From Octopus vulgaris (taxonomy: Eukaryota), in the NCBI GenBank assembly GCA_951406725.2, contig OX597816.1:57226001-57290000 (forward strand): a DNA stretch of 64,000 nt, given 5' to 3'. Positions 1 to 64,000 of the stretch are shown here, piece by piece. The stretch's first letter is position 1. Every line of letters starts with the position of its first letter. The position numbers and the translations under genes were made by a program. Below the pieces are notes generated by a model, which was not told where the DNA came from, did not search any database, and worked only from the letters and a program-made list of their open reading frames with translations.

Positions 1-284
1 AGAAGTAATTCTTACTGTGCCAGAGCTTTGGCTTGCCTCCAATTGACTGATAAAATTAAAGGGAGCTGAACAACAGACACACTTGGGAGCATTAATCCAG
101 GGGTTTAAACGGTATAAACTTTACATCAACGTTGTTCAGATTATGCGCAATAATCCGTTCAAGGGGCAATTAGAGACTATCGCCATCTTAGCAGTGTCTG
201 TCGGAGGATATCACGGCTGACATCTTATATCGCAGTCCTCATTCCAAGGGCTTGCAGTGTGTGTGTGTGTGTACGTGTACGTGT

Positions 285-324
<40 letters not shown>

Positions 325-601
325 TTGTCCCTTATGGTTTGACAACAGGTGTTGGTTTGTTTACATCCCCATAACTTAGTGATTTGGCGAAAGAGACCGA
401 TAGAATAAGTACGAAACCTCAAAAATAATAAAAAAAAAAAACAGTACTTGGGTCAATGTGTTCGAGCAAAAATTCTTCAAGGCGGTGCCCCAGTATGACC
501 GCAGTCCAATAATGAAACAAGTAAAAAGATGATCGGAAATATAAACGTGCAAGGCGCATCACAATAGCAAAAAATTAGAAAATAGAAGTCCATGCGAAAT
601 A

Positions 602-1156
602 TTTACTCTTTTACTTGTTTCAGACATTTGACTGCGGCCATGCTGGAGCACCGCCTTTAGTCGAACACTTCAACCCCACAGCTTATTCTTTGTAAACCTA
701 GTACTTATTCTACCGGTCACTTTTGCCGAACCGCTAAGTTTCGGGGACGTAAACACACCAGCATCGGTTATCTGCGTGTATATATATATGTGTGTGTGTG
801 TTTGTGAGTCTGTATTTGTTATTTGTATATATATATATATATGTCTATGCTATGTGTATATATGTGTGTGTGTGTGAGTGTATGGGTATATGTGTGAATA
901 GGTGTTTGTATATGTATGTGTGTGCATACATATGCACATATGGTAAGGGACAAACACAGACACACAAACGTATACAAACACATACATATGTATATATACA
1001 TATATACGACAGACCTCTTCCAGTTTCCGTCTACCAAATCCACTCACAAGGTTTTGGTCGGTCCGAGGCTATAGTAGAAGACACGCAGTGGGTGTCTGAA
1101 CCCGGGGCCATGTGATTGGTAAGCAAGCTACTTACCACACAGCCATTCCCGCGCCT
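602..1156 (-). mobile_element. SINE family A
   Basis: Reverse complement of the family consensus seen at 36165. Confidence 0.85.
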
Positions 1157-1354
1157 AAATATTAAAATTAAAGAAAGGAAAATAAATGGGAAACTTTAAA
1201 AAAATGCGAAGGAAAAGAAAAGAAAAGATTTCTATATTTCTACGAAATGAAACATTGACAAGAAAGAAGAAGGATGTTAAGGCGGATGTGTCTATATGTC
1301 CTCGCGCGGACATATAGACACACGATTTAGGAGGATAGATATTGTGTGGGTGTA

Positions 1355-1590
1355 AGGCGGCGAGCTGGCAGAAACGTTAGCACCGCGGGCGAAATGCTTT
1401 GCGGTAATTCGTCTGCCGCTGCTACGTTCTGAGTTCAAATTCCGCCGAGGTCGACTTTGCTTTTCATCCTTTCGGGGTCGATTAAATAAGTACCAGTTAC
1501 GCACTGAGGTCGATATAATCGACTTAATCCGTTTGTCTGTCCTTGTTTGTCCCTTCTCTGTTTAGCCCCTTCTGGGTAGTAAAGAAATAG
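1355..1590 (+). mobile_element. SINE family B
   Basis: Homology; flanked by atagatattgtgt direct repeat. Confidence 0.88.
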
Positions 1591-1772
1591 ATATTGTGTT
1601 TGTGTGTGAGTGTGTTTGTGTGTGTGTATGGGAATGACAGCGTGTGTGTGTGTTTATGTGAGTGTGTTTGTGCGTGTGTGAGAGAGCGAGAGAGCTTGTG
1701 TGTGTAGGGGTGTTTGTAAAAGAGAGAGAGAGAGCTTGTGTGTGTGTTTATGTGTGTGTATGGGAATGACAG

Positions 1773-1810
<38 letters not shown>

Positions 1811-2262
1811 TGTTTGAGTGAGAGAGAGAGAGCTTGTGTGTGTGTGTGTCTGTATGTGTTTGTGTGTGCGTGTGTGTGAGAGAGATATAGCTTGTTTGTG
1901 TGTGTATGCGTGTGTATGAGAGAGTTTTATGTGTGTGTGTGTGAGTATGTGTATGCGTGTGTGTGTTTGTACGTGTATGAGAGAGATAGAGCTTGTTTGT
2001 GTGTGTGTGTGTGTGTGTGTCCGTGTATGTGTGTATGCGTGTGTGTGAGAGAGATAGAGCTTGTTTGCGTGTGCTTGTGCATGTGTGTGTGCGTGTGTGT
2101 GAGATAGAGAGAGAGCTTGTGTGTGTGTCTGTGTGTCTGTGTTTGTGTGTATGTGCGCGCGCGTTTGTACGTGTGTGTGAGAGAGAGATGGACCTTGCTT
2201 GTGTGTGTTTGTGTGTGCGTCTGTGTGACAGAGAGCTTGTGTGTGTGAGTGTGTCTGTATGT
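1590..2262. repeat. Compound (TG)n/(AG)n satellite with recurring GAGAGCTTGT / GATAGAGCTTGT unit
   Basis: Higher-order repetition of TG and AG blocks. Confidence 0.85.
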
Positions 2263-2474
2263 GTTTATCCCCACAACCACTTCGCAACTGGTGTTGGTGT
2301 GTCTATGTCCCTGTAACTTAGCGGTTCGGCCTAAAAGAACCGACGGATTAAGTACTAAGCTTTAAAAAATCATGTTCTGGGTTCGATTTGTTCAACTAAA
2401 CTCTCGAAGGTGGTGCCTCAGCATGGACGCAATCTAATGACTGAAACAAAGGAAAGACAAAATATAAAAGATGC

Positions 2475-2584
2475 ATGCATGTATGTACGTATGTATGTAT
2501 GTATGTATGTATGTATGTATGTATGTATGTATGTATGTATGTATGTATGTATGTATGTATACATGCATGCATGTATGTATGTAA

Positions 2585-2615
<31 letters not shown>

Positions 2616-2672
2616 TGTATGTATGTATGTATGTATGTATGTATGCATGTATGTATGCATGTATGTATGTAT
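2475..2672. repeat. (TATG)n tetranucleotide array
   Basis: Direct reading. Confidence 0.9.
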
Positions 2673-2847
2673 GTGTCTATACGCAATCACACCGACAATG
2701 TATGCACCAACGTGCGCACATGCGTTTCCATATGTCCGAAATAATGAAGCTGATTACAATGCCGTACATATGTTCTGGTGTGTATAAAGTATACACTGCT
2801 GAAATATATATGATAAAATGAGATGAACCGAGATGGATTTCACATAT

Positions 2848-2881
<34 letters not shown>

Positions 2882-2997
2882 ACACATATAATATTTAAAC
2901 TTTATATACATCTGTTTAAAGGTATGGATTACATACAGATATCATAGATTGTGCAACACAGACTCATACATGTACAGACATTCACTTCCATATATAT

Positions 2998-3054
<57 letters not shown>

Positions 3055-3341
3055 GTTATATATATATAATCCATATTTTTACTGCTTTTTTTTGTCTCTT
3101 GCTCGATTACGTTTTGGTTGCTTTGCTAAATTTTTCTTGAGAACATTTGTTAGTGGTAAGACCATAGCGGATCTATTTCTAGCATAAGGGTGTCCACATA
3201 GTGGTTACCCTCTAATATGTATTTAATGCAATTTTACGGAACCTTCAGTTATTTTTATATGCTAGACCACTGGTGTGAAATCGATGTTAATTACATTTCT
3301 GTCTAATATCTCACACTCATTTTAAATTTATATATATATAC

Positions 3342-3423
<82 letters not shown>

Positions 3424-3457
3424 GGATTAATTAGTGTGAAGCATTGTGTAGAATATA

Positions 3458-3736
3458 TTGTATAAAAGATCGTGGGTAAGGCCGAAACAATGCGAAGTAA
3501 AGGCAAGGTAAATCACAAGAAGACAAATATGTGAATTAATGTAGACTTACTTTGTATTCAATATTTCGGGGTTAAGACCCCATTTTCAAGAAATTGACGA
3601 ATGTTATCGGCAACATTCGTCAAATCTTGAAAACAACCCTGAAATATTAAATACATTAATTCACATATTTGTTTTCCTGTTATTTACCTTGCATTTACTT
3701 CACTTTGTTTTGGCCTTACACACGATCCTTTATACA

Positions 3737-3737
<1 letters not shown>
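3458..3737. mobile_element. Palindromic (fold-back) non-autonomous element with hammerhead-like motifs in both arms
   Basis: ttgtataaaagatcgtgggtaaggccgaaacaa...ttgttttggccttacacacgatcctttatacaa; centre ttgacgaatgtt/aacattcgtcaa; embedded in (TA)n. Confidence 0.75.
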
Positions 3738-3795
<58 letters not shown>

Positions 3796-4044
3796 CATAT
3801 ATTTATATATACATAAATATATATACAGGGTTGGCCAAATAGTCAGCTGACAGTAAATCAAAGCGATTTAACTCCAAGCTCTATTTATGTTTAAAAACTG
3901 AATGAATTTAATAAAAACATCGAAATATGAAACATGAAAATTGTTCAAAGTGAAGTCCTTCTTGAGCGATACATTTTTTTCATTCGAGTCAATACAGAAT
4001 TACAGATATTATTTATGGAACTTTGATTTACTGCCGGGAGTGTA

Positions 4045-4095
<51 letters not shown>

Positions 4096-4444
4096 ATTAA
4101 AATACAAATGGAGAATTATTCATCTGCACAGTTCTTTTTTTTTTTTACTATTGCAGTTTTGTATTCATTCCTTTGTTCTCTTTAAACTTCCGTTCGAGTT
4201 ATCTTGTTACATGGTACTCATTCGCATCCTGTTGGTTTGGCTTCATCCAGATTTCATCCTGATTAAAAACACAGCGATGCAGCGTTATTAAACATGTTGC
4301 CACTAGAAGAGTTCGAGGCGAACTTTTCAGAGAACGCAGCCGAACCAACAGGATGTAAATGGACACCACGTAACAAGATACTTTTGCAGCAGAAACATAT
4401 GTTGGACAGAGGATTAGAGAAAAAATATTGCATAAAAGACTGTC

Positions 4445-4494
<50 letters not shown>

Positions 4495-4498
<4 letters not shown>

Positions 4499-5052
4499 CC
4501 CTGATGCAATACCAGGCAGTGACTCTCATGGCTTCAGATCTTAACTGATTGGAAGTGTTATCATGTACGTTTTTTTTGTCTTGGCATAAAGGATGGGCTA
4601 CAGCAAATATTCTGCCCAATACCACAGATTTGCTTGTCAGTTGTTTGACCTTAACCAGTTGGGCATGTCCCTTGGTGGCTGACGATATGTGCATCTCTGA
4701 TCACGAGTAGAAGTAGTTGGGGAGCATCATAGTCATGCGTTGAGGGGGTTTGGGGGGTTTGGATAATTCACCTCTGGAAACATGAGTATTTCGTTCAACA
4801 TCCTTAAACAACCCTTATTCAGGGATCTTTTGAGCAGGATGCGTTACTCGACCAGAAGAAAATTCTAACTGGGCCCCACCTGCAAGGTCATGTGCTGTGT
4901 ATCTTGATATGAAATCACCATGTCGTGCAGACATGGTTGTGATGCATGTGCCTGGTGCACCCTTATCAGACGGGTAGTCATGATGGGTATACTGGGCTTC
5001 GTATATTTTACCCCAGTATCACTTTGATGGTATGCACTGCTCCCTCACTCAA
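4495..5052 (+). repeat. About 550-bp dispersed non-coding element flanked by (AAT)n
   Basis: Full-length reverse-complement homologue at 12448-12978. Confidence 0.8.
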
Positions 5053-5702
5053 TAATGATAATAATAATAATAATAATAACAACAACAACAGCTGTGTAGA
5101 TGTATAATGCTCCTCTTGTATTTTGATGTCTTGAATATACACTCTGTCAATTGTTTAAAATCCATTGAAGCGACCTCAGGATTCAGCCATGGGGGGAAGT
5201 TCTGTATGATTATTTACCGTAAATAATCCCCATCTTATTCCATATCATTCGATGTGGTTAGCCAGAATTTGGATTATTTGGATTGTGCAAGAGTGCTTGA
5301 ACGGTAGCTGTCTGGATCTATTACTCCTATCCATTGTGGTTTCGTATTTCTTTGTCTTTGGGGTTATCCTTCCAAAGGATTTCATTATAGAGTGTTCTAG
5401 CTACATGCAATATTTACGTATGAACGATAAACACAAAATGCTGTTTATACCATTTGATTCCTATGCACGTTTCGCCTTTGTGACTATTTACATCTTATGC
5501 TGCGGGTGTTCTTAGCACACTTGAATGACGATCCATAACGGTTCTACAGGTGAAAGGAAGTGAAAATAAATGTATGTACACCGTTGAAAGGCAGTCACTG
5601 CAGCAAAGGTGTTCGCCTCGCTCCGATAGATATTGTGTTTCTAATACATGTCTATGAAGAGATTTTGTCTCAGGCAAAAGCTACAGCATCATACATATAT
5701 AC

Positions 5703-5742
<40 letters not shown>

Positions 5743-8285
5743 ACACACAAGCATTCAGGCGCTTAACTCGTCTGTAAATGGAAGTGGCTCTGATGGCACC
5801 GATTTTTATGCTGGCATATAATGAAGACGCAGGACTCACAATCATGAGGTATTGAGTTCGATTACCAGAACCAGCTGTGTGTTGTGCTCTTGATTAAGAC
5901 ACTTTATTTCACGTTGCTCAGCTGTAGAAATGAGTTGCGACGTCACTGGTGCCAAGCTGTATCGGTCCCTTTGCCTTTCCCTTGGATAACATCAGTGACA
6001 CGGACAGGGGAGGCTGGTATGCATGAGCGGCTGCTGGTCTTCCATAAAACAACCTTACCCGGACTTTTTTGTTTTTGTTTTGTTTTTTTCACTTAATAGT
6101 CGACTAAAATCCTAGTAGACAGCGCTCCAGCTTGGCCGAGTGCGTTGGTTGAGCCCAGTAAACGCAGAGTAAATGCAAAAGATACTCAATAAATCGCCTT
6201 TAAAAATGCTTCGCGCGTTTCTCAGATGCAGAAGACATTCTTATTACAAATCTTTGAACAACACATTAAATAGCCTCATTGTTGCTGTTGTTATTGTCGT
6301 TTTCGCTATTTAGCCATCGTCCGTTCTGCTTCAGTGACCTGTGAAACAGATCACCTGAACGAAGAAGCCTTTATAGTCATTGTTACCTTATCTTTAAGGT
6401 TCCTGTCTTTGAAAGGGTCAGCCATGTCACACTCTGCGTCACGCTGAATCTCTTAATGAACTGCGTTTAGGGTACACGTGTCTGTGGAGTACTCAGCCAG
6501 CTGCATGTTCATTTCACGAGCAGGCTGTTCCGTTGATTGGATCAACTGATACATTCACCGTAGTAACCGACGGAGAGCCTAGTGTTTTGGTTCTTTCTTA
6601 TTGCTTTTTTTCATCCAACCGTAATTGTGAAACAGTCCACGAGTTAAACCGGGCATTAAATCTTTTAAATAAAACAGTTCTTTCAGTTCTTCAAAGTGTA
6701 ATGGTTATATGGCAGTTTACCATTTCTTTGCATTTTTATAGAACTCTGCCAGGTTTTTTGAGCTGCTGAGGTTGGGTAGTGGAGGGCAGGCAAAGCAGTG
6801 ATCCATAATACGGTCTGCTTCTTCACAGTCACGGGTGGTTGGGTTAGTCTTGTAGCCCCATCCGACCAAACCAACTTTTGATCGTCTTTTACTCGTTCTT
6901 TCACTGAATCCATGACGTTTCTGAATCCAAAAAAGAAGTCTTCAGCCCGGAGCAATGAGGTCCCATATCAGTCAGAGGAGGATCTTTCTCATATTTTTCC
7001 AGTGAAATGGATCAAAGTAGAAATGCTCATGTCACAATCCCAATCGAGTAATACTAGGTATTACTGTGAATTCTACCAAGCACTTCGATGCCGATAATGC
7101 AAGATAATGCAACTGGTGCCAGAAGCCTCTTGGGGACAGCACTGATTATTATTGGAATATCAAGTTTCCTTTTTCATTAAGTAGAAATGATAATCATTGA
7201 AATAAATGTTCAAGCTGCTAAATGAATTATTGAAAGGAAAACTTACATTTAAATAAGTTAAACATAAATTTAATAACTTGAATAAGTTAAATAAGTTAAA
7301 TTTAAGGAAGTTAAACTGGTAACATGAGTGTGTCTAGTGTGTTACATAAATAAGTAGGTTAGAGGGGACACACAGACATTGTAATGTCGGTTAAGTAGAC
7401 AAACTTCATTAAGTATTCGACTGAATTTGAAACCTATGAAAGGGGTATGGTTGGAAAATATTCCGACATGTTTTAAATTCACTCTCACGTGAGACAAAAG
7501 GGATCGTTGGGAAATGTTTATGGTTTTAGCTAATTACAGGTAAATGAACTTCAATGGGACAACTTTTGTAGGCTGTTTTTTTATTGCTATTCCTGTTTGT
7601 TCCCCTCCACAATCCCCTATCCAGTAATGTAACAATATCATTTGAACAAATTTTAAAACAGGTTTCACGACAATTTCAAGTCAACAGACCCAGTGGGGTT
7701 TTAGTATTGTTGTTGTTGTTGTTATTATTGCTATTTGGGTTTTTGTTGTTGCTACTGCTACTGCTGCTGCTGCTGCTGCTGCAACGACTGTTACTGGCGT
7801 CGTCATCGTCGTCGTCTTGTACTGCCAACGTTCGCGTTTCACAAAACTCGACTTAGAAGACTACTTGAGGGAATTTGAACTTTTTTTTTATTATTATTAC
7901 AAACAAAAGGCTTCAGAATCTATGAATCCCAACCTCAAAACCATAGGGAGGGAGAGAAGATTCGTCCTTTGCTATTTTTATTAAATCTACAGATTCATAT
8001 TTTTACAAACGTCCATATTGTTTTGTTTAGCTGTCCTTCAATAAAACTAGCTGGCTCTTGAGGGTACGGGAAGAGTCGCAAACCAAAAATGTGGCAGCAG
8101 AGAACACGCCCCGGATTTTAAATTTTGAAAACAGTCACCATTTGAGTGAAAATTCAAAAACTTTAAATGACTATAACATCTTTACCACAACTACTAATAG
8201 CAACACTAATTCGTCATTTGAAGTCGTTGCGAGACATAAAGAGTCCCTCAATATGTACCAGTCGATAGAAAAACAAGCGGTATAG

Positions 8286-8329
<44 letters not shown>

Positions 8330-8330
8330 G

Positions 8331-8970
8331 AAGGCGGCGAGCTGGCAGAAACGTTAGCACTCCAGGCGAAATGCCTAGCGGTATTTCGTCTGCCGCTACG
8401 TTCTGAGTTCAAATTCAGCCGAGGTTGACTTTGCCTTTCATCCTTTCGGAGTCGATAAATTAAGTACCAGTTACGCACTGTACTCGATATAATCGACTTA
8501 ATCCGTTTGTCTGTCCTTGTTTGTCCTCTCTGTGTTTAGCCACTTGTGGGTGGTAAGAAGTAGAAATAGGTATTTCGTCTGCCGTTACGTTCTGAGTTTA
8601 AATTCCGCCGAGGTCGACTTTGCCTTTCATTCTTTCGGGGTCGATAAATTAAGTACCAGTTGCGTACTGGGGTCGATATAATCGACTGCCCCCCTCCCCA
8701 AAAATTTCGGGCCTTGTGCCTAGAGTAGAAAAGAAAAGAATATTAAGGGTCGCATAAGGCGGCGAGCTGGCAGAAACGTTAGCACGCCGGGCGAAATGCT
8801 TAGCGGGTATTTCGCCTGTCTTTACGTTCTTAGTTCAAATTCCACCGTGGTCGACTTTGCCTTTCATCCTTACGGGAACGATAAAATAAGTACCAGTTGC
8901 GTACTGGAGTGGATGTAATCGGCTCATCTCCCGCCCACAAAATTGCAGGCCTTGTGCCTTTAACAGAGAT
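8331..8970 (+). mobile_element. SINE family B cluster (multimer plus monomer)
   Basis: aaggcggcgagctggcagaaacgttag (A box)..gagttcaaattcc (B box)..gtcgactttgcctttcatcctttcggggtcgataaattaagtacc repeated three times. Confidence 0.88.
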
Positions 8971-9889
8971 AATTATTATTGTTGTTGTTGTTGTTAATGT
9001 TCCAGAAACTATTTGAGAAAGATTAATTTGGAAAGCTTAGTATTTCATTGCTCAACATTGTAGATCCAGGTTCAGACACCGGACAGGAAGGTGAGTGTTT
9101 GTGAAAAAATAGAAATATATTCTTTATCGTTTTATCTCCTGCTCTGTTCTATATTTCTTCTTTTTTTTTTTTTTGCTCCGATTTTTCTTCTTTATTTATA
9201 TTCTAACCAAGCTAGGTGTTACCTTCACACACCAGAAACTACTTCCTTCCAGCTGTGATCTCACGCTATTAAAATACATATATAGCCGTCATCTTTTATA
9301 TTTCTGGAGACAACCTGTTATTATCTGGCTGTCTTCTATCTTTTCTTTCATATATTTCTCGTCTCCGCTCTGTTCTTGTTTTCAATGATATATTTTTTCT
9401 CCACATAATTTTCTTTTTCTAGTATCTTGCCCTGCCAACAAATTTATTGAAAAACAGACGGATCAACAATATTTTCGTTTTCATTCACAATTCTAAGAAG
9501 TTACCTCCCACAACTATTATTGCAAATGTGTCATCATTTTTTTATCCAGTATTTACAGACTGATAGAATAAATGGAGCGCAGGCCAATTCATCGGTCATA
9601 AGTTCGAATTTCCTTCAAAGTCAACTATTTGGGACAGAATACTTTATTTAGCTTCAGTTCAGGAAGTGGTCGGAAATAGAGATGAATTACTTATCTTAGA
9701 AAATTACACACAGTAAGCTGGAATCCTATCCAGGGGTATTTATGCTACACCATGAAACTAGACGAACCAACCAGGAAGGTCTGCTAGTAATAACTGGCAA
9801 ATCCCAACCAAACAATTTTACAAAAGATAAACGTTGGTTCCATATAGTAGAAGAAAATACAGAGTGCTCCATTTCTCGTCCGGTTGCAA

Positions 9890-10310
9890 TCATCAGCTGA
9901 GCGCCGTGCTTCGACAAGATTTCGGCCCATTAAGCTCAGTATCCCTCCACACGGTGGGTCCGCAACAGCTGGACGTATTGCGTTGCAACCGGACTCATGC
10001 CAGTTCTGTGGTCTTATACGCTTTCACAAACCTCCTGGTAATCCAAGCACTACCCTCAACTGCTTTCTCACCACATTCCTTGATGGTCTTCCTCACAGCA
10101 GATACAGCAGCCACCTTCAGAAACCTTCTGAGGGGGGCTGCTAGGAAACCCCTGCAGCCGGCCTCGAACGGAACCAGCTCACAGATGTAACCCTTCGCCC
10201 GAATCTGTTACCAGCTCTTCATAGCCCAACAGCTACTGCCCATGGGCCTCAACAATGCTCTCCTCCCAGGGCACAGTAAGCTCCCCAAGGACCACAATTG
10301 GTATCACTCA
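9890..10310 (-). mobile_element. 3' fragment of a HERO/NeSL-like RLE LINE
   Basis: Minus strand: IVVLGELTVPWEESIVEAH...PFEAGCRGF...AVEGSAWI. Confidence 0.65.
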
Positions 10311-10704
10311 GTTTCGCACCATTAGTGATAAGACCCCATGCCGGTGGTGCCCGCGAAATTTGTAGAGAATACTGGAGCGAAAACAAACAATACATGGAAT
10401 CCAGGCGATACAGAAGTGGACATACGGAAGTGAATAAAATGTAATTCAAGACGATGAGCGAAGGACAAAGACGAAATGAATAAGAAACGAACAGTATGTG
10501 TGTGCGTGTGTGTCAAAGAAAAATTTAGTTGTCACTAAATGTGATTAAGGATGCCAAAGCACCTACATTGCTAGAAATACGAGTTAAAAATTCTTAACGC
10601 TGGAAGAAGAGCACAGTACATATATATATATATGTATGGATGGATGGATGTATATATGTATGTATATATATGCATATATATGTGTGTGCGTGTGTTTCTT
10701 TTAC

Positions 10705-11125
10705 ATTCTACTTGTTTTCAGTCATTTGACTGCGCCCATGCTGGAGCACTGCCTTTACTCGAACCAATCGACCCTAGGACTTATTCTTTGTACGCCTAGT
10801 ACTTATTGTATCGGAATATTTTGCTAAGTTACGAGGACATAGACACACCAACATTGGTTGTCAATAATGGTGGTGAGAGAGAAACAGACACACAAATGCA
10901 CACACACACACATACACACACACACACACAGATATATATATATATATATATATATATACACGACGCGCTTCTTTCAGTTTCCGTCTACCAAATCCACTCA
11001 CAAGACTTTGGTCGGCCTGACAGCTGTAGTAGTAGACAGTTGCCCAAGGTGCCACGTAGTGGAACTGAACCCGGAACCATGTAATTGGAAAGTAATCCTC
11101 TTACCACACAGTCACTCCTGCGCCT
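10705..11125 (-). mobile_element. SINE family A
   Basis: Homology to other copies. Confidence 0.85.
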
Positions 11126-11139
11126 ATATATATATATAT

Positions 11140-11320
11140 ATAAAGGGAAAGTTTACGAAAATAAACAAAAGACGAAGGCAGGTGGTGTACAAAACAAACA
11201 GATGTATTAGTATAGCGCTCGGGAATAGAAAAAGTCTTTTACGTTTCGACCCTACGCTCTTCTACAGAAAGGGACACAGAAAAAACAAGGAGAGAAAAAA
11301 AAATGTGTGTAGTAGCTAAT
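11140..11320 (-). mobile_element. Second, more decayed copy of the 37.8 kb HHR-bearing repeat
   Basis: Shared tttacgaaaataaacaaaagacgaaggcaggtgg...aagtcttttacgtttcga.cctacgctcttc..cagaaag. Confidence 0.65.
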
Positions 11321-11951
11321 AATAATAATAATATTACTAACAATTTATGGACTAGTTTAGCAATTATCAGCGGAGGGATATTTAGTCGATACCAACAAAC
11401 ATTGTATTTAAGTGGCACTTCTTATTTTATTGAGCCCTGAGTGACAAAAAAACAAAATTAAACTGAGCTGCATTTGAACTCAGAATGGAGAGCCAGAAAT
11501 ATATCGCAAATTGTTCTATCCGACTCTCATTGTATTTGGCAGTGCGCGCGCGCGTGTGTATGTGTTAGTTGTAACGTAGGATTCTTTTCAACAGCTTTAT
11601 CTTATTAAAAGCTGTTGGCATTGGTTATATTTCAACCCAGGATCTAAACGTCTCTAACCGGTCGACACTATGCTACTTGAAATCCAGCAAAACTTCATGA
11701 CATCCAAAGCCGTCTGTATTTCGCAAACTGACAATGTGGGCTGTAATCTCTCATTCTTCTCACCGCTATCTCCAGTGCTTCGTTGCATTAAACCTAGCGA
11801 ACCCTCAACCCATTCAAGACATCACTACTCCACACATAACCAATATACGTCTACAATCGCCAGTACGCATGTCCAGTGCAGTCGAACACCATTACATTCA
11901 AGGTCATCCGTACTTAACATCTATACTCAACATAGATTGCAATCTCCGATC

Positions 11952-12000
<49 letters not shown>

Positions 12001-12380
12001 ATTCCGGAGCAATTATATTCACATATCTTTGAATATTCATATCCGGAACAGAAACATCTAATCTAGAAATCAATACAGTCTTTAATTTCCTTACAATTAT
12101 CTTCTTATGGAGTCCCGTCTACTTTCTCTAAAAGATATATATCTGTTTGGATTCTTTTAGATATGTTTGAGCTAGCAAAATCTTTAGCATACTGGACAAA
12201 ATGCTTACCGGTGTTTCTTCCGACTTTTTACGTTATCAGTTCAAATTACGCCGAGGTTGACTTTTGTCTTTCATCCTTTCGGAGTCGATGTACCAATTGA
12301 GCAGTGGGGTCGATGTAATCGACTGTCCTCCTCCCCCAAATTCAGGCTTTCTGCCTTCAGCAGAAAGGATTATTGTTGCA

Positions 12381-12447
<67 letters not shown>

Positions 12448-12450
<3 letters not shown>

Positions 12451-12978
12451 GAGCAGTGCATGACATCAAAGTGACACTTAGGTACAAATATGCAAAGTCC
12501 AATATACCCATCATGACTATTCCATCTGATAATATCAGGCTCAGTACACAACACGGTGATCTCATATCAAAATAAACAGCGCATGACCTTGTAGGTGAGG
12601 TCCAGTTAGAATTTTCTTCAAGTCGAGTAGCCCATCCCGCTCAAAAACTCCCTGAATAAGAGTTGTTTAAGGATGATAAACAAAACACCCATATACCAGA
12701 AGTGAATTATCCAAACCTCAAGGAATTTCTCTCAACACATGGCTATGATGCTCCCCCAATACTTCTGCTCATGATCAGAGATGCAATTATCGTCAGCCAC
12801 TAAGGGACATTCTCAAATGGTTATGATCAAACAACTGACAAGCAAATCTGTGGTACTGAGCAGAATATTTGCTGTAACCCATCTTTTCTAACAAGACAAA
12901 ATATGTACAAGATAACACTTCTAATTAATTAAGATGAGAAGCCATGAGAGCTACTGCCTGGCACTGCATCAAGGGATT
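12448..12978 (-). repeat. Second copy of the 550-bp element
   Basis: Collinear with 4495-5052; flanked by (ATT)n/(GATT)n and (AAT)n. Confidence 0.8.
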
Positions 12979-13477
12979 TATAATAATAATAATTATTATT
13001 ATTTAGAAACATAGAAACTGATTTTTACTCCCCTCTCGTTGCCTGCATGAATGTTGCTCGAACATTAAACGTTTGGGTATTTGTTACAGAAGTAAATATT
13101 CTAAACATTTGGACACTCAAGGAGTAAATGTCAGCCTCTTAATGATGCTTAGTTCCATTCCTGTCTTCAGGTCGACCGACATGTTGAAATAATCGAGTCA
13201 TCATAACAAAGGGAATCTTTAAGTCTTGGAGAAGTCTTATTGGTTGAAGAAGGATCAACATCAAGTTGATGATAGTGAAGCGTCAGCATCTGAAGCGAGC
13301 CGTGATGATCAGGATCGATAAACTGTAAATACAAAATATTAGCAAAGTAGAATAAAGTATTTTACTGTGAAAGGAGGAGAAATCTGTAACGTTTCGATCT
13401 GAAGCATTGCTAAGCAGATTGTATTTATTACCGTGGACCTTGAGCAAGTTCTTTAATGTAATCCCACAGCAAAGTAT

Positions 13478-13717
13478 TTACTCTTTACTCTTTTACTTGT
13501 TTCAGTCATTTGACTGTGCCCATGCTGAAGCACCACCTTTAGTCGAGCACATCGACCCCAGGACTTATTCTTTGTAAGTATAGTACTTATTCTATCGGTC
13601 TCATTTGCCGAACCGCTAAGTAACGGGGACGTAAACACACCAGCATCGGTTGTCAAGCGATTTGGGAGGACAAACACAAACATATAAATAAACACACACA
13701 CACACACACACACACAT

Positions 13718-13750
<33 letters not shown>

Positions 13751-13925
13751 CGACGGGCTTCTTTCAGTTTCCGTCTACCAAATCCACTCACAAGGCTTTG
13801 GTCGACTCGAGGCTATAGTAGAAGACACTTGCCCAAGGTGCCACTCAGTGGGAATGAACTCGGAACCATGAGGTTGGTAAGCAAGCTACTTACCACACAG
13901 CACCACACAGCCATTCCTGCGCCTG
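13478..13925 (-). mobile_element. SINE family A
   Basis: Homology to other copies. Confidence 0.88.
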
Positions 13926-14618
13926 CAGTCACTCTCGGCCCCTTTACAGCCACTAGCCTTAATCAGCTGAGCCGCCAAGTAAAACTGCAGTCGCACACAA
14001 GACATACCAAAATAGAAAAACTTCCCGACACAAAACGTCAGCCATGTTAAATAATCTTTATCACGTGACTATAGGGTTGAATCATGTGTCACTGTTGTAA
14101 CAAAAACGCATGTAACACTACTAAAAGAATTATTTATTAATAATGTTGGAGAACAGTTTTGTAGGTTTTGTCTTCGAAAAGTAATTGTAGCAGGCTCTGT
14201 CGTAAGATCTTTCCTATCAGGCGCACTAACGTTACACAATAGACGCATATAGTTTTGTCTGACGGCTAATAAGTCGTTAATAGTTCTCCTCTCATTATGT
14301 TCCCTTCCTCTCCTACTTAATTAATACTGCCAAATCACATGATCAACATTTCGGTGGTATTTGAAGAATATATTATCATAGTTAAGGTTTATGGCTTTTA
14401 TTTTTCCTCACAAGTCATGAGACTAACAAGACAGATCAAACCACGTTCAGAAAGAATTAAGGATGGAAGAGAAATTGAAACGAAAATGACTTGCAGGGCA
14501 ACATGTTATACAACAACCAGTTTTACATCTTATACAACTGGTCTGGAACAAGTTTCGAGGTGACAACAACACTTCTGCCGAGCAGTTGGTCAGATAGATA
14601 GACACACACACACACACG

Positions 14619-14651
<33 letters not shown>

Positions 14652-14769
14652 ATATATACGTGTGTATGTGTGTGCATGTGTGTGCATGTGTGTGTGTGTG
14701 TATGTACACACATACTCGCACACACATATACCCACGCACACGTGTGACTTGTAGGGCAACATGTTATAC

Positions 14770-14831
<62 letters not shown>

Positions 14832-15189
14832 TGAATATATACTAGCCATCTAACATATGTCTATAAATACATATTAACACACCAGCAGTGTTTATTCAAG
14901 TTGCTAATGATAATAAAACTGTACTTGGACAATAATATGGGTGTAATGAAAATAAATTGTTGTCTGATCACGGAATCTAACAAGGCCAAGAATGCAGTGA
15001 CTTAACCAGACATTTTCATGCTATTGTCAATGAAACGAGCTGATAATGTGAAGACACATAACTATAAAGTCGTGACTTCCCTACTGACCAAAGATTACAA
15101 AAACCACTCGTCTGTTGTCTCAACTGTTTGTAGTTCAGCTCTGGGTGAGCCATGGTCGAGAAGACGTAGCGTTCGGTCATTCGGTTCTC

Positions 15190-16450
15190 ATTATGCTTTG
15201 TGGCACTTGAGGTGACAGCAAAATCATTCCACCTTCTAACACTGAAAACATCCCTGACAGCTTATTTCACTGTTAACCCTTCTGCTTTTAAGATCTTTCG
15301 TTATTGTTCTCCACTATGTTTCCTTTGGTTGGCCATGTCTTCTTTTACCTTGTGGATCCCATTGTAACAATTCAGTTCGGTTTATAGCGACAAACTCGAC
15401 CCAGCCATTTCCATCTCCTTGCTTCAATAGTTTCTCTTATTGGTTTCATGCTAGCCTTTGTGTGTAGTTGGCTATTCTTTTCTACTACAGGCACAAGGAC
15501 CGACATTTTGGGGGAGGAGGCCTCAGTACGCAACTGGTACTTAATTTATCGTCCCCGAAGGGGTGAAAGACAAAGTCGACCTCGGCGGAATTTAAGCTCA
15601 GAACGTAAAAACAGACGAAATACCGCTAAGCATTTCGCCCGGCATGCTAATTTTTCTTATTTCTTTATTGCCTACAGGAGGCTAAACATAGAGGGGACAA
15701 ACCAGGACAGACAGATTACATCGACCCCAGTGCGTAACTGGTACTTATTTAATCGACCCCGAAAGGATGATAGACGATGTCGACCTCGGCGGAATTTGAA
15801 CTCAGAGCATAAAGACAGACGAAATACCTATTTCTTTACAACCCACAAGGGGTTAAACACAGAGAGGACAAACAAGAACAGACAAACGGATTAAGTCGAT
15901 TATATCGACCCTAGTGCGTAACTGGTACTTATTTAATCGACCCCGAAGGGATGAAAGGCAAAGTTGACCTCGGCGGAATTTGAACTCAGAACGTAGCTGC
16001 AGACGAAATACGGCTAACCATTTCGCCTGGCGTGTAAACGTTTCCGCCAGCTCGCCGCCTTTAGAGGTTGAAAAGCAAAGTCGACCTCGGCAGAATTTGA
16101 ACTCAGAACGTAAGGACAGGCGAAATACCGCTAAGCATTTCGCCCGGAGTGCCCACGTTTCTGCCAGCACCCCCTCCCCCCCGTGTAGTTGGCTATTCGA
16201 GATCATATTTGGCCAGTAGACCTTCAAAATTTTTGGTAAACACTTATTTCGAAACCCTTCCAATTTTTTTTCAATACTTTTGGTTGTTCTGCAGCATTCC
16301 GATCCACAGAGGAGGAGATGCTAAGTATGTTGCTCTTATGAAATCGTATTTTGGTGTTCTTGCTGAGTATTGATGATTTCCATATTGAATTTAACAGATC
16401 GAATGATTGGTTGGCTTTGCTGATTCTTGTATTTATTTCATGAATGAAAT
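15190..16450 (-). mobile_element. RTE LINE 3' fragment interrupted by a SINE multimer
   Basis: FRNKCLPKILKVYWPNMISNSQL (16263-16183) continues at 15477 with ..RRWKWLG..WDPQGKR..PKET. Confidence 0.7.
15478..16182 (-). mobile_element. SINE family B multimer with 16-bp TSD
   Basis: GTGTAGTTGGCTATTC at 15462-15477 and 16183-16198. Confidence 0.88.
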
Positions 16451-16989
16451 CTAATCCTGATTTTTTAGGTTATCTAGGACTATATAAAGGCAGTAAGCCG
16501 ACAGAATCGTTATCACGTCGGACTTCCGGCTCGTTTCGCTGAGGCCAACTTTGCTTTTCATTCCTTCGGGGTCGATGAAGTAATGTACCACTAAAGTACT
16601 AGAATCGATTAAATTGACTTTTGCTCTCCCTTCAAAAATTGCTGTCTTGGACCCCTGTAACAAACCAGGGGAAATGTTGTGATCTCAGTCACATATACAC
16701 CACGGAAAACCGTTCTTATTTACTGCAGTGACTGACTGGAGAATATTGAAGAGTTAGTGTAAGTGACCTTCACAGGGGCTAAAGAAAGATTAGGGCCCGG
16801 CATTACAATCTAACTTCACATTCAATAATAATAGCTTTACTACAGTGTGCTGTAGCAACTTGGTCATAATTACAGAATGTCACATGCGATCCCTTCTCAG
16901 AGACAACCAGAAAAATTGAATTAACATTATGGCAGTGCTTCTCCCTCAGTCGCGTTGTGGTGGACATCCAGAAAAAAAAATTTCTTTTT

Positions 16990-17428
16990 AGGTGCAGTCT
17001 TGATTGTGTGGTAAGAAGCTTGCTTCTCAACTACATGGTTCAGGGTTCAACCTCACTGAAAAGCGACACCTCGAGCAAGTGTCGTCTACTATAGCCGCGG
17101 ACCATCCAAAGCCTTGTGAGTGGATTTGGTAGACGGAAGCTGAATGATGCCTGTCGTATATTTACGTGTGGGGCGTGTGTGTGTGTGTGTGTGTCTGTGT
17201 CTGTGTCTGTGTTTGTGTCTGTGTTTGACTCCATGTACGCTAGACAACCAGTATTGGTGTGTTTGCGTCCCCGTAACCTAGCGGTTCGGTGAAAGAGACC
17301 GATAGAATAAATACCAGGCTTTAAGGAAAAAGAAAGTCCTGGGGTCAATTCGTTTGACTAGCATCCTTCAAGGCGGTGCCCCAGGATGGCCACAGCTTAA
17401 TGGCTTAAACAAATAGAAAAGAAAAGAT
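16990..17428 (+). mobile_element. SINE family A (older copy)
   Basis: Homology to other copies. Confidence 0.8.
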
Positions 17429-17638
17429 ATTAAATGTGAAATGTTGATTAAATAGTTTCTCAATTTGTAAATTAAAAAGTCAGACACGGCGACATTTTAT
17501 CATCTGTTTATTCAAGAAAGGAACGCAACGACCAAGATAACAACACACACGCATACACATGCATAGCTCCTAATTGATTGTATCATATCACCGGCGAACC
17601 TAGGTTGGCCTTAGATCTCACACGTTATACCTTATACC

Positions 17639-17715
<77 letters not shown>

Positions 17716-18359
17716 ATAAGATATCTTTCTTACCAAATTATTCTTAATTAATACCAAATATTTACTGATTCTCTTATTTAATCTTCGTTGGTGACAGAAA
17801 CCCTAAAATTCTACAATCAAACAGCACTCCCTCGACCGTCCCTTCGACATCATTTCTAAAACCAACACAAAAGGAAGTAAGTTAGCATTGAATAGCAACA
17901 AGTGACGACCTGGAATGGTGTTAAAGTAAATAGACTCTGATAAATTAATTTAACAATGTTGACAGATGTGTTTGGTTGTCCGGTATATTCAATGTCCAGT
18001 TATGAGAAGGAGCAGAAAGAGGGAGAGGAGGAGGAAGGAGAAGGGGATTCGTCTAATTACGTATTAATTACATCATACTGCCACCGGTGTAAACCACTTG
18101 TACAACAGCAGACTGAATACTTCACAAGTTTCTTTAATGAGTTGTGGACTTTACTGTAATATCAAACAACCTCTTTCCAACATTACTGAGAGAGTGGGGT
18201 GCGGAGAGAGAGAGGGAGAGGGGGGAAGACCGGGGTAGAGGCATGAAAAGGGAAAGAGGGCGGAATTTTGTTTATTTTGTGCTGCAAAAAAAAACTAAAA
18301 ATGTGCAATACAACGACTTTTATGTTGGAAATCTAGAGAGACTCAAGTGCGTTAATTAA

Positions 18360-18535
18360 TGCTGGAAGCGTGTGAAGTTTAATATATTTTAATTTGTGTC
18401 GGAAGTGTGTTGAGATTTATTTATATTTATTTAAGGCTGGAAGTGTGTGGAGTTTGATAAATTTTAATGTATGTCGGAAGTGTGTAGAGGTTTGTATTTG
18501 TCAAATAATTAGTGCTGGAAGTGTGTGGAGTCCCG
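18360..18535. repeat. Degenerate minisatellite (about 30-40 bp unit, GGAAGTGTGT core)
   Basis: Alternating gctggaagtgtgtg / gtcggaagtgtgt, five copies. Confidence 0.7.
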
Positions 18536-18907
18536 TGTGTAAATATCTATGCTGGATAATAAACAGCGATTACATAAGTGGAACCACGGTTTCGTTTAGT
18601 TGTTCGGTCGACTTGCCGACACATGGCGAAAATCTTTGAGACTTTCCAACGAGCCGCTGTGTGATGGCCGACAGACGACACCAAACAATCTAAACCTCTT
18701 CAAACGCTTAAAGGGACTCTGAGACCGATAGAATAAATACCAAGTTTTAAGGCGGGTGGGAAAGGAAGTACTGGGGTCAATTCATTCAACTAAAAAATTT
18801 TTCAAGGCGGTGCCCCAGCATGGCCGCATCTAATGACGGAAACAAATAAGAAATAAAGATAAAAGATATGCATACGTAGCAACCATAGAAATGCGCGTGC
18901 ACGCACG

Positions 18908-18960
<53 letters not shown>

Positions 18961-19399
18961 ACATACATACATACATACATACATACATACATACATACAT
19001 ACACACGCACACAAGCACGCACACATTGGCTCTTTTCGTTAATCACAGAGTCTCACATGTAGAGAAGCAACTGTAAATTATGGTGCAAGAGATTGTGACT
19101 TTGATTTCAAAGCAAAGAAATCGAGGCGGTACTTACGGTTCGGGTCGGTGACCTGGAACTATGTCCAAAGGCTAGAAATTTACGAGATGAATATTCTATG
19201 ACTTTTCTGACATTTTAAAGAGCAGTTTTGGTCTAAAAGTAGAGAATTAACATCAATTAGAATATGGCGCCCTAACATGGTTTATATTAAGAAATAAAGA
19301 ATCTAAATAAACAAACGTATTTCTTCATGTTCTCTTTTAGTTTTTGTTAGATTTCCGAAGTTTTTCAGGATTTTGTGTTCTTTTTTTTTTATATATATA

Positions 19400-19666
19400 T
19401 AAAGAAGCCTGTCGTATATATGTATATATATATGTATGTGTGTGTGTTTGTGTGTCTGTGTTTGTCCCCCTAGCATTGCTTGACAACCGATGCTGGTGGG
19501 TTTACGTCCCCGTCACTTAGCGGTTCGGCAAAAAGAGACCGATAGAATAAGTACTGGGCTTACAAAGAATAAGTCCCAGGGTCGATTTGCTCGACTAAAG
19601 GCGGTGCTCCAGCATGGCCGCAGTCAAATGACTGAAACAAGTAAAAGAGTAAAAGAGTAAAGAGTA
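19400..19666 (+). mobile_element. SINE family A, 5'-truncated
   Basis: 3' half with (GAGTAAAA)n tail. Confidence 0.85.
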
Positions 19667-20569
19667 TATAAACGTTTTGACAGCTGATAGTGCTGGGTCA
19701 AAGATCATGACCAGAAGAATGAAAATAGCGGACTTGCACACGCAAAATTTAATTTAAATTCCAGTTCCGTTTCTGATATGGAAAGTCACACAAAAAGATA
19801 AATACACCCCTTTTTTTTTTATTCTATGTAGAAACTAAATTGTCCCTTTAATTAAACAGTTTCTGTTTGTTTTTTTATTATTCTAACTTCTTTTGTATTT
19901 TAAATAAGGTCACAAAGATCAAATTGTTGTTCCTTAAATGACTAACACGATATGGCTACTAGCATTGTATTTTTATAAGGCTACATCGTATATGGTAAAC
20001 AAGAGTGTAGTCTCTGGTAACAAGTTTCCGACTTGCGGGTCACTGGTTCGTAGCATTTATTGTAAGTGACACAATCGAGTATCTCTAGCTAGATGCAGAA
20101 CAAATATCTGAAGGTAATACTTGTATAAACATTGTTTTTATCGTTTCCTTCTGATGTTTATATACATTCATATATGCATACGTACGTACGTGACGGACAT
20201 GCCTATATACACATATGCCTACAAGCACATACATACATGCATACATACATATAGACATACACACTAACCTACATCATTGGATGCAATCGAAGTCCCAGAT
20301 ATTTCCGGAGACTTTTTTCTCTTAGGAGAGAAGTCTGAACAAAGACAAGGGAGTCTTTCACTCCCAGCTTTGGGATGGCCGTTAACTCCGCTGTATTTAT
20401 CCACCGTTTGACAAGGATTTAAAAAAAAAAATTTTTGACCTGCAGGGTATCTAACGGTCCGACCTTGAAATTGCTGAGTCACCAGAACGCTTCGCAAGGT
20501 TATGGGTTTCCATTGGTGGAATTTCGTATCCAATCTATCACCCTACTCAGAAACTGAGATGCCTCCTTT

Positions 20570-20835
20570 TACCTCAGCGCCAACTCAGACTGTTTGCCAT
20601 TTTGTTAGATTTTCCGAGTTAGACCCTACTTAGCATATTCTCTTCACTGAGGATCCAGTTGGGTTGATGACCCATGCTGGTTAACCAAATGCCACATGGT
20701 CATGGCAGATGAAGAGGTGTCTCGTGGAGATGAGGGGGGTGTCTGACTGGGACTCTGCTCAATGGGTCGCCCAGGTGGACCCAGCAATATACCGACAATT
20801 GGTGAATGCTACAGCGTGCTGCAACGGCGCATATA
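20570..20835 (+). mobile_element. Decayed RTE-like LINE 3' end
   Basis: Degenerate C-terminal frame ..W.AQ.DP..YR.LV..AT. Confidence 0.4.
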
Positions 20836-21194
20836 TCCACATATATAAGCATACTGGCCGGCAGTTAATGTTTGAAATATGGTACACCCCACCTTCAATG
20901 AAGCAAATGTCATCAGATGACGCCTACTCAGTCAACTCTTTCGCTAACATTGGTTTCTTAAGTTCAAATCTCTGAGGATAGGCGAATGTCTTCTCCAATA
21001 CACCATATCAAGTAACAACCCAACGGTTTACAGTAGGTTGGTACGTTTAACCATTCTGTAGTGGCTTTCCAGACTATTTTTGTGGATCTAAAAACTAGTC
21101 TATGGTTCCTCTTTGGTTTAAAATATTTCTTTTGACAAAAGTTTAAAATGATGGCACCGAATTTATTTTGTTGTTGTTGTTGTTGTTGTTAACT

Positions 21195-21406
21195 GGGCGG
21201 TGAGCTGGCAGAATCGTTAGCAAGCCGGGCAGAATGCTTAGCGGTATTTCGTCCGTCTTCCTGCTCTGAGTTCAAATTCCGCCGAGGTCGACTTTACCTT
21301 TCATCTTTACGGAGTCGATAAATTAAGTACTAGACAAACACTGGGGTTGATACAACCGACTGTCTCTCTTACCCAAATTTCAGGCTTTGGGCCTTTAGTT
21401 GAAAAG

Positions 21407-21408
<2 letters not shown>
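21195..21408 (+). mobile_element. SINE family B monomer
   Basis: Homology to other copies. Confidence 0.8.
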
Positions 21409-21454
<46 letters not shown>

Positions 21455-22290
21455 GCTTTTGCACAGCTTCTAACGCTGGAGATGTACTACAATGTTAGCT
21501 GTTCGCTACCTGTGAACTAAGGTAATACCCCTTATTTTTCGAGCACAATCTGGAGTTTTCGAGCGGTTCCAAGCAGTGCTGTTTTCTGCAAGTGCTCCAC
21601 CCTTATTGCAGCCCCTATTTGTTCCACGTACTTTTCGAGAATTTTGCTCACTGTTCCCAGGGCACCAACAATTATTGGTACTACTGCTACCTTTTTCATC
21701 GACCACAACTGCTTAACTGCCCAAGCATACCTTTTTATCAGATGGGCATGCTATGTCTATGATCCAGCGTAGATTGTTTTCTTTCTCAATTAAGACTATG
21801 TCTGGCTTCTATTCTCTATCTCATGGTCGCACTGAATCATAAAATTCCATAGGATCTTTGCATTTCTATTTTCGACGATGCCTTCAGGTTTATGGTCGTA
21901 CAATTTTTTTGCTCTAACAAGTCGATACTTGTTACAAAGTGTCCTATGGACAAGCCTGGCTATATTGTCGTGGTATCTCTTTTATTCCTTCTGGGCTAGT
22001 GGCGTACATTATCTGGAAAATATGCCACACGGTTTCACCGTTTTGTCCATAGATTCTGCACTTATCACTTTCTGCTGTGTTGTCTATTCTGTATTTTATG
22101 TAGTTTGTTCTTAGTGCTTACTCTTGGGCAGCACCGATTAGAGCCACCGTTTCCGGTTTTAAATTACTTTTAGTCATCCACAGCCATCTTTTTTCTGTCT
22201 GTCTTATTTTCAGCATCCTTATGAAATTGACCATGCATTCTTTTCTTTACCCACCTATTTTCAGTTTCATTCGTTTTCAATTTCTTGTAT
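21455..22290 (-). mobile_element. 3' fragment of an RLE-type LINE (R4/Dong-like) between (TAA)n tracts
   Basis: Minus-strand reading gives ILWNF, R.PDIVLIEKE, DIACPSD, VPIIVGALG, LQKTALLGTA; (ATT)n on both sides. Confidence 0.75.
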
Positions 22291-22295
22291 AGTGC

Positions 22296-22340
<45 letters not shown>

Positions 22341-22736
22341 CATTATTAAATTTTCACTGAAAAAAATATTGTCGATCAGGATTCAGTTTCCTGATAAAGT
22401 GAGTAAATTATTTTCACAGGAAAATATCAATATTCATAGAAATAATTGTTATTACCAATTAGAAGCGGGGAGGGGTTAAATAGAATAAAAATGAAGTGTC
22501 ACTTCGTGGCATATCGGTATATGTTGACGAGCTTGGTATATTCACTATGTACGTTTGATACTGTTATAGGCGCGTGTGTGTGTGTGAGAGAGAGAAAGAG
22601 AGAAACAGAAAGAGAGACACATTGTCACGGATCAGTGACTTTCTGTAACGTGACGTATTGGTTTCATGTATAAATACACATTCTAACGTGACGGAGACTA
22701 ATAGACAGTGGCTTTGTTTCAAGGGAATAAAACAAA

Positions 22737-22789
<53 letters not shown>

Positions 22790-23319
22790 TACGCATTCAG
22801 ATGTGGAAACACATAAAACGCAAGTACACAAACACATATGTACCCAAATATTCTTACACATTGAGCAAGCAGAAAATACCGGTAAACACACACAAACACA
22901 CACACACACGTACGCGCACACATACGCACACACACGTACGCGCACACATACACACACGCACATCTATACATACACAAGCGTGCAATGTATGCGAGTGTGT
23001 ATTTATATATGTGTGTGTGTGTGTAAGCATTCATGCATGTGCACGAGTGTAGTTTGCGCTGCGTAAGCATGTGTATACGCATGATGTGTGTGTGTGGGAG
23101 TGAGCAAATTAGTGAGTTAGTGTATGTATGAGTGTGTATTTATGTATTTCGATGTGTGTGAGTGCGTGTTTACATAAGTTTTTTTTTGTGTCTGTGTAAT
23201 GTCTTTCATCATCCAAGTTAATAAAATTTGAAACCTTTACATGGCATTCCAACAAACTATTCAATGACATCTTCAAGAATCATTGAATTTCTGTGCGTAT
23301 TTGTGTGTGTGTGTGTGTA

Positions 23320-23320
23320 T

Positions 23321-23380
<60 letters not shown>

Positions 23381-23441
23381 GGACAGACAGACAGATAGAT
23401 TGATAGATAGATGGACATATTGATACATAGATGGACAGATT

Positions 23442-23492
<51 letters not shown>

Positions 23493-23538
23493 GGAGAGAG
23501 GGACGGACGGACGGACGGATGGATGGATGGATGGATAG
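23320..23538. repeat. (GATA)n/(GGAC)n/(GGAT)n tetranucleotide array
   Basis: Direct reading. Confidence 0.9.
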
Positions 23539-24489
23539 AATTACCTAGAGTGAATATCTTCTCTTAGACGGGTTGCGTTGTCTACACACACGTTAGGAAT
23601 ATTGTGTAGAAATAATCCTACATGAAGTACTGATATTTAATATTCAAATAATATTCAAATAATATTGTTGGAGTGTGCAGATTATACCGAACAATTTAAA
23701 AATGATAATAACAGAATCAATAATATAGGCGATTGCAGGTCCCCCAAAAAGCATTAAATAGCTGAAGGATTAAAATTAATCAAAGGAGATACTAAGTATG
23801 TCTACCTGCTGGAAATAACAGTCAAAATTCTTATTTAAATTCTCAAAATACAGTGATAATAACTACAGAAACCAACCATCCGAAAGCAAACGGGCAAAGA
23901 CAGTCTCCCAACGTACATTCAAGTATTTAGACTCACGTGGACCGGTTTCTGCAATTGCAAAATAGCCTCAGCCTCTTCAGCAAGCGTTACCATGATAGAG
24001 ACTCCCAGCCCGTCCTATTGAATCCATTGTTTATATATAATGTATAAATATGTATACATATCATACACACACAAACATACACATACACTCAAATATATGC
24101 ATATCGCTGTGAATAGCAATTATATGTACGTTTGCGCATGTATATGATTGTATGTATATATAAATGTATGCGTGATGACGGTGTGTGACTCTGTGTGTGT
24201 GTGCGTCTTTGAACGTATATCAGCAATATATATTTTTGCTATGTCTTTTGATGAAGAACACTTCAACAACAAAACTCCTTTCTCAGATATCTTCCATGCA
24301 CAACACCTATCTCCACTACCTTTCCTCCATATCTCACAAGCGCTCTATCATAGACCACCCTCATCTAACTCCCAATACCAATTTTAAGAGGATAAGGCTG
24401 TTGGTATATATAAGTCTGTCAGGTCTGAAATTATGATTAATGGCGATTCTACGTTCCGCTGAAAACTGTACAGAAATGTACGCACGCGC

Positions 24490-24525
24490 GCGCATATATA
24501 CATATATACATATGTGTATATATGA

Positions 24526-24574
<49 letters not shown>

Positions 24575-24790
24575 TGCATATATATATACATACATATATA
24601 TATATACTCACATATACATGTATATATATATATACATACATATATATATATATACACATATACATGCCTATATATATACATACATATACATGTATATATA
24701 TATATACATATATATACATATATATATACATACACATATATATATACATACATATATATACATATATATATATATGGGTGTGTGTGATTG
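24490..24790. repeat. (TA)n/(TACA)n compound microsatellite flanking the PLE
   Basis: Direct reading. Confidence 0.9.
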
Positions 24791-24940
24791 TGTATAGAAG
24801 AATATATTAATAAAAAAGAATTCCAACCTTGTCTGATTTTCACGTTTTATTTACAATCTTATAATGATATATTATAAGATAATATATTATAATTGAATAA
24901 AATAAAATGAAATAGTAGAATGTTAAATATTCATTCTGAT

Positions 24941-24985
24941 TGAACTAGTACTTTCATGCATTGAATTCTGCAATCTTCGGGTTCA
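24941..24985 (-). ncRNA. Second copy of the minimal hammerhead motif in the inverted pLTR
   Basis: Exact reverse complement of 30361-30405. Confidence 0.8.
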
Positions 24986-25479
24986 TGTAGTAGTGTTGAC
25001 AGTCATGCTTCACAATTTTTGACTGTAGCAAGATGAGTGATTCTGTGCTATAAATACAGCTGGGTAGGCTCCAGAGTGCTAGGTTTTGCAAACTGTATTC
25101 TGACCAATCAGTGTGTAGTATCACTCAATTACTTAAGCTGATTGGTTGGTTGAGCTGATTGGTTTAGGCATCACGCTTTGTTGGACAGGTCAAGAGTCCT
25201 GTATCTTGACCCTGGCCGAAGCAGCAATTGTTGGGTTATTTTTAGAAATGTTGTAAATATCCTTTGTCAGAGATTTTTATATTTTTATATTTCAATTGTC
25301 ATCATCATCATTGTCAGCACCTTAATTATTGTTGCTAGTGGTGATGGTGGTGGCAATAGAACTTTTAACCCTAAATAAGATAATTTTCCTGCTATCTTCG
25401 TCTTGATCACCTTTAGTATTGTTGTTGTTGTTAGTGGTCATGGTCGTAGCAGTGGAAGTAATACCTCTAAGTATTATTA

Positions 25480-26444
25480 TTATTGCTTATTTAGCTTGGG
25501 TTCGAATTTATCAATAAAATTCTTTTCTCTGATTTTCCTCTCGATTTCACTTGGGCTGTGTAATTTGTAGAATGGAAATATTATATATATTTTCCGACCA
25601 CATGTTGCTAGGTGGTTACTCAAAGGTATCTGACGGACCTCTGGGTCTCTAATCTGTTGCCGGTGTACACGTGAGCGTTCTAATAGTGCGTTTCCCGTCT
25701 GACCTACATATATTTCTTCACAATTTGGGCATTTGATGCAGTAAATTAAATTTCTGCTTTTGCAGTTCATATTCGCGTTTGTGAATATTTTCCCGGTTTT
25801 TGTGTTTATATATTGACCGGTATGTATGAATTGGCATGTGCCACATCGGCTATCATTGCATTTAGATGCCGTGAATGTTTGGTCTTTGTTGCTGAGGTCA
25901 AATTTTGCCTTTGTTAGTAATGTTTTCAAGTTTTTAGGCTGTCTTTTACTAAGCACCATAGCTCGATCCTTGATTATGTCTTTTAATTCATTACTTTGGG
26001 CAATGATTGGTAGGTTTGCTTTGGCAATGTTGAAGATATTCTGGTGACATGGGTTGTGTGTCACTATGAATGGTATGACTTGTTCTTGTTTTCCTCTTCC
26101 TTGGGTTGTCCTAAGTTGTTGTATAGGTATTTTTATAGCCCGCTGTATGCCATTTTCTATAAGTAGAGATGGGTATTTTTGTTTGAGCAAAATTCTCTTA
26201 GTTCTATTAGGCGTTTGTTCCTGATATTTGCATCTTCTACAATAGTACAAATTCTTCTGGCTAGGCAGTATGGGATGTTACGTTTTGTATGTGGTGGATG
26301 GCACGACTTAAAATTTAGGTATTGATGTGTGTCTGTGTGTTTATAGTATATATCTGTGGTGATGGTGGTGTCTTTTTTAATTACCATTATATCCAGGAAT
26401 GGTAATTTGGTACTACTCATCTCCTTTGTAAATTTGAGAGATGG
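25480..26444 (-). pseudogene. Inverted duplicate of the PLE ORF 3' third (RT thumb + GIY-YIG), with 1-nt frameshift
   Basis: ORFs 26157-26453 and 25480-26250 match the C-terminus of 27956-29866 except V->A (FTVSK/FTASK) and a T5->T4 deletion. Confidence 0.93.
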
Positions 26445-27632
26445 TTGACACACAATCCTCTATTTTAAAGGAAATAGAAAAACAGTCTACAGACGGAAAA
26501 CTTGGAAATGAACACATAAACTCTGAAATTAAGAATTTAGCTGAAATGATACCAACAATTATAAAATCTACAAGAGAAAGCCTACCACAACCTCCTTGGA
26601 TGTCAGAAATAAACGAAAGAAATCTGGAAAAAGAGGCACACCGAAAAAGAGAAGAGATACAGAAGACATGGAAAAAACTCCTTAACATAAGAAAACAAAA
26701 CTTCTGGAAGGCATATAAATGCGAAAAATATGCTGAAATACATTCGAAATGGATATCTTTAGCGGCACCCATACTTCCTCGGAAGTACCTAATTAAAGAA
26801 ATTGCAGGAGAACCAGAGGAAGAAACTAAACTTCGATGGGACCTTAGTTTGATAAAATTCAGGACCGACATCTCCATTACCCTGTCTAAACAATCCCGCT
26901 ACAAAGCCAAATACGAAGCTATCGATGATCAAATCAGAGATGACCGGCAATATAGCAGAAAAAATGCGAGAACTATGGATCAGAGATATCTCAAAAGAAG
27001 AAAGCAGATCAAGAAAGTTTTGGCAGCGGAAACAATTATTTCTCGACAAATATGCTACAAATTACGGTAAAGACACCAGAACTCCGAGAAATAGCATTAA
27101 AAGTGGACAACCTCACCAACGCAACATACACCAGAACACGTGGCAACATGAACACCCGTTTCACCACGAATCGAAGACGAACTACGGTAAGAACTCTTCC
27201 CATTTTGTATGCAAACACCCTAATGCACACAACATGAACAAAAAGCACAAACAAAATAGATATTGTTTTGAACAGACCATTAGCAGTAGAAATAACAGGA
27301 GATCATTTTCAAGACCTCAACAGAGATTACCCACAAGAAACTGGACAAAAAACCGATCTAGATCTAGAAGTAAACCCAGATCATTTCTCCAGGTGGTTAA
27401 AAACAATGCTAACAAGAAATTGAAAAGTAGCATACATAATACCAAAAACAAGACAGAAAACATAACGAAACCAAGTAAAGTACCACAACCAAAACGCAAA
27501 ATTCATCAAGCAAACATCAACAGGAATATAAATCATAACCAGAAAAAAATCCATTTTTTTACGTCAGGACAACAAACACCGGAGAAAGAAAAAATCCAAG
27601 AGGAAACATACCCCAAACAACTGAACGTATAG
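26445..27632 (+). CDS. PLE upstream ORF1 (helical/coiled-coil N-part, basic R/S/K/N-rich C-part), 5'-truncated, one frameshift near 26930
   Basis: Overlapping ORFs 26441-27070 and 26925-27632 read as one charged helical protein followed by a basic disordered tail (RSRSRSKPRS); lies inside the element directly before the RT frame. Confidence 0.7.
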
Positions 27633-29866
27633 ATCCTAAAATAATTAATTTATCAAAAAGAGATCTTGACAATGATGAAATCCAACTTCTGTCAAAAGGA
27701 CTGAAATTCACACCTACACCAACAGCCAACCACCAAGAATTAAAGGAGGATATCCAAAAATTCTGTCGAAAATTACGACTTGTAGAATTCTTCGCTAACA
27801 AAAGTAATGAGATTGATGAATCCCTAGTAAGGAATAAATCAAATTTCACCCCACCAAAAGGAAGAAATAACTACCTTGACCAATACATTGATATCCTGTC
27901 TAAATTTCCCCTTAGACGCAATACCAATGTTAGGCCAAACATTAGCAAATCAGAGATGTCTGCATGTAAACGTATACAAAACGATCAAACAATAATAATT
28001 AAACAAGCAGATAAAGGTGGTGCAATTGTTATTATGGATACCGAATACTATAAGGATTTGGTTGAAGACCAACTGAAGGATACAACCTTCTATTGTGAAA
28101 TACCCGCAAATATAGACCACCACATCATGAAAAAGATCAACAACCTGATTTCAACACACCACAACTCACTTACGGATAATGAAAAAGACTACATCACCAA
28201 TTTTGAACCAAAACCCAGCAACTTCTACGGCTTACCAAAAATACACAAATCAAAACACATTCAACAGGCAGTAAAAGAACAAGAAAGTGAGTACATAAAA
28301 TTATTACATCCAAAAGACCTAAAACTTAGACCTATTATAGCTGGTCCAGCATGCCCTACACACCGTCTAAGCAATTTTATTGACATTGTTTTGAAACCAC
28401 TATGTACTTACATACCAAGTTTCATCAGGGATGACATCGACTTCCTGTCCCATCTTCCCAAAACAACAGAAACAAATTCAGTTTTACTAAGTTTTGATGT
28501 GGTAAGCCTCTACACCAATATTCCACACGATTTAGGAATAAAGGCGATTAAATACTGGTTAGAAAAACATAGAGAAGTGATTCCCAGCAGATTCACAGTG
28601 CCATTTATATTAGACACAGTCAAACTTATTCTAGAAAATAACACATTCTTCTTCAATGGAAAGAATTACATCCAAATTAGAGGCACGGCGATGGGAACGA
28701 GGTTTGCTCCCGTTTACGCCAACTCTGTAATGGGATACTTAGAAGAACAACTCTACCAAGAGGTGGAGGTAAACTATGGCACTGGATTTAGAAAGTATAT
28801 TGAAAAGGCATGGAAGAGATACCTAGACGACTGTTTCATAATCTGGACAGAATCTCTAAATACTCTGGAAGAGTTCAATATCCTCCTGAACAACCTACAC
28901 CCATCTCTCAAATTTACAAAGGAGATGAGTAGTACCAAATTACCATTCCTGGATATAATGGTAATTAAAAAAGACACCACCATCACCACAGATATATACT
29001 ATAAACACACAGACACACATCAATACCTAAATTTTAAGTCGTGCCATCCACCACATACAAAACGTAACATCCCATACTGCCTAGCCAGAAGAATTTGTAC
29101 TATTGTAGAAGATGCAAATATCAGGAACAAACGCCTAATAGAACTAAGAGAATTTTTGCTCAAACAAAAATACCCATCTCTACTTATAGAAAATGGCATA
29201 CAGCGGGCTATAAAAATACCTATACAACAACTTAGGACAACCCAAGGAAGAGGAAAACAAGAACAAGTCATACCATTCATAGTGACACACAACCCATGTC
29301 ACCAGAATATCTTCAACATTGCCAAAGCAAACCTACCAATCATTGCCCAAAGTAATGAATTAAAAGACATAATCAAGGATCGAGCTATGGTGCTTAGTAA
29401 AAGACAGCCTAAAAACTTGAAAACATTACTAACAAAGGCAAAATTTGACCTCAGCAACAAAGACCAAACATTCACGGTATCTAAATGCAATGATAGCCGA
29501 TGTGGCACATGCCAATTCATACATACCGGTCAATATATAAACACAAAAACCGGGAAAATATTCACAAACGCGAATATGAACTGCAAAAGCAGAAATTTAA
29601 TTTACTGCATCAAATGCCCAAATTGTGAAGAAATATATGTAGGTCAGACGGGAAACGCACTATTAGAACGCTCACGTGTACACCGGCAACAGATTAGAGA
29701 CCCAGAGGTCCGTCAGATACCTTTGAGTAACCACCTAGCAACATGTGGTCGGAAAATATATATAATATTTCCATTCTACAAATTACACAGCCCAAGTGAA
29801 ATCGAGAGGAAAATCAGAGAAAAGAATTTTATTGATAAATTCGAACCCAAGCTAAATAAGCAATAA
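27539..29866 (+). CDS. PLE reverse transcriptase + Zn-knuckle + GIY-YIG endonuclease (frame open from 27539, first ATG at 27956)
   Basis: Motifs IINLS..LLSKGLKFTPTP, KQADKGGA, FYGLPKIHK, LRPIIAG, SFDVVSLYTNIP, GTAMGT, RYLDDCF, LPFLD, CNDSRCGTC, NLIYCIKCPNCEEIYVGQT..R..H; I read the frame codon by codon back to TAA at 27536. Confidence 0.95.
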   Translation, partial: PEKNPFFYVRTTNTGERKNPRGNIPQTTERIDPKIINLSKRDLDNDEIQLLSKGLKFTPTPTANHQELKEDIQKFCRKLRLVEFFANKSNEIDESLVRNKSNFTPPKGRNNYLDQYIDILSKFPLRRNTNVRPNISKSEMSACKRIQNDQTIIIKQADKGGAIVIMDTEYYKDLVEDQLKDTTFYCEIPANIDHHIMKKINNLISTHHNSLTDNEKDYITNFEPKPSNFYGLPKIHKSKHIQQAVKEQESEYIKLLHPKDLKLRPIIAGPACPTHRLSNFIDIVLKPLCTYIPSFIRDDIDFLSHLPKTTETNSVLLSFDVVSLYTNIPHDLGIKAIKYWLEKHREVIPSRFTVPFILDTVKLILENNTFFFNGKNYIQIRGTAMGTRFAPVYANSVMGYLEEQLYQEVEVNYGTGFRKYIEKAWKRYLDDCFIIWTESLNTLEEFNILLNNLHPSLKFTKEMSSTKLPFLDIMVIKKDTTITTDIYYKHTDTHQYLNFKSCHPPHTKRNIPYCLARRICTIVEDANIRNKRLIELREFLLKQKYPSLLIENGIQRAIKIPIQQLRTTQGRGKQEQVIPFIVTHNPCHQNIFNIAKANLPIIAQSNELKDIIKDRAMVLSKRQPKNLKTLLTKAKFDLSNKDQTFTVSKCNDSRCGTCQFIHTGQYINTKTGKIFTNANMNCKSRNLIYCIKCPNCEEIYVGQTGNALLERSRVHRQQIRDPEVRQIPLSNHLATCGRKIYIIFPFYKLHSPSEIERKIREKNFIDKFEPKLNKQ

Positions 29867-30183
29867 TAATAATACTTAGAGGTATTACTTCCACTGCTAC
29901 GACCATGACCACTAACAACAACAACAATACTAAAGGTGATCAAGACGAAGATAGCAGGAAAATTATCTTATTTAGGGTTAAAAGTTCTATTGCCACCACC
30001 ATCACCACTAGCAACAATAATTAAGGTGCTGACAATGATGATGATGACAATTGAAATATAAAAATATAAAAATCTCTGACAAAGGATATTTACAACATTT
30101 CTAAAAATAACCCAACAATTGCTGCTTCGGCCAGGGTCAAGATACAGGACTCTTGACCTGTCCAACAAAGCGTGATGCCTAAA

Positions 30184-30325
30184 CCAATCAGCTCAACCAA
30201 CCAATCAGCTTAAGTAATTGAGTGATACTACACACTGATTGGTCAGAATACAGTTTGCAAAACCTAGCACTCTGGAGCCTACCCAGCTGTATTTATAGCA
30301 CAGAATCACTCATCTTGCTACAGTC
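30184..30325 (+). promoter_or_regulatory. Putative Pol II promoter in the PLE pLTR
   Basis: CCAAT at 30184 and 30201, ATTGG at 30238, TATTTATA at 30290 and Inr-like CAGT at 30321; mirrored on the minus strand at about 25020-25160. Confidence 0.55.
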
Positions 30326-30360
30326 AAAAATTGTGAAGCATGACTGTCAACACTACTACA

Positions 30361-30405
30361 TGAACCCGAAGATTGCAGAATTCAATGCATGAAAGTACTA
30401 GTTCA
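30361..30405 (+). ncRNA. Minimal type I hammerhead ribozyme motif in the PLE pLTR
   Basis: TGAAC-CCGAAGA-tTGCA gaattcaa TGCAt-GAAA-GTAC-TA-GTTCA: stem I TGAAC/GTTCA, stem II TGCA/TGCA, palindromic stem III AGTACT. Confidence 0.8.
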
Positions 30406-30652
30406 ATCAGAATGAATATTTAACATTCTACTATTTCATTTTATTTTATTCAATTATAATATATTATCTTATAATATATCATTATAAGATTGTAAATAAA
30501 ACGTGAAAATCAGACAAGGTTGGAATTCTTTTTATTAATATACATATATATATACATGTACATACATATATGAATATATACACATATATATACACTCTCT
30601 CTCCTCTCTTTCCTCTCTCCCTCTCTCTCCCCTATCTCTTTTACACTCTCTC

Positions 30653-30711
<59 letters not shown>

Positions 30712-30831
30712 GTCGAACGAATGCTCAACACCGCATTAATGGATAAAATACACGCATGCACACACACACACATACACACACACACTATATATTTATACAT
30801 AAGTGGGTGTGTGGATGTGTGGGTGTACTTG

Positions 30832-30883
<52 letters not shown>

Positions 30884-30886
<3 letters not shown>

Positions 30887-31415
30887 GGCAGTAGTGGCCA
30901 ATGGAGCTACCTCAATGAAAACACAAATAGCGTGCGGTGTTCCACAGTGTACTGTCTTGGATCACTACTTTTCATAGTTGCCCTCTCAGATATGCCCTCA
31001 GATACCCGGATAGCCACCCTTGCTAGATACGCAGACGATACGAAAGTCTCGCAGAAAATACAGAACCCCAGGATTTGGATTCAATTTACAGATGGGCTGA
31101 GGAGAATAATACGCAGTTTAATGCTGAAAAATTCCAAGCCCTGCGCTACCAGCGTCCAAAACTGAATATAAAACTAACAGGGTCCCCTGGTCCACGGGGA
31201 TTACAATCCCAGAGCCTTAATCAGTGAGAGACATGGGTATCGACATGAGTGAGGATACCTCTTTACAAGTGCACAGTACTAGGATTGCGACAAAGTACAG
31301 ACGACTAACTGGATGGATCCTGAGAACATTCAGAACCAGAGAGAAGGAAATCATGATGGTCCCCTGGAGGACATTCGTCCTAAGCCGTCTGGATTACTAC
31401 TCCCAGCTATGGTTG
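30884..31415 (+). mobile_element. Decayed CR1-group LINE RT fragment
   Basis: GVPQCTVL/GSLLFIVALSDM..YADDTKV; RDMGI..GWILRTF..SRLDYYSQLW. Confidence 0.85.
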
Positions 31416-31539
31416 GAGTTACAAAGCAATCAATTTACATGGGATGAATGCCAGGTGTGGAGAGTCATCAAGAGGTTTAATAGGATCTTTTCCTTTGCAG
31501 GCACTGTTACCTGTTAAGCGTACCTAGGCATGCTACACC

Positions 31540-31900
31540 CGTCCAATTTACCAACCATACCTGCACTCTATAGAAATGATGAATTTTTCTTTTAACAAAA
31601 CGGCGCCCCGCCCCACAACAGCCGAGACGTGCGAGTTTACCTGGATGAAAATCTGCAAGGTCACTGGATAGGACGAAGAGGCACAGTTGAGTTCCCAGAA
31701 AGGTCTCTTCGTTTAATACCTGCTGACTTTTACTTATGGGGTACCCTAAAGGATCTCGTATCACAGAAAACTGGCTACACTATGTTTTTTGCTGAAAAAA
31801 TTGAAACAGCTGGACACTTTGGCAAATGTGGCCAAAGATGGAGTTCACCGTACTAACGAGTGTCTGAAAGCTACCCCTTCTAAGGGCAACTTGTATTAAT
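31540..31900 (+). mobile_element. Tc1/mariner-superfamily transposase relic
   Basis: QNGAPPH..DVRVYLDENL..WIGRRG..EFPERS..L.P.DFYLWG.LKD.V (second and third catalytic Asp regions). Confidence 0.8.
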
Positions 31901-32138
31901 CACGTGATGTCTCAATAAATTTAGTATTTTTATAAGTTTCTTTCTTGAAATGTGTATCGGTGTTTTGAAATGTGTATCGGTGTGTGTGTGTGCGTGTATG
32001 TGTGTGTGTGCGCATGTATGCATGTGTGCGTGCGTGCGTGTGTGTGTGCGCGCGCGTGTGTGTGTGTGTATGCATGTGTGTAAGTATTATTATACAGAGT
32101 TATATAAAATGTATAGGTGTATAAATATGCGTTTGTGT

Positions 32139-32190
<52 letters not shown>

Positions 32191-33226
32191 AAATACAGAC
32201 AGAAATGGAGAAGGGAGAGAGAGAGCTGTGAGAGAGAGATGTTAATTGCCAACATACCTTTAATTAAATTAGTTGTCCTTACTAAGAATGTAATAGCTAA
32301 GGAGACACTCCTGTATTTATATAAATACGTGGGACCTTCCTCCAGCCCCACGACACACACACACACACACCTTCACATCCCCCCTCCTTTCTTTCTCTCT
32401 CAAAGAATCCCATCTTTCTTCAATTGTTTGCTGTCTCATTAGTTCAAAGCTTCTGTCGGCTACCCACATATGTTGGCCTGGAAAACGGACCGCTGTTTCC
32501 TGTGAATGTCTATGAATATAGGGGCGAGGACGTTCGCTGTGTCTGGGTTTTTGTGTGTGTGTATATAAATATGCATCAACGTTTGTGTATAAATGTGTGT
32601 GTGTGTGTGTATTAAAATATGTGTATGTGTGTGTGATTCTATGTATGTGCGTATGTATGAATATTTTGTGTGTAAAAGTGTATGCGTGTGTGTATGTGTG
32701 TGTTAGTGTGTACATGTGTGTAGGGGTGTCAGAACTTTAACAACAAAGACGTACAACACAGACTCGACTTGTTGATAATGAACAAATTAACAAAGACCAA
32801 ATCTTCTAAAATTAAAAGGGGTTCCAAACATGACTATCCCGTCTTTTATTCAACTATATCAGAGACAAAATTTCCCCTTTATTTTAATACATCGGGGTGG
32901 TATTAAGGGTGTTCTAGCTGTTATTTCTAGCAGATTGTAGGATTTATCCAGCAAAGTTTTGGAATGAGTAACCCATAATGATAGTTTTTCCAGCAATGAC
33001 CATCCCGTTCTAAATTCATAAATTGCGTATGCTACTCTTTTCCGGCGCAAGAGGCTGAGGAAGATGTGGGTGTCATTTCTAGATGGCTGTGTGGCTAAGT
33101 TAAGGATTTCACGTTGTATAGATTCTCTAACACACCGACATACATACATACATACATACATACATACATACATACATACATACATACATACATACATACA
33201 TACATACATACATACATACATACATA

Positions 33227-33682
33227 CGCGTAGGCGAGAAAGATATGCCATAATATACATCTGGAAGATCCTAGAAGGACTTGTCCCAAACTTTGGCATC
33301 GAGAGTTACACAAATGCCAGAACTGGGCGCCACTGCATAGTGCCAAGGACTCCAAATTTGCCATCAAGATGTAGGACAAGATACTGTGATAGCCTGGGCT
33401 TCCGAGGTCCACAGCTCTTCAATATCCTCCCGAAGAACCTAAGAGACCTGCATGGGGTGGATGCAGATGTCTTTAAAATGAAACTGGATCTCTTCTTGTC
33501 AGGTATCCCAGATGAACCAACTTCACGGCAGGAGGTGCAGATGAGGGCAGCTGCATCGAACTCTCTCATGCACCAAATGGCAATTGCTAAAAAGCATTCG
33601 TGAAGTAAAATCATGTAGCAACACCAAATGGCGGTGCCCCAGCATGGCCACAGCTTGTGAGCTGAAACTAGATAAATAAAAA
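33227..33682 (+). mobile_element. 3' end of a CR1-group LINE with intact C-terminal frame and 3'UTR
   Basis: RRRERYAIIYIWKILEGLVPN..GPQLFNILP..FKMKLDLFL..IPDEP..SNSL; tail ggcggtgccccagcatggccacagc..gctgaaac; flanked by (CATA)n. Confidence 0.85.
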
Positions 33683-33789
33683 ATTTTAAAAATACATACA
33701 TACATACATACATACATACATACATAGTAACATTGATCATCAAAGCAGTCTATTATGGACCAATAACCGGATTACTACCCCCTACTTTG

Positions 33790-34680
33790 AAGGGTATGCG
33801 TTTTCAATCCATGAACAGGAAATATTAACCAAATACCTGGCGTACAAAAGGGATAGAGATGCAGGAAAAGCAGTAAAATGTGACAACCAATGCAGACTTT
33901 GTGGAGTTAACACTGAAGATATCACCCACATCATAAGAAGTTATCCAAAAATATCATCACGGTATTATCTACCAATGAGACATGATGTTGTAGCTAGGAC
34001 ACTCTATAATTAAATCCGCCGGAAGGATAACCCCGAAGACAACAAAATATGAACCCACAATATGGTAGAAGCTTTAGTCACTCATAATAAAAAGGAATAC
34101 TGGTGGAATGTACCAGTGAAGATCTCAATAAAATGCAAGTATTGTAGACCTGATATAATGATTTGGGCGAGAGAAGAGAAACTGTATTGTTGTGGAAATT
34201 AGCTGTCCAGTGGATGTTAACAAAGTTGAAGAGATCAGTGAAAAAGAGAATACTTACGCTGGACTATTGAAAAGTCTAGTTACTCTATCCATGTCACAAG
34301 TTCAGATTTATACCTGTAATTATTGGGGCACTGCCTAAATACCAATCTTAAGAAATTAAGCTCCTCAAGACCAGAAAGGAGAAAGCTAATTTGAAGACTA
34401 CAGATCCAATGCATCACTGGAACAGTAAAATCTGTAAAGTTTTCCAGAACTTTATCATCTAAATATATATGAGCATGTTTAGATATGCAACTATATGCAT
34501 GCGAATACATACATAAAGCAAAACTTACAAATCTGCATATATACATACATTCATACATACATACACACAAACAAAAATACCCTGTTGTTGATGTTGAAAT
34601 CTCAATGAAGGCGCCTTGGATCTAGGTTAGAAACCGATTCTTTCTCTATTGGCAAGAAATCTTGAAATAGAACTGAACAA
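33790..34680 (+). mobile_element. 3' fragment of a second RLE-type LINE
   Basis: YYLPMRHDVVA, YWWNVPV, RPDIMIW, VEISCPVD, IPVIIGAL; short homologue at 62110-62190. Confidence 0.7.
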
Positions 34681-34799
34681 TGATATACATACATACATGT
34701 GTGTAGAATTTATACATAGACAGTCCGTAGCAATTCAAGCACTGAGAGGTAATAATTAACAAAATAAATTGTATTTCTCTAACTGCTAACTACGTTTTA

Positions 34800-34874
<75 letters not shown>

Positions 34875-34887
34875 GTGTGTGTGTATT

Positions 34888-35043
34888 TCAATATGTGACC
34901 GCGTGTGTATTATTGGCGATTTTTTTTCCTCCGTCTTCCCTTCCTTGGATCTTTCTTTTCCTAAGCGTCCAATAACACTATACTTGTTCCACGTCCTCTC
35001 GTTGTTGTGTTTTCTCTTCGTGTTTTCATGTTTGGATTAACTT
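34888..35043 (+). mobile_element. Internally deleted copy of the 59.2 kb repeat
   Basis: atgtgaccgcgtgtgta...ttccacgtcct..cgttgttgtgt...tttggattaact is the reverse complement of 59141-59343 minus about 50 nt. Confidence 0.6.
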
Positions 35044-35370
35044 TGTGTGTGTGTGTGTGTATATATATACCGTTGCTTCATCTTCTCATTGATGAAGAAA
35101 CACCAGCCGAAAGGTTAGATTCTCTTGTTTTTCTCTCCATGTTTCCTAATGTGTGTTTACGTCCCCGTCACTTAGCGGTTCGGCAAAAGAGACCGATAGA
35201 ATAAGTACTGGGATTACAAAGAATAAGTCCCGGGGTCGAGTTGCTCGACTAAAGGCGGTGCTCCAGCATGACCGCAGTCAAATGACTGAAACAAGTAAAA
35301 GATATACGTGTGCGTGTGTGTATTATTATCGCCAAGCCTCCACCATTCGCTTATTTGTGTATTCCTTTAT

Positions 35371-35455
<85 letters not shown>

Positions 35456-36164
35456 CATGGAGAAATTTAGAAAAATAAGAATAATCAGAATGGAAAAGAC
35501 AAGAATGGTAACGGACAACAAAAACGTGTGTGTGTATGCGTTGGGGTGCCGGAAGAAACCTGTTTTACTATAATTACCAGTTATACTGACGCATGTATAT
35601 AGAGACGGACGGACGTTAATGTATGTTTATATACATATTAATACATATGCACGTGTGCGTGTGTGTACATACACGCATACACACACGCATATGTAATCTA
35701 TTAAACATCTCTATAAGTAATACATATTTGAATGTTTTTATATAAAAGAAAGCTCACACACACAAATACAAACATATGCTGAGGGTGGAGTGTATGCCTA
35801 TACACATCCGTATACGTTGATGCATATGGATCTCTTTGGTTCATTTTTAGCATCATAATCAAGGCCATGCTGGAGCACTGTTCTCAGACATGAATGCTTT
35901 ATGGTTTTTGTGTCGCCCCTTGCTAATTTCCAAGGCTCCATTGTTTTAGTTCGCCCCTTTTTCCGTGTACGTGACACCAGCCAAGTGATGCGGCCAGATC
36001 CGCTTTGTTTCGTCACCTTTCATAATACTTTTTCGGAAGAACGATGTAGAATTTAGGGCCTTTAAATGTGTTTGTGAGGAAAAAGCACACTGGAATGTGA
36101 CAGTACCTTCTATTTCTTTTCTTTTATTCCCTATTTTTTTGCCAAATCGGAACAAAAATCTTAT

Positions 36165-36612
36165 AGGCGCAGGAGTGACTGTGTGGTAAGTAGCTTGCTA
36201 ACCAACCACATGGTTCCGGGTTCAGTCCCACTGCGTGGCATCTTGGGCAAGTGTCTTCTGCTATAGCCCCGGGCCGACCAATGCCTTGTGAGTGGATTTG
36301 GTAGACGGAAACTGAAAGAAGCCTGTTGTATATATGTATATATATATGAGCATGGGGTGGATGCAGATTTCTTTATATATATATATATGTGTGTGTGTGT
36401 GTATGTCTGTGTTTGTCCCCCTATAATTGCTTGACAACCGATGCTGGTGTGTTTATGTCCCCGTCACATAGCGGTTCGGCAAAAAGAGCCCGATAGAATA
36501 AGTACTGGGCTTACAAAGAATAAGTCCCGGGGTCGATTTGCTCGACTAAGGGCGGTGCTCCAGCATGGCCGCAGTCAAATGACTGAAACAAGTAAAACAG
36601 TAAAACAGTAAA
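36165..36612 (+). mobile_element. SINE family A (tRNA-derived head, internal (TA)n(TG)n, LINE-like tail)
   Basis: ggcgcaggagtg.ctgtgtggtaag (A box) ... ggttcagtccc (B box) ... ggcggtgctccagcatggccgcagtcaaatgactgaaacaag(taaaa.ag)n. Confidence 0.9.
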
Positions 36613-36669
36613 TTATTCACTTATAAATCCTTAAAACTCGTTTTCGTGGGCGCGATTTCGTTAGATTAA

Positions 36670-36848
36670 ACCCTTTGACGACGCGAAAGCGGGCGACCGC
36701 ATGCTTTGTGATTACAGCTGAAAATAACGATTTTTCTGCCAGTTAGTGAGACAAACACAAAAATATGTGGTCAATCGTTTTTAAGTCTTCTGAAGGTGAA
36801 ATAAAAAGAAATCGCATTCGTTAGAGCGTACTCGTCATTTCAAAAGGT
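36670..36848. mobile_element. Possible piggyBac-type MITE
   Basis: TTAA-a-CCCTTTGA ... TCAAAAGG-TTAA. Confidence 0.4.
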
Positions 36849-37807
36849 TAAGGCACATCGTTGCCGTGATGAGCTAAACAGTGGAGACGTTATGCATAGA
36901 GATCTTTTCAGTAATTTATGTCACCGATATTTTTCAGAGAGCGCCGATGGGTGCGAATGATTTTTTGCAATTTCTCAAAATGTCCACTCTCCATTTTCTG
37001 CAACGACACCACCATCAACAGCGCTGCATCACTTGTGCAAGTTTTAAAATTCCATCAGCATTGCACAAACGATGTTAGTATCAAGTTTAAGCCGTTCGAA
37101 ACCCTGTACCAAAGTTTAGGCTGCCAACAAAAATCGAGCTTACATCACATTACCAATTTTGACACAATTGTTTAATGTAGTAATTTTGAAACAAAACAAA
37201 GACGAAAAAAATTGCACAACCTTCAAATTGTAGCGTGGTAAATTCCTCCAAGAAATACCAGAAAAACCATCGACACCTGGACACAGTTCAGTCAACAGCT
37301 CCCTTATACGAATGGGCTCTGATGGCCCAAAACATGACTAAAAAATAACGTCATTAAGTGAGGCTATGGAGTTATTTGCCATGGCTTGGGCCAATAGTGT
37401 TTGGAACCTGAATTCGTCTAAATTTAGGTCCCTCTCCAGCCACTGAGTTCTTGAGTGGTTGTTGACATTTTCTGATGTTAGGTGAACATGTATTATCAGA
37501 CATAGCTATATCCAGCTTTCAATTGCTTATGGCCTGAGGCAAAATAGCACATTTCGATGGAGGGCCAAGAATTCTATGGCATTCAGCGATATGTCATGGT
37601 CATTCCCTCAGTTAGATTATAGATACCAACACGGATGGCATGGTTTCTCTTCACCGTAAGCATCACCTCGATGCCGTTTGCAAAGTTACTGAAGCTCAGC
37701 CGATTGAATAGTTTGTCTGTCACCGAAAGTATGCTGATGAACAAGCATACATATACATACACCCACACACGCACACGCACTTATACTGGCATATATATAT
37801 ATATATA

Positions 37808-37995
37808 TAACGGGAAGGTTTACGAAAATAAACAAAAGACGAAGGCAGGTGGAGTACAAACAAACAAATGTATTAGTATGGCGCTCAGGAATAGAAATAG
37901 AACAAGTCTTTTACGTTTCGAGCCTACGCTCTTCGACAGAAAGATACACAGAAAAAGGAGAGAAAAAAATGCGTGTAGGAGCTAACAATCTAACA
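37808..37995 (-). mobile_element. Short HHR-bearing non-autonomous repeat (PLE pLTR-like) inserted in (TA)n
   Basis: Minus 37907-37944: TCTTT-CTGTCGA-aGAGC gtag GCTC-GAAA-CG-TA-AAAGA; homologous to 11140-11320. Confidence 0.65.
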
Positions 37996-40171
37996 TATAT
38001 GTATATATGTATATATACTGGCAGATGGATAGACGGATAAATATACACACACGCATATATATATATAGTACACACACACACGCACCTTGATGAAAAGTTC
38101 TTATCAAATCAGGTCACACTAACCTACTTGTAGACTATGACACAGATACTTGACCTCTGCTAATGACCTTCGAGTCATTAATAAAGGTCAACCTTCTAAT
38201 AATCTCTTGTTCCTTTGTTACAGAACAGATATAACTGATTGCATCGACCCTAATATAAAACTGGTACTTTACAAATCTCACAAAGGCATTGACGAACAGT
38301 GACGTTTCAACTCCGAACACCTTTTGCTAATGAAATCTCGTTACATAATGAACCAATGAAGGAGCCTCTATGCGGTTGCTTGGCATGCTAGAAATCGCCA
38401 CCAAATATCCCTTAACTCAAAGTTTGCTGGATCTTTTCACAGCCATCAGGGTGCGTAGCGCTCCTCACGACTGCAGGTCAGTGAGATAGTTGTAAACAGT
38501 TTCGAGTAGGGACCGGAAAAAAAAGTATGAACCTACAATGCGCATGTCATATCTCGCTTTATCTCGCTGCTTCAATTATGCAAATAACACCTTATAAATA
38601 CAAGTGCACCCTTATTACTTTCCTGACAAAATATTGGGCACCTAGCACTTATTAACAACTGTACCCCTAGTTTCTGCCTTTTTATGTGAATCACTTCGCC
38701 TTCCCATAATTCTCTAAAAATGAACCTGTGTGTTTTGTGGTAGACTCGAGGTGCAATCATTTTAACAACTATATGCATCCAGAGGATATTGATATATGTT
38801 ATATCAACAGGCGGGGCGTCACAATTGACTCAAAGAGCATTTAATATTCTCAGTTATTTGTCTATAAACAATTATTCATTAAGATCGCAGCAGGTGTAAA
38901 TGATATCCTTACTTAAAATTCATCTGGTGTTGTCTGTTTGTTGTCCCTTACAACTGATGATATTGTTCATAAATTGAAAAATTTCATTTCCACTGTTAAA
39001 CCTGTCAACACATCAGCAGTTGTTGGATTTATCACCATTCCCACTGCCAACTCATGCCACATAAATAACACTCTTAGCAAATCTGGTGTTCTTAAACAAC
39101 TGATTTTGAACTTGAACAGCAAAGATTAAACTGTTTATTATGTGACTTAAATGAAATTGTTAGAAATTTAAATTTTACATTATTGAGTCCATGGACAGTT
39201 TCCTGGTATCGATGTATTGCTAAGGACCATAAAAAAAGGAGCAGGAAAGGTTCCCCATTGAGGCATCACATAAGATATATACTTAGCAAGTTATATGATG
39301 GTCTGCATGCCATGTCTGACGCCACTATCGCGCAGCATTGCTGCAATTTTCTTCTTTTAATATGAAGCAACATTGTATAATATAGTCCAAGATGCACAGT
39401 GCCTTGGTAAAAGACGAGATAGCCACAACCGGAACACCTTTGATCATATGTCTGCTTACCATCCATGACCTGGGGTTAAAGAACAACAATGTTTCTACAA
39501 TAGATCTTCAATATAAAATGGCGTAGAACTGGCAAAATCGTTAACACGGAGAACCGCCATTCTTCCGCTTCTTTACGTTTTAATTTCAATCCCTTTGAGG
39601 TTAATTTTCCTTTTCATCCTTTCGGGGATCGATAAATAAAGTATCAGTCAAGTATTGGGGACGATGTAATCAACTTATTCCCGCCCCTCTAAAATCGCTG
39701 ACGTTGGACTTTGCAACGGACTGGAGGATGTTTCGGGCAATTCTGCCATGAAAACTGAGTAACCGACCTCATCAGTCTTAGGGCTCAAAACCAGAAAAAA
39801 AACCTTTCAGTATAATATTTTCACTAACTTCCTCCTACTATTCCTCCACCTCTCTCTCTCTCTCTCTCTACTTTCACTCTCTCACATCCTGTTATTCTCC
39901 CTCCTCTCTCACCCATTCACTCGATCCAATCCCTCCTCCTCCTCTCTCTAATCCCAGCCTCTTGGTATTTTATTGGAATTAAACTTAAAATATAACAGGA
40001 AATTGTCTTTAATTAATTAGTGAACAAATGGAAAGTTAGTTAATCTGTATCAGCCAGTACTAACAGGAATTATACCAGTAATAACACAAATACTAATATA
40101 ACAACGGCAACAACTACAGCACTTTCAACTTGATGTATTGATGTAGCTCTCTCTCTCTCTTTCTTTCTTCC

Positions 40172-40210
<39 letters not shown>

Positions 40211-40624
40211 CCACATTCCATCAGCTCTCGTATGCCCTAGGGTTCGCATTCGTATCTCCCCTCTTCCTCCTATACATGAACACACTACACATCGTCACCC
40301 CCTCCAACGACGCCCATCTCTACTTAATGACATAACCACCCTTCACCCCATCAACTTCTGCACAATGACGTCATTCACCCCTCTACACTTCACAATAACT
40401 GTTCACCGATTCCATAGAAGAGAAATTGCGAATCAGGTTAGACCAATCTTGTTTCCTTCAACGACCCAAAGACAAATACTTGAACAAAATGAAATTACAC
40501 TGTAAATACTCCAGCGAATCCGCCTAGATCTCTGCTGATAAACTTTCATCCACAGCATACAACATGCATAAAACATACAAATCTGCACATATACATACAT
40601 ACAGAAAGACAAACAGACAGACAC

Positions 40625-40972
40625 ATGGCTGTGTGGTAAGAACCACATTGTTCCGGGTTCAGTCCCACTACTTGGAACTTTGGGCAAGTGTCTTCTGTTA
40701 TAGCCTCGGGCCGACCACAGCCCTGTGAGTGGATTTGGTAGACGGAAACTGAAAGCCCGTCGTGTGAGTGTGTGTGTGTGTACCCCCGCCATTGCTTGAC
40801 AACCAATGTCCGTGTGTTTATGTCCCTGAAACACTATCGGTTCGGCAAAAAAAAACGATAGAATAAGTACTAGGCTTACAAAGAATAAGTCCTGGGATCG
40901 ATTTCTTCGACTAAAGGACATGCTCCAGCATGGCCACAGTCAAATGACTGAAACAAGTAAAAGAATAAAAGA
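40625..40972 (+). mobile_element. SINE family A
   Basis: Homology to other copies. Confidence 0.82.
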
Positions 40973-42231
40973 AAACACACACACACATACACACACACAA
41001 ACTTGTAAATGTTAAAATATGCTTGAGGCATATTTGAATCCGTAAAGAAGTCATTTACTGTATTTTCTCATGGAGAAAATTTCTCCTCGTAGACAAATAG
41101 GCGTAAAGACACCAAATTACTTTGAAGCGCCCTCTAACAAGACTGATGCATACATGCATTTCAAAGTGGTTATCTCTTCTTCAGCATCAGATACCAGAAA
41201 GAAGAACGCTATGAAGTGACAAGAGATGGATATCTCTTATTATATTGCCGTCACCGTACTGTGACAAGTTGCGCTGATCGGTGAGTCGCCGTAAATAGAA
41301 TAAGAGGGGAAAGCACTAAGCTATAATGTTATTAAAATTTAAAGTCGATCTCGGCGGAATTTGAACTAAGAACGTAAAGACGGGCGAAATGCCGCTAAGC
41401 ATTTTGCCCGGCATGCTAAAGATTCTGACAGCTCACCGCCTTATGAGGAATATCAATAAGGATAAGGTTCCAATGTGTATATCGTCAGTCAGGCAGTGAA
41501 CTGACAGAATCGTTAGAACGCTGGGCAAAATGATTCGCGGCATATCGTCCGTCTACGTTCAAATTCCGCCGAGGTCGACTTTGCCCTTCATCCTTTCGGG
41601 GTCAATAAAATAAGAACCAGTTGTACATATATGTAAGCGACTTAGACCCAACGAAATTGCTGGCCTTGTGCCAAAATTTGAAACCAATATTTAGGAACTG
41701 AAATGTGAAACAACGTCAGTATAAACTATTTCCCAACACCAATTGTATTTGAAACTGCGAACTAACTTTTTAAGGACCTGATTTCTTTAATGAGGAATTT
41801 GAATGACCTACTTGAATTTCAGACAAGCCCTACACAATATTCATGGTTCAAATCATTTCAGGACTCCAAAACAGTTACATAATAGATATATCTGTGTAAC
41901 ATAGTACGAAGCTCTGCCAGAGAAGATGCTTTATAGAAAACCATGCAGGCGTTGGAAAAGGCTGCAGTTTGGCATTTTCCAAGCAAGATGGAGAACCTCT
42001 TTGCTATTAATTCCTGTGTCTGTTTATCATTTATTCAATTCTCGGTAGCTTTGACATAATCACTGGGGAAATACGACTCAAGACGCTCTGTAACAAGCAC
42101 AACAACGTCAAAAACAATGCAAAAACAATACAGAGTTTCCTTCTCATAGGCTTTCTTTCTGTTATGTATAACGAAACACTGAACACGCGTTGAAAAGAAT
42201 CTTTAATGTCCTTGCTTGGTAAATGCCTAAA

Positions 42232-42685
42232 TTCTTTTCTTCTCTAGGCACAAGGCCCGAAATTTATTTATTTCTTCATTGCCCACAGAGGGCTAAACAT
42301 AGAGGGGACAATCAAGGAAAGACAAACGGATTAAGTCGATTACATCGACCCCAGTGCGTAACTGGTACTTATTTAATCAACTCCGAAAGGATGAAAGGCA
42401 AAGTCGACCTCGGCGGAGTTTGAACTCGGAATGTAATGGCAGACGAAATACCTATTTCTTTACTGCCCACAAGGGGCTACACACAGAGGGGACAAACAAG
42501 GACAGACAAAGGGATTAAGTCGATTATATCGACCCCAGTGCGTAACTGGTACATATTTAATCGACCCCGAAAGGATGAAAGGCAAAGTCGACCTATGCGG
42601 AATTTGAACTCAGAACGTAGCGGCAGACGAAATACCGCTTAGCGTTTCGCCCGCCGTGCTAACGTTTCTGCCAGCTCGCCGCCAT
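42232..42685 (-). mobile_element. SINE family B dimer with TSD
   Basis: ttggtaaatgcct at 42216 and 42686. Confidence 0.88.
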
Positions 42686-42985
42686 TGGTAAATGCCTTAA
42701 AGTGCGAAGACTGCCAGCTCCAGTTTGAACTACAATGTCAGAAATGTAAAATGTCTCTTTTTTTTTTATTTGTTTCAGTGATTAGACTGCGGCCATGCTA
42801 GGGCACAACCTTGAAAGGGTTTTAATCAAATGAATCGACCCAATTACATTTCGTTTTATTTCTATTTAAGCCTCCTACTTATTCTATTGGGAACTTTTAC
42901 AGAACCGCTAAGTTACGCCGACGTAAACACACCAACATCGGTTATCAAGCGGTGGTGGGAGAGAAAAACAGCCACAAAGACACAC

Positions 42986-43035
<50 letters not shown>

Positions 43036-44214
43036 GAAATATGTTACGAAAAGAAAATATAAAATACACGTGGAAATGTAAGGGTGAAATATGAAAAATC
43101 AACGAAAATGCATATTGCAAATAGAAAAAGGCTATTTATGACAGGTAACGACAAATATATACATTTAGATTGACTGAGGTAGTAATACGAGTCATAAAAG
43201 TCATTATTATGAGATGATTATAAGATGATAATAAAGTAAGAGAACAAAACGAACCAATGGTTTACGCAAAGCTATTCATCGTTTGAACAACACCGGTTAA
43301 TACCTATATATATATATATACGACGGGCTTCTTTCAGTTTCTGTCTACCAGATCCACTCACACAAGGATTTGATTTGCCCGGGGTGTGTGAGTGAGTGTG
43401 TATGCGCGTATTCACTCAGCATCACTTCGAGTGATAATGATTTAACCCCAGGTTAGCTCTAATCCACTAGACTTGTATTTAAATGCACTCCAGCCATGAC
43501 CTTCCTCCTATTCGCTATTGACATATATATCTAAGGCTATTCCGTTATTCAATGTGACCCCACTCTTAAGACTACAAGATGTTATTTGAGGGAGATTTGG
43601 CTGCTATTTCTAGCATGTTAAATCACCCGATTGCAGCTTTATGGCTACATATGGGGTGTTTGAGGGGAGGGGTGTAGGACAGTAGTTTGGGGCGGATGGC
43701 TGTACGTTCTGCTTTAACCTCGCGCCGACAAAAGATTTGTGAGTGGATTGGATGGATGGAAACTGAACGAAGCCTGTCGTATGTGTGTGTGTGCGCGCAC
43801 GTATCTGTGTGTTAGTCTCTGGTGATAACCGGTGTTGGTGTGCTTATGTCCCGGTAACTTAGCGGTTCAACAAAGAGACTGATAGAATAAGTACCAAGCT
43901 TTAAAAAATGTACTTAGGTCGATTTATTCGACTAATATTTCTTGAAGGCGGTGATCCAGCATGGCCGCACGACTGAAATAAGCAGAAAGAAAGAAGAAAA
44001 AAGGGTAAATGTCCGCTGGTATGTATGCGTGTGTGCGTATAAATATGTGAACCAATGTGTGTGTGTGTATGGTCATCTTTCTATATGCAAGTGTATATGC
44101 GTGTGCGCTCTTATACAAGTAATGATATATATATATGTAACTGATGAGTTTCGGCCATGTCGTCTAGCTTTCTTGTTATTGACCACTGGAGTGCTTCCAC
44201 TTTCATAATGAGTT

Positions 44215-46020
44215 GCTTCGTATGGGGAGACCACAGTGGGGTCGGGCGAAAGTATTCAAGGTGGGATCAGGCAAAAGTAGAGTAGAGAAGGATGATAGTG
44301 TGACCGTAAAGTTCTCAGAATCCGGAAGCACATCTTGCGGACCAAGTTAGCCTTGCTGTTTACGTAGGAACTCCTGCTTAGATTGTTATCAACAATTACT
44401 GCAAGGTCTTTGGTGTTGTTGGATGACACTAGGGAGTCGCCCGAGGGAAAAGCTTATGGTAATTTCAGAGTTTCCTCTTTTCCAAAGTGGATCAAATCAA
44501 ACTTATCTTCATTTAGAAGCACATTGTTTTTTTTCCGCCCATTGGACAACAGCAAACAGATCCGAAGGCATGTTCGATCTCCCATACTGTTTATGGCTTT
44601 CTGGAGTTTGGAATCATCTGCAAAGATTTTCAATGTAGAATGTTTGATGACATCCACCATGTCATTGATGTAGATAATGAAGAGGAGTGGACCCAACACA
44701 GTACCTTGTGGGATACCTCTACTGACTTTGGCTGAGCTTAATCGTATTCCCTCAAACATGTGTTTTGTCCGTCAAGAAACACTTTAACCACTGCAGCAGC
44801 TTTCCACGGACCCCAATGTTGGACAGTTTCTTCAGCAGGATTTTGTGGTCCACTCAGTCAAATGCCTTGCTAAATGGAGGTATGTGACGTCAATGTTGGA
44901 GCCTTCTCCCAACGCTTTTAAGATGTCATCAAAATGGCACAGAAGCTGCGACAGGCAGTCCCCGCCATCATGGACACCATGCTGGTTGGGGTTCAGCAGA
45001 TTGTTGTCTTCGAGAAAGTGAGCTATTCGCGATCTCACCACCATCTCAAATACTTTAATGATATGAGGAGTGACATCGGTCGGTAGTTCACTGGAAGAGG
45101 TTTGTTTCCCTTTTTGAAAACTGGAACGACAGACTGGGAAAGAAAATGATCGGAAATGTAGCCTGCATCAAGTAAGTTTCTCCAGAGCTCAGCTAGAGGG
45201 GGTGCAATTTGATGTCGACACATCTTCAGGACAATGGCCGGGAACTTATCGGGACCTTCTGCCGAGTTGTGCATGATCTTATTTATTTCTATTAGGATAT
45301 CAGGAGCACCAAAAGTTATGTCAGATATCATTAGTTGAGGGTTTACATCTCTGATACTAGCCAGATCAACTGCTTTAGCGTTATTGAAAACAGAGCAGTA
45401 TTGTCTCTGCAGTATCTCGCACATGGATTTTGCATCATCGTGTAGAATGTTGTTCTCATCAACCAGAGGACCAACAGTGGTAACAGCGTCTTTATGTTTT
45501 TTTTGTTTTTTTTTCAAATGAAAAGAACACTTTAGGATTAAGTCTTATTTTCTCAATGGCCCGACTCTCCTCAGCTGCTCTTTGACTTTTAATGATGATC
45601 AACATGCTTTTTTTTTGCGGTTGTGCTTTTTCGATTCGAGTGATGCAATAGCAGTCGAATGGGTGCATTGTTGCTGGCAGTATTCAAGCAGGTTGATTTT
45701 TTTGTTAATTCTTTTTATTTTTCTGATAATTGCTCTTCTATCTCTAGAGATTCTGCACTTAGATTTGTATACTGATCTTAATGGAGAATTTTTTGCGTAT
45801 ATATTTGTTACAGTATCTACAAATGTCTGTCATGATGTGTTTATGCTTAAGGGTGTGTGTACGTGCGTGAAGGCCCAATCAACTTGTGAAAGATCATGAT
45901 TGATTGCATCCCAGTCTGCGTTATGAAGATCCATAGTGTCATTGGATTTGATCTTTGAGTGGTAGAATCTCAAATCGCAGAGAATAATGTCATGGTCTGA
46001 GAGTAGTGGCATTTCTTCTA
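44215..46020 (-). mobile_element. Decayed CR1-group LINE (RT region)
   Basis: EGPDKFP, VVPVFKKGNK..NYRPMSL, QHG, GIPQGTVLGPLLFIIYINDM, FADDSKL across several frameshifted ORFs. Confidence 0.9.
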
Positions 46021-46035
46021 CTGCAATATATATAC

Positions 46036-46077
<42 letters not shown>

Positions 46078-46083
<6 letters not shown>

Positions 46084-46345
46084 GCGTAAAATAAGGGTCA
46101 CTTCTAAGTGGACATCCAATATGCTAGAAGAAGGTCACCTACGATCTAACCACAAAGATCGTAGTTAGATCGTATGTAATCTTCTTCTAGCATATTGGAT
46201 GTCCACTTAGTGGTCATCCCTTATTATACGCATGTATTACAATTTTTCTGAATTTTCGGATTTTTCTATATGCTAGGCTACTGGTTTTAAATTGATGTTA
46301 AATAAATCAATATTCAATTTATCACCCTCATCATTTAAATTTTAC
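46078..46345. mobile_element. Asymmetric fold-back repeat in (TA)n; right arm related to 3170-3330
   Basis: ctaagtggacatccaatatgctagaagaag / cttcttctagcatattggatgtccacttag, palindrome about 46078-46236. Confidence 0.7.
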
Positions 46346-46366
46346 ACACACACACACACACACACG

Positions 46367-46405
<39 letters not shown>

Positions 46406-46546
46406 ATTATTATTATTATATGTAGAAAAATACAAACTGGGACAAGAACGCAAAACACTTAGAAGACGATACAAAAAACACGGACGGGACATTCGAAGCC
46501 CTCAATCTTCAGTCAAGAACCGGATCATCGTAGCAATTTCGGCTGA

Positions 46547-46577
<31 letters not shown>

Positions 46578-46629
46578 GCTTTCGGTGCAAATGGTTTGTT
46601 ATACGGCGCCGTATTTTACAATCTTGTAA

Positions 46630-46915
46630 ATAATAATAATGGTATTTTTATATAAGCTTAAAGCTTATGGTAATCACCGTGCAATGACTAAGGAAAATAG
46701 TCTAATAAAGGGGCATATAGGACCTCGACAGAAAAGAGAAGGTAGCACACTTAGTCGCGTTAACAAAGGGATGTGGGTTCGCATTCCACGCAGATAGGAA
46801 AGCCTTCTTTTTTCTGTCGAGGGCGTATATGCCCCGTTATTAGACTATTTTCTTTAGTCATTGCAAGGTGATCGCCATAAGCTATAAGCATATATAAAAA
46901 TATCATATATTATTA
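46630..46915. mobile_element. Fold-back/MITE with about 110-bp inverted arms
   Basis: tgcaatgactaaggaaaatagtctaataaaggggcatata..cctcgacagaaaa / ttttctgtcgagg..tatatgccccgttattagactattttctttagtcattgca. Confidence 0.75.
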
Positions 46916-47406
46916 TTATTATTATTATATTGGAGGAAAAATCAAGGCAGAACAAGTATCTCAAGTCATTTAGAATAGTTTAATTAGGGTAAGGTGAATT
47001 TGAAGCCTTGCAGCCGTTTCTGGGGTAACCCCAAGTGGTTGGTTAGCTGTGATCTTAGAACCTGGCGGTCGACCAACCCAGCACGCCTATTCGTTTAGAT
47101 CATAAATGAACGAAAACCCTCATATTCTTTATATATATATTATAATGGGGAGGGGGGCGGTTTATGGGACTACCTTGGATTTCTCGCTCATAAAGGGTTT
47201 AGCCTTACAGCATATCTTCAGACTCCCGAACACCTCATAAACCAGTCTCTGCCATTATCATATTAACTGCTCTACATCTTAGAGTGTGTTTCTCCTCCGG
47301 ATTTATGTATTTCTACAAACGATATATATGTGCGTGTGTGTGTGTGTCTGTGCGTGTGTGTGTATGTGTTTGTGTGTGTGTGCGTGCGTGCGTGTGTGTT
47401 TGTGTA

Positions 47407-47574
47407 TAGGCGCAGGAGTGGATGTGTGGTAAGTAGCTTGCTTACCGACCACATGGTTCCGAGTTCTGTCCCACTGCGTGGCACCTTAGGCAGGTGTCTT
47501 CTACTATAGCCTCGTGAGTGGATTCGGTAGACGGAAACTGAAAGAAGCCCGTCGTAGATATCTATCTATCTATC

Positions 47575-47656
<82 letters not shown>

Positions 47657-47840
47657 TCCCCCACCATCGCTTGACAACCGATGCTGGTATGTTTGCGTCC
47701 CCGTAACTTAGCGGTTTGGCAAAAAGAGAACGGATAGAATAAGTACTAGGCTTACAGAGAATAAGTCACGGAGTCGATATGCTCGACTAAAGGCGGTGCT
47801 CCAGCATGGCTGCAGTCAAATGACTGATAAGTATAAAAGA
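47407..47840 (+). mobile_element. SINE family A
   Basis: Homology to other copies. Confidence 0.85.
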
Positions 47841-48036
47841 ATAGATAGGTCTACTTTTTTATATGCTGGCCACTAATAAAATATAATTTAAAAATTTTCC
47901 TTAATTATATATTCTGGGTGTATGTGTGTTTGTGTGTGTGTGTGTATTTGAGTTTGTGTATTAATGTTTACGAAGATAAAATATAATGTGTAAAAGTGTA
48001 TATATATTTCCAGTTAGTCAGTGTCTGTGTTTGAAT

Positions 48037-48080
<44 letters not shown>

Positions 48081-48759
48081 ATATGTGCGTGTGTATGTAT
48101 ATGCATGTGTTTAAGTGTTGTTATGTACGGAGCCGATATTAAAATTGTGAACGTCCCCTGTTACCGTGTGTGTATGTATATAAAGGTGTGCTTGTATCTA
48201 CGTGTATGTGTGCATATGTATATAAATATATTTCTTTACTACCTACAAGGGGCTAAACTTAGAGGGGACAAACAAGGACTGACAAACGGATTAAGTCGAT
48301 TACATCGACCCCAGTACGTAACTGGTACTTAATTCATCGACCCCGAAAGGGTGAAAGGCAAAGTCGACCTCGGCGGAATTTGAACCCAGAACGTAACGGC
48401 TGTGTACTTGTGTGTATGTGTGTGTGTGAGCATGGATATAAAACTGCGCTTGCACGTACGCCCGTATGTATAGATACGTGTATCCGTGTGTCCGTTTATC
48501 TGTGTGCATATAGCTATCATCGTCCGCTTTCGTGTGTGTATGTGTGTGTGTGTACGTCTGGCTATAAATATATACTTGTATGTGCGTCTGTCAGTGTGTG
48601 TGTGTGTGTATATGTGCGCAATTATAAATATACGCTTGTCTGTACTGCTGTGTATATATGTGTATAAGTGCGCACACGCGTGTGTGTGTGTCAATATAAA
48701 TGTGTGCTTGTATGAACGTATGTGTGTGTGTTAATATCCGTCTGTGTAAACGAGGCTGA

Positions 48760-49913
48760 ACCATCTATTAGTACCACATGTGAAGCCAGTCCTCTCCGTC
48801 ACCACCACCATCGTGTCTTGTGCTGGGCTGGAAGTGAAGAAGCACAACAGTTTGTCGTCGTCGTTGTCGTCGTCATTGACTAAGTTTGGCGGATTAGCTC
48901 TGTCACACACCGGCCCCCGACTAAGCAGTGAAAAAAAAAACTAAAAAAAAAACAGAAACACCTCCTTCCTTTACATTACTAACTAAGTACGACTTCACTA
49001 TCAAACCACCACATAGTAGTTGATCTTACCAGTGCAATATTTATAATATTTATACACACACACAAGCACATACACACACGCGCGCGAGGAGGACGTTTGG
49101 CATTCGAACTGAACACAAACTTTTACACCGCCTTCGAAGTTTGATGGGACAAAAACGGTGATAAACAAAAGGTAAAGCGAAAGTTTTTTAATAAACTTTC
49201 TTTACTTCGGGGAAGAAAAAAAAAGAGGAGTTAAAACAAAATAGGAAATGCCTTAAATATTAGATATTTAAATTTAAAAAAAAAAGACATATATATATTT
49301 ACAATTCACTCACGTGTCCACATTGGACGAGTGTAAAGACTGGTTTTGTCTTATCAGTAGCGGAGGAGTACTACAGCCATCGTTGTTTTATCATCATCAT
49401 CATCATCATCGGAGTATTGTAGTTAATCTTTTTTTTTTTTTTTACCTTGAAACAAACAAAAGAAGAACAGGAGAACGAAGAGATTGTTTTTTATATTTTG
49501 TTTTTAAGGTTACCCTGTCCCCCACCTTCGCCAGAGAACATCAGAAAAAAGAAACAAAAGAAAGAGAGAGAGAGAGAGAAAGTAGTGAATGCCTTGGAGA
49601 AAGAAGGAGAGATAGCAGAGGTGAGAGAAAGAGGGGGAGAAGAAACTTTTAATGAAGCAGAGAGAGAGAAAAGAGAGAGAGAGACTGTAAGAGTGTGGCA
49701 GAAGGAAACCTGGGCCTCTGTGTTCTCTCTGTGTGTGAGAGAGAGAGTGTACTGTGAGCTATCAGCCGTGTGCTCTACTGCTTGTGTGGTTGTGTATATA
49801 AAATATATATATCTATATATCTATATATGTGTGTGTATTTGTGTAATTGTATCTGTAAGTTTGTGTATGTGTGAGCCCGGTTGTGCCGTATGTCGTGAGC
49901 TGGGCTGCTCTGG
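48760..49913 (+). promoter_or_regulatory. Probable promoter/5'UTR of that gene
   Basis: SINE-free stretch with CpG-containing patches, Inr-like CCAGT near 48787, purine-rich (GA)n leader upstream of the ATG. Confidence 0.3.
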
Positions 49914-50071
49914 ATGCGCAAACAAGGCGGCGGACTGGCGTTTACCTGCCGTCAATATATACTCACCAAAATGGTTCTACTATGGTCGATAATTTACCTT
50001 TTCCTCGGAGTACATGCACAACAAGTCCAACGTTCTACGCAAATACGGGATACCCATTTGGCGGCCGGCAT
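49914..50071 (+). CDS. Probable first coding exon of a secreted/membrane protein (signal peptide); gene unidentified
   Basis: MRKQGGGLAFTCRQYILTK-MVLLWSIIYLFLGVHA|QQVQRSTQIRDTHLAAG; second ATG at 49971 in CAAAATGG context; consensus donor GTAAGT at 50072 (phase 2); GC-richer island in a SINE-free zone. Confidence 0.62.
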
Positions 50072-51499
50072 GTAAGTCTTCTTTTCGTTGTTCTTTCATT
50101 TATAAAAATTTATTTACTTTATATATGCATATGTACAGGCTACGGTAACAAAAAATAAATTTTAAAAAACTTCCACTTTCACCAGTCGTCGTAACATTTT
50201 GAACAGCAAACACACACTATGCACGAGTCCAGACAATAATGGTAACTGAAATAAAAAAAAACCAAAAAAACAGTAAAATATAGGCTATATGTGCATACCA
50301 TTATCACCTGCCTAACCTTAATAGTACCATCACAATGACTATGTAAAATATGGAAGCTTTTTCTGCCGCATTGTAGATATATACATAGTGTGTGTGTGTT
50401 TATACCTGACCATGCTTAGTTTACAGGGCCACTTCTGTATTTTCTATTACACACACACAAAATCTCGATCTCTCTCTACCCTCTGCATAAGCTTATGTTT
50501 CGGTCAGTTTTGGCCTAGACTTCACTTAATAGAACATACGTGTGTGTGCGCGCGTGTGTTCGTGCTTGCTTACATGTATGCACACTTCTAGGCACACACA
50601 CACACACACATGCAATTAATATATTAATGACTGCATTACATCTCAACACTCGCTTTCTCTCTACACACCCATTCATATATATAAATATATATATATCGTA
50701 GGCTGCGAGGTGGTCACAATGCTTGCTTTATATTATGTATTGTAGCGATAAAACTATTACGCTGTCGTAGTCGTCGTCTTATTTTTGATAAACTTTGAAT
50801 TTCTTGCCGGGAATCTTTATGTAAATGTCAACACTTGTTGATGGAACACAGAACCAGGAACTGTTGGAATTGTTTACATCAAACTTCCATAGAGCAGCAC
50901 CACCACTCCATCCCACCACACACACACACACACTCGAACATATAATATATATTTATAAAACAGTAACCACTGGGTCTTTGTTGTCTTTCTCCAACTTAGA
51001 GGGTCATTTCAGTTGAGTATTTTTACGTGTTATGACATCGAGTGCATCATCACTGCCACTATGCATGTTTGGTGCTTATCTCTGTTCACTGCTGGATTAT
51101 TGTCAAATTCCTTCATATTTTTCGGAATGTATTGAACATTTTTTTTGTTTTTTTTGCATATTCGTAATCTCTGACATTTAAAACATAGGAACACGAAAAA
51201 AATTTTTATTTTTTAAATGCATCTTTCAAGGAAAGGTGTGAAACTGCATCAGCCCCACATGGCGAAGTTCGCCATTTAAAGCTATGGTAAATGCTATGCG
51301 AGGTGATGTGGGAAGGAAATTGTGTTTATGTATTCGGTGAACTGGTTCGCTTCACATTCTCACAGTTGCAGGTTCGATCACACGAACCGACGTCACGCAT
51401 AGCTTCGGGTGGAGCAAAACCCTTCTTAGTGGACATAAGTTGAGGGCAGTTTATGTAGAAGTTTGTCAGGGTGAACTGCTACCCGAATCAAAAAACGTG

Positions 51500-51875
51500 A
51501 GCACGCCGGGCGAAATGCTTAACGGTATTTCGTTTGCCGTTACGTTCTGAGTTCAAATTCCGCCAAAGTCGACTTTGCCATTCATCCTTTCGGGGTCGAT
51601 TAAATAAGTACCAGTTACACACAGAGGTGGATGTAATCGACTTAATCCGTTTGTTTTTCCTTGTTTGTCCCCTCTATGTTTAGCCCCTTGTGGGTAGTAA
51701 AGAAATAGATATTTCGTTTGTCTTTACATTCTGAGTTCAAATTCTGCCGAGGTCGACTTTGCCTTTCATCCTTTCGGGGTCGATAAATTAAGTACCAGTT
51801 GCGTACTGGGATCGATCTAATCGACTGACCCTCTACCCAAAAATTTCGGCCGATGTGCCTAGAGTAGAAAAGAAA
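51500..51875 (+). mobile_element. SINE family B dimer
   Basis: Homology; tail tgtgcctagagtagaaaagaa. Confidence 0.85.
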
Positions 51876-52734
51876 TACCAACCCCAGTCAAATGCCGACT
51901 TTACGCCAACATAGGATATCCTTCCACGAGCAAAGCAATACACTGGAGCCCCTACGTTCCCAACCACAGCATACATAGATTAGTATTTTGCCCCTAGTCC
52001 ATTGAGGGTCTCGGCCCATGCTCAGGTTGTATGTCCAGGTCTTCAGACGTCACAACCGACCGTGTCAGGCAGATTGAGACTGAGCTTTTAAAAGTTCGTT
52101 TGGTGTGGGTTAACACAGAAACAATCATTAATCAAGGGTTTTCCGGGTGAGACCATCCACCCTTTATTTGACATTTATTGGTTTGTATCTAGAATGCATT
52201 ATCTAGAATGCATAGCCTTCATTATTATATATCATTAGAATATGCGCGATTTCATTGAGTTTAGCTGCTATTTCTTACAAGTTGGGCGACCGGGTAGTGT
52301 GTCCTTCTCGTTACAAACACATTACCTGCGGAATACTCAACCACCCACACATCTCATACAACACGATGTTGTATTCCATTTTAACCTGCAGTCTACTTGC
52401 AATTCTGTGCCCCGCTTAGGTAATCACAGGTATACATCATGTTGAAACCAGCACGACACAGCGTGTGTCCCAGACTCCCTTCCCTATCTTCTCGCTCTGC
52501 CAGAATGGTTCAAGTTAAGACTTTTACCTCATAGCTTCCAACCAGGGTCCATGCCACCCTGCCACCCACCCTTGGCGGGCGAGTCCATTGTTATAGAAGT
52601 TCATAAACATTAAATTGCTTATGTTTCTACAATGCACAAAATATTTTCTCAATTTCTTAAAATACAATTCTTAATAATATTTAATTATAAAAAAAATAGG
52701 GGTGCTTTAACATACAATGGCTCTCTTTTTTCTT

Positions 52735-53066
52735 TTTCTCTTCTTGTTTCAGTCATTTTGACTGCGGCCATGCTGGAGCACCGCCTTTAATCGAGCAACT
52801 CGACCCCGGGACTTATTCTTTGTAAGCCCAGTACTTATTCTATCCGTCTCTTTTGCCGAACCGCTAAGTGACGGGGACATAAACACACCAGCATCGGTTG
52901 TCAAGCAATGCTAGGGGGACAAACACAGACACACAAACATACACGCACATACATATATATACATATATGCGACGGGCTTCTTTCAGTTTCCGTCTACCAA
53001 ATCCACTCACAAGGCTTTGGTCGGCCCGAGGCTATAGTAGAAGACATTTGCCCAAGGTGCCACGCT
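52735..53066 (-). mobile_element. SINE family A, 5'-truncated
   Basis: Homology to other copies. Confidence 0.85.
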
Positions 53067-53149
53067 GTTGGAGGTCCAGCGGAGTAAAATGGGAATCAAA
53101 ATGGTTCGTGAGCAAAAAAGGGTTGAAAACCACTGCCTGAGCCGTTCTT

Positions 53150-53476
53150 CCTTTAGCATTTAATCCGGCAAATCAAACCAAAATATTTTGTTTAATGTTT
53201 ATACCCGGACTTGTTTAATGTTCATTACATTTGGCAGAGCATTCTGAATGCTAAAGGGTTTTAAACCAGCCTTGTCTGACCCAAGTATTCTGCTTGTTTT
53301 ATGTTCCCAAGTCGGCTTCATCAGGCCTCTCATACCTCCCGCACAATGTCACCTTAAAACTAAACTATCGGATTATCGAAAATCTCAAAGCTACAAGCTA
53401 AGCCATATTTATCTCGAATCAATGTGAACAGATAAGCATTAGATTCGACAGAGTAATCTGAATGCTAAGGGGTTAC
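53150..53476. mobile_element. Possible piggyBac-type MITE remnants
   Basis: cctttagcatt... and two copies of ctgaatgctaa(a/g)gggtt termini. Confidence 0.45.
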
Positions 53477-54528
53477 CTATTCGGTGGGGTTTAGGAATAG
53501 CTGTCCCTCCAAATCTCATGGGAAAGGAAAGGGATGGTTTTATTGTTTTGTTTTTTATTTCTTTAGTTTTCCTGTTTCTTACAACAGAAATTACAAAAGG
53601 CTGAAAAAATACTTTTTCACAAAATTTTACTTCTATTTTTATTTTATTCTTTTTCCTTCCACTTCCGTATTCTTTCCGTTCGCACGATGTATGGGACCTC
53701 GAAGGACAACTATTCCCGTCTGATTTTCTTTGAAATACTCAGTTACTTAGGGAAAGTGAAGTGGCCAAGTAGTTAGGGTGTTCTACTCGTGATCGCCAGA
53801 TCGTGGGTTCAATTCCCAAGCCGAGCGGTACGTTGTGTTTCTGAGCAAAACACTATTTCACCTTGTTCCACTCCACTCAGCTGTAAATAAGCACCCCTAC
53901 CATGGACTTATCCAGGGGGAATGTAATGATCTCGGTTACCTATACGCCACGGAAACTGGATGACAGGTCTGATGGCTCAGGGCTATAATTCGGTTGTATA
54001 CAATGTTTATTGATCGATGGCTATCGGAGACGGCGTCTTTCCAAGGAAGGCCACCTCAAATAATTGACATGTAGTCACTTACAAGCACGTCCCAGTTTCG
54101 CACTCACACACGTTGTGTCCTCTCTCTGCCTTTTCTACCGCTACTACGTTGGGCGCTATTCGTCCGAAGCTGCACGTTCTCTTATCCTCACCACTTACGC
54201 ATTCACCCGTTCGTTCCTATTCCCGTCACTCCTATTGCGTTCACCGTCACCCCACCATCCGACAGGTACCTACTCACTACTACATCCAGTTCTTCTTCCC
54301 TAGAACCTCCACCTAATGGAATTCCATCCCTATGTCCGTTTTCCAAAGCGCACGATGTTCCAATTCTAACGGTGGTAAGAACTTCGGCGGAGGTAAAGAA
54401 TACGTACACCACCCGTTTTCGGCGTAACAAAAACCCTAACCCTAAACACCGGGTGTATGTATTCTTTATTTCGCCAGCACTTCCTCCTTCTATCACTGTC
54501 TCTCGCGCCTCTCTCACTCTGTATTTAC

Positions 54529-54631
54529 AAGAGGATTCACAGTGACTTCGAATATTCAATCTAATCGCCTTCGTCGGACAGACAGTCCGAAGAAGTATGC
54601 TGGAACTTCGAAGTCACTGTTACTACCTCTT
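54529..54631. ncRNA. Back-to-back inverted hammerhead-like motifs
   Basis: Plus: GACAGT-CCGAAGA-agtatgct-GGAA-CTTCGAAG-TC-ACTGTT; minus: ctgt-CCGACGA-...-GAAt-aTTCGAAG-TC-ACTGT. Confidence 0.6.
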
Positions 54632-54733
54632 CTTGCTAACGGTTAATAAATGTATTCGCAACAAAATAGTATTGAGTTGTTCAGTTTAATATTAGATTAT
54701 TTTTACTATAACTCCGCATAAAAATACAAACAT

Positions 54734-55165
54734 AGGTGCAGGAGTGGCTGTGTGGTAGGTAGCTTACTTCCTAACCACATGGTTCCGGGTTCAGTCCCAC
54801 AGCGTGGCACTTTGAGCAAGTGTCTTCTACTATAGCCTCGGGCCGACCAAAGTCTTGTGAATGAATTTGGTAGACGGAAACTGAAAGAAGACCGTCGTAT
54901 ATATGTATATGTATGTATGTATTTGTTGTCTGTGTTTGTCCCTCCGCCATCGCTTGACAACCGATGTTGGTGTGTTTACGTCCCTGTCACTCTCGCTTGA
55001 CAATCGACGTTGGTGTGTTAAAGCTTCCGTAATTTAGCGGTTCGGCAAAAGAGACCGATAGAATAAGTACTAGGCTTACAAAGAATAAGTCCTGGGGGTC
55101 TATTTATTCGACTAAAGGTGGTGCTCCAGCATGGCCGCAGTCAAATGACTGAACTGAAACAAGTA
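54734..55165 (+). mobile_element. SINE family A with internal tandem duplication
   Basis: Homology; tcgcttgacaa.cga.gttggtgtgtt occurs twice. Confidence 0.85.
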
Positions 55166-55573
55166 AGTGTATACGCACATGATACACGCATGCGCGCACA
55201 CACATTGCGAACATTCCATATACAAATACCTTCGTAAATAGTTTTCGGTTGATGCATCTTTTGTGCTTTTGTATACAATGCACGTTTTGTGCACGAGGAG
55301 TATATAATGCACCTTTTGTGTATGCTTTCAGAACTTGATTGTTGCTAAGTGAGAGATAGGGGAAGGGGCAGCGAGAATGTCCTGGCATGCTTCGATGTTG
55401 TTTAGTGTTTGTTGGTGTCAGCTGCGGTCAAACAAATTTATCAGTTACAGTCCATCCGCGAACATCCCGTCACTCTCCCTGATACAACGCCCTAGGGCCA
55501 CCTTATGTTCTTCTTTTCTAAGATTTCAAGGAAATTTACCTACTATTTCTAGCAGTCGCATTCACGCATTGAG

Positions 55574-55665
<92 letters not shown>

Positions 55666-55823
55666 CCTCGTTGGTTGTTTCACATTCTTGTTTACAGAAA
55701 GTTGTTATTGCTGATTTATGCGCACCTCGTTATTTTTAGGACACACACAAATGCCCGTACACACGCGCGCACACTCACACACACACACTCTCTCTCTTTC
55801 TCCCGTATCTATCTATCTATCTA

Positions 55824-55867
<44 letters not shown>

Positions 55868-55940
55868 GAATCTGAGCGAGATAAGGGTTAGCCACAATTA
55901 GGTGGGAAAAATATACTTCACGATTATATATATATCTAAT

Positions 55941-56356
55941 CGCAGGAGAGGCTGTGTGGTAAGTAGCTTGCTTGCCAACCACATGGTTCCGGGTTCAGTC
56001 CCACTGCGTGGCATCTTGGGCAAGTGTCTTCTGCTATAGCCTCGGGCCGACCAATGCCTTGTGAGTGGATTTGGTAGACGGAAACTGAAAGAAGCCTATC
56101 GTATATATATATATATGTATGTATGTGTGTGTATGTTTGTGTGTCTGTGTTTGTCCCCCTAGCATTGCTTGACAACCGATGCTGGTGTGTTTACGTCCCC
56201 GTCACTTAGCGGTTCGGCAAAAAGAGACCGATAGAATAAGTACTGGGCTTACAAAGAATAAGTCCCGGGGTCAATTTGCTCGACTAAAGGCGGTGCTCCA
56301 GTATGGCCACAGTCAAATGACTGAAACAAGTAAAAGTGTAAAAAGAGTAAAGAGTA
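55941..56356 (+). mobile_element. SINE family A
   Basis: Homology to other copies. Confidence 0.88.
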
Positions 56357-56368
56357 TATGTATGTATG

Positions 56369-56411
<43 letters not shown>

Positions 56412-57057
56412 CTAATATAGGATAAAATTTTTCGAAAAAAATTTATTAATGCCCAGCATATTAAAAAAATACCTTTAAAGGTTAAATTTATAAACAAGGG
56501 CAAAAGAAATAAATTCTAATGCGAATAGCATGAAATGGCATTAGAATTTTCTTTTCTTTCGCCCTTGTTTATAAGTTGTGTATATATATATATATATATA
56601 CTCTAATCCATGTATGTTGTATACATGTCTATCCACCTCTCTCTTTCTCTGCACACATACACACCTGGCGGCCAAAAGACAGACTCATTAGAACGTAGGA
56701 TAGATAGCTTTACAATCGATCGTTCCCGGTTCTCCTTTCTGAGCTCAAATCTCAACGCTGTCAACTTTGAATTTCATCGTTTCGGGATCGATAAATAAAG
56801 TATCAATCGTGGATCATTTCTTTCTGTTTCTTTTCTTTCCTTCTGGATAAAAATCGATTGTGATCAGACCTGCAGAAAACACTGGGCTCCGCTAGGTTCA
56901 AAAAAGGCCCAATACCTACAGCATGTCACGACGGCATTCCATACGGCTCCTGTAGGGGTTTTAGGGGGCATGGAGCGTGTGTGGGCCGTTACTCTCTTCT
57001 CGAAGTCCTTACATGTTATGAAAATATGGAGCTTCTTAAGACTGTAATAAATAATGT

Positions 57058-57220
57058 CGCAGGAGTGGCTGTGTGGTAAGAAGTTTGCTTACCAACCACA
57101 TGGTTCCGGGTTCAGTCCTACTGCGTGGAGCCTTAGATAAGTGTCTTCTACTGTAGCCTCGGGTCAACCAGAGCCTTGTGAGTGGATTTGGTAGACGGAA
57201 ACTGAAAGAAGCCCGTTGTA

Positions 57221-57263
<43 letters not shown>

Positions 57264-57516
57264 ACAACGGGCTTCTTTCAGTTTCCGTCTACCAAATCCA
57301 CTCACAAGGCTTTGTGTGTGTGTGTGTGTGTGTTTGTCCCCCACCATCGCTTGACAACCGATACTGGTGGTTTTACGTCCCCGTAACTTTTATCGGTTCG
57401 GCAAAAGAGACCGATAGAATAAATACTAGACTTACAAAGAAGTTCTCGGTTCGATCTGTTCGATTAAAGGCGGTGTTCCAGCATAGCCGCAGCCAAAATT
57501 ACTGGAACAAATAAAA
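57058..57516 (+). mobile_element. SINE family A with internal inverted duplication
   Basis: Homology; 48-bp inverted repeat around the (TA)n tract. Confidence 0.85.
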
Positions 57517-57627
57517 GGAAGAATCTCTTTAAAGAAGTTTAAATAACCGGTATTCAATGATCTTTTCTGTAAATATCTACTGCTTGTTGCAGTAGCAGTA
57601 GTAGCATTAGTAGTAGTAACACAGGAT

Positions 57628-58042
57628 ATTTATTTCTTTATTGCCCACAGTGGGGCTAAACATAGAGGTGACAAACAAGGACAGACAAAGGGATTACGGC
57701 TATTAGATCAACCTCAATGCGCAACAGGTACTTAATTTATCGACACCGAAAGGCAAAGTCGACCTCGGCGGAATTTTAACTCAGAGCGTAACGGCAGACG
57801 AAATACCTATTTCTTTACTACCCACAAGGGGCTAAACACAGGGGAGACAAATAAGGACAGACAGACGGATTAAGTAGATTACATCGACCCCAGTGCGTAA
57901 CTGGTACTTAATTTATCGACCCCGAAAGGATGAAAGGCAAAGTCGACCTCGGCGGAATTTGAACTCAGAACGTAATGGCAGACGAAATACGGCTACGCAT
58001 TTCGCCCGGCGTGCTAACGTTTCTTCCAGCTTGCAGCCCTTG
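57628..58042 (-). mobile_element. SINE family B dimer
   Basis: Homology to other copies. Confidence 0.85.
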
Positions 58043-59140
58043 TAGTAACCCAGTATTGTCGTACGTTCTTTGCTTATTTTAATAGCGGTTTTAAGCCGGA
58101 GGAAGGTGTTGCGCCCATCACCTTCGCCGATCCTTCCACATATTAATACAGTTGATATCCTTCTTCAGTCGTTTTAGGGTAAACGATGGTGGGAGGTTTC
58201 CAGTGGATCAATAGTCGGAGGGAGGAAGGATTGGGTATATAAGGAACTGCACCGGAGCAGAGGTAGGGTGACGTGGATGGGCGTGGGTGGATATATTATG
58301 CAATTAATTAGCTAAAAGAACAGAGTTCATTGCAGGATTGAAGGCCAGCAATTTTGACGGGGATGGGACAGGTCGACGTGATTATGACTGGTACTTTATT
58401 TATCGATTCCGAAAAGATGAAAGCAACGAGGACTTCGGCGGGATTTGAACTTAAAACGTAAAGAGCCAACAGAAATACCCTTTTCTACTCTAGGCACAAA
58501 GCCCGAAATTTTGCGGGGTGGGGGGCCAGTCGATTAGCTCGACCCCGGTACGCAACTAGTACTTAATTTATTGAAAGGCGAAGTCGACCTCGGCGGAATT
58601 TCAACTCAGAACGTAAAATATCATCAAGCATTTTATCCGACGCGCTAACCTGTTGTAATTAAAGAAATAGTGAGGAAGCAGCGTGTTTGAGGATTAAGTG
58701 ACTGCCTCGTGGCCATTCGGTCGAATGACCCTCTTTTAGATAGCGTCTAGGATGATGTTGTTGTGTGCAGTCGCAATAACAAAAGCAGCACCGCCCTAGA
58801 TGTGTTACGAGCATGTTGAATCGTTTATTGTCGTCGCCTCACTGCGCCTCCTCCCGGAAGTATTGAAGCTGTTACTGAACGCTTGTCAATGTGTCATTTC
58901 TGTGTTTTTTAAACTAATTACACCTGAATATGAACATATACTTGTCAAAACTTTCATGTCAAATCTAGAAGCGATGTCTGCTTCGTGAGCAGAGGCTGTG
59001 TGTTTGAGAGAGAGAGAGAGGAGGGACAGTTGGTTTTTGTTTGATCTATCTTATGTATGCTTGCACATTGATGTGTGCGTGTGTGTGAATATTTATCCAG
59101 TTATCTAGACAGATGTATACATGGGTATGCATGTATATAT

Positions 59141-59343
59141 AGTTAATCCAAACAAGAAAGCACAAAAATACACAACAACGCGAGGACGTGGAACAAATAT
59201 AGTATTATTGGGCGCTCAGGAAAGAAGGAGGGTTTAACGTTTCGAGCGGAGCTCTTCGTCGAAAACATAGGAGAAGGAAAGATCCAGAGAAGGGAAGACA
59301 GAGGAAAAAAATCGCCAACGGTACACACGCGGTCACATTTTGG
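59141..59343 (-). mobile_element. Short HHR-bearing non-autonomous repeat inserted in (TA)n
   Basis: Minus 59232-59266: GTTT-TCGACGA-aGAGC tcc GCTC-GAAA-CG-TT-AAAC; a homologue at 34888-35043 lacks the HHR segment. Confidence 0.6.
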
Positions 59344-59694
59344 ATATATATATATATATATATATATATAATGTTTGGCAGAAGTATCAGTGACTCAATG
59401 GCCAAGAGTTTCGTTCAGTAGCACTTTTCAAACCAGTTACAAATCAAGCAGTGATAAATTTATGCACCAGTGATAATGGTATTTCCGTGGATAGTTCTGG
59501 AACAAATTCTAAAAACAATTTCAGTGTCACGTGGATAATTCGTATTTGTCAAGTAGTTTGCCCATTATGCCGTTCGGTAAATAAATAAGTCCATAAATAA
59601 ACAAAATAGGAAAAATTGTCCATACTTACACACACATACACATAGATATCAGTGCCGGTAAATATAAATACAGTAGACAGACTGATGGATGGAT

Positions 59695-60152
59695 GGATAA
59701 AGACAATTATGGTTGGTCTATAGGTTTACCCTGGGTTTCACGTCCATAAAGCGCTTAGCTTTACAACATTTCTTCAGACCCTAACCCCGTTGGCTTATGA
59801 CCTCTCCAGAGAGGCCACTAGCTAGAAAGGCTGTAAAGCTTTAGCGCTTTACAGCATTTCTTCAGTCCTCAAACCTGTTTAGAGTCTAAACCAGGGGCCC
59901 CACAAACTTTTTAGAACATTTGTCCCTTCATGGAATCCTTGACCCTTCATCGACCCCCAAACATCCAAGAAAATAAATAAGTAGAAGTGCATTTATCGAC
60001 CCTTTGACTTGTCCCATCAACCCCCAGGGTCGATATCGACCTCTTTGAAGACGCCTGGTCTAAACCATTCCGAAGAAACGCTGTAAAGCTAAGCGCTTTA
60101 TGGACGTGAAACCCAGGCTAACCCCATAGACCGACCATATCTTTCTTTATCT
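59695..60152. mobile_element. MITE with about 80-bp terminal inverted repeats hosting the hAT MITE
   Basis: cctgggtttcacgtccataaagcgcttagctttaca / tgtaaagctaagcgctttatggacgtgaaacccagg. Confidence 0.75.
59892..60057. mobile_element. hAT (Charlie-like) MITE with 8-bp TSD GTCTAAAC
   Basis: GTCTAAAC at 59884-59891 and 60058-60065; termini CAGGGGCCCCACAAA / TTTGAAGACGCCTG. Confidence 0.8.
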
Positions 60153-60950
60153 AATTACTCTATTGTTCTATAATTTAGAGTGTGCGTCTCTTTCGGATTT
60201 ATGATTTACTGACGATATATACTAGCGGGCCTCCCAGTCTTCGGCCCTCAAATGTATTCATAAGGCACATATTGGTATCTATCGTAATGCCCATTTTGTT
60301 TACAATAAAAGTTGTTAAAAAGGTATTTCAATATTGCATAACATAATTTTTAACATTTATTTAGAATGCCTAGATTATGTTATAGGTGTATAGATTCTAG
60401 CGCATGTTCAGCTCTAGAGGCATACAGGTATGGCTTTATGACCCCCAGACATATACAAGAAAATAAATAAGTTGAAGTGCATTTATCGACCCCTTGACTA
60501 GTCCCATCAACCCCCAGGGGTCGATATCGACCTCTTTGAAGACGCCTGGTCTAAACCAATCTGAAAAAACGCTGTAAAGTTAAGCAAGTCAATTAGGTGC
60601 ACCTATGCATACATATTTACACGCGCACGCACACACACACACACACGCATGTACAGAGTTGGTCATGCATATGTGTACCTGTGTAGATGTGGTTGTAAAT
60701 GTGTGCTCGCGAGTCTGCTGTACACACACTGGCCATTGTTCGCAGTTTATCAGCCACAATGAACAATGTTCATTGTATCATATCTCCAAATACCATTAGT
60801 AGTTTGGGAGAGCGGTGGCGACCATATGGATAAAAGTGTGTGTGTAGCGAGAGAGACAGACATAGAAACAGAATATGGTGAATGGTAGAGCGTCGATCAG
60901 AGTATGTTGCAGTAATTAGATGTCCTTATGTGGTTAGCTCCCTTGACGCC

Positions 60951-61003
60951 GATAATACTGGACTGATGATGGCTTAGCTGGCCGAAACTTCGAAGTTATT
61001 GTC
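60951..61003 (+). ncRNA. Hammerhead-like motif with canonical core
   Basis: CTGATGA-t-GGC ttagctg GCC-GAAA-CTTCGAAG-TT-ATTGTC; stem I GATAAT/ATTGTC offset by a 6-nt insertion. Confidence 0.6.
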
Positions 61004-61399
61004 AATACTATTCTTGTTAAGGAATAATGCATACACACGTACATAACGGGGTAGAAAAGGGTGGTTAGTAATAGAGATGAACAGTGATGGCTGTCAATAA
61101 CAAATGATTCGGAGGAGATGGAATGATGGAGGACAGTATAGAAAGGGGAGGGAGTAGCGGGATGCGGCCAACGTTACTTACCCCGGCAGCTCAATAAAGT
61201 GAATAGTAGAGGTAGTGAGCGAAGAAAAGGGAGCGTTAAGGGGAGATAAGTGGTAGGGATGAGGGAATAGATACAGAGAGGGTACCAGCGACGAGGCAGA
61301 CAGCAGGGTATGGATTTTACAAGAACAGTAAGTAAAGGAACCAAATGTATCTGCGTGTGCACTAAGGTGTATGTGTGAGTGTGTATGTATATATATATA

Positions 61400-62000
61400 T
61401 ATACATACATATGTGTGTGTATGTACACACATACACACACCTTCCAGCCTGCATCATTATCACCATCTTTAACGCTTGTTTCACCATACTCTTACTCGAG
61501 TGTCGGGTGTTCTCCTGCTCTGCGTGTTGCCAATTAACGCGGTCCTTAATTACCTCCGTCAACAGAACAAAACACTTGGGGTTAGCCTTCACCATTTCTT
61601 CCCAATTCTCCCTCAGTCTCCCTCATCCACGGGTTCCATTCTTTTAGAGCCCTTGCCACATCTTTAAACAACTATCCCCCCCTCCATGTGCATCACCTGC
61701 CCATTCCAGCACAGATCCCTTCCTTATATACACCTGATTCTTTTAACATCTTGATTTTCTCTCAACTCATTACACATCCGGCGGGACGTGTTCGCTTCAT
61801 TTCATTCTAGTTTGCTAACCTCAAAATCCATTCTCGGTTACCATGCAGCGCCACAATTCGTACGCAAGCATCATACAATCTTCCTTTCTCTCTGAGAAGG
61901 AAAATCTTTATTGCCAACAGAGGTAACAGCTTTTTGAACTTTCTCCAACCCGTTCTTACTTTGACTTCTATATCCCCCCACGCCGCTCCAAATTTGGTCA
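61400..62000 (-). mobile_element. Decayed RTE LINE 3' fragment
   Basis: VRTGWRKFKKLLPLL..KGRLYDACVR..LHG..W. Confidence 0.7.
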
Positions 62001-62481
62001 CTTACTTAACCAGAAGCTGTGTCCATAGTTTGTAACAGCTATAACGTATACACAATTACGCATGCGCGCGTACATACATGCATACATACATACGCACATA
62101 CATACATACTACAAGTTCAGGTTTATACCTGTAATTATTGGGGCCCTGGGATATGTAACACACTGCCTAAATACCAATCTTACGAAATTTGGAGGTGGGG
62201 AAAGACAAGCACACGCACACATACTCACACACACGTCGGGCTTCTTTCAGCTTCGTATTTCAGACGAAATGCTGCTAAGCAATTCGCCCGGCGTGCTAAC
62301 GTTTCTGCCAGCTCGCCAGCTTCCGTCTACCAAATCCACTCACAAAGTTTAGTCGGCCCAAGGCTACAGTACAAGACACGTGCCACGCAGTGAGACTGAA
62401 CGAGGAACTATGTGATTGGGAAGCAAATTTCTTATCGCGCATCCATGCCTGGGCCTAAACATGCATATGTTTAACTTTTAC

Positions 62482-62578
62482 AAGGGAAAGAGTGACAACG
62501 ACTTCGAAGAATCAGCCTGCTTGCTTTCATCAGACTATTAGATGAAAGCTATTTCGAAGTTACTGTCAAACTTTTCTA
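62482..62578. ncRNA. Degenerate back-to-back hammerhead-like motifs (same family as 54.6 kb and 61.0 kb)
   Basis: Minus: agt-CTGATGA-aAGC aagcag GCT-GAtt-CTTCGAAG-TC-gttgtca; plus: gatgaaagct..tttcgaagttactgtca. Confidence 0.5.
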
Positions 62579-63132
62579 TTTAATAATCCTTCAGTTGAAT
62601 TGTTTTTATTATAACTTATCAAAAACAAAAGAACACACATCATATCATGCATTTCAGAATCAGTTCCCTGCTTTCACGATAGCTCTGCTCAATGGCAACC
62701 AGACTTTCCTTTCGCGCTTACCTACTCCTAGTAACGTAATTTGACATAACCCCAACCCCTTATTGCCATGCATAAAGTACGCACTAAATAATCTCTCTCT
62801 ATAAAGGTCCGTGACACTAACGAAACATTACATTTAAAATAGCGCGTTAGCACTAGCATGTACGTAATGCTTGCGTGTGTGTTTATGTATATATAAATTG
62901 ATATATAACCATATCTCTCAGTAAATATGTAATTTATTACCTGGCATAATACATATTCTACTGAGCTATTATTTGTGATATTTTTTCAGTATATTATCAC
63001 TAGTTTTTAAAATTTCTACGGTTTTACTATGATTTTGTTAATCTATAAAGCCAATGTCTTTGTAGCCCCACTATCCACCCTCCTCTCTCTACCCCTTTAC
63101 ACCTAATCTGAGTATTTGCATCTGTGAGTAAA

Positions 63133-63164
<32 letters not shown>

Positions 63165-64000
63165 ACATGTGCGGTGAGAAGGTGAGAACTTTCAGAAGTG
63201 AATTTGTTTGCCGAATGATTAAAGAAAGTCGGGTGGAAGGCAGCTAGGTGTATAAGGTAGGCAAGTAGGAAAGTACATAAGCAGATAAGCAGGTAGGTAG
63301 GTATGTATATAGGTAAGGTTGGAAGGTAAGTAAATATGTTGATTGATTTGCAGACCGACTGATAGGCAGGTAGGTAACTAAATTGACATACTCCTGTCTG
63401 GCAGAATCTCGTAGATTGGTAGGTTAATGTGGGTAAATGGGAAGGGAGATTTTTAGATAGATTGATAGATATCTCAAGAGGTAAACATACAAGACAGATT
63501 TAGCTCGAGGCCAATCCTGAGTTAACATGCAGTTTAAGAGTTTAAAAAGAAAAAAAAAAGAACAAAATTGACCGGAGGTGAAGAGTGACATCTCATGATT
63601 TCATAAAGGGAACGTTAAAAGAACTGGTGAAATCCCTTAACTTTCAACGAAACTCCCTCGTTATGCTGCATTCTCAGGTACCTAGTTGTAGAGTATCTTC
63701 TGATGATGTCGAGTAATTTAGAAACAGCAGCTGAAGTACACCGCTCCCAAGTACTCAATCCAACAATGAACACCACCACTGAGAAAGCAATTCGATGGGT
63801 TGCATATCGATCCATGACAGCCATCACAGCTATATGTGAGCAATGCAATAATCCTACATGAGTACTGAGCTGTACAGAAAGAACAGAGCGAAAGTGTTGT
63901 CCATGTTCCTGTTGATCCATGGTCTATAAATTGGTTACAGGAAGTTATCAGATTTAATTGTTGTCACTTCCGGTCAGTTTACTTTCACTAACTCCTAAAC

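Follow-up and report, generated by a model that had tools for sequence, protein, structure and literature searches.

A candidate -1 ribosomal frameshift between ORF1 and the reverse transcriptase frame in an endonuclease-bearing Penelope-like element family

A reverse transcriptase frame and its missing start

The window, a stretch of 64,000 nucleotides of Octopus vulgaris DNA, carries a Penelope-like element (PLE) whose reverse transcriptase (RT) frame has a conserved N-terminus and no start codon in front of it. This raises the question of how the N-terminus is translated. The first-pass annotation had pointed to -1 ribosomal frameshifting out of a preceding ORF1, and what it had read from the letters was confirmed throughout. 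The RT-endonuclease frame is open on the forward strand from 27539 to 29866 (775 codons) and is bounded on its 5′ side by a TAA at 27536-27538. IINLS, the conserved N-terminal motif of PLE RTs, is encoded on the same strand at 27641..27655, 5′ of any ATG in the frame. The first ATG (27956..27958), which had been placed about 100 codons beyond the motif, lies 105 codons past the motif start and is the sole ATG of the frame before 27960. ORF1 ends with TAG at 27630..27632, and the last 94 nt of it (27539..27632, forward strand) overlap the RT frame, which is in -1. Within the overlap ORF1 reads CAT TTT TTT ACG (27552-27563), so that the slippery heptamer T_TTT_TTT (27554..27560, forward strand) is correctly phased; the ORF1 stop follows 23 codons past the two Phe codons. 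The T7 run of the heptamer is the sole sense-strand T run of at least six in the 4271-bp unit of the element. ORF1 contains two in-phase XXXYYYZ heptamers, namely A_AAA_AAC at unit position 1080, outside the overlap, and T_TTT_TTT at the junction.

The two frames, their -1 offset and the lack of a usable ATG for the RT N-terminus are observed, and heptamer, phase and offset are kept in other copies and in relatives. On this sequence evidence, -1 ribosomal frameshifting at the ORF1/RT junction of this endonuclease-bearing (EN+) PLE family is held to be very probable. A ribosome moving back by one nucleotide at U_UUU_UUU, which is in phase, would produce a minor ORF1-RT-endonuclease fusion of ~1,175 aa next to abundant ORF1. 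We infer both that the shift takes place on ribosomes and what slows them at this point.

By its domain content, the family is of the Neptune/Nematis type of EN+ PLEs. The RT is of PLE type and has both the N-terminal motifs and YxDD: GLKF, DKG, GTAMG and YLDD (28820-28831) were all recognized, and the match to RVT_1 (E 2.4e-6) falls below the curated cut-off. The linker between RT and endonuclease is of the form CX4CxxC (29486-29512) and reads CNDSRCGTC at residue 650; a CX2-5CxxC linker was also found in five of five full-length relatives. The GIY-YIG endonuclease occupies approximately 29597-29857 with a CCHH pattern (CPNC, YVG, two downstream His), and its match to PF01541 over residues 687-773 (E 2.7e-5) is above the cut-off.

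The main copy (26447..30533, forward strand) is a 5′-truncated member of this family, which is young and has many copies. Its 3′ terminal region (29867..30533, forward strand) becomes a pseudo-LTR where it is duplicated. The full-length unit of 4271 bp was found in tandem arrays elsewhere in the genome, where the 3′ terminal region stands directly 5′ of the ORF1 of the next unit, and intact tandem units contain a 430-aa ORF1 plus the same 775-codon RT frame. In the window, an inverted 5′-truncated copy of the 3′ part of the element (RT end, endonuclease and 3′ terminal region; 24813..26447, reverse strand) is placed head-to-head with the main copy. The inverted arms (24813-26192/29154-30533 and 26189-26447/28898-29156) are 100% identical. 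This is a typical inverted arrangement of PLEs, and the inverted piece adjoins a TA-rich microsatellite. The family thereby includes both tandem and inverted copies forming pseudo-LTRs. A search of Rfam and of one strict core pattern found no hammerhead ribozyme in the pseudo-LTR, degenerate forms falling outside that pattern. The nearest named homologs of the family come from bivalve molluscs, and searches of its own genome with divergent queries recovered only this family.

The window copy is broken. Its 5′ end was lost at ~26447 together with the ORF1 start, and it has a 17-nt deletion at ~26942 that none of the other copies covering this point shares. The 258-aa 'ORF1' read in the window is, due to this truncation and deletion, the tail of a 430-aa ORF; comparison with intact copies delimits the ORF1 remnant as 26447..27632 (forward strand), with the start missing and the deletion splitting it. 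Intact ORF1 (430 aa) is helical and coiled-coil-like over residues 11-241 and continues as a basic disordered tail; its structure prediction from an 85-sequence alignment has a mean pLDDT of 71.6. No Pfam family matches ORF1, and its sequence matches in the PDB are generic coiled coils only. A Foldseek comparison of the model with PDB and viral structures gave nothing at E 0.001, and the ESM Atlas matches are all under 0.9 and unnamed except for one weak lead. By gag-pol logic, ORF1 may have a structural role, bind RNA and be produced in excess.

The junction in distant relatives

A profile made from four ORF1 proteins collected 578 clusters at 50% identity; it included the FL columns, and the listed matches score mainly on the N-terminal half. 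Of 96 ORF1 homologs with a length of 300 aa or more, 81 have FL (77) or FF (4) within the last 45 residues. The tail is otherwise unalignable and poor in Phe, and just upstream Phe-Leu or Phe-Phe occurs 14 times in 7104 positions. The codons of Q, K, E, M and W cannot end in T. None of these residues precedes FL/FF in the 81 homologs against a background of 0.22 (P 2e-9 with the sequences treated as independent). The motif is missing in 15 homologs; some of these look cut short or wrongly modelled, and in three YF-R stands in its place.

A fused ORF1-RT protein was absent from the best 150 ORF1 matches (longest 706 aa) and from the best 120 of 1902 RT matches (longest 803 aa, up to 1302 being allowed), and a weak search for fused proteins of 754-2150 aa found none. 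The same best 120 of 1902 RT homologs start at scattered positions. In 53 of these 120 predicted proteins the called start is 5′ of the INLS-like motif; such calls are ambiguous since gene callers write M for GTG/TTG. When the ORF1 alignment was run against metagenomes in a first scan, no match appeared, and a viral scan likewise gave none.

At the DNA level 133 related loci were collected, 73 of them containing the RT N-terminus with upstream DNA and six a match to the ORF1 profile. In all six ORF1-bearing relatives RT is in -1, the N-terminal motif has no Met ahead of it, and the overlap contains an in-phase heptamer (T_TTT_TTA in five, T_TTT_TTG in one). A seventh locus, L132, picked by eye, has the same layout with T_TTT_TTG. 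The RTs of the relatives are 32-55% identical to that of the window. The chance of finding the heptamer codons given the residues was put at 7e-7, which is an overstated figure, two of the loci being 72% identical in RT. The other 66 of the 73 loci belong to PLEs that are farther removed and have single long ORFs, ATGs of their own or other overlaps. The gag-pol-like expression that had been proposed for an EN+ PLE is thus supported: offset and heptamer are the norm of the family and are kept in phase in distant relatives.

Splicing is the main rival to frameshifting. Many of these sites, among them five of the seven DNA sites of relatives, have the sequence TTTTTTAG, which doubles as a splice acceptor. 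According to this explanation, the T run would serve a 3′ splice site as its polypyrimidine tract; removal of the ORF1 end by splicing would join the N-terminal part of ORF1 to RT, and the unspliced RNA would give ORF1. PLE intron retention is described in PMC8557442 and PMC3846280. In the window the possible 3′ splice site is T7-ACGTCAG/G (27554..27567, forward strand), sharing bases with the heptamer, and in 59 of 81 ORF1 homologs the codon past FL starts with G. The explanation is nonetheless considered improbable. The adjacent AG is missing in L170, in L132 and in the window's own family, and an acceptor beside the T run requires a phase-2 donor, while all eight phase-2 GT sites score below 0 with a rough matrix and the strong donors are in phase 1 or 0. 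The good donor ACG/GTAAGA at 27186 would join RT in frame via the AG at 27631-27632, but this AG has no pyrimidine tract. Furthermore, a tract has no need to be pure T6 or to hold one ORF1 phase across introns of varying length. The first-pass annotation had named a spliced transcript as the competing source of the RT start. No GT-AG joint at the junction was seen in contigs of eight public runs (six guessed to be RNA, two of unknown kind), which weighs little as rare forms are dropped in contigs. One joint upstream of the junction in a diverged contig skips 53 nt; it has CA..AC ends and was rejected as a canonical intron.

The RT frame might also be reached by termination at the ORF1 stop and reinitiation on a near-cognate codon, the ATA at 27629 that overlaps TAG. 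LINE-1 ORF2 can start without AUG. The ORF1 stop adjoins IDPKIINLS, and in another, more distant EN+ group (L111, L113, L114 and L119) stop and start overlap as ATGA in four of four loci, which means that a reinitiation route exists among PLEs. For the octopus junction it is given very little weight, as it leaves unexplained both why a heptamer is conserved in phase at 4-70 nt ahead of the stop and why the frame stays open from the heptamer; the Met preceding the N-terminal motif is found in 0 of 6 ORF1-bearing relatives. A further distant EN+ group comes from one assembly; of its 11 loci where the overlap is -1, nine have G_GGT_TT(T/C), in phase, immediately ahead of the ORF1 stop. Judged from these two groups, a two-ORF layout with varied coupling looks common among linker-bearing EN+ PLEs.

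The junction in copies of the family

Alignment of the genomic copies, on which the first-pass annotation had made its proposal depend, gave the T7 run and the -1 offset as the normal state of the family. A junction pattern that left the run lengths free matched 190 copies; among the 100 listed, 95 have A7/T7, three A8, one T8 and one an extra G. All 40 scored full-length matches, which were selected by identity, are identical across the junction. When 150 copies were chosen by RT sequence alone, 111 of them (hand count) had the same 775-codon RT frame, and most of the others were truncated or damaged downstream. A junction indel fusing the frames is present in 11 of the 150, four of them full length, so the fused state that would have spoken for a single frame is not the rule.

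These fused copies indicate that a single-ORF form can arise, and they are the ground for supposing that the frames are joined before translation, either because a polymerase slips on A7/T7 or because the fused copies, though rare, provide RT in trans for a mutant majority. The fusions come from single-base insertions at the A7, T7 and A6 runs. As a source of RT, such joining appears highly unlikely. The fused copies have no private SNPs in common, some are closest to unfused copies, and other A runs show similar indels at a few percent (loci not deduplicated); the fused copies could be assembly slips. Slippage in transcription is independent of codon phase, and the T run of most relatives is only six long. 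Moreover, the -1 offset is common to families that are 32-49% identical.

Four older copies, 82-88% identical, read T_TTT_TTA at the site, as most relatives do. The -1 offset continues through IINLS in two of them, one has an A-run indel past the site and one ends there. T_TTT_TTA was also found in a diverged subfamily in the contigs of another organism. The eight public runs bear three organism labels, and in their contigs that cover the junction the T run is free of indels. A homopolymer error of the assembly was rejected since contigs of eight independent runs and the older copies agree, and decay of a single copy was rejected for the ORF1/RT junction and accepted for the 17-nt deletion.

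Stimulation of the proposed shift and comparison with known systems

Slippery heptamers by themselves usually shift weakly. For the ribosomal frameshift favoured here, folding confirmed the earlier impression that a strong 3′ hairpin is absent from the window's family (z from +0.7 to -0.4 over 45-80 nt); a crude scan found no H-type pseudoknot, and Rfam no frameshift element in the family. As a 3′ stem-loop or pseudoknot 5-9 nt downstream was not found, the site is termed a candidate frameshift site, and the working model is that the U run itself allows the slip, helped by a weak 3′ element at most. The post-heptamer segment (27561..27582, forward strand; ORF1 SGQQTPE) is conserved in older copies and in relatives of 42-43% identity. 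It has GG at +7 after the heptamer, and a stable fold was not found there. Gly as the third codon past the site, giving GG at +7, occurs in 32 of 81 ORF1 homologs. A clear hairpin (z below -3.5) is present in only two of seven relatives. The low shuffle count of L080 (0/100) was discarded, as it depends on a long-range stem missing from other copies.

The position of the ORF1 stop might be involved instead of RNA structure. Among the 81 homologs, no stop falls within the first 10 codons past the site, and in 25 it is exactly codon 11; this spacing changed at least seven times on the ORF1 tree (a quick version with many open branches). Codon 11 corresponds to one ribosome length; while one ribosome terminates there, the next in line would be positioned over the slippery codons. 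The queue model does not fit the 23-codon spacing of the window's family, nor L099. It is proposed only tentatively, and with more doubt than confidence, that a large unrecognised branch of EN+ PLEs (the 578 ORF1 clusters) may frameshift in the gag-pol manner with ORF1 stop spacing as the stimulus, that other EN+ lineages may use G_GGU_UUU or an AUGA overlap, and that two-ORF expression may be general.

In the accessible text of PMC8557442, canonical EN+ PLEs are described as single-ORF, which agrees with what the first-pass annotation had stated of GIY-YIG PLEs, and Neptune and Nematis are defined by the Cys linker. PMC6431247 distinguishes two PLE states: EN accompanies a single ORF, and PLEs with two ORFs lack it. 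For killifish Neptune, the consensus in the available text of PMC12602865 has ORFs of 420 and 2004 nt that do not overlap, and frameshifting goes unmentioned there. The legend of Fig. 1 in PMC8557442 refers to an ORF1 set apart by a frameshift that comes with a pseudoknot. The EN-deficient two-ORF Athena/Terminons resemble the octopus family in having a coiled-coil ORF 5′ of a PLE RT. The clade meant in that legend is presumably Athena, which would accord, indirectly, with the frameshifting that the first-pass annotation had ascribed to endonuclease-lacking Athena/Terminon PLEs. Athena/Terminons have no fused endonuclease and are telomeric, whereas the window's family combines two ORFs with EN, is found in many contigs and has no pseudoknot that could be seen. 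Apart from this legend, the partial texts at hand contained no frameshift in EN+ PLEs; an earlier description could be held by Arkhipova 2006 and 2017, Gladyshev and Arkhipova 2007, Repbase or figures. The accessible parts of PMC3846280, PMC5408684 and PMC5009743 have nothing on an EN+ PLE frameshift, and the word 'Penelope' does not appear in the text available for PMC5009743.

As far as Neptune and Nematis are described in these sources, the family is like such C-terminal EN+ PLEs in its IINLS/GLKF/DKG RT, its C-terminal GIY-YIG with CCHH and its CX2-5CxxC linker, as well as in the tandem and inverted pseudo-LTR arrangements and the insertion beside a TA microsatellite. Unlike these single-ORF elements, it has a conserved 430-aa ORF1 overlapping RT in -1 with a slippery heptamer. 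Two ORFs were found in the intact copies and in six of six relatives, so the single-ORF feature fails and the family is a variant rather than a canonical EN+ PLE. On the sequences compared, the two-ORF layout is real and conserved, and its coupling is most likely a programmed -1 frameshift.

The heptamer U_UUU_UUA is the shift site of HIV-1 according to the available text of PMC8310308. In retroviral and LTR gag-pol, as far as it is presented in the parts of PMC8310308 and PMC5009743 at hand, the heptamer class and phase are the same, a structural ORF comes first and the enzyme is in -1. The octopus family differs from gag-pol in being a non-LTR, non-viral element, in an ORF1 that gave no fold match to Gag or to any solved or viral structure, and in having no conserved stem-loop shown. 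At the site itself most relatives read Phe-Leu-Gly, like HIV-1, in which the residue after Leu is Gly.

EN+ Penelope-like elements are sister to telomerase RT. If the frameshift is real, a conserved ORF1 and -1 frameshifting would give EN+ PLEs a retrovirus-like control of the ratio of structural protein to enzyme, and many consensus sequences in databases, like many predicted RT proteins, would be wrong at the N-terminus. Hundreds of natural divergent shift sites would then be at hand for the study of slippage that seemingly has no need of a pseudoknot. The family is young and has intact tandem copies, which makes reporter and retrotransposition tests straightforward.

Spacing between the slippery site and the ORF1 stop

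Among the 81 ORF1 homologs of at least 300 aa that carry FL or FF near the C-terminus (the FL family), the distance that separates the end of ORF1 from the Phe codon lies between 2 and 11 in none and is exactly 12 in 25. For any one sequence, 10 stop-free codons would arise by chance with a probability of about 0.45. On a quick tree of the homologs, the distance of 12 is scattered over at least seven changes; the window's family has a distance of 25. DNA of two related loci, L102 and L132, confirms that a genuine stop lies at +31. An exception to this spacing is locus L099, with a stop at +4 and a strong hairpin at +9.

Two related families, represented by L095 and L103 (RT 72% identical), share GGCGAGGACC at +7, followed about 40 nt further on by GGTAACCTAGCT (L095:1337-1395; L103:2134-2192). 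These segments may possibly form a long stem, with weak MFE support.

Other ORF1/RT junctions

A second group of EN+ PLEs has a Q/P-rich upstream ORF overlapped by the RT in the -1 frame, and its RT is about 29-30% identical to that of the window. The 11 loci examined (L147-L150, L153-L155, L159, L161, L167 and L168) all come from one assembly. An in-phase G_GGT_TT(T/C) was found 1-7 nt upstream of the ORF1 stop in 9 of them; one of the remaining two contained G_TTT_TTT and the other had no site. This motif is likely an independent -1 site. Unlike in the FL family, the ORF1 stop in this group is near the site.

In a third group, again sampled from one assembly, the upstream ORFs are long and all four loci with a -1 overlap (L111, L113, L114 and L119) show ATGA, in which the stop of the upstream ORF overlaps the RT start, a candidate for termination-reinitiation. 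Three further loci of that assembly (L115, L117 and L128) overlap in +1, each having its own early Met.

Junction indels, the window copy and bacterial records

An incomplete hand tally of junction indels in genomic copies of the window's family gave 12 that fuse the ORF1 and RT frames versus 4 seen that do not. Biased insertion or errors in assembly could account for this excess, which would also be consistent with fused transcripts having an advantage in cis.

At the inversion junction of the window copy (26438-26447), a new ATG has arisen that reads in frame into the truncated N-terminus of ORF1. Owing to the 17-nt deletion, this frame stops at 27070. Other decayed RT-like fragments (RYADDTKV, SRLDYYSQLW; LGFRGPQLFNILP) are located at 30900-31500 and 33300-33750 and resemble LINE C-termini.

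Many PLE contigs were also found in named records of bacterial symbiont genomes and MAGs, their RT and ORF1 being labelled as bacterial hypothetical or GIY-YIG proteins. Such contigs are likely host contamination.
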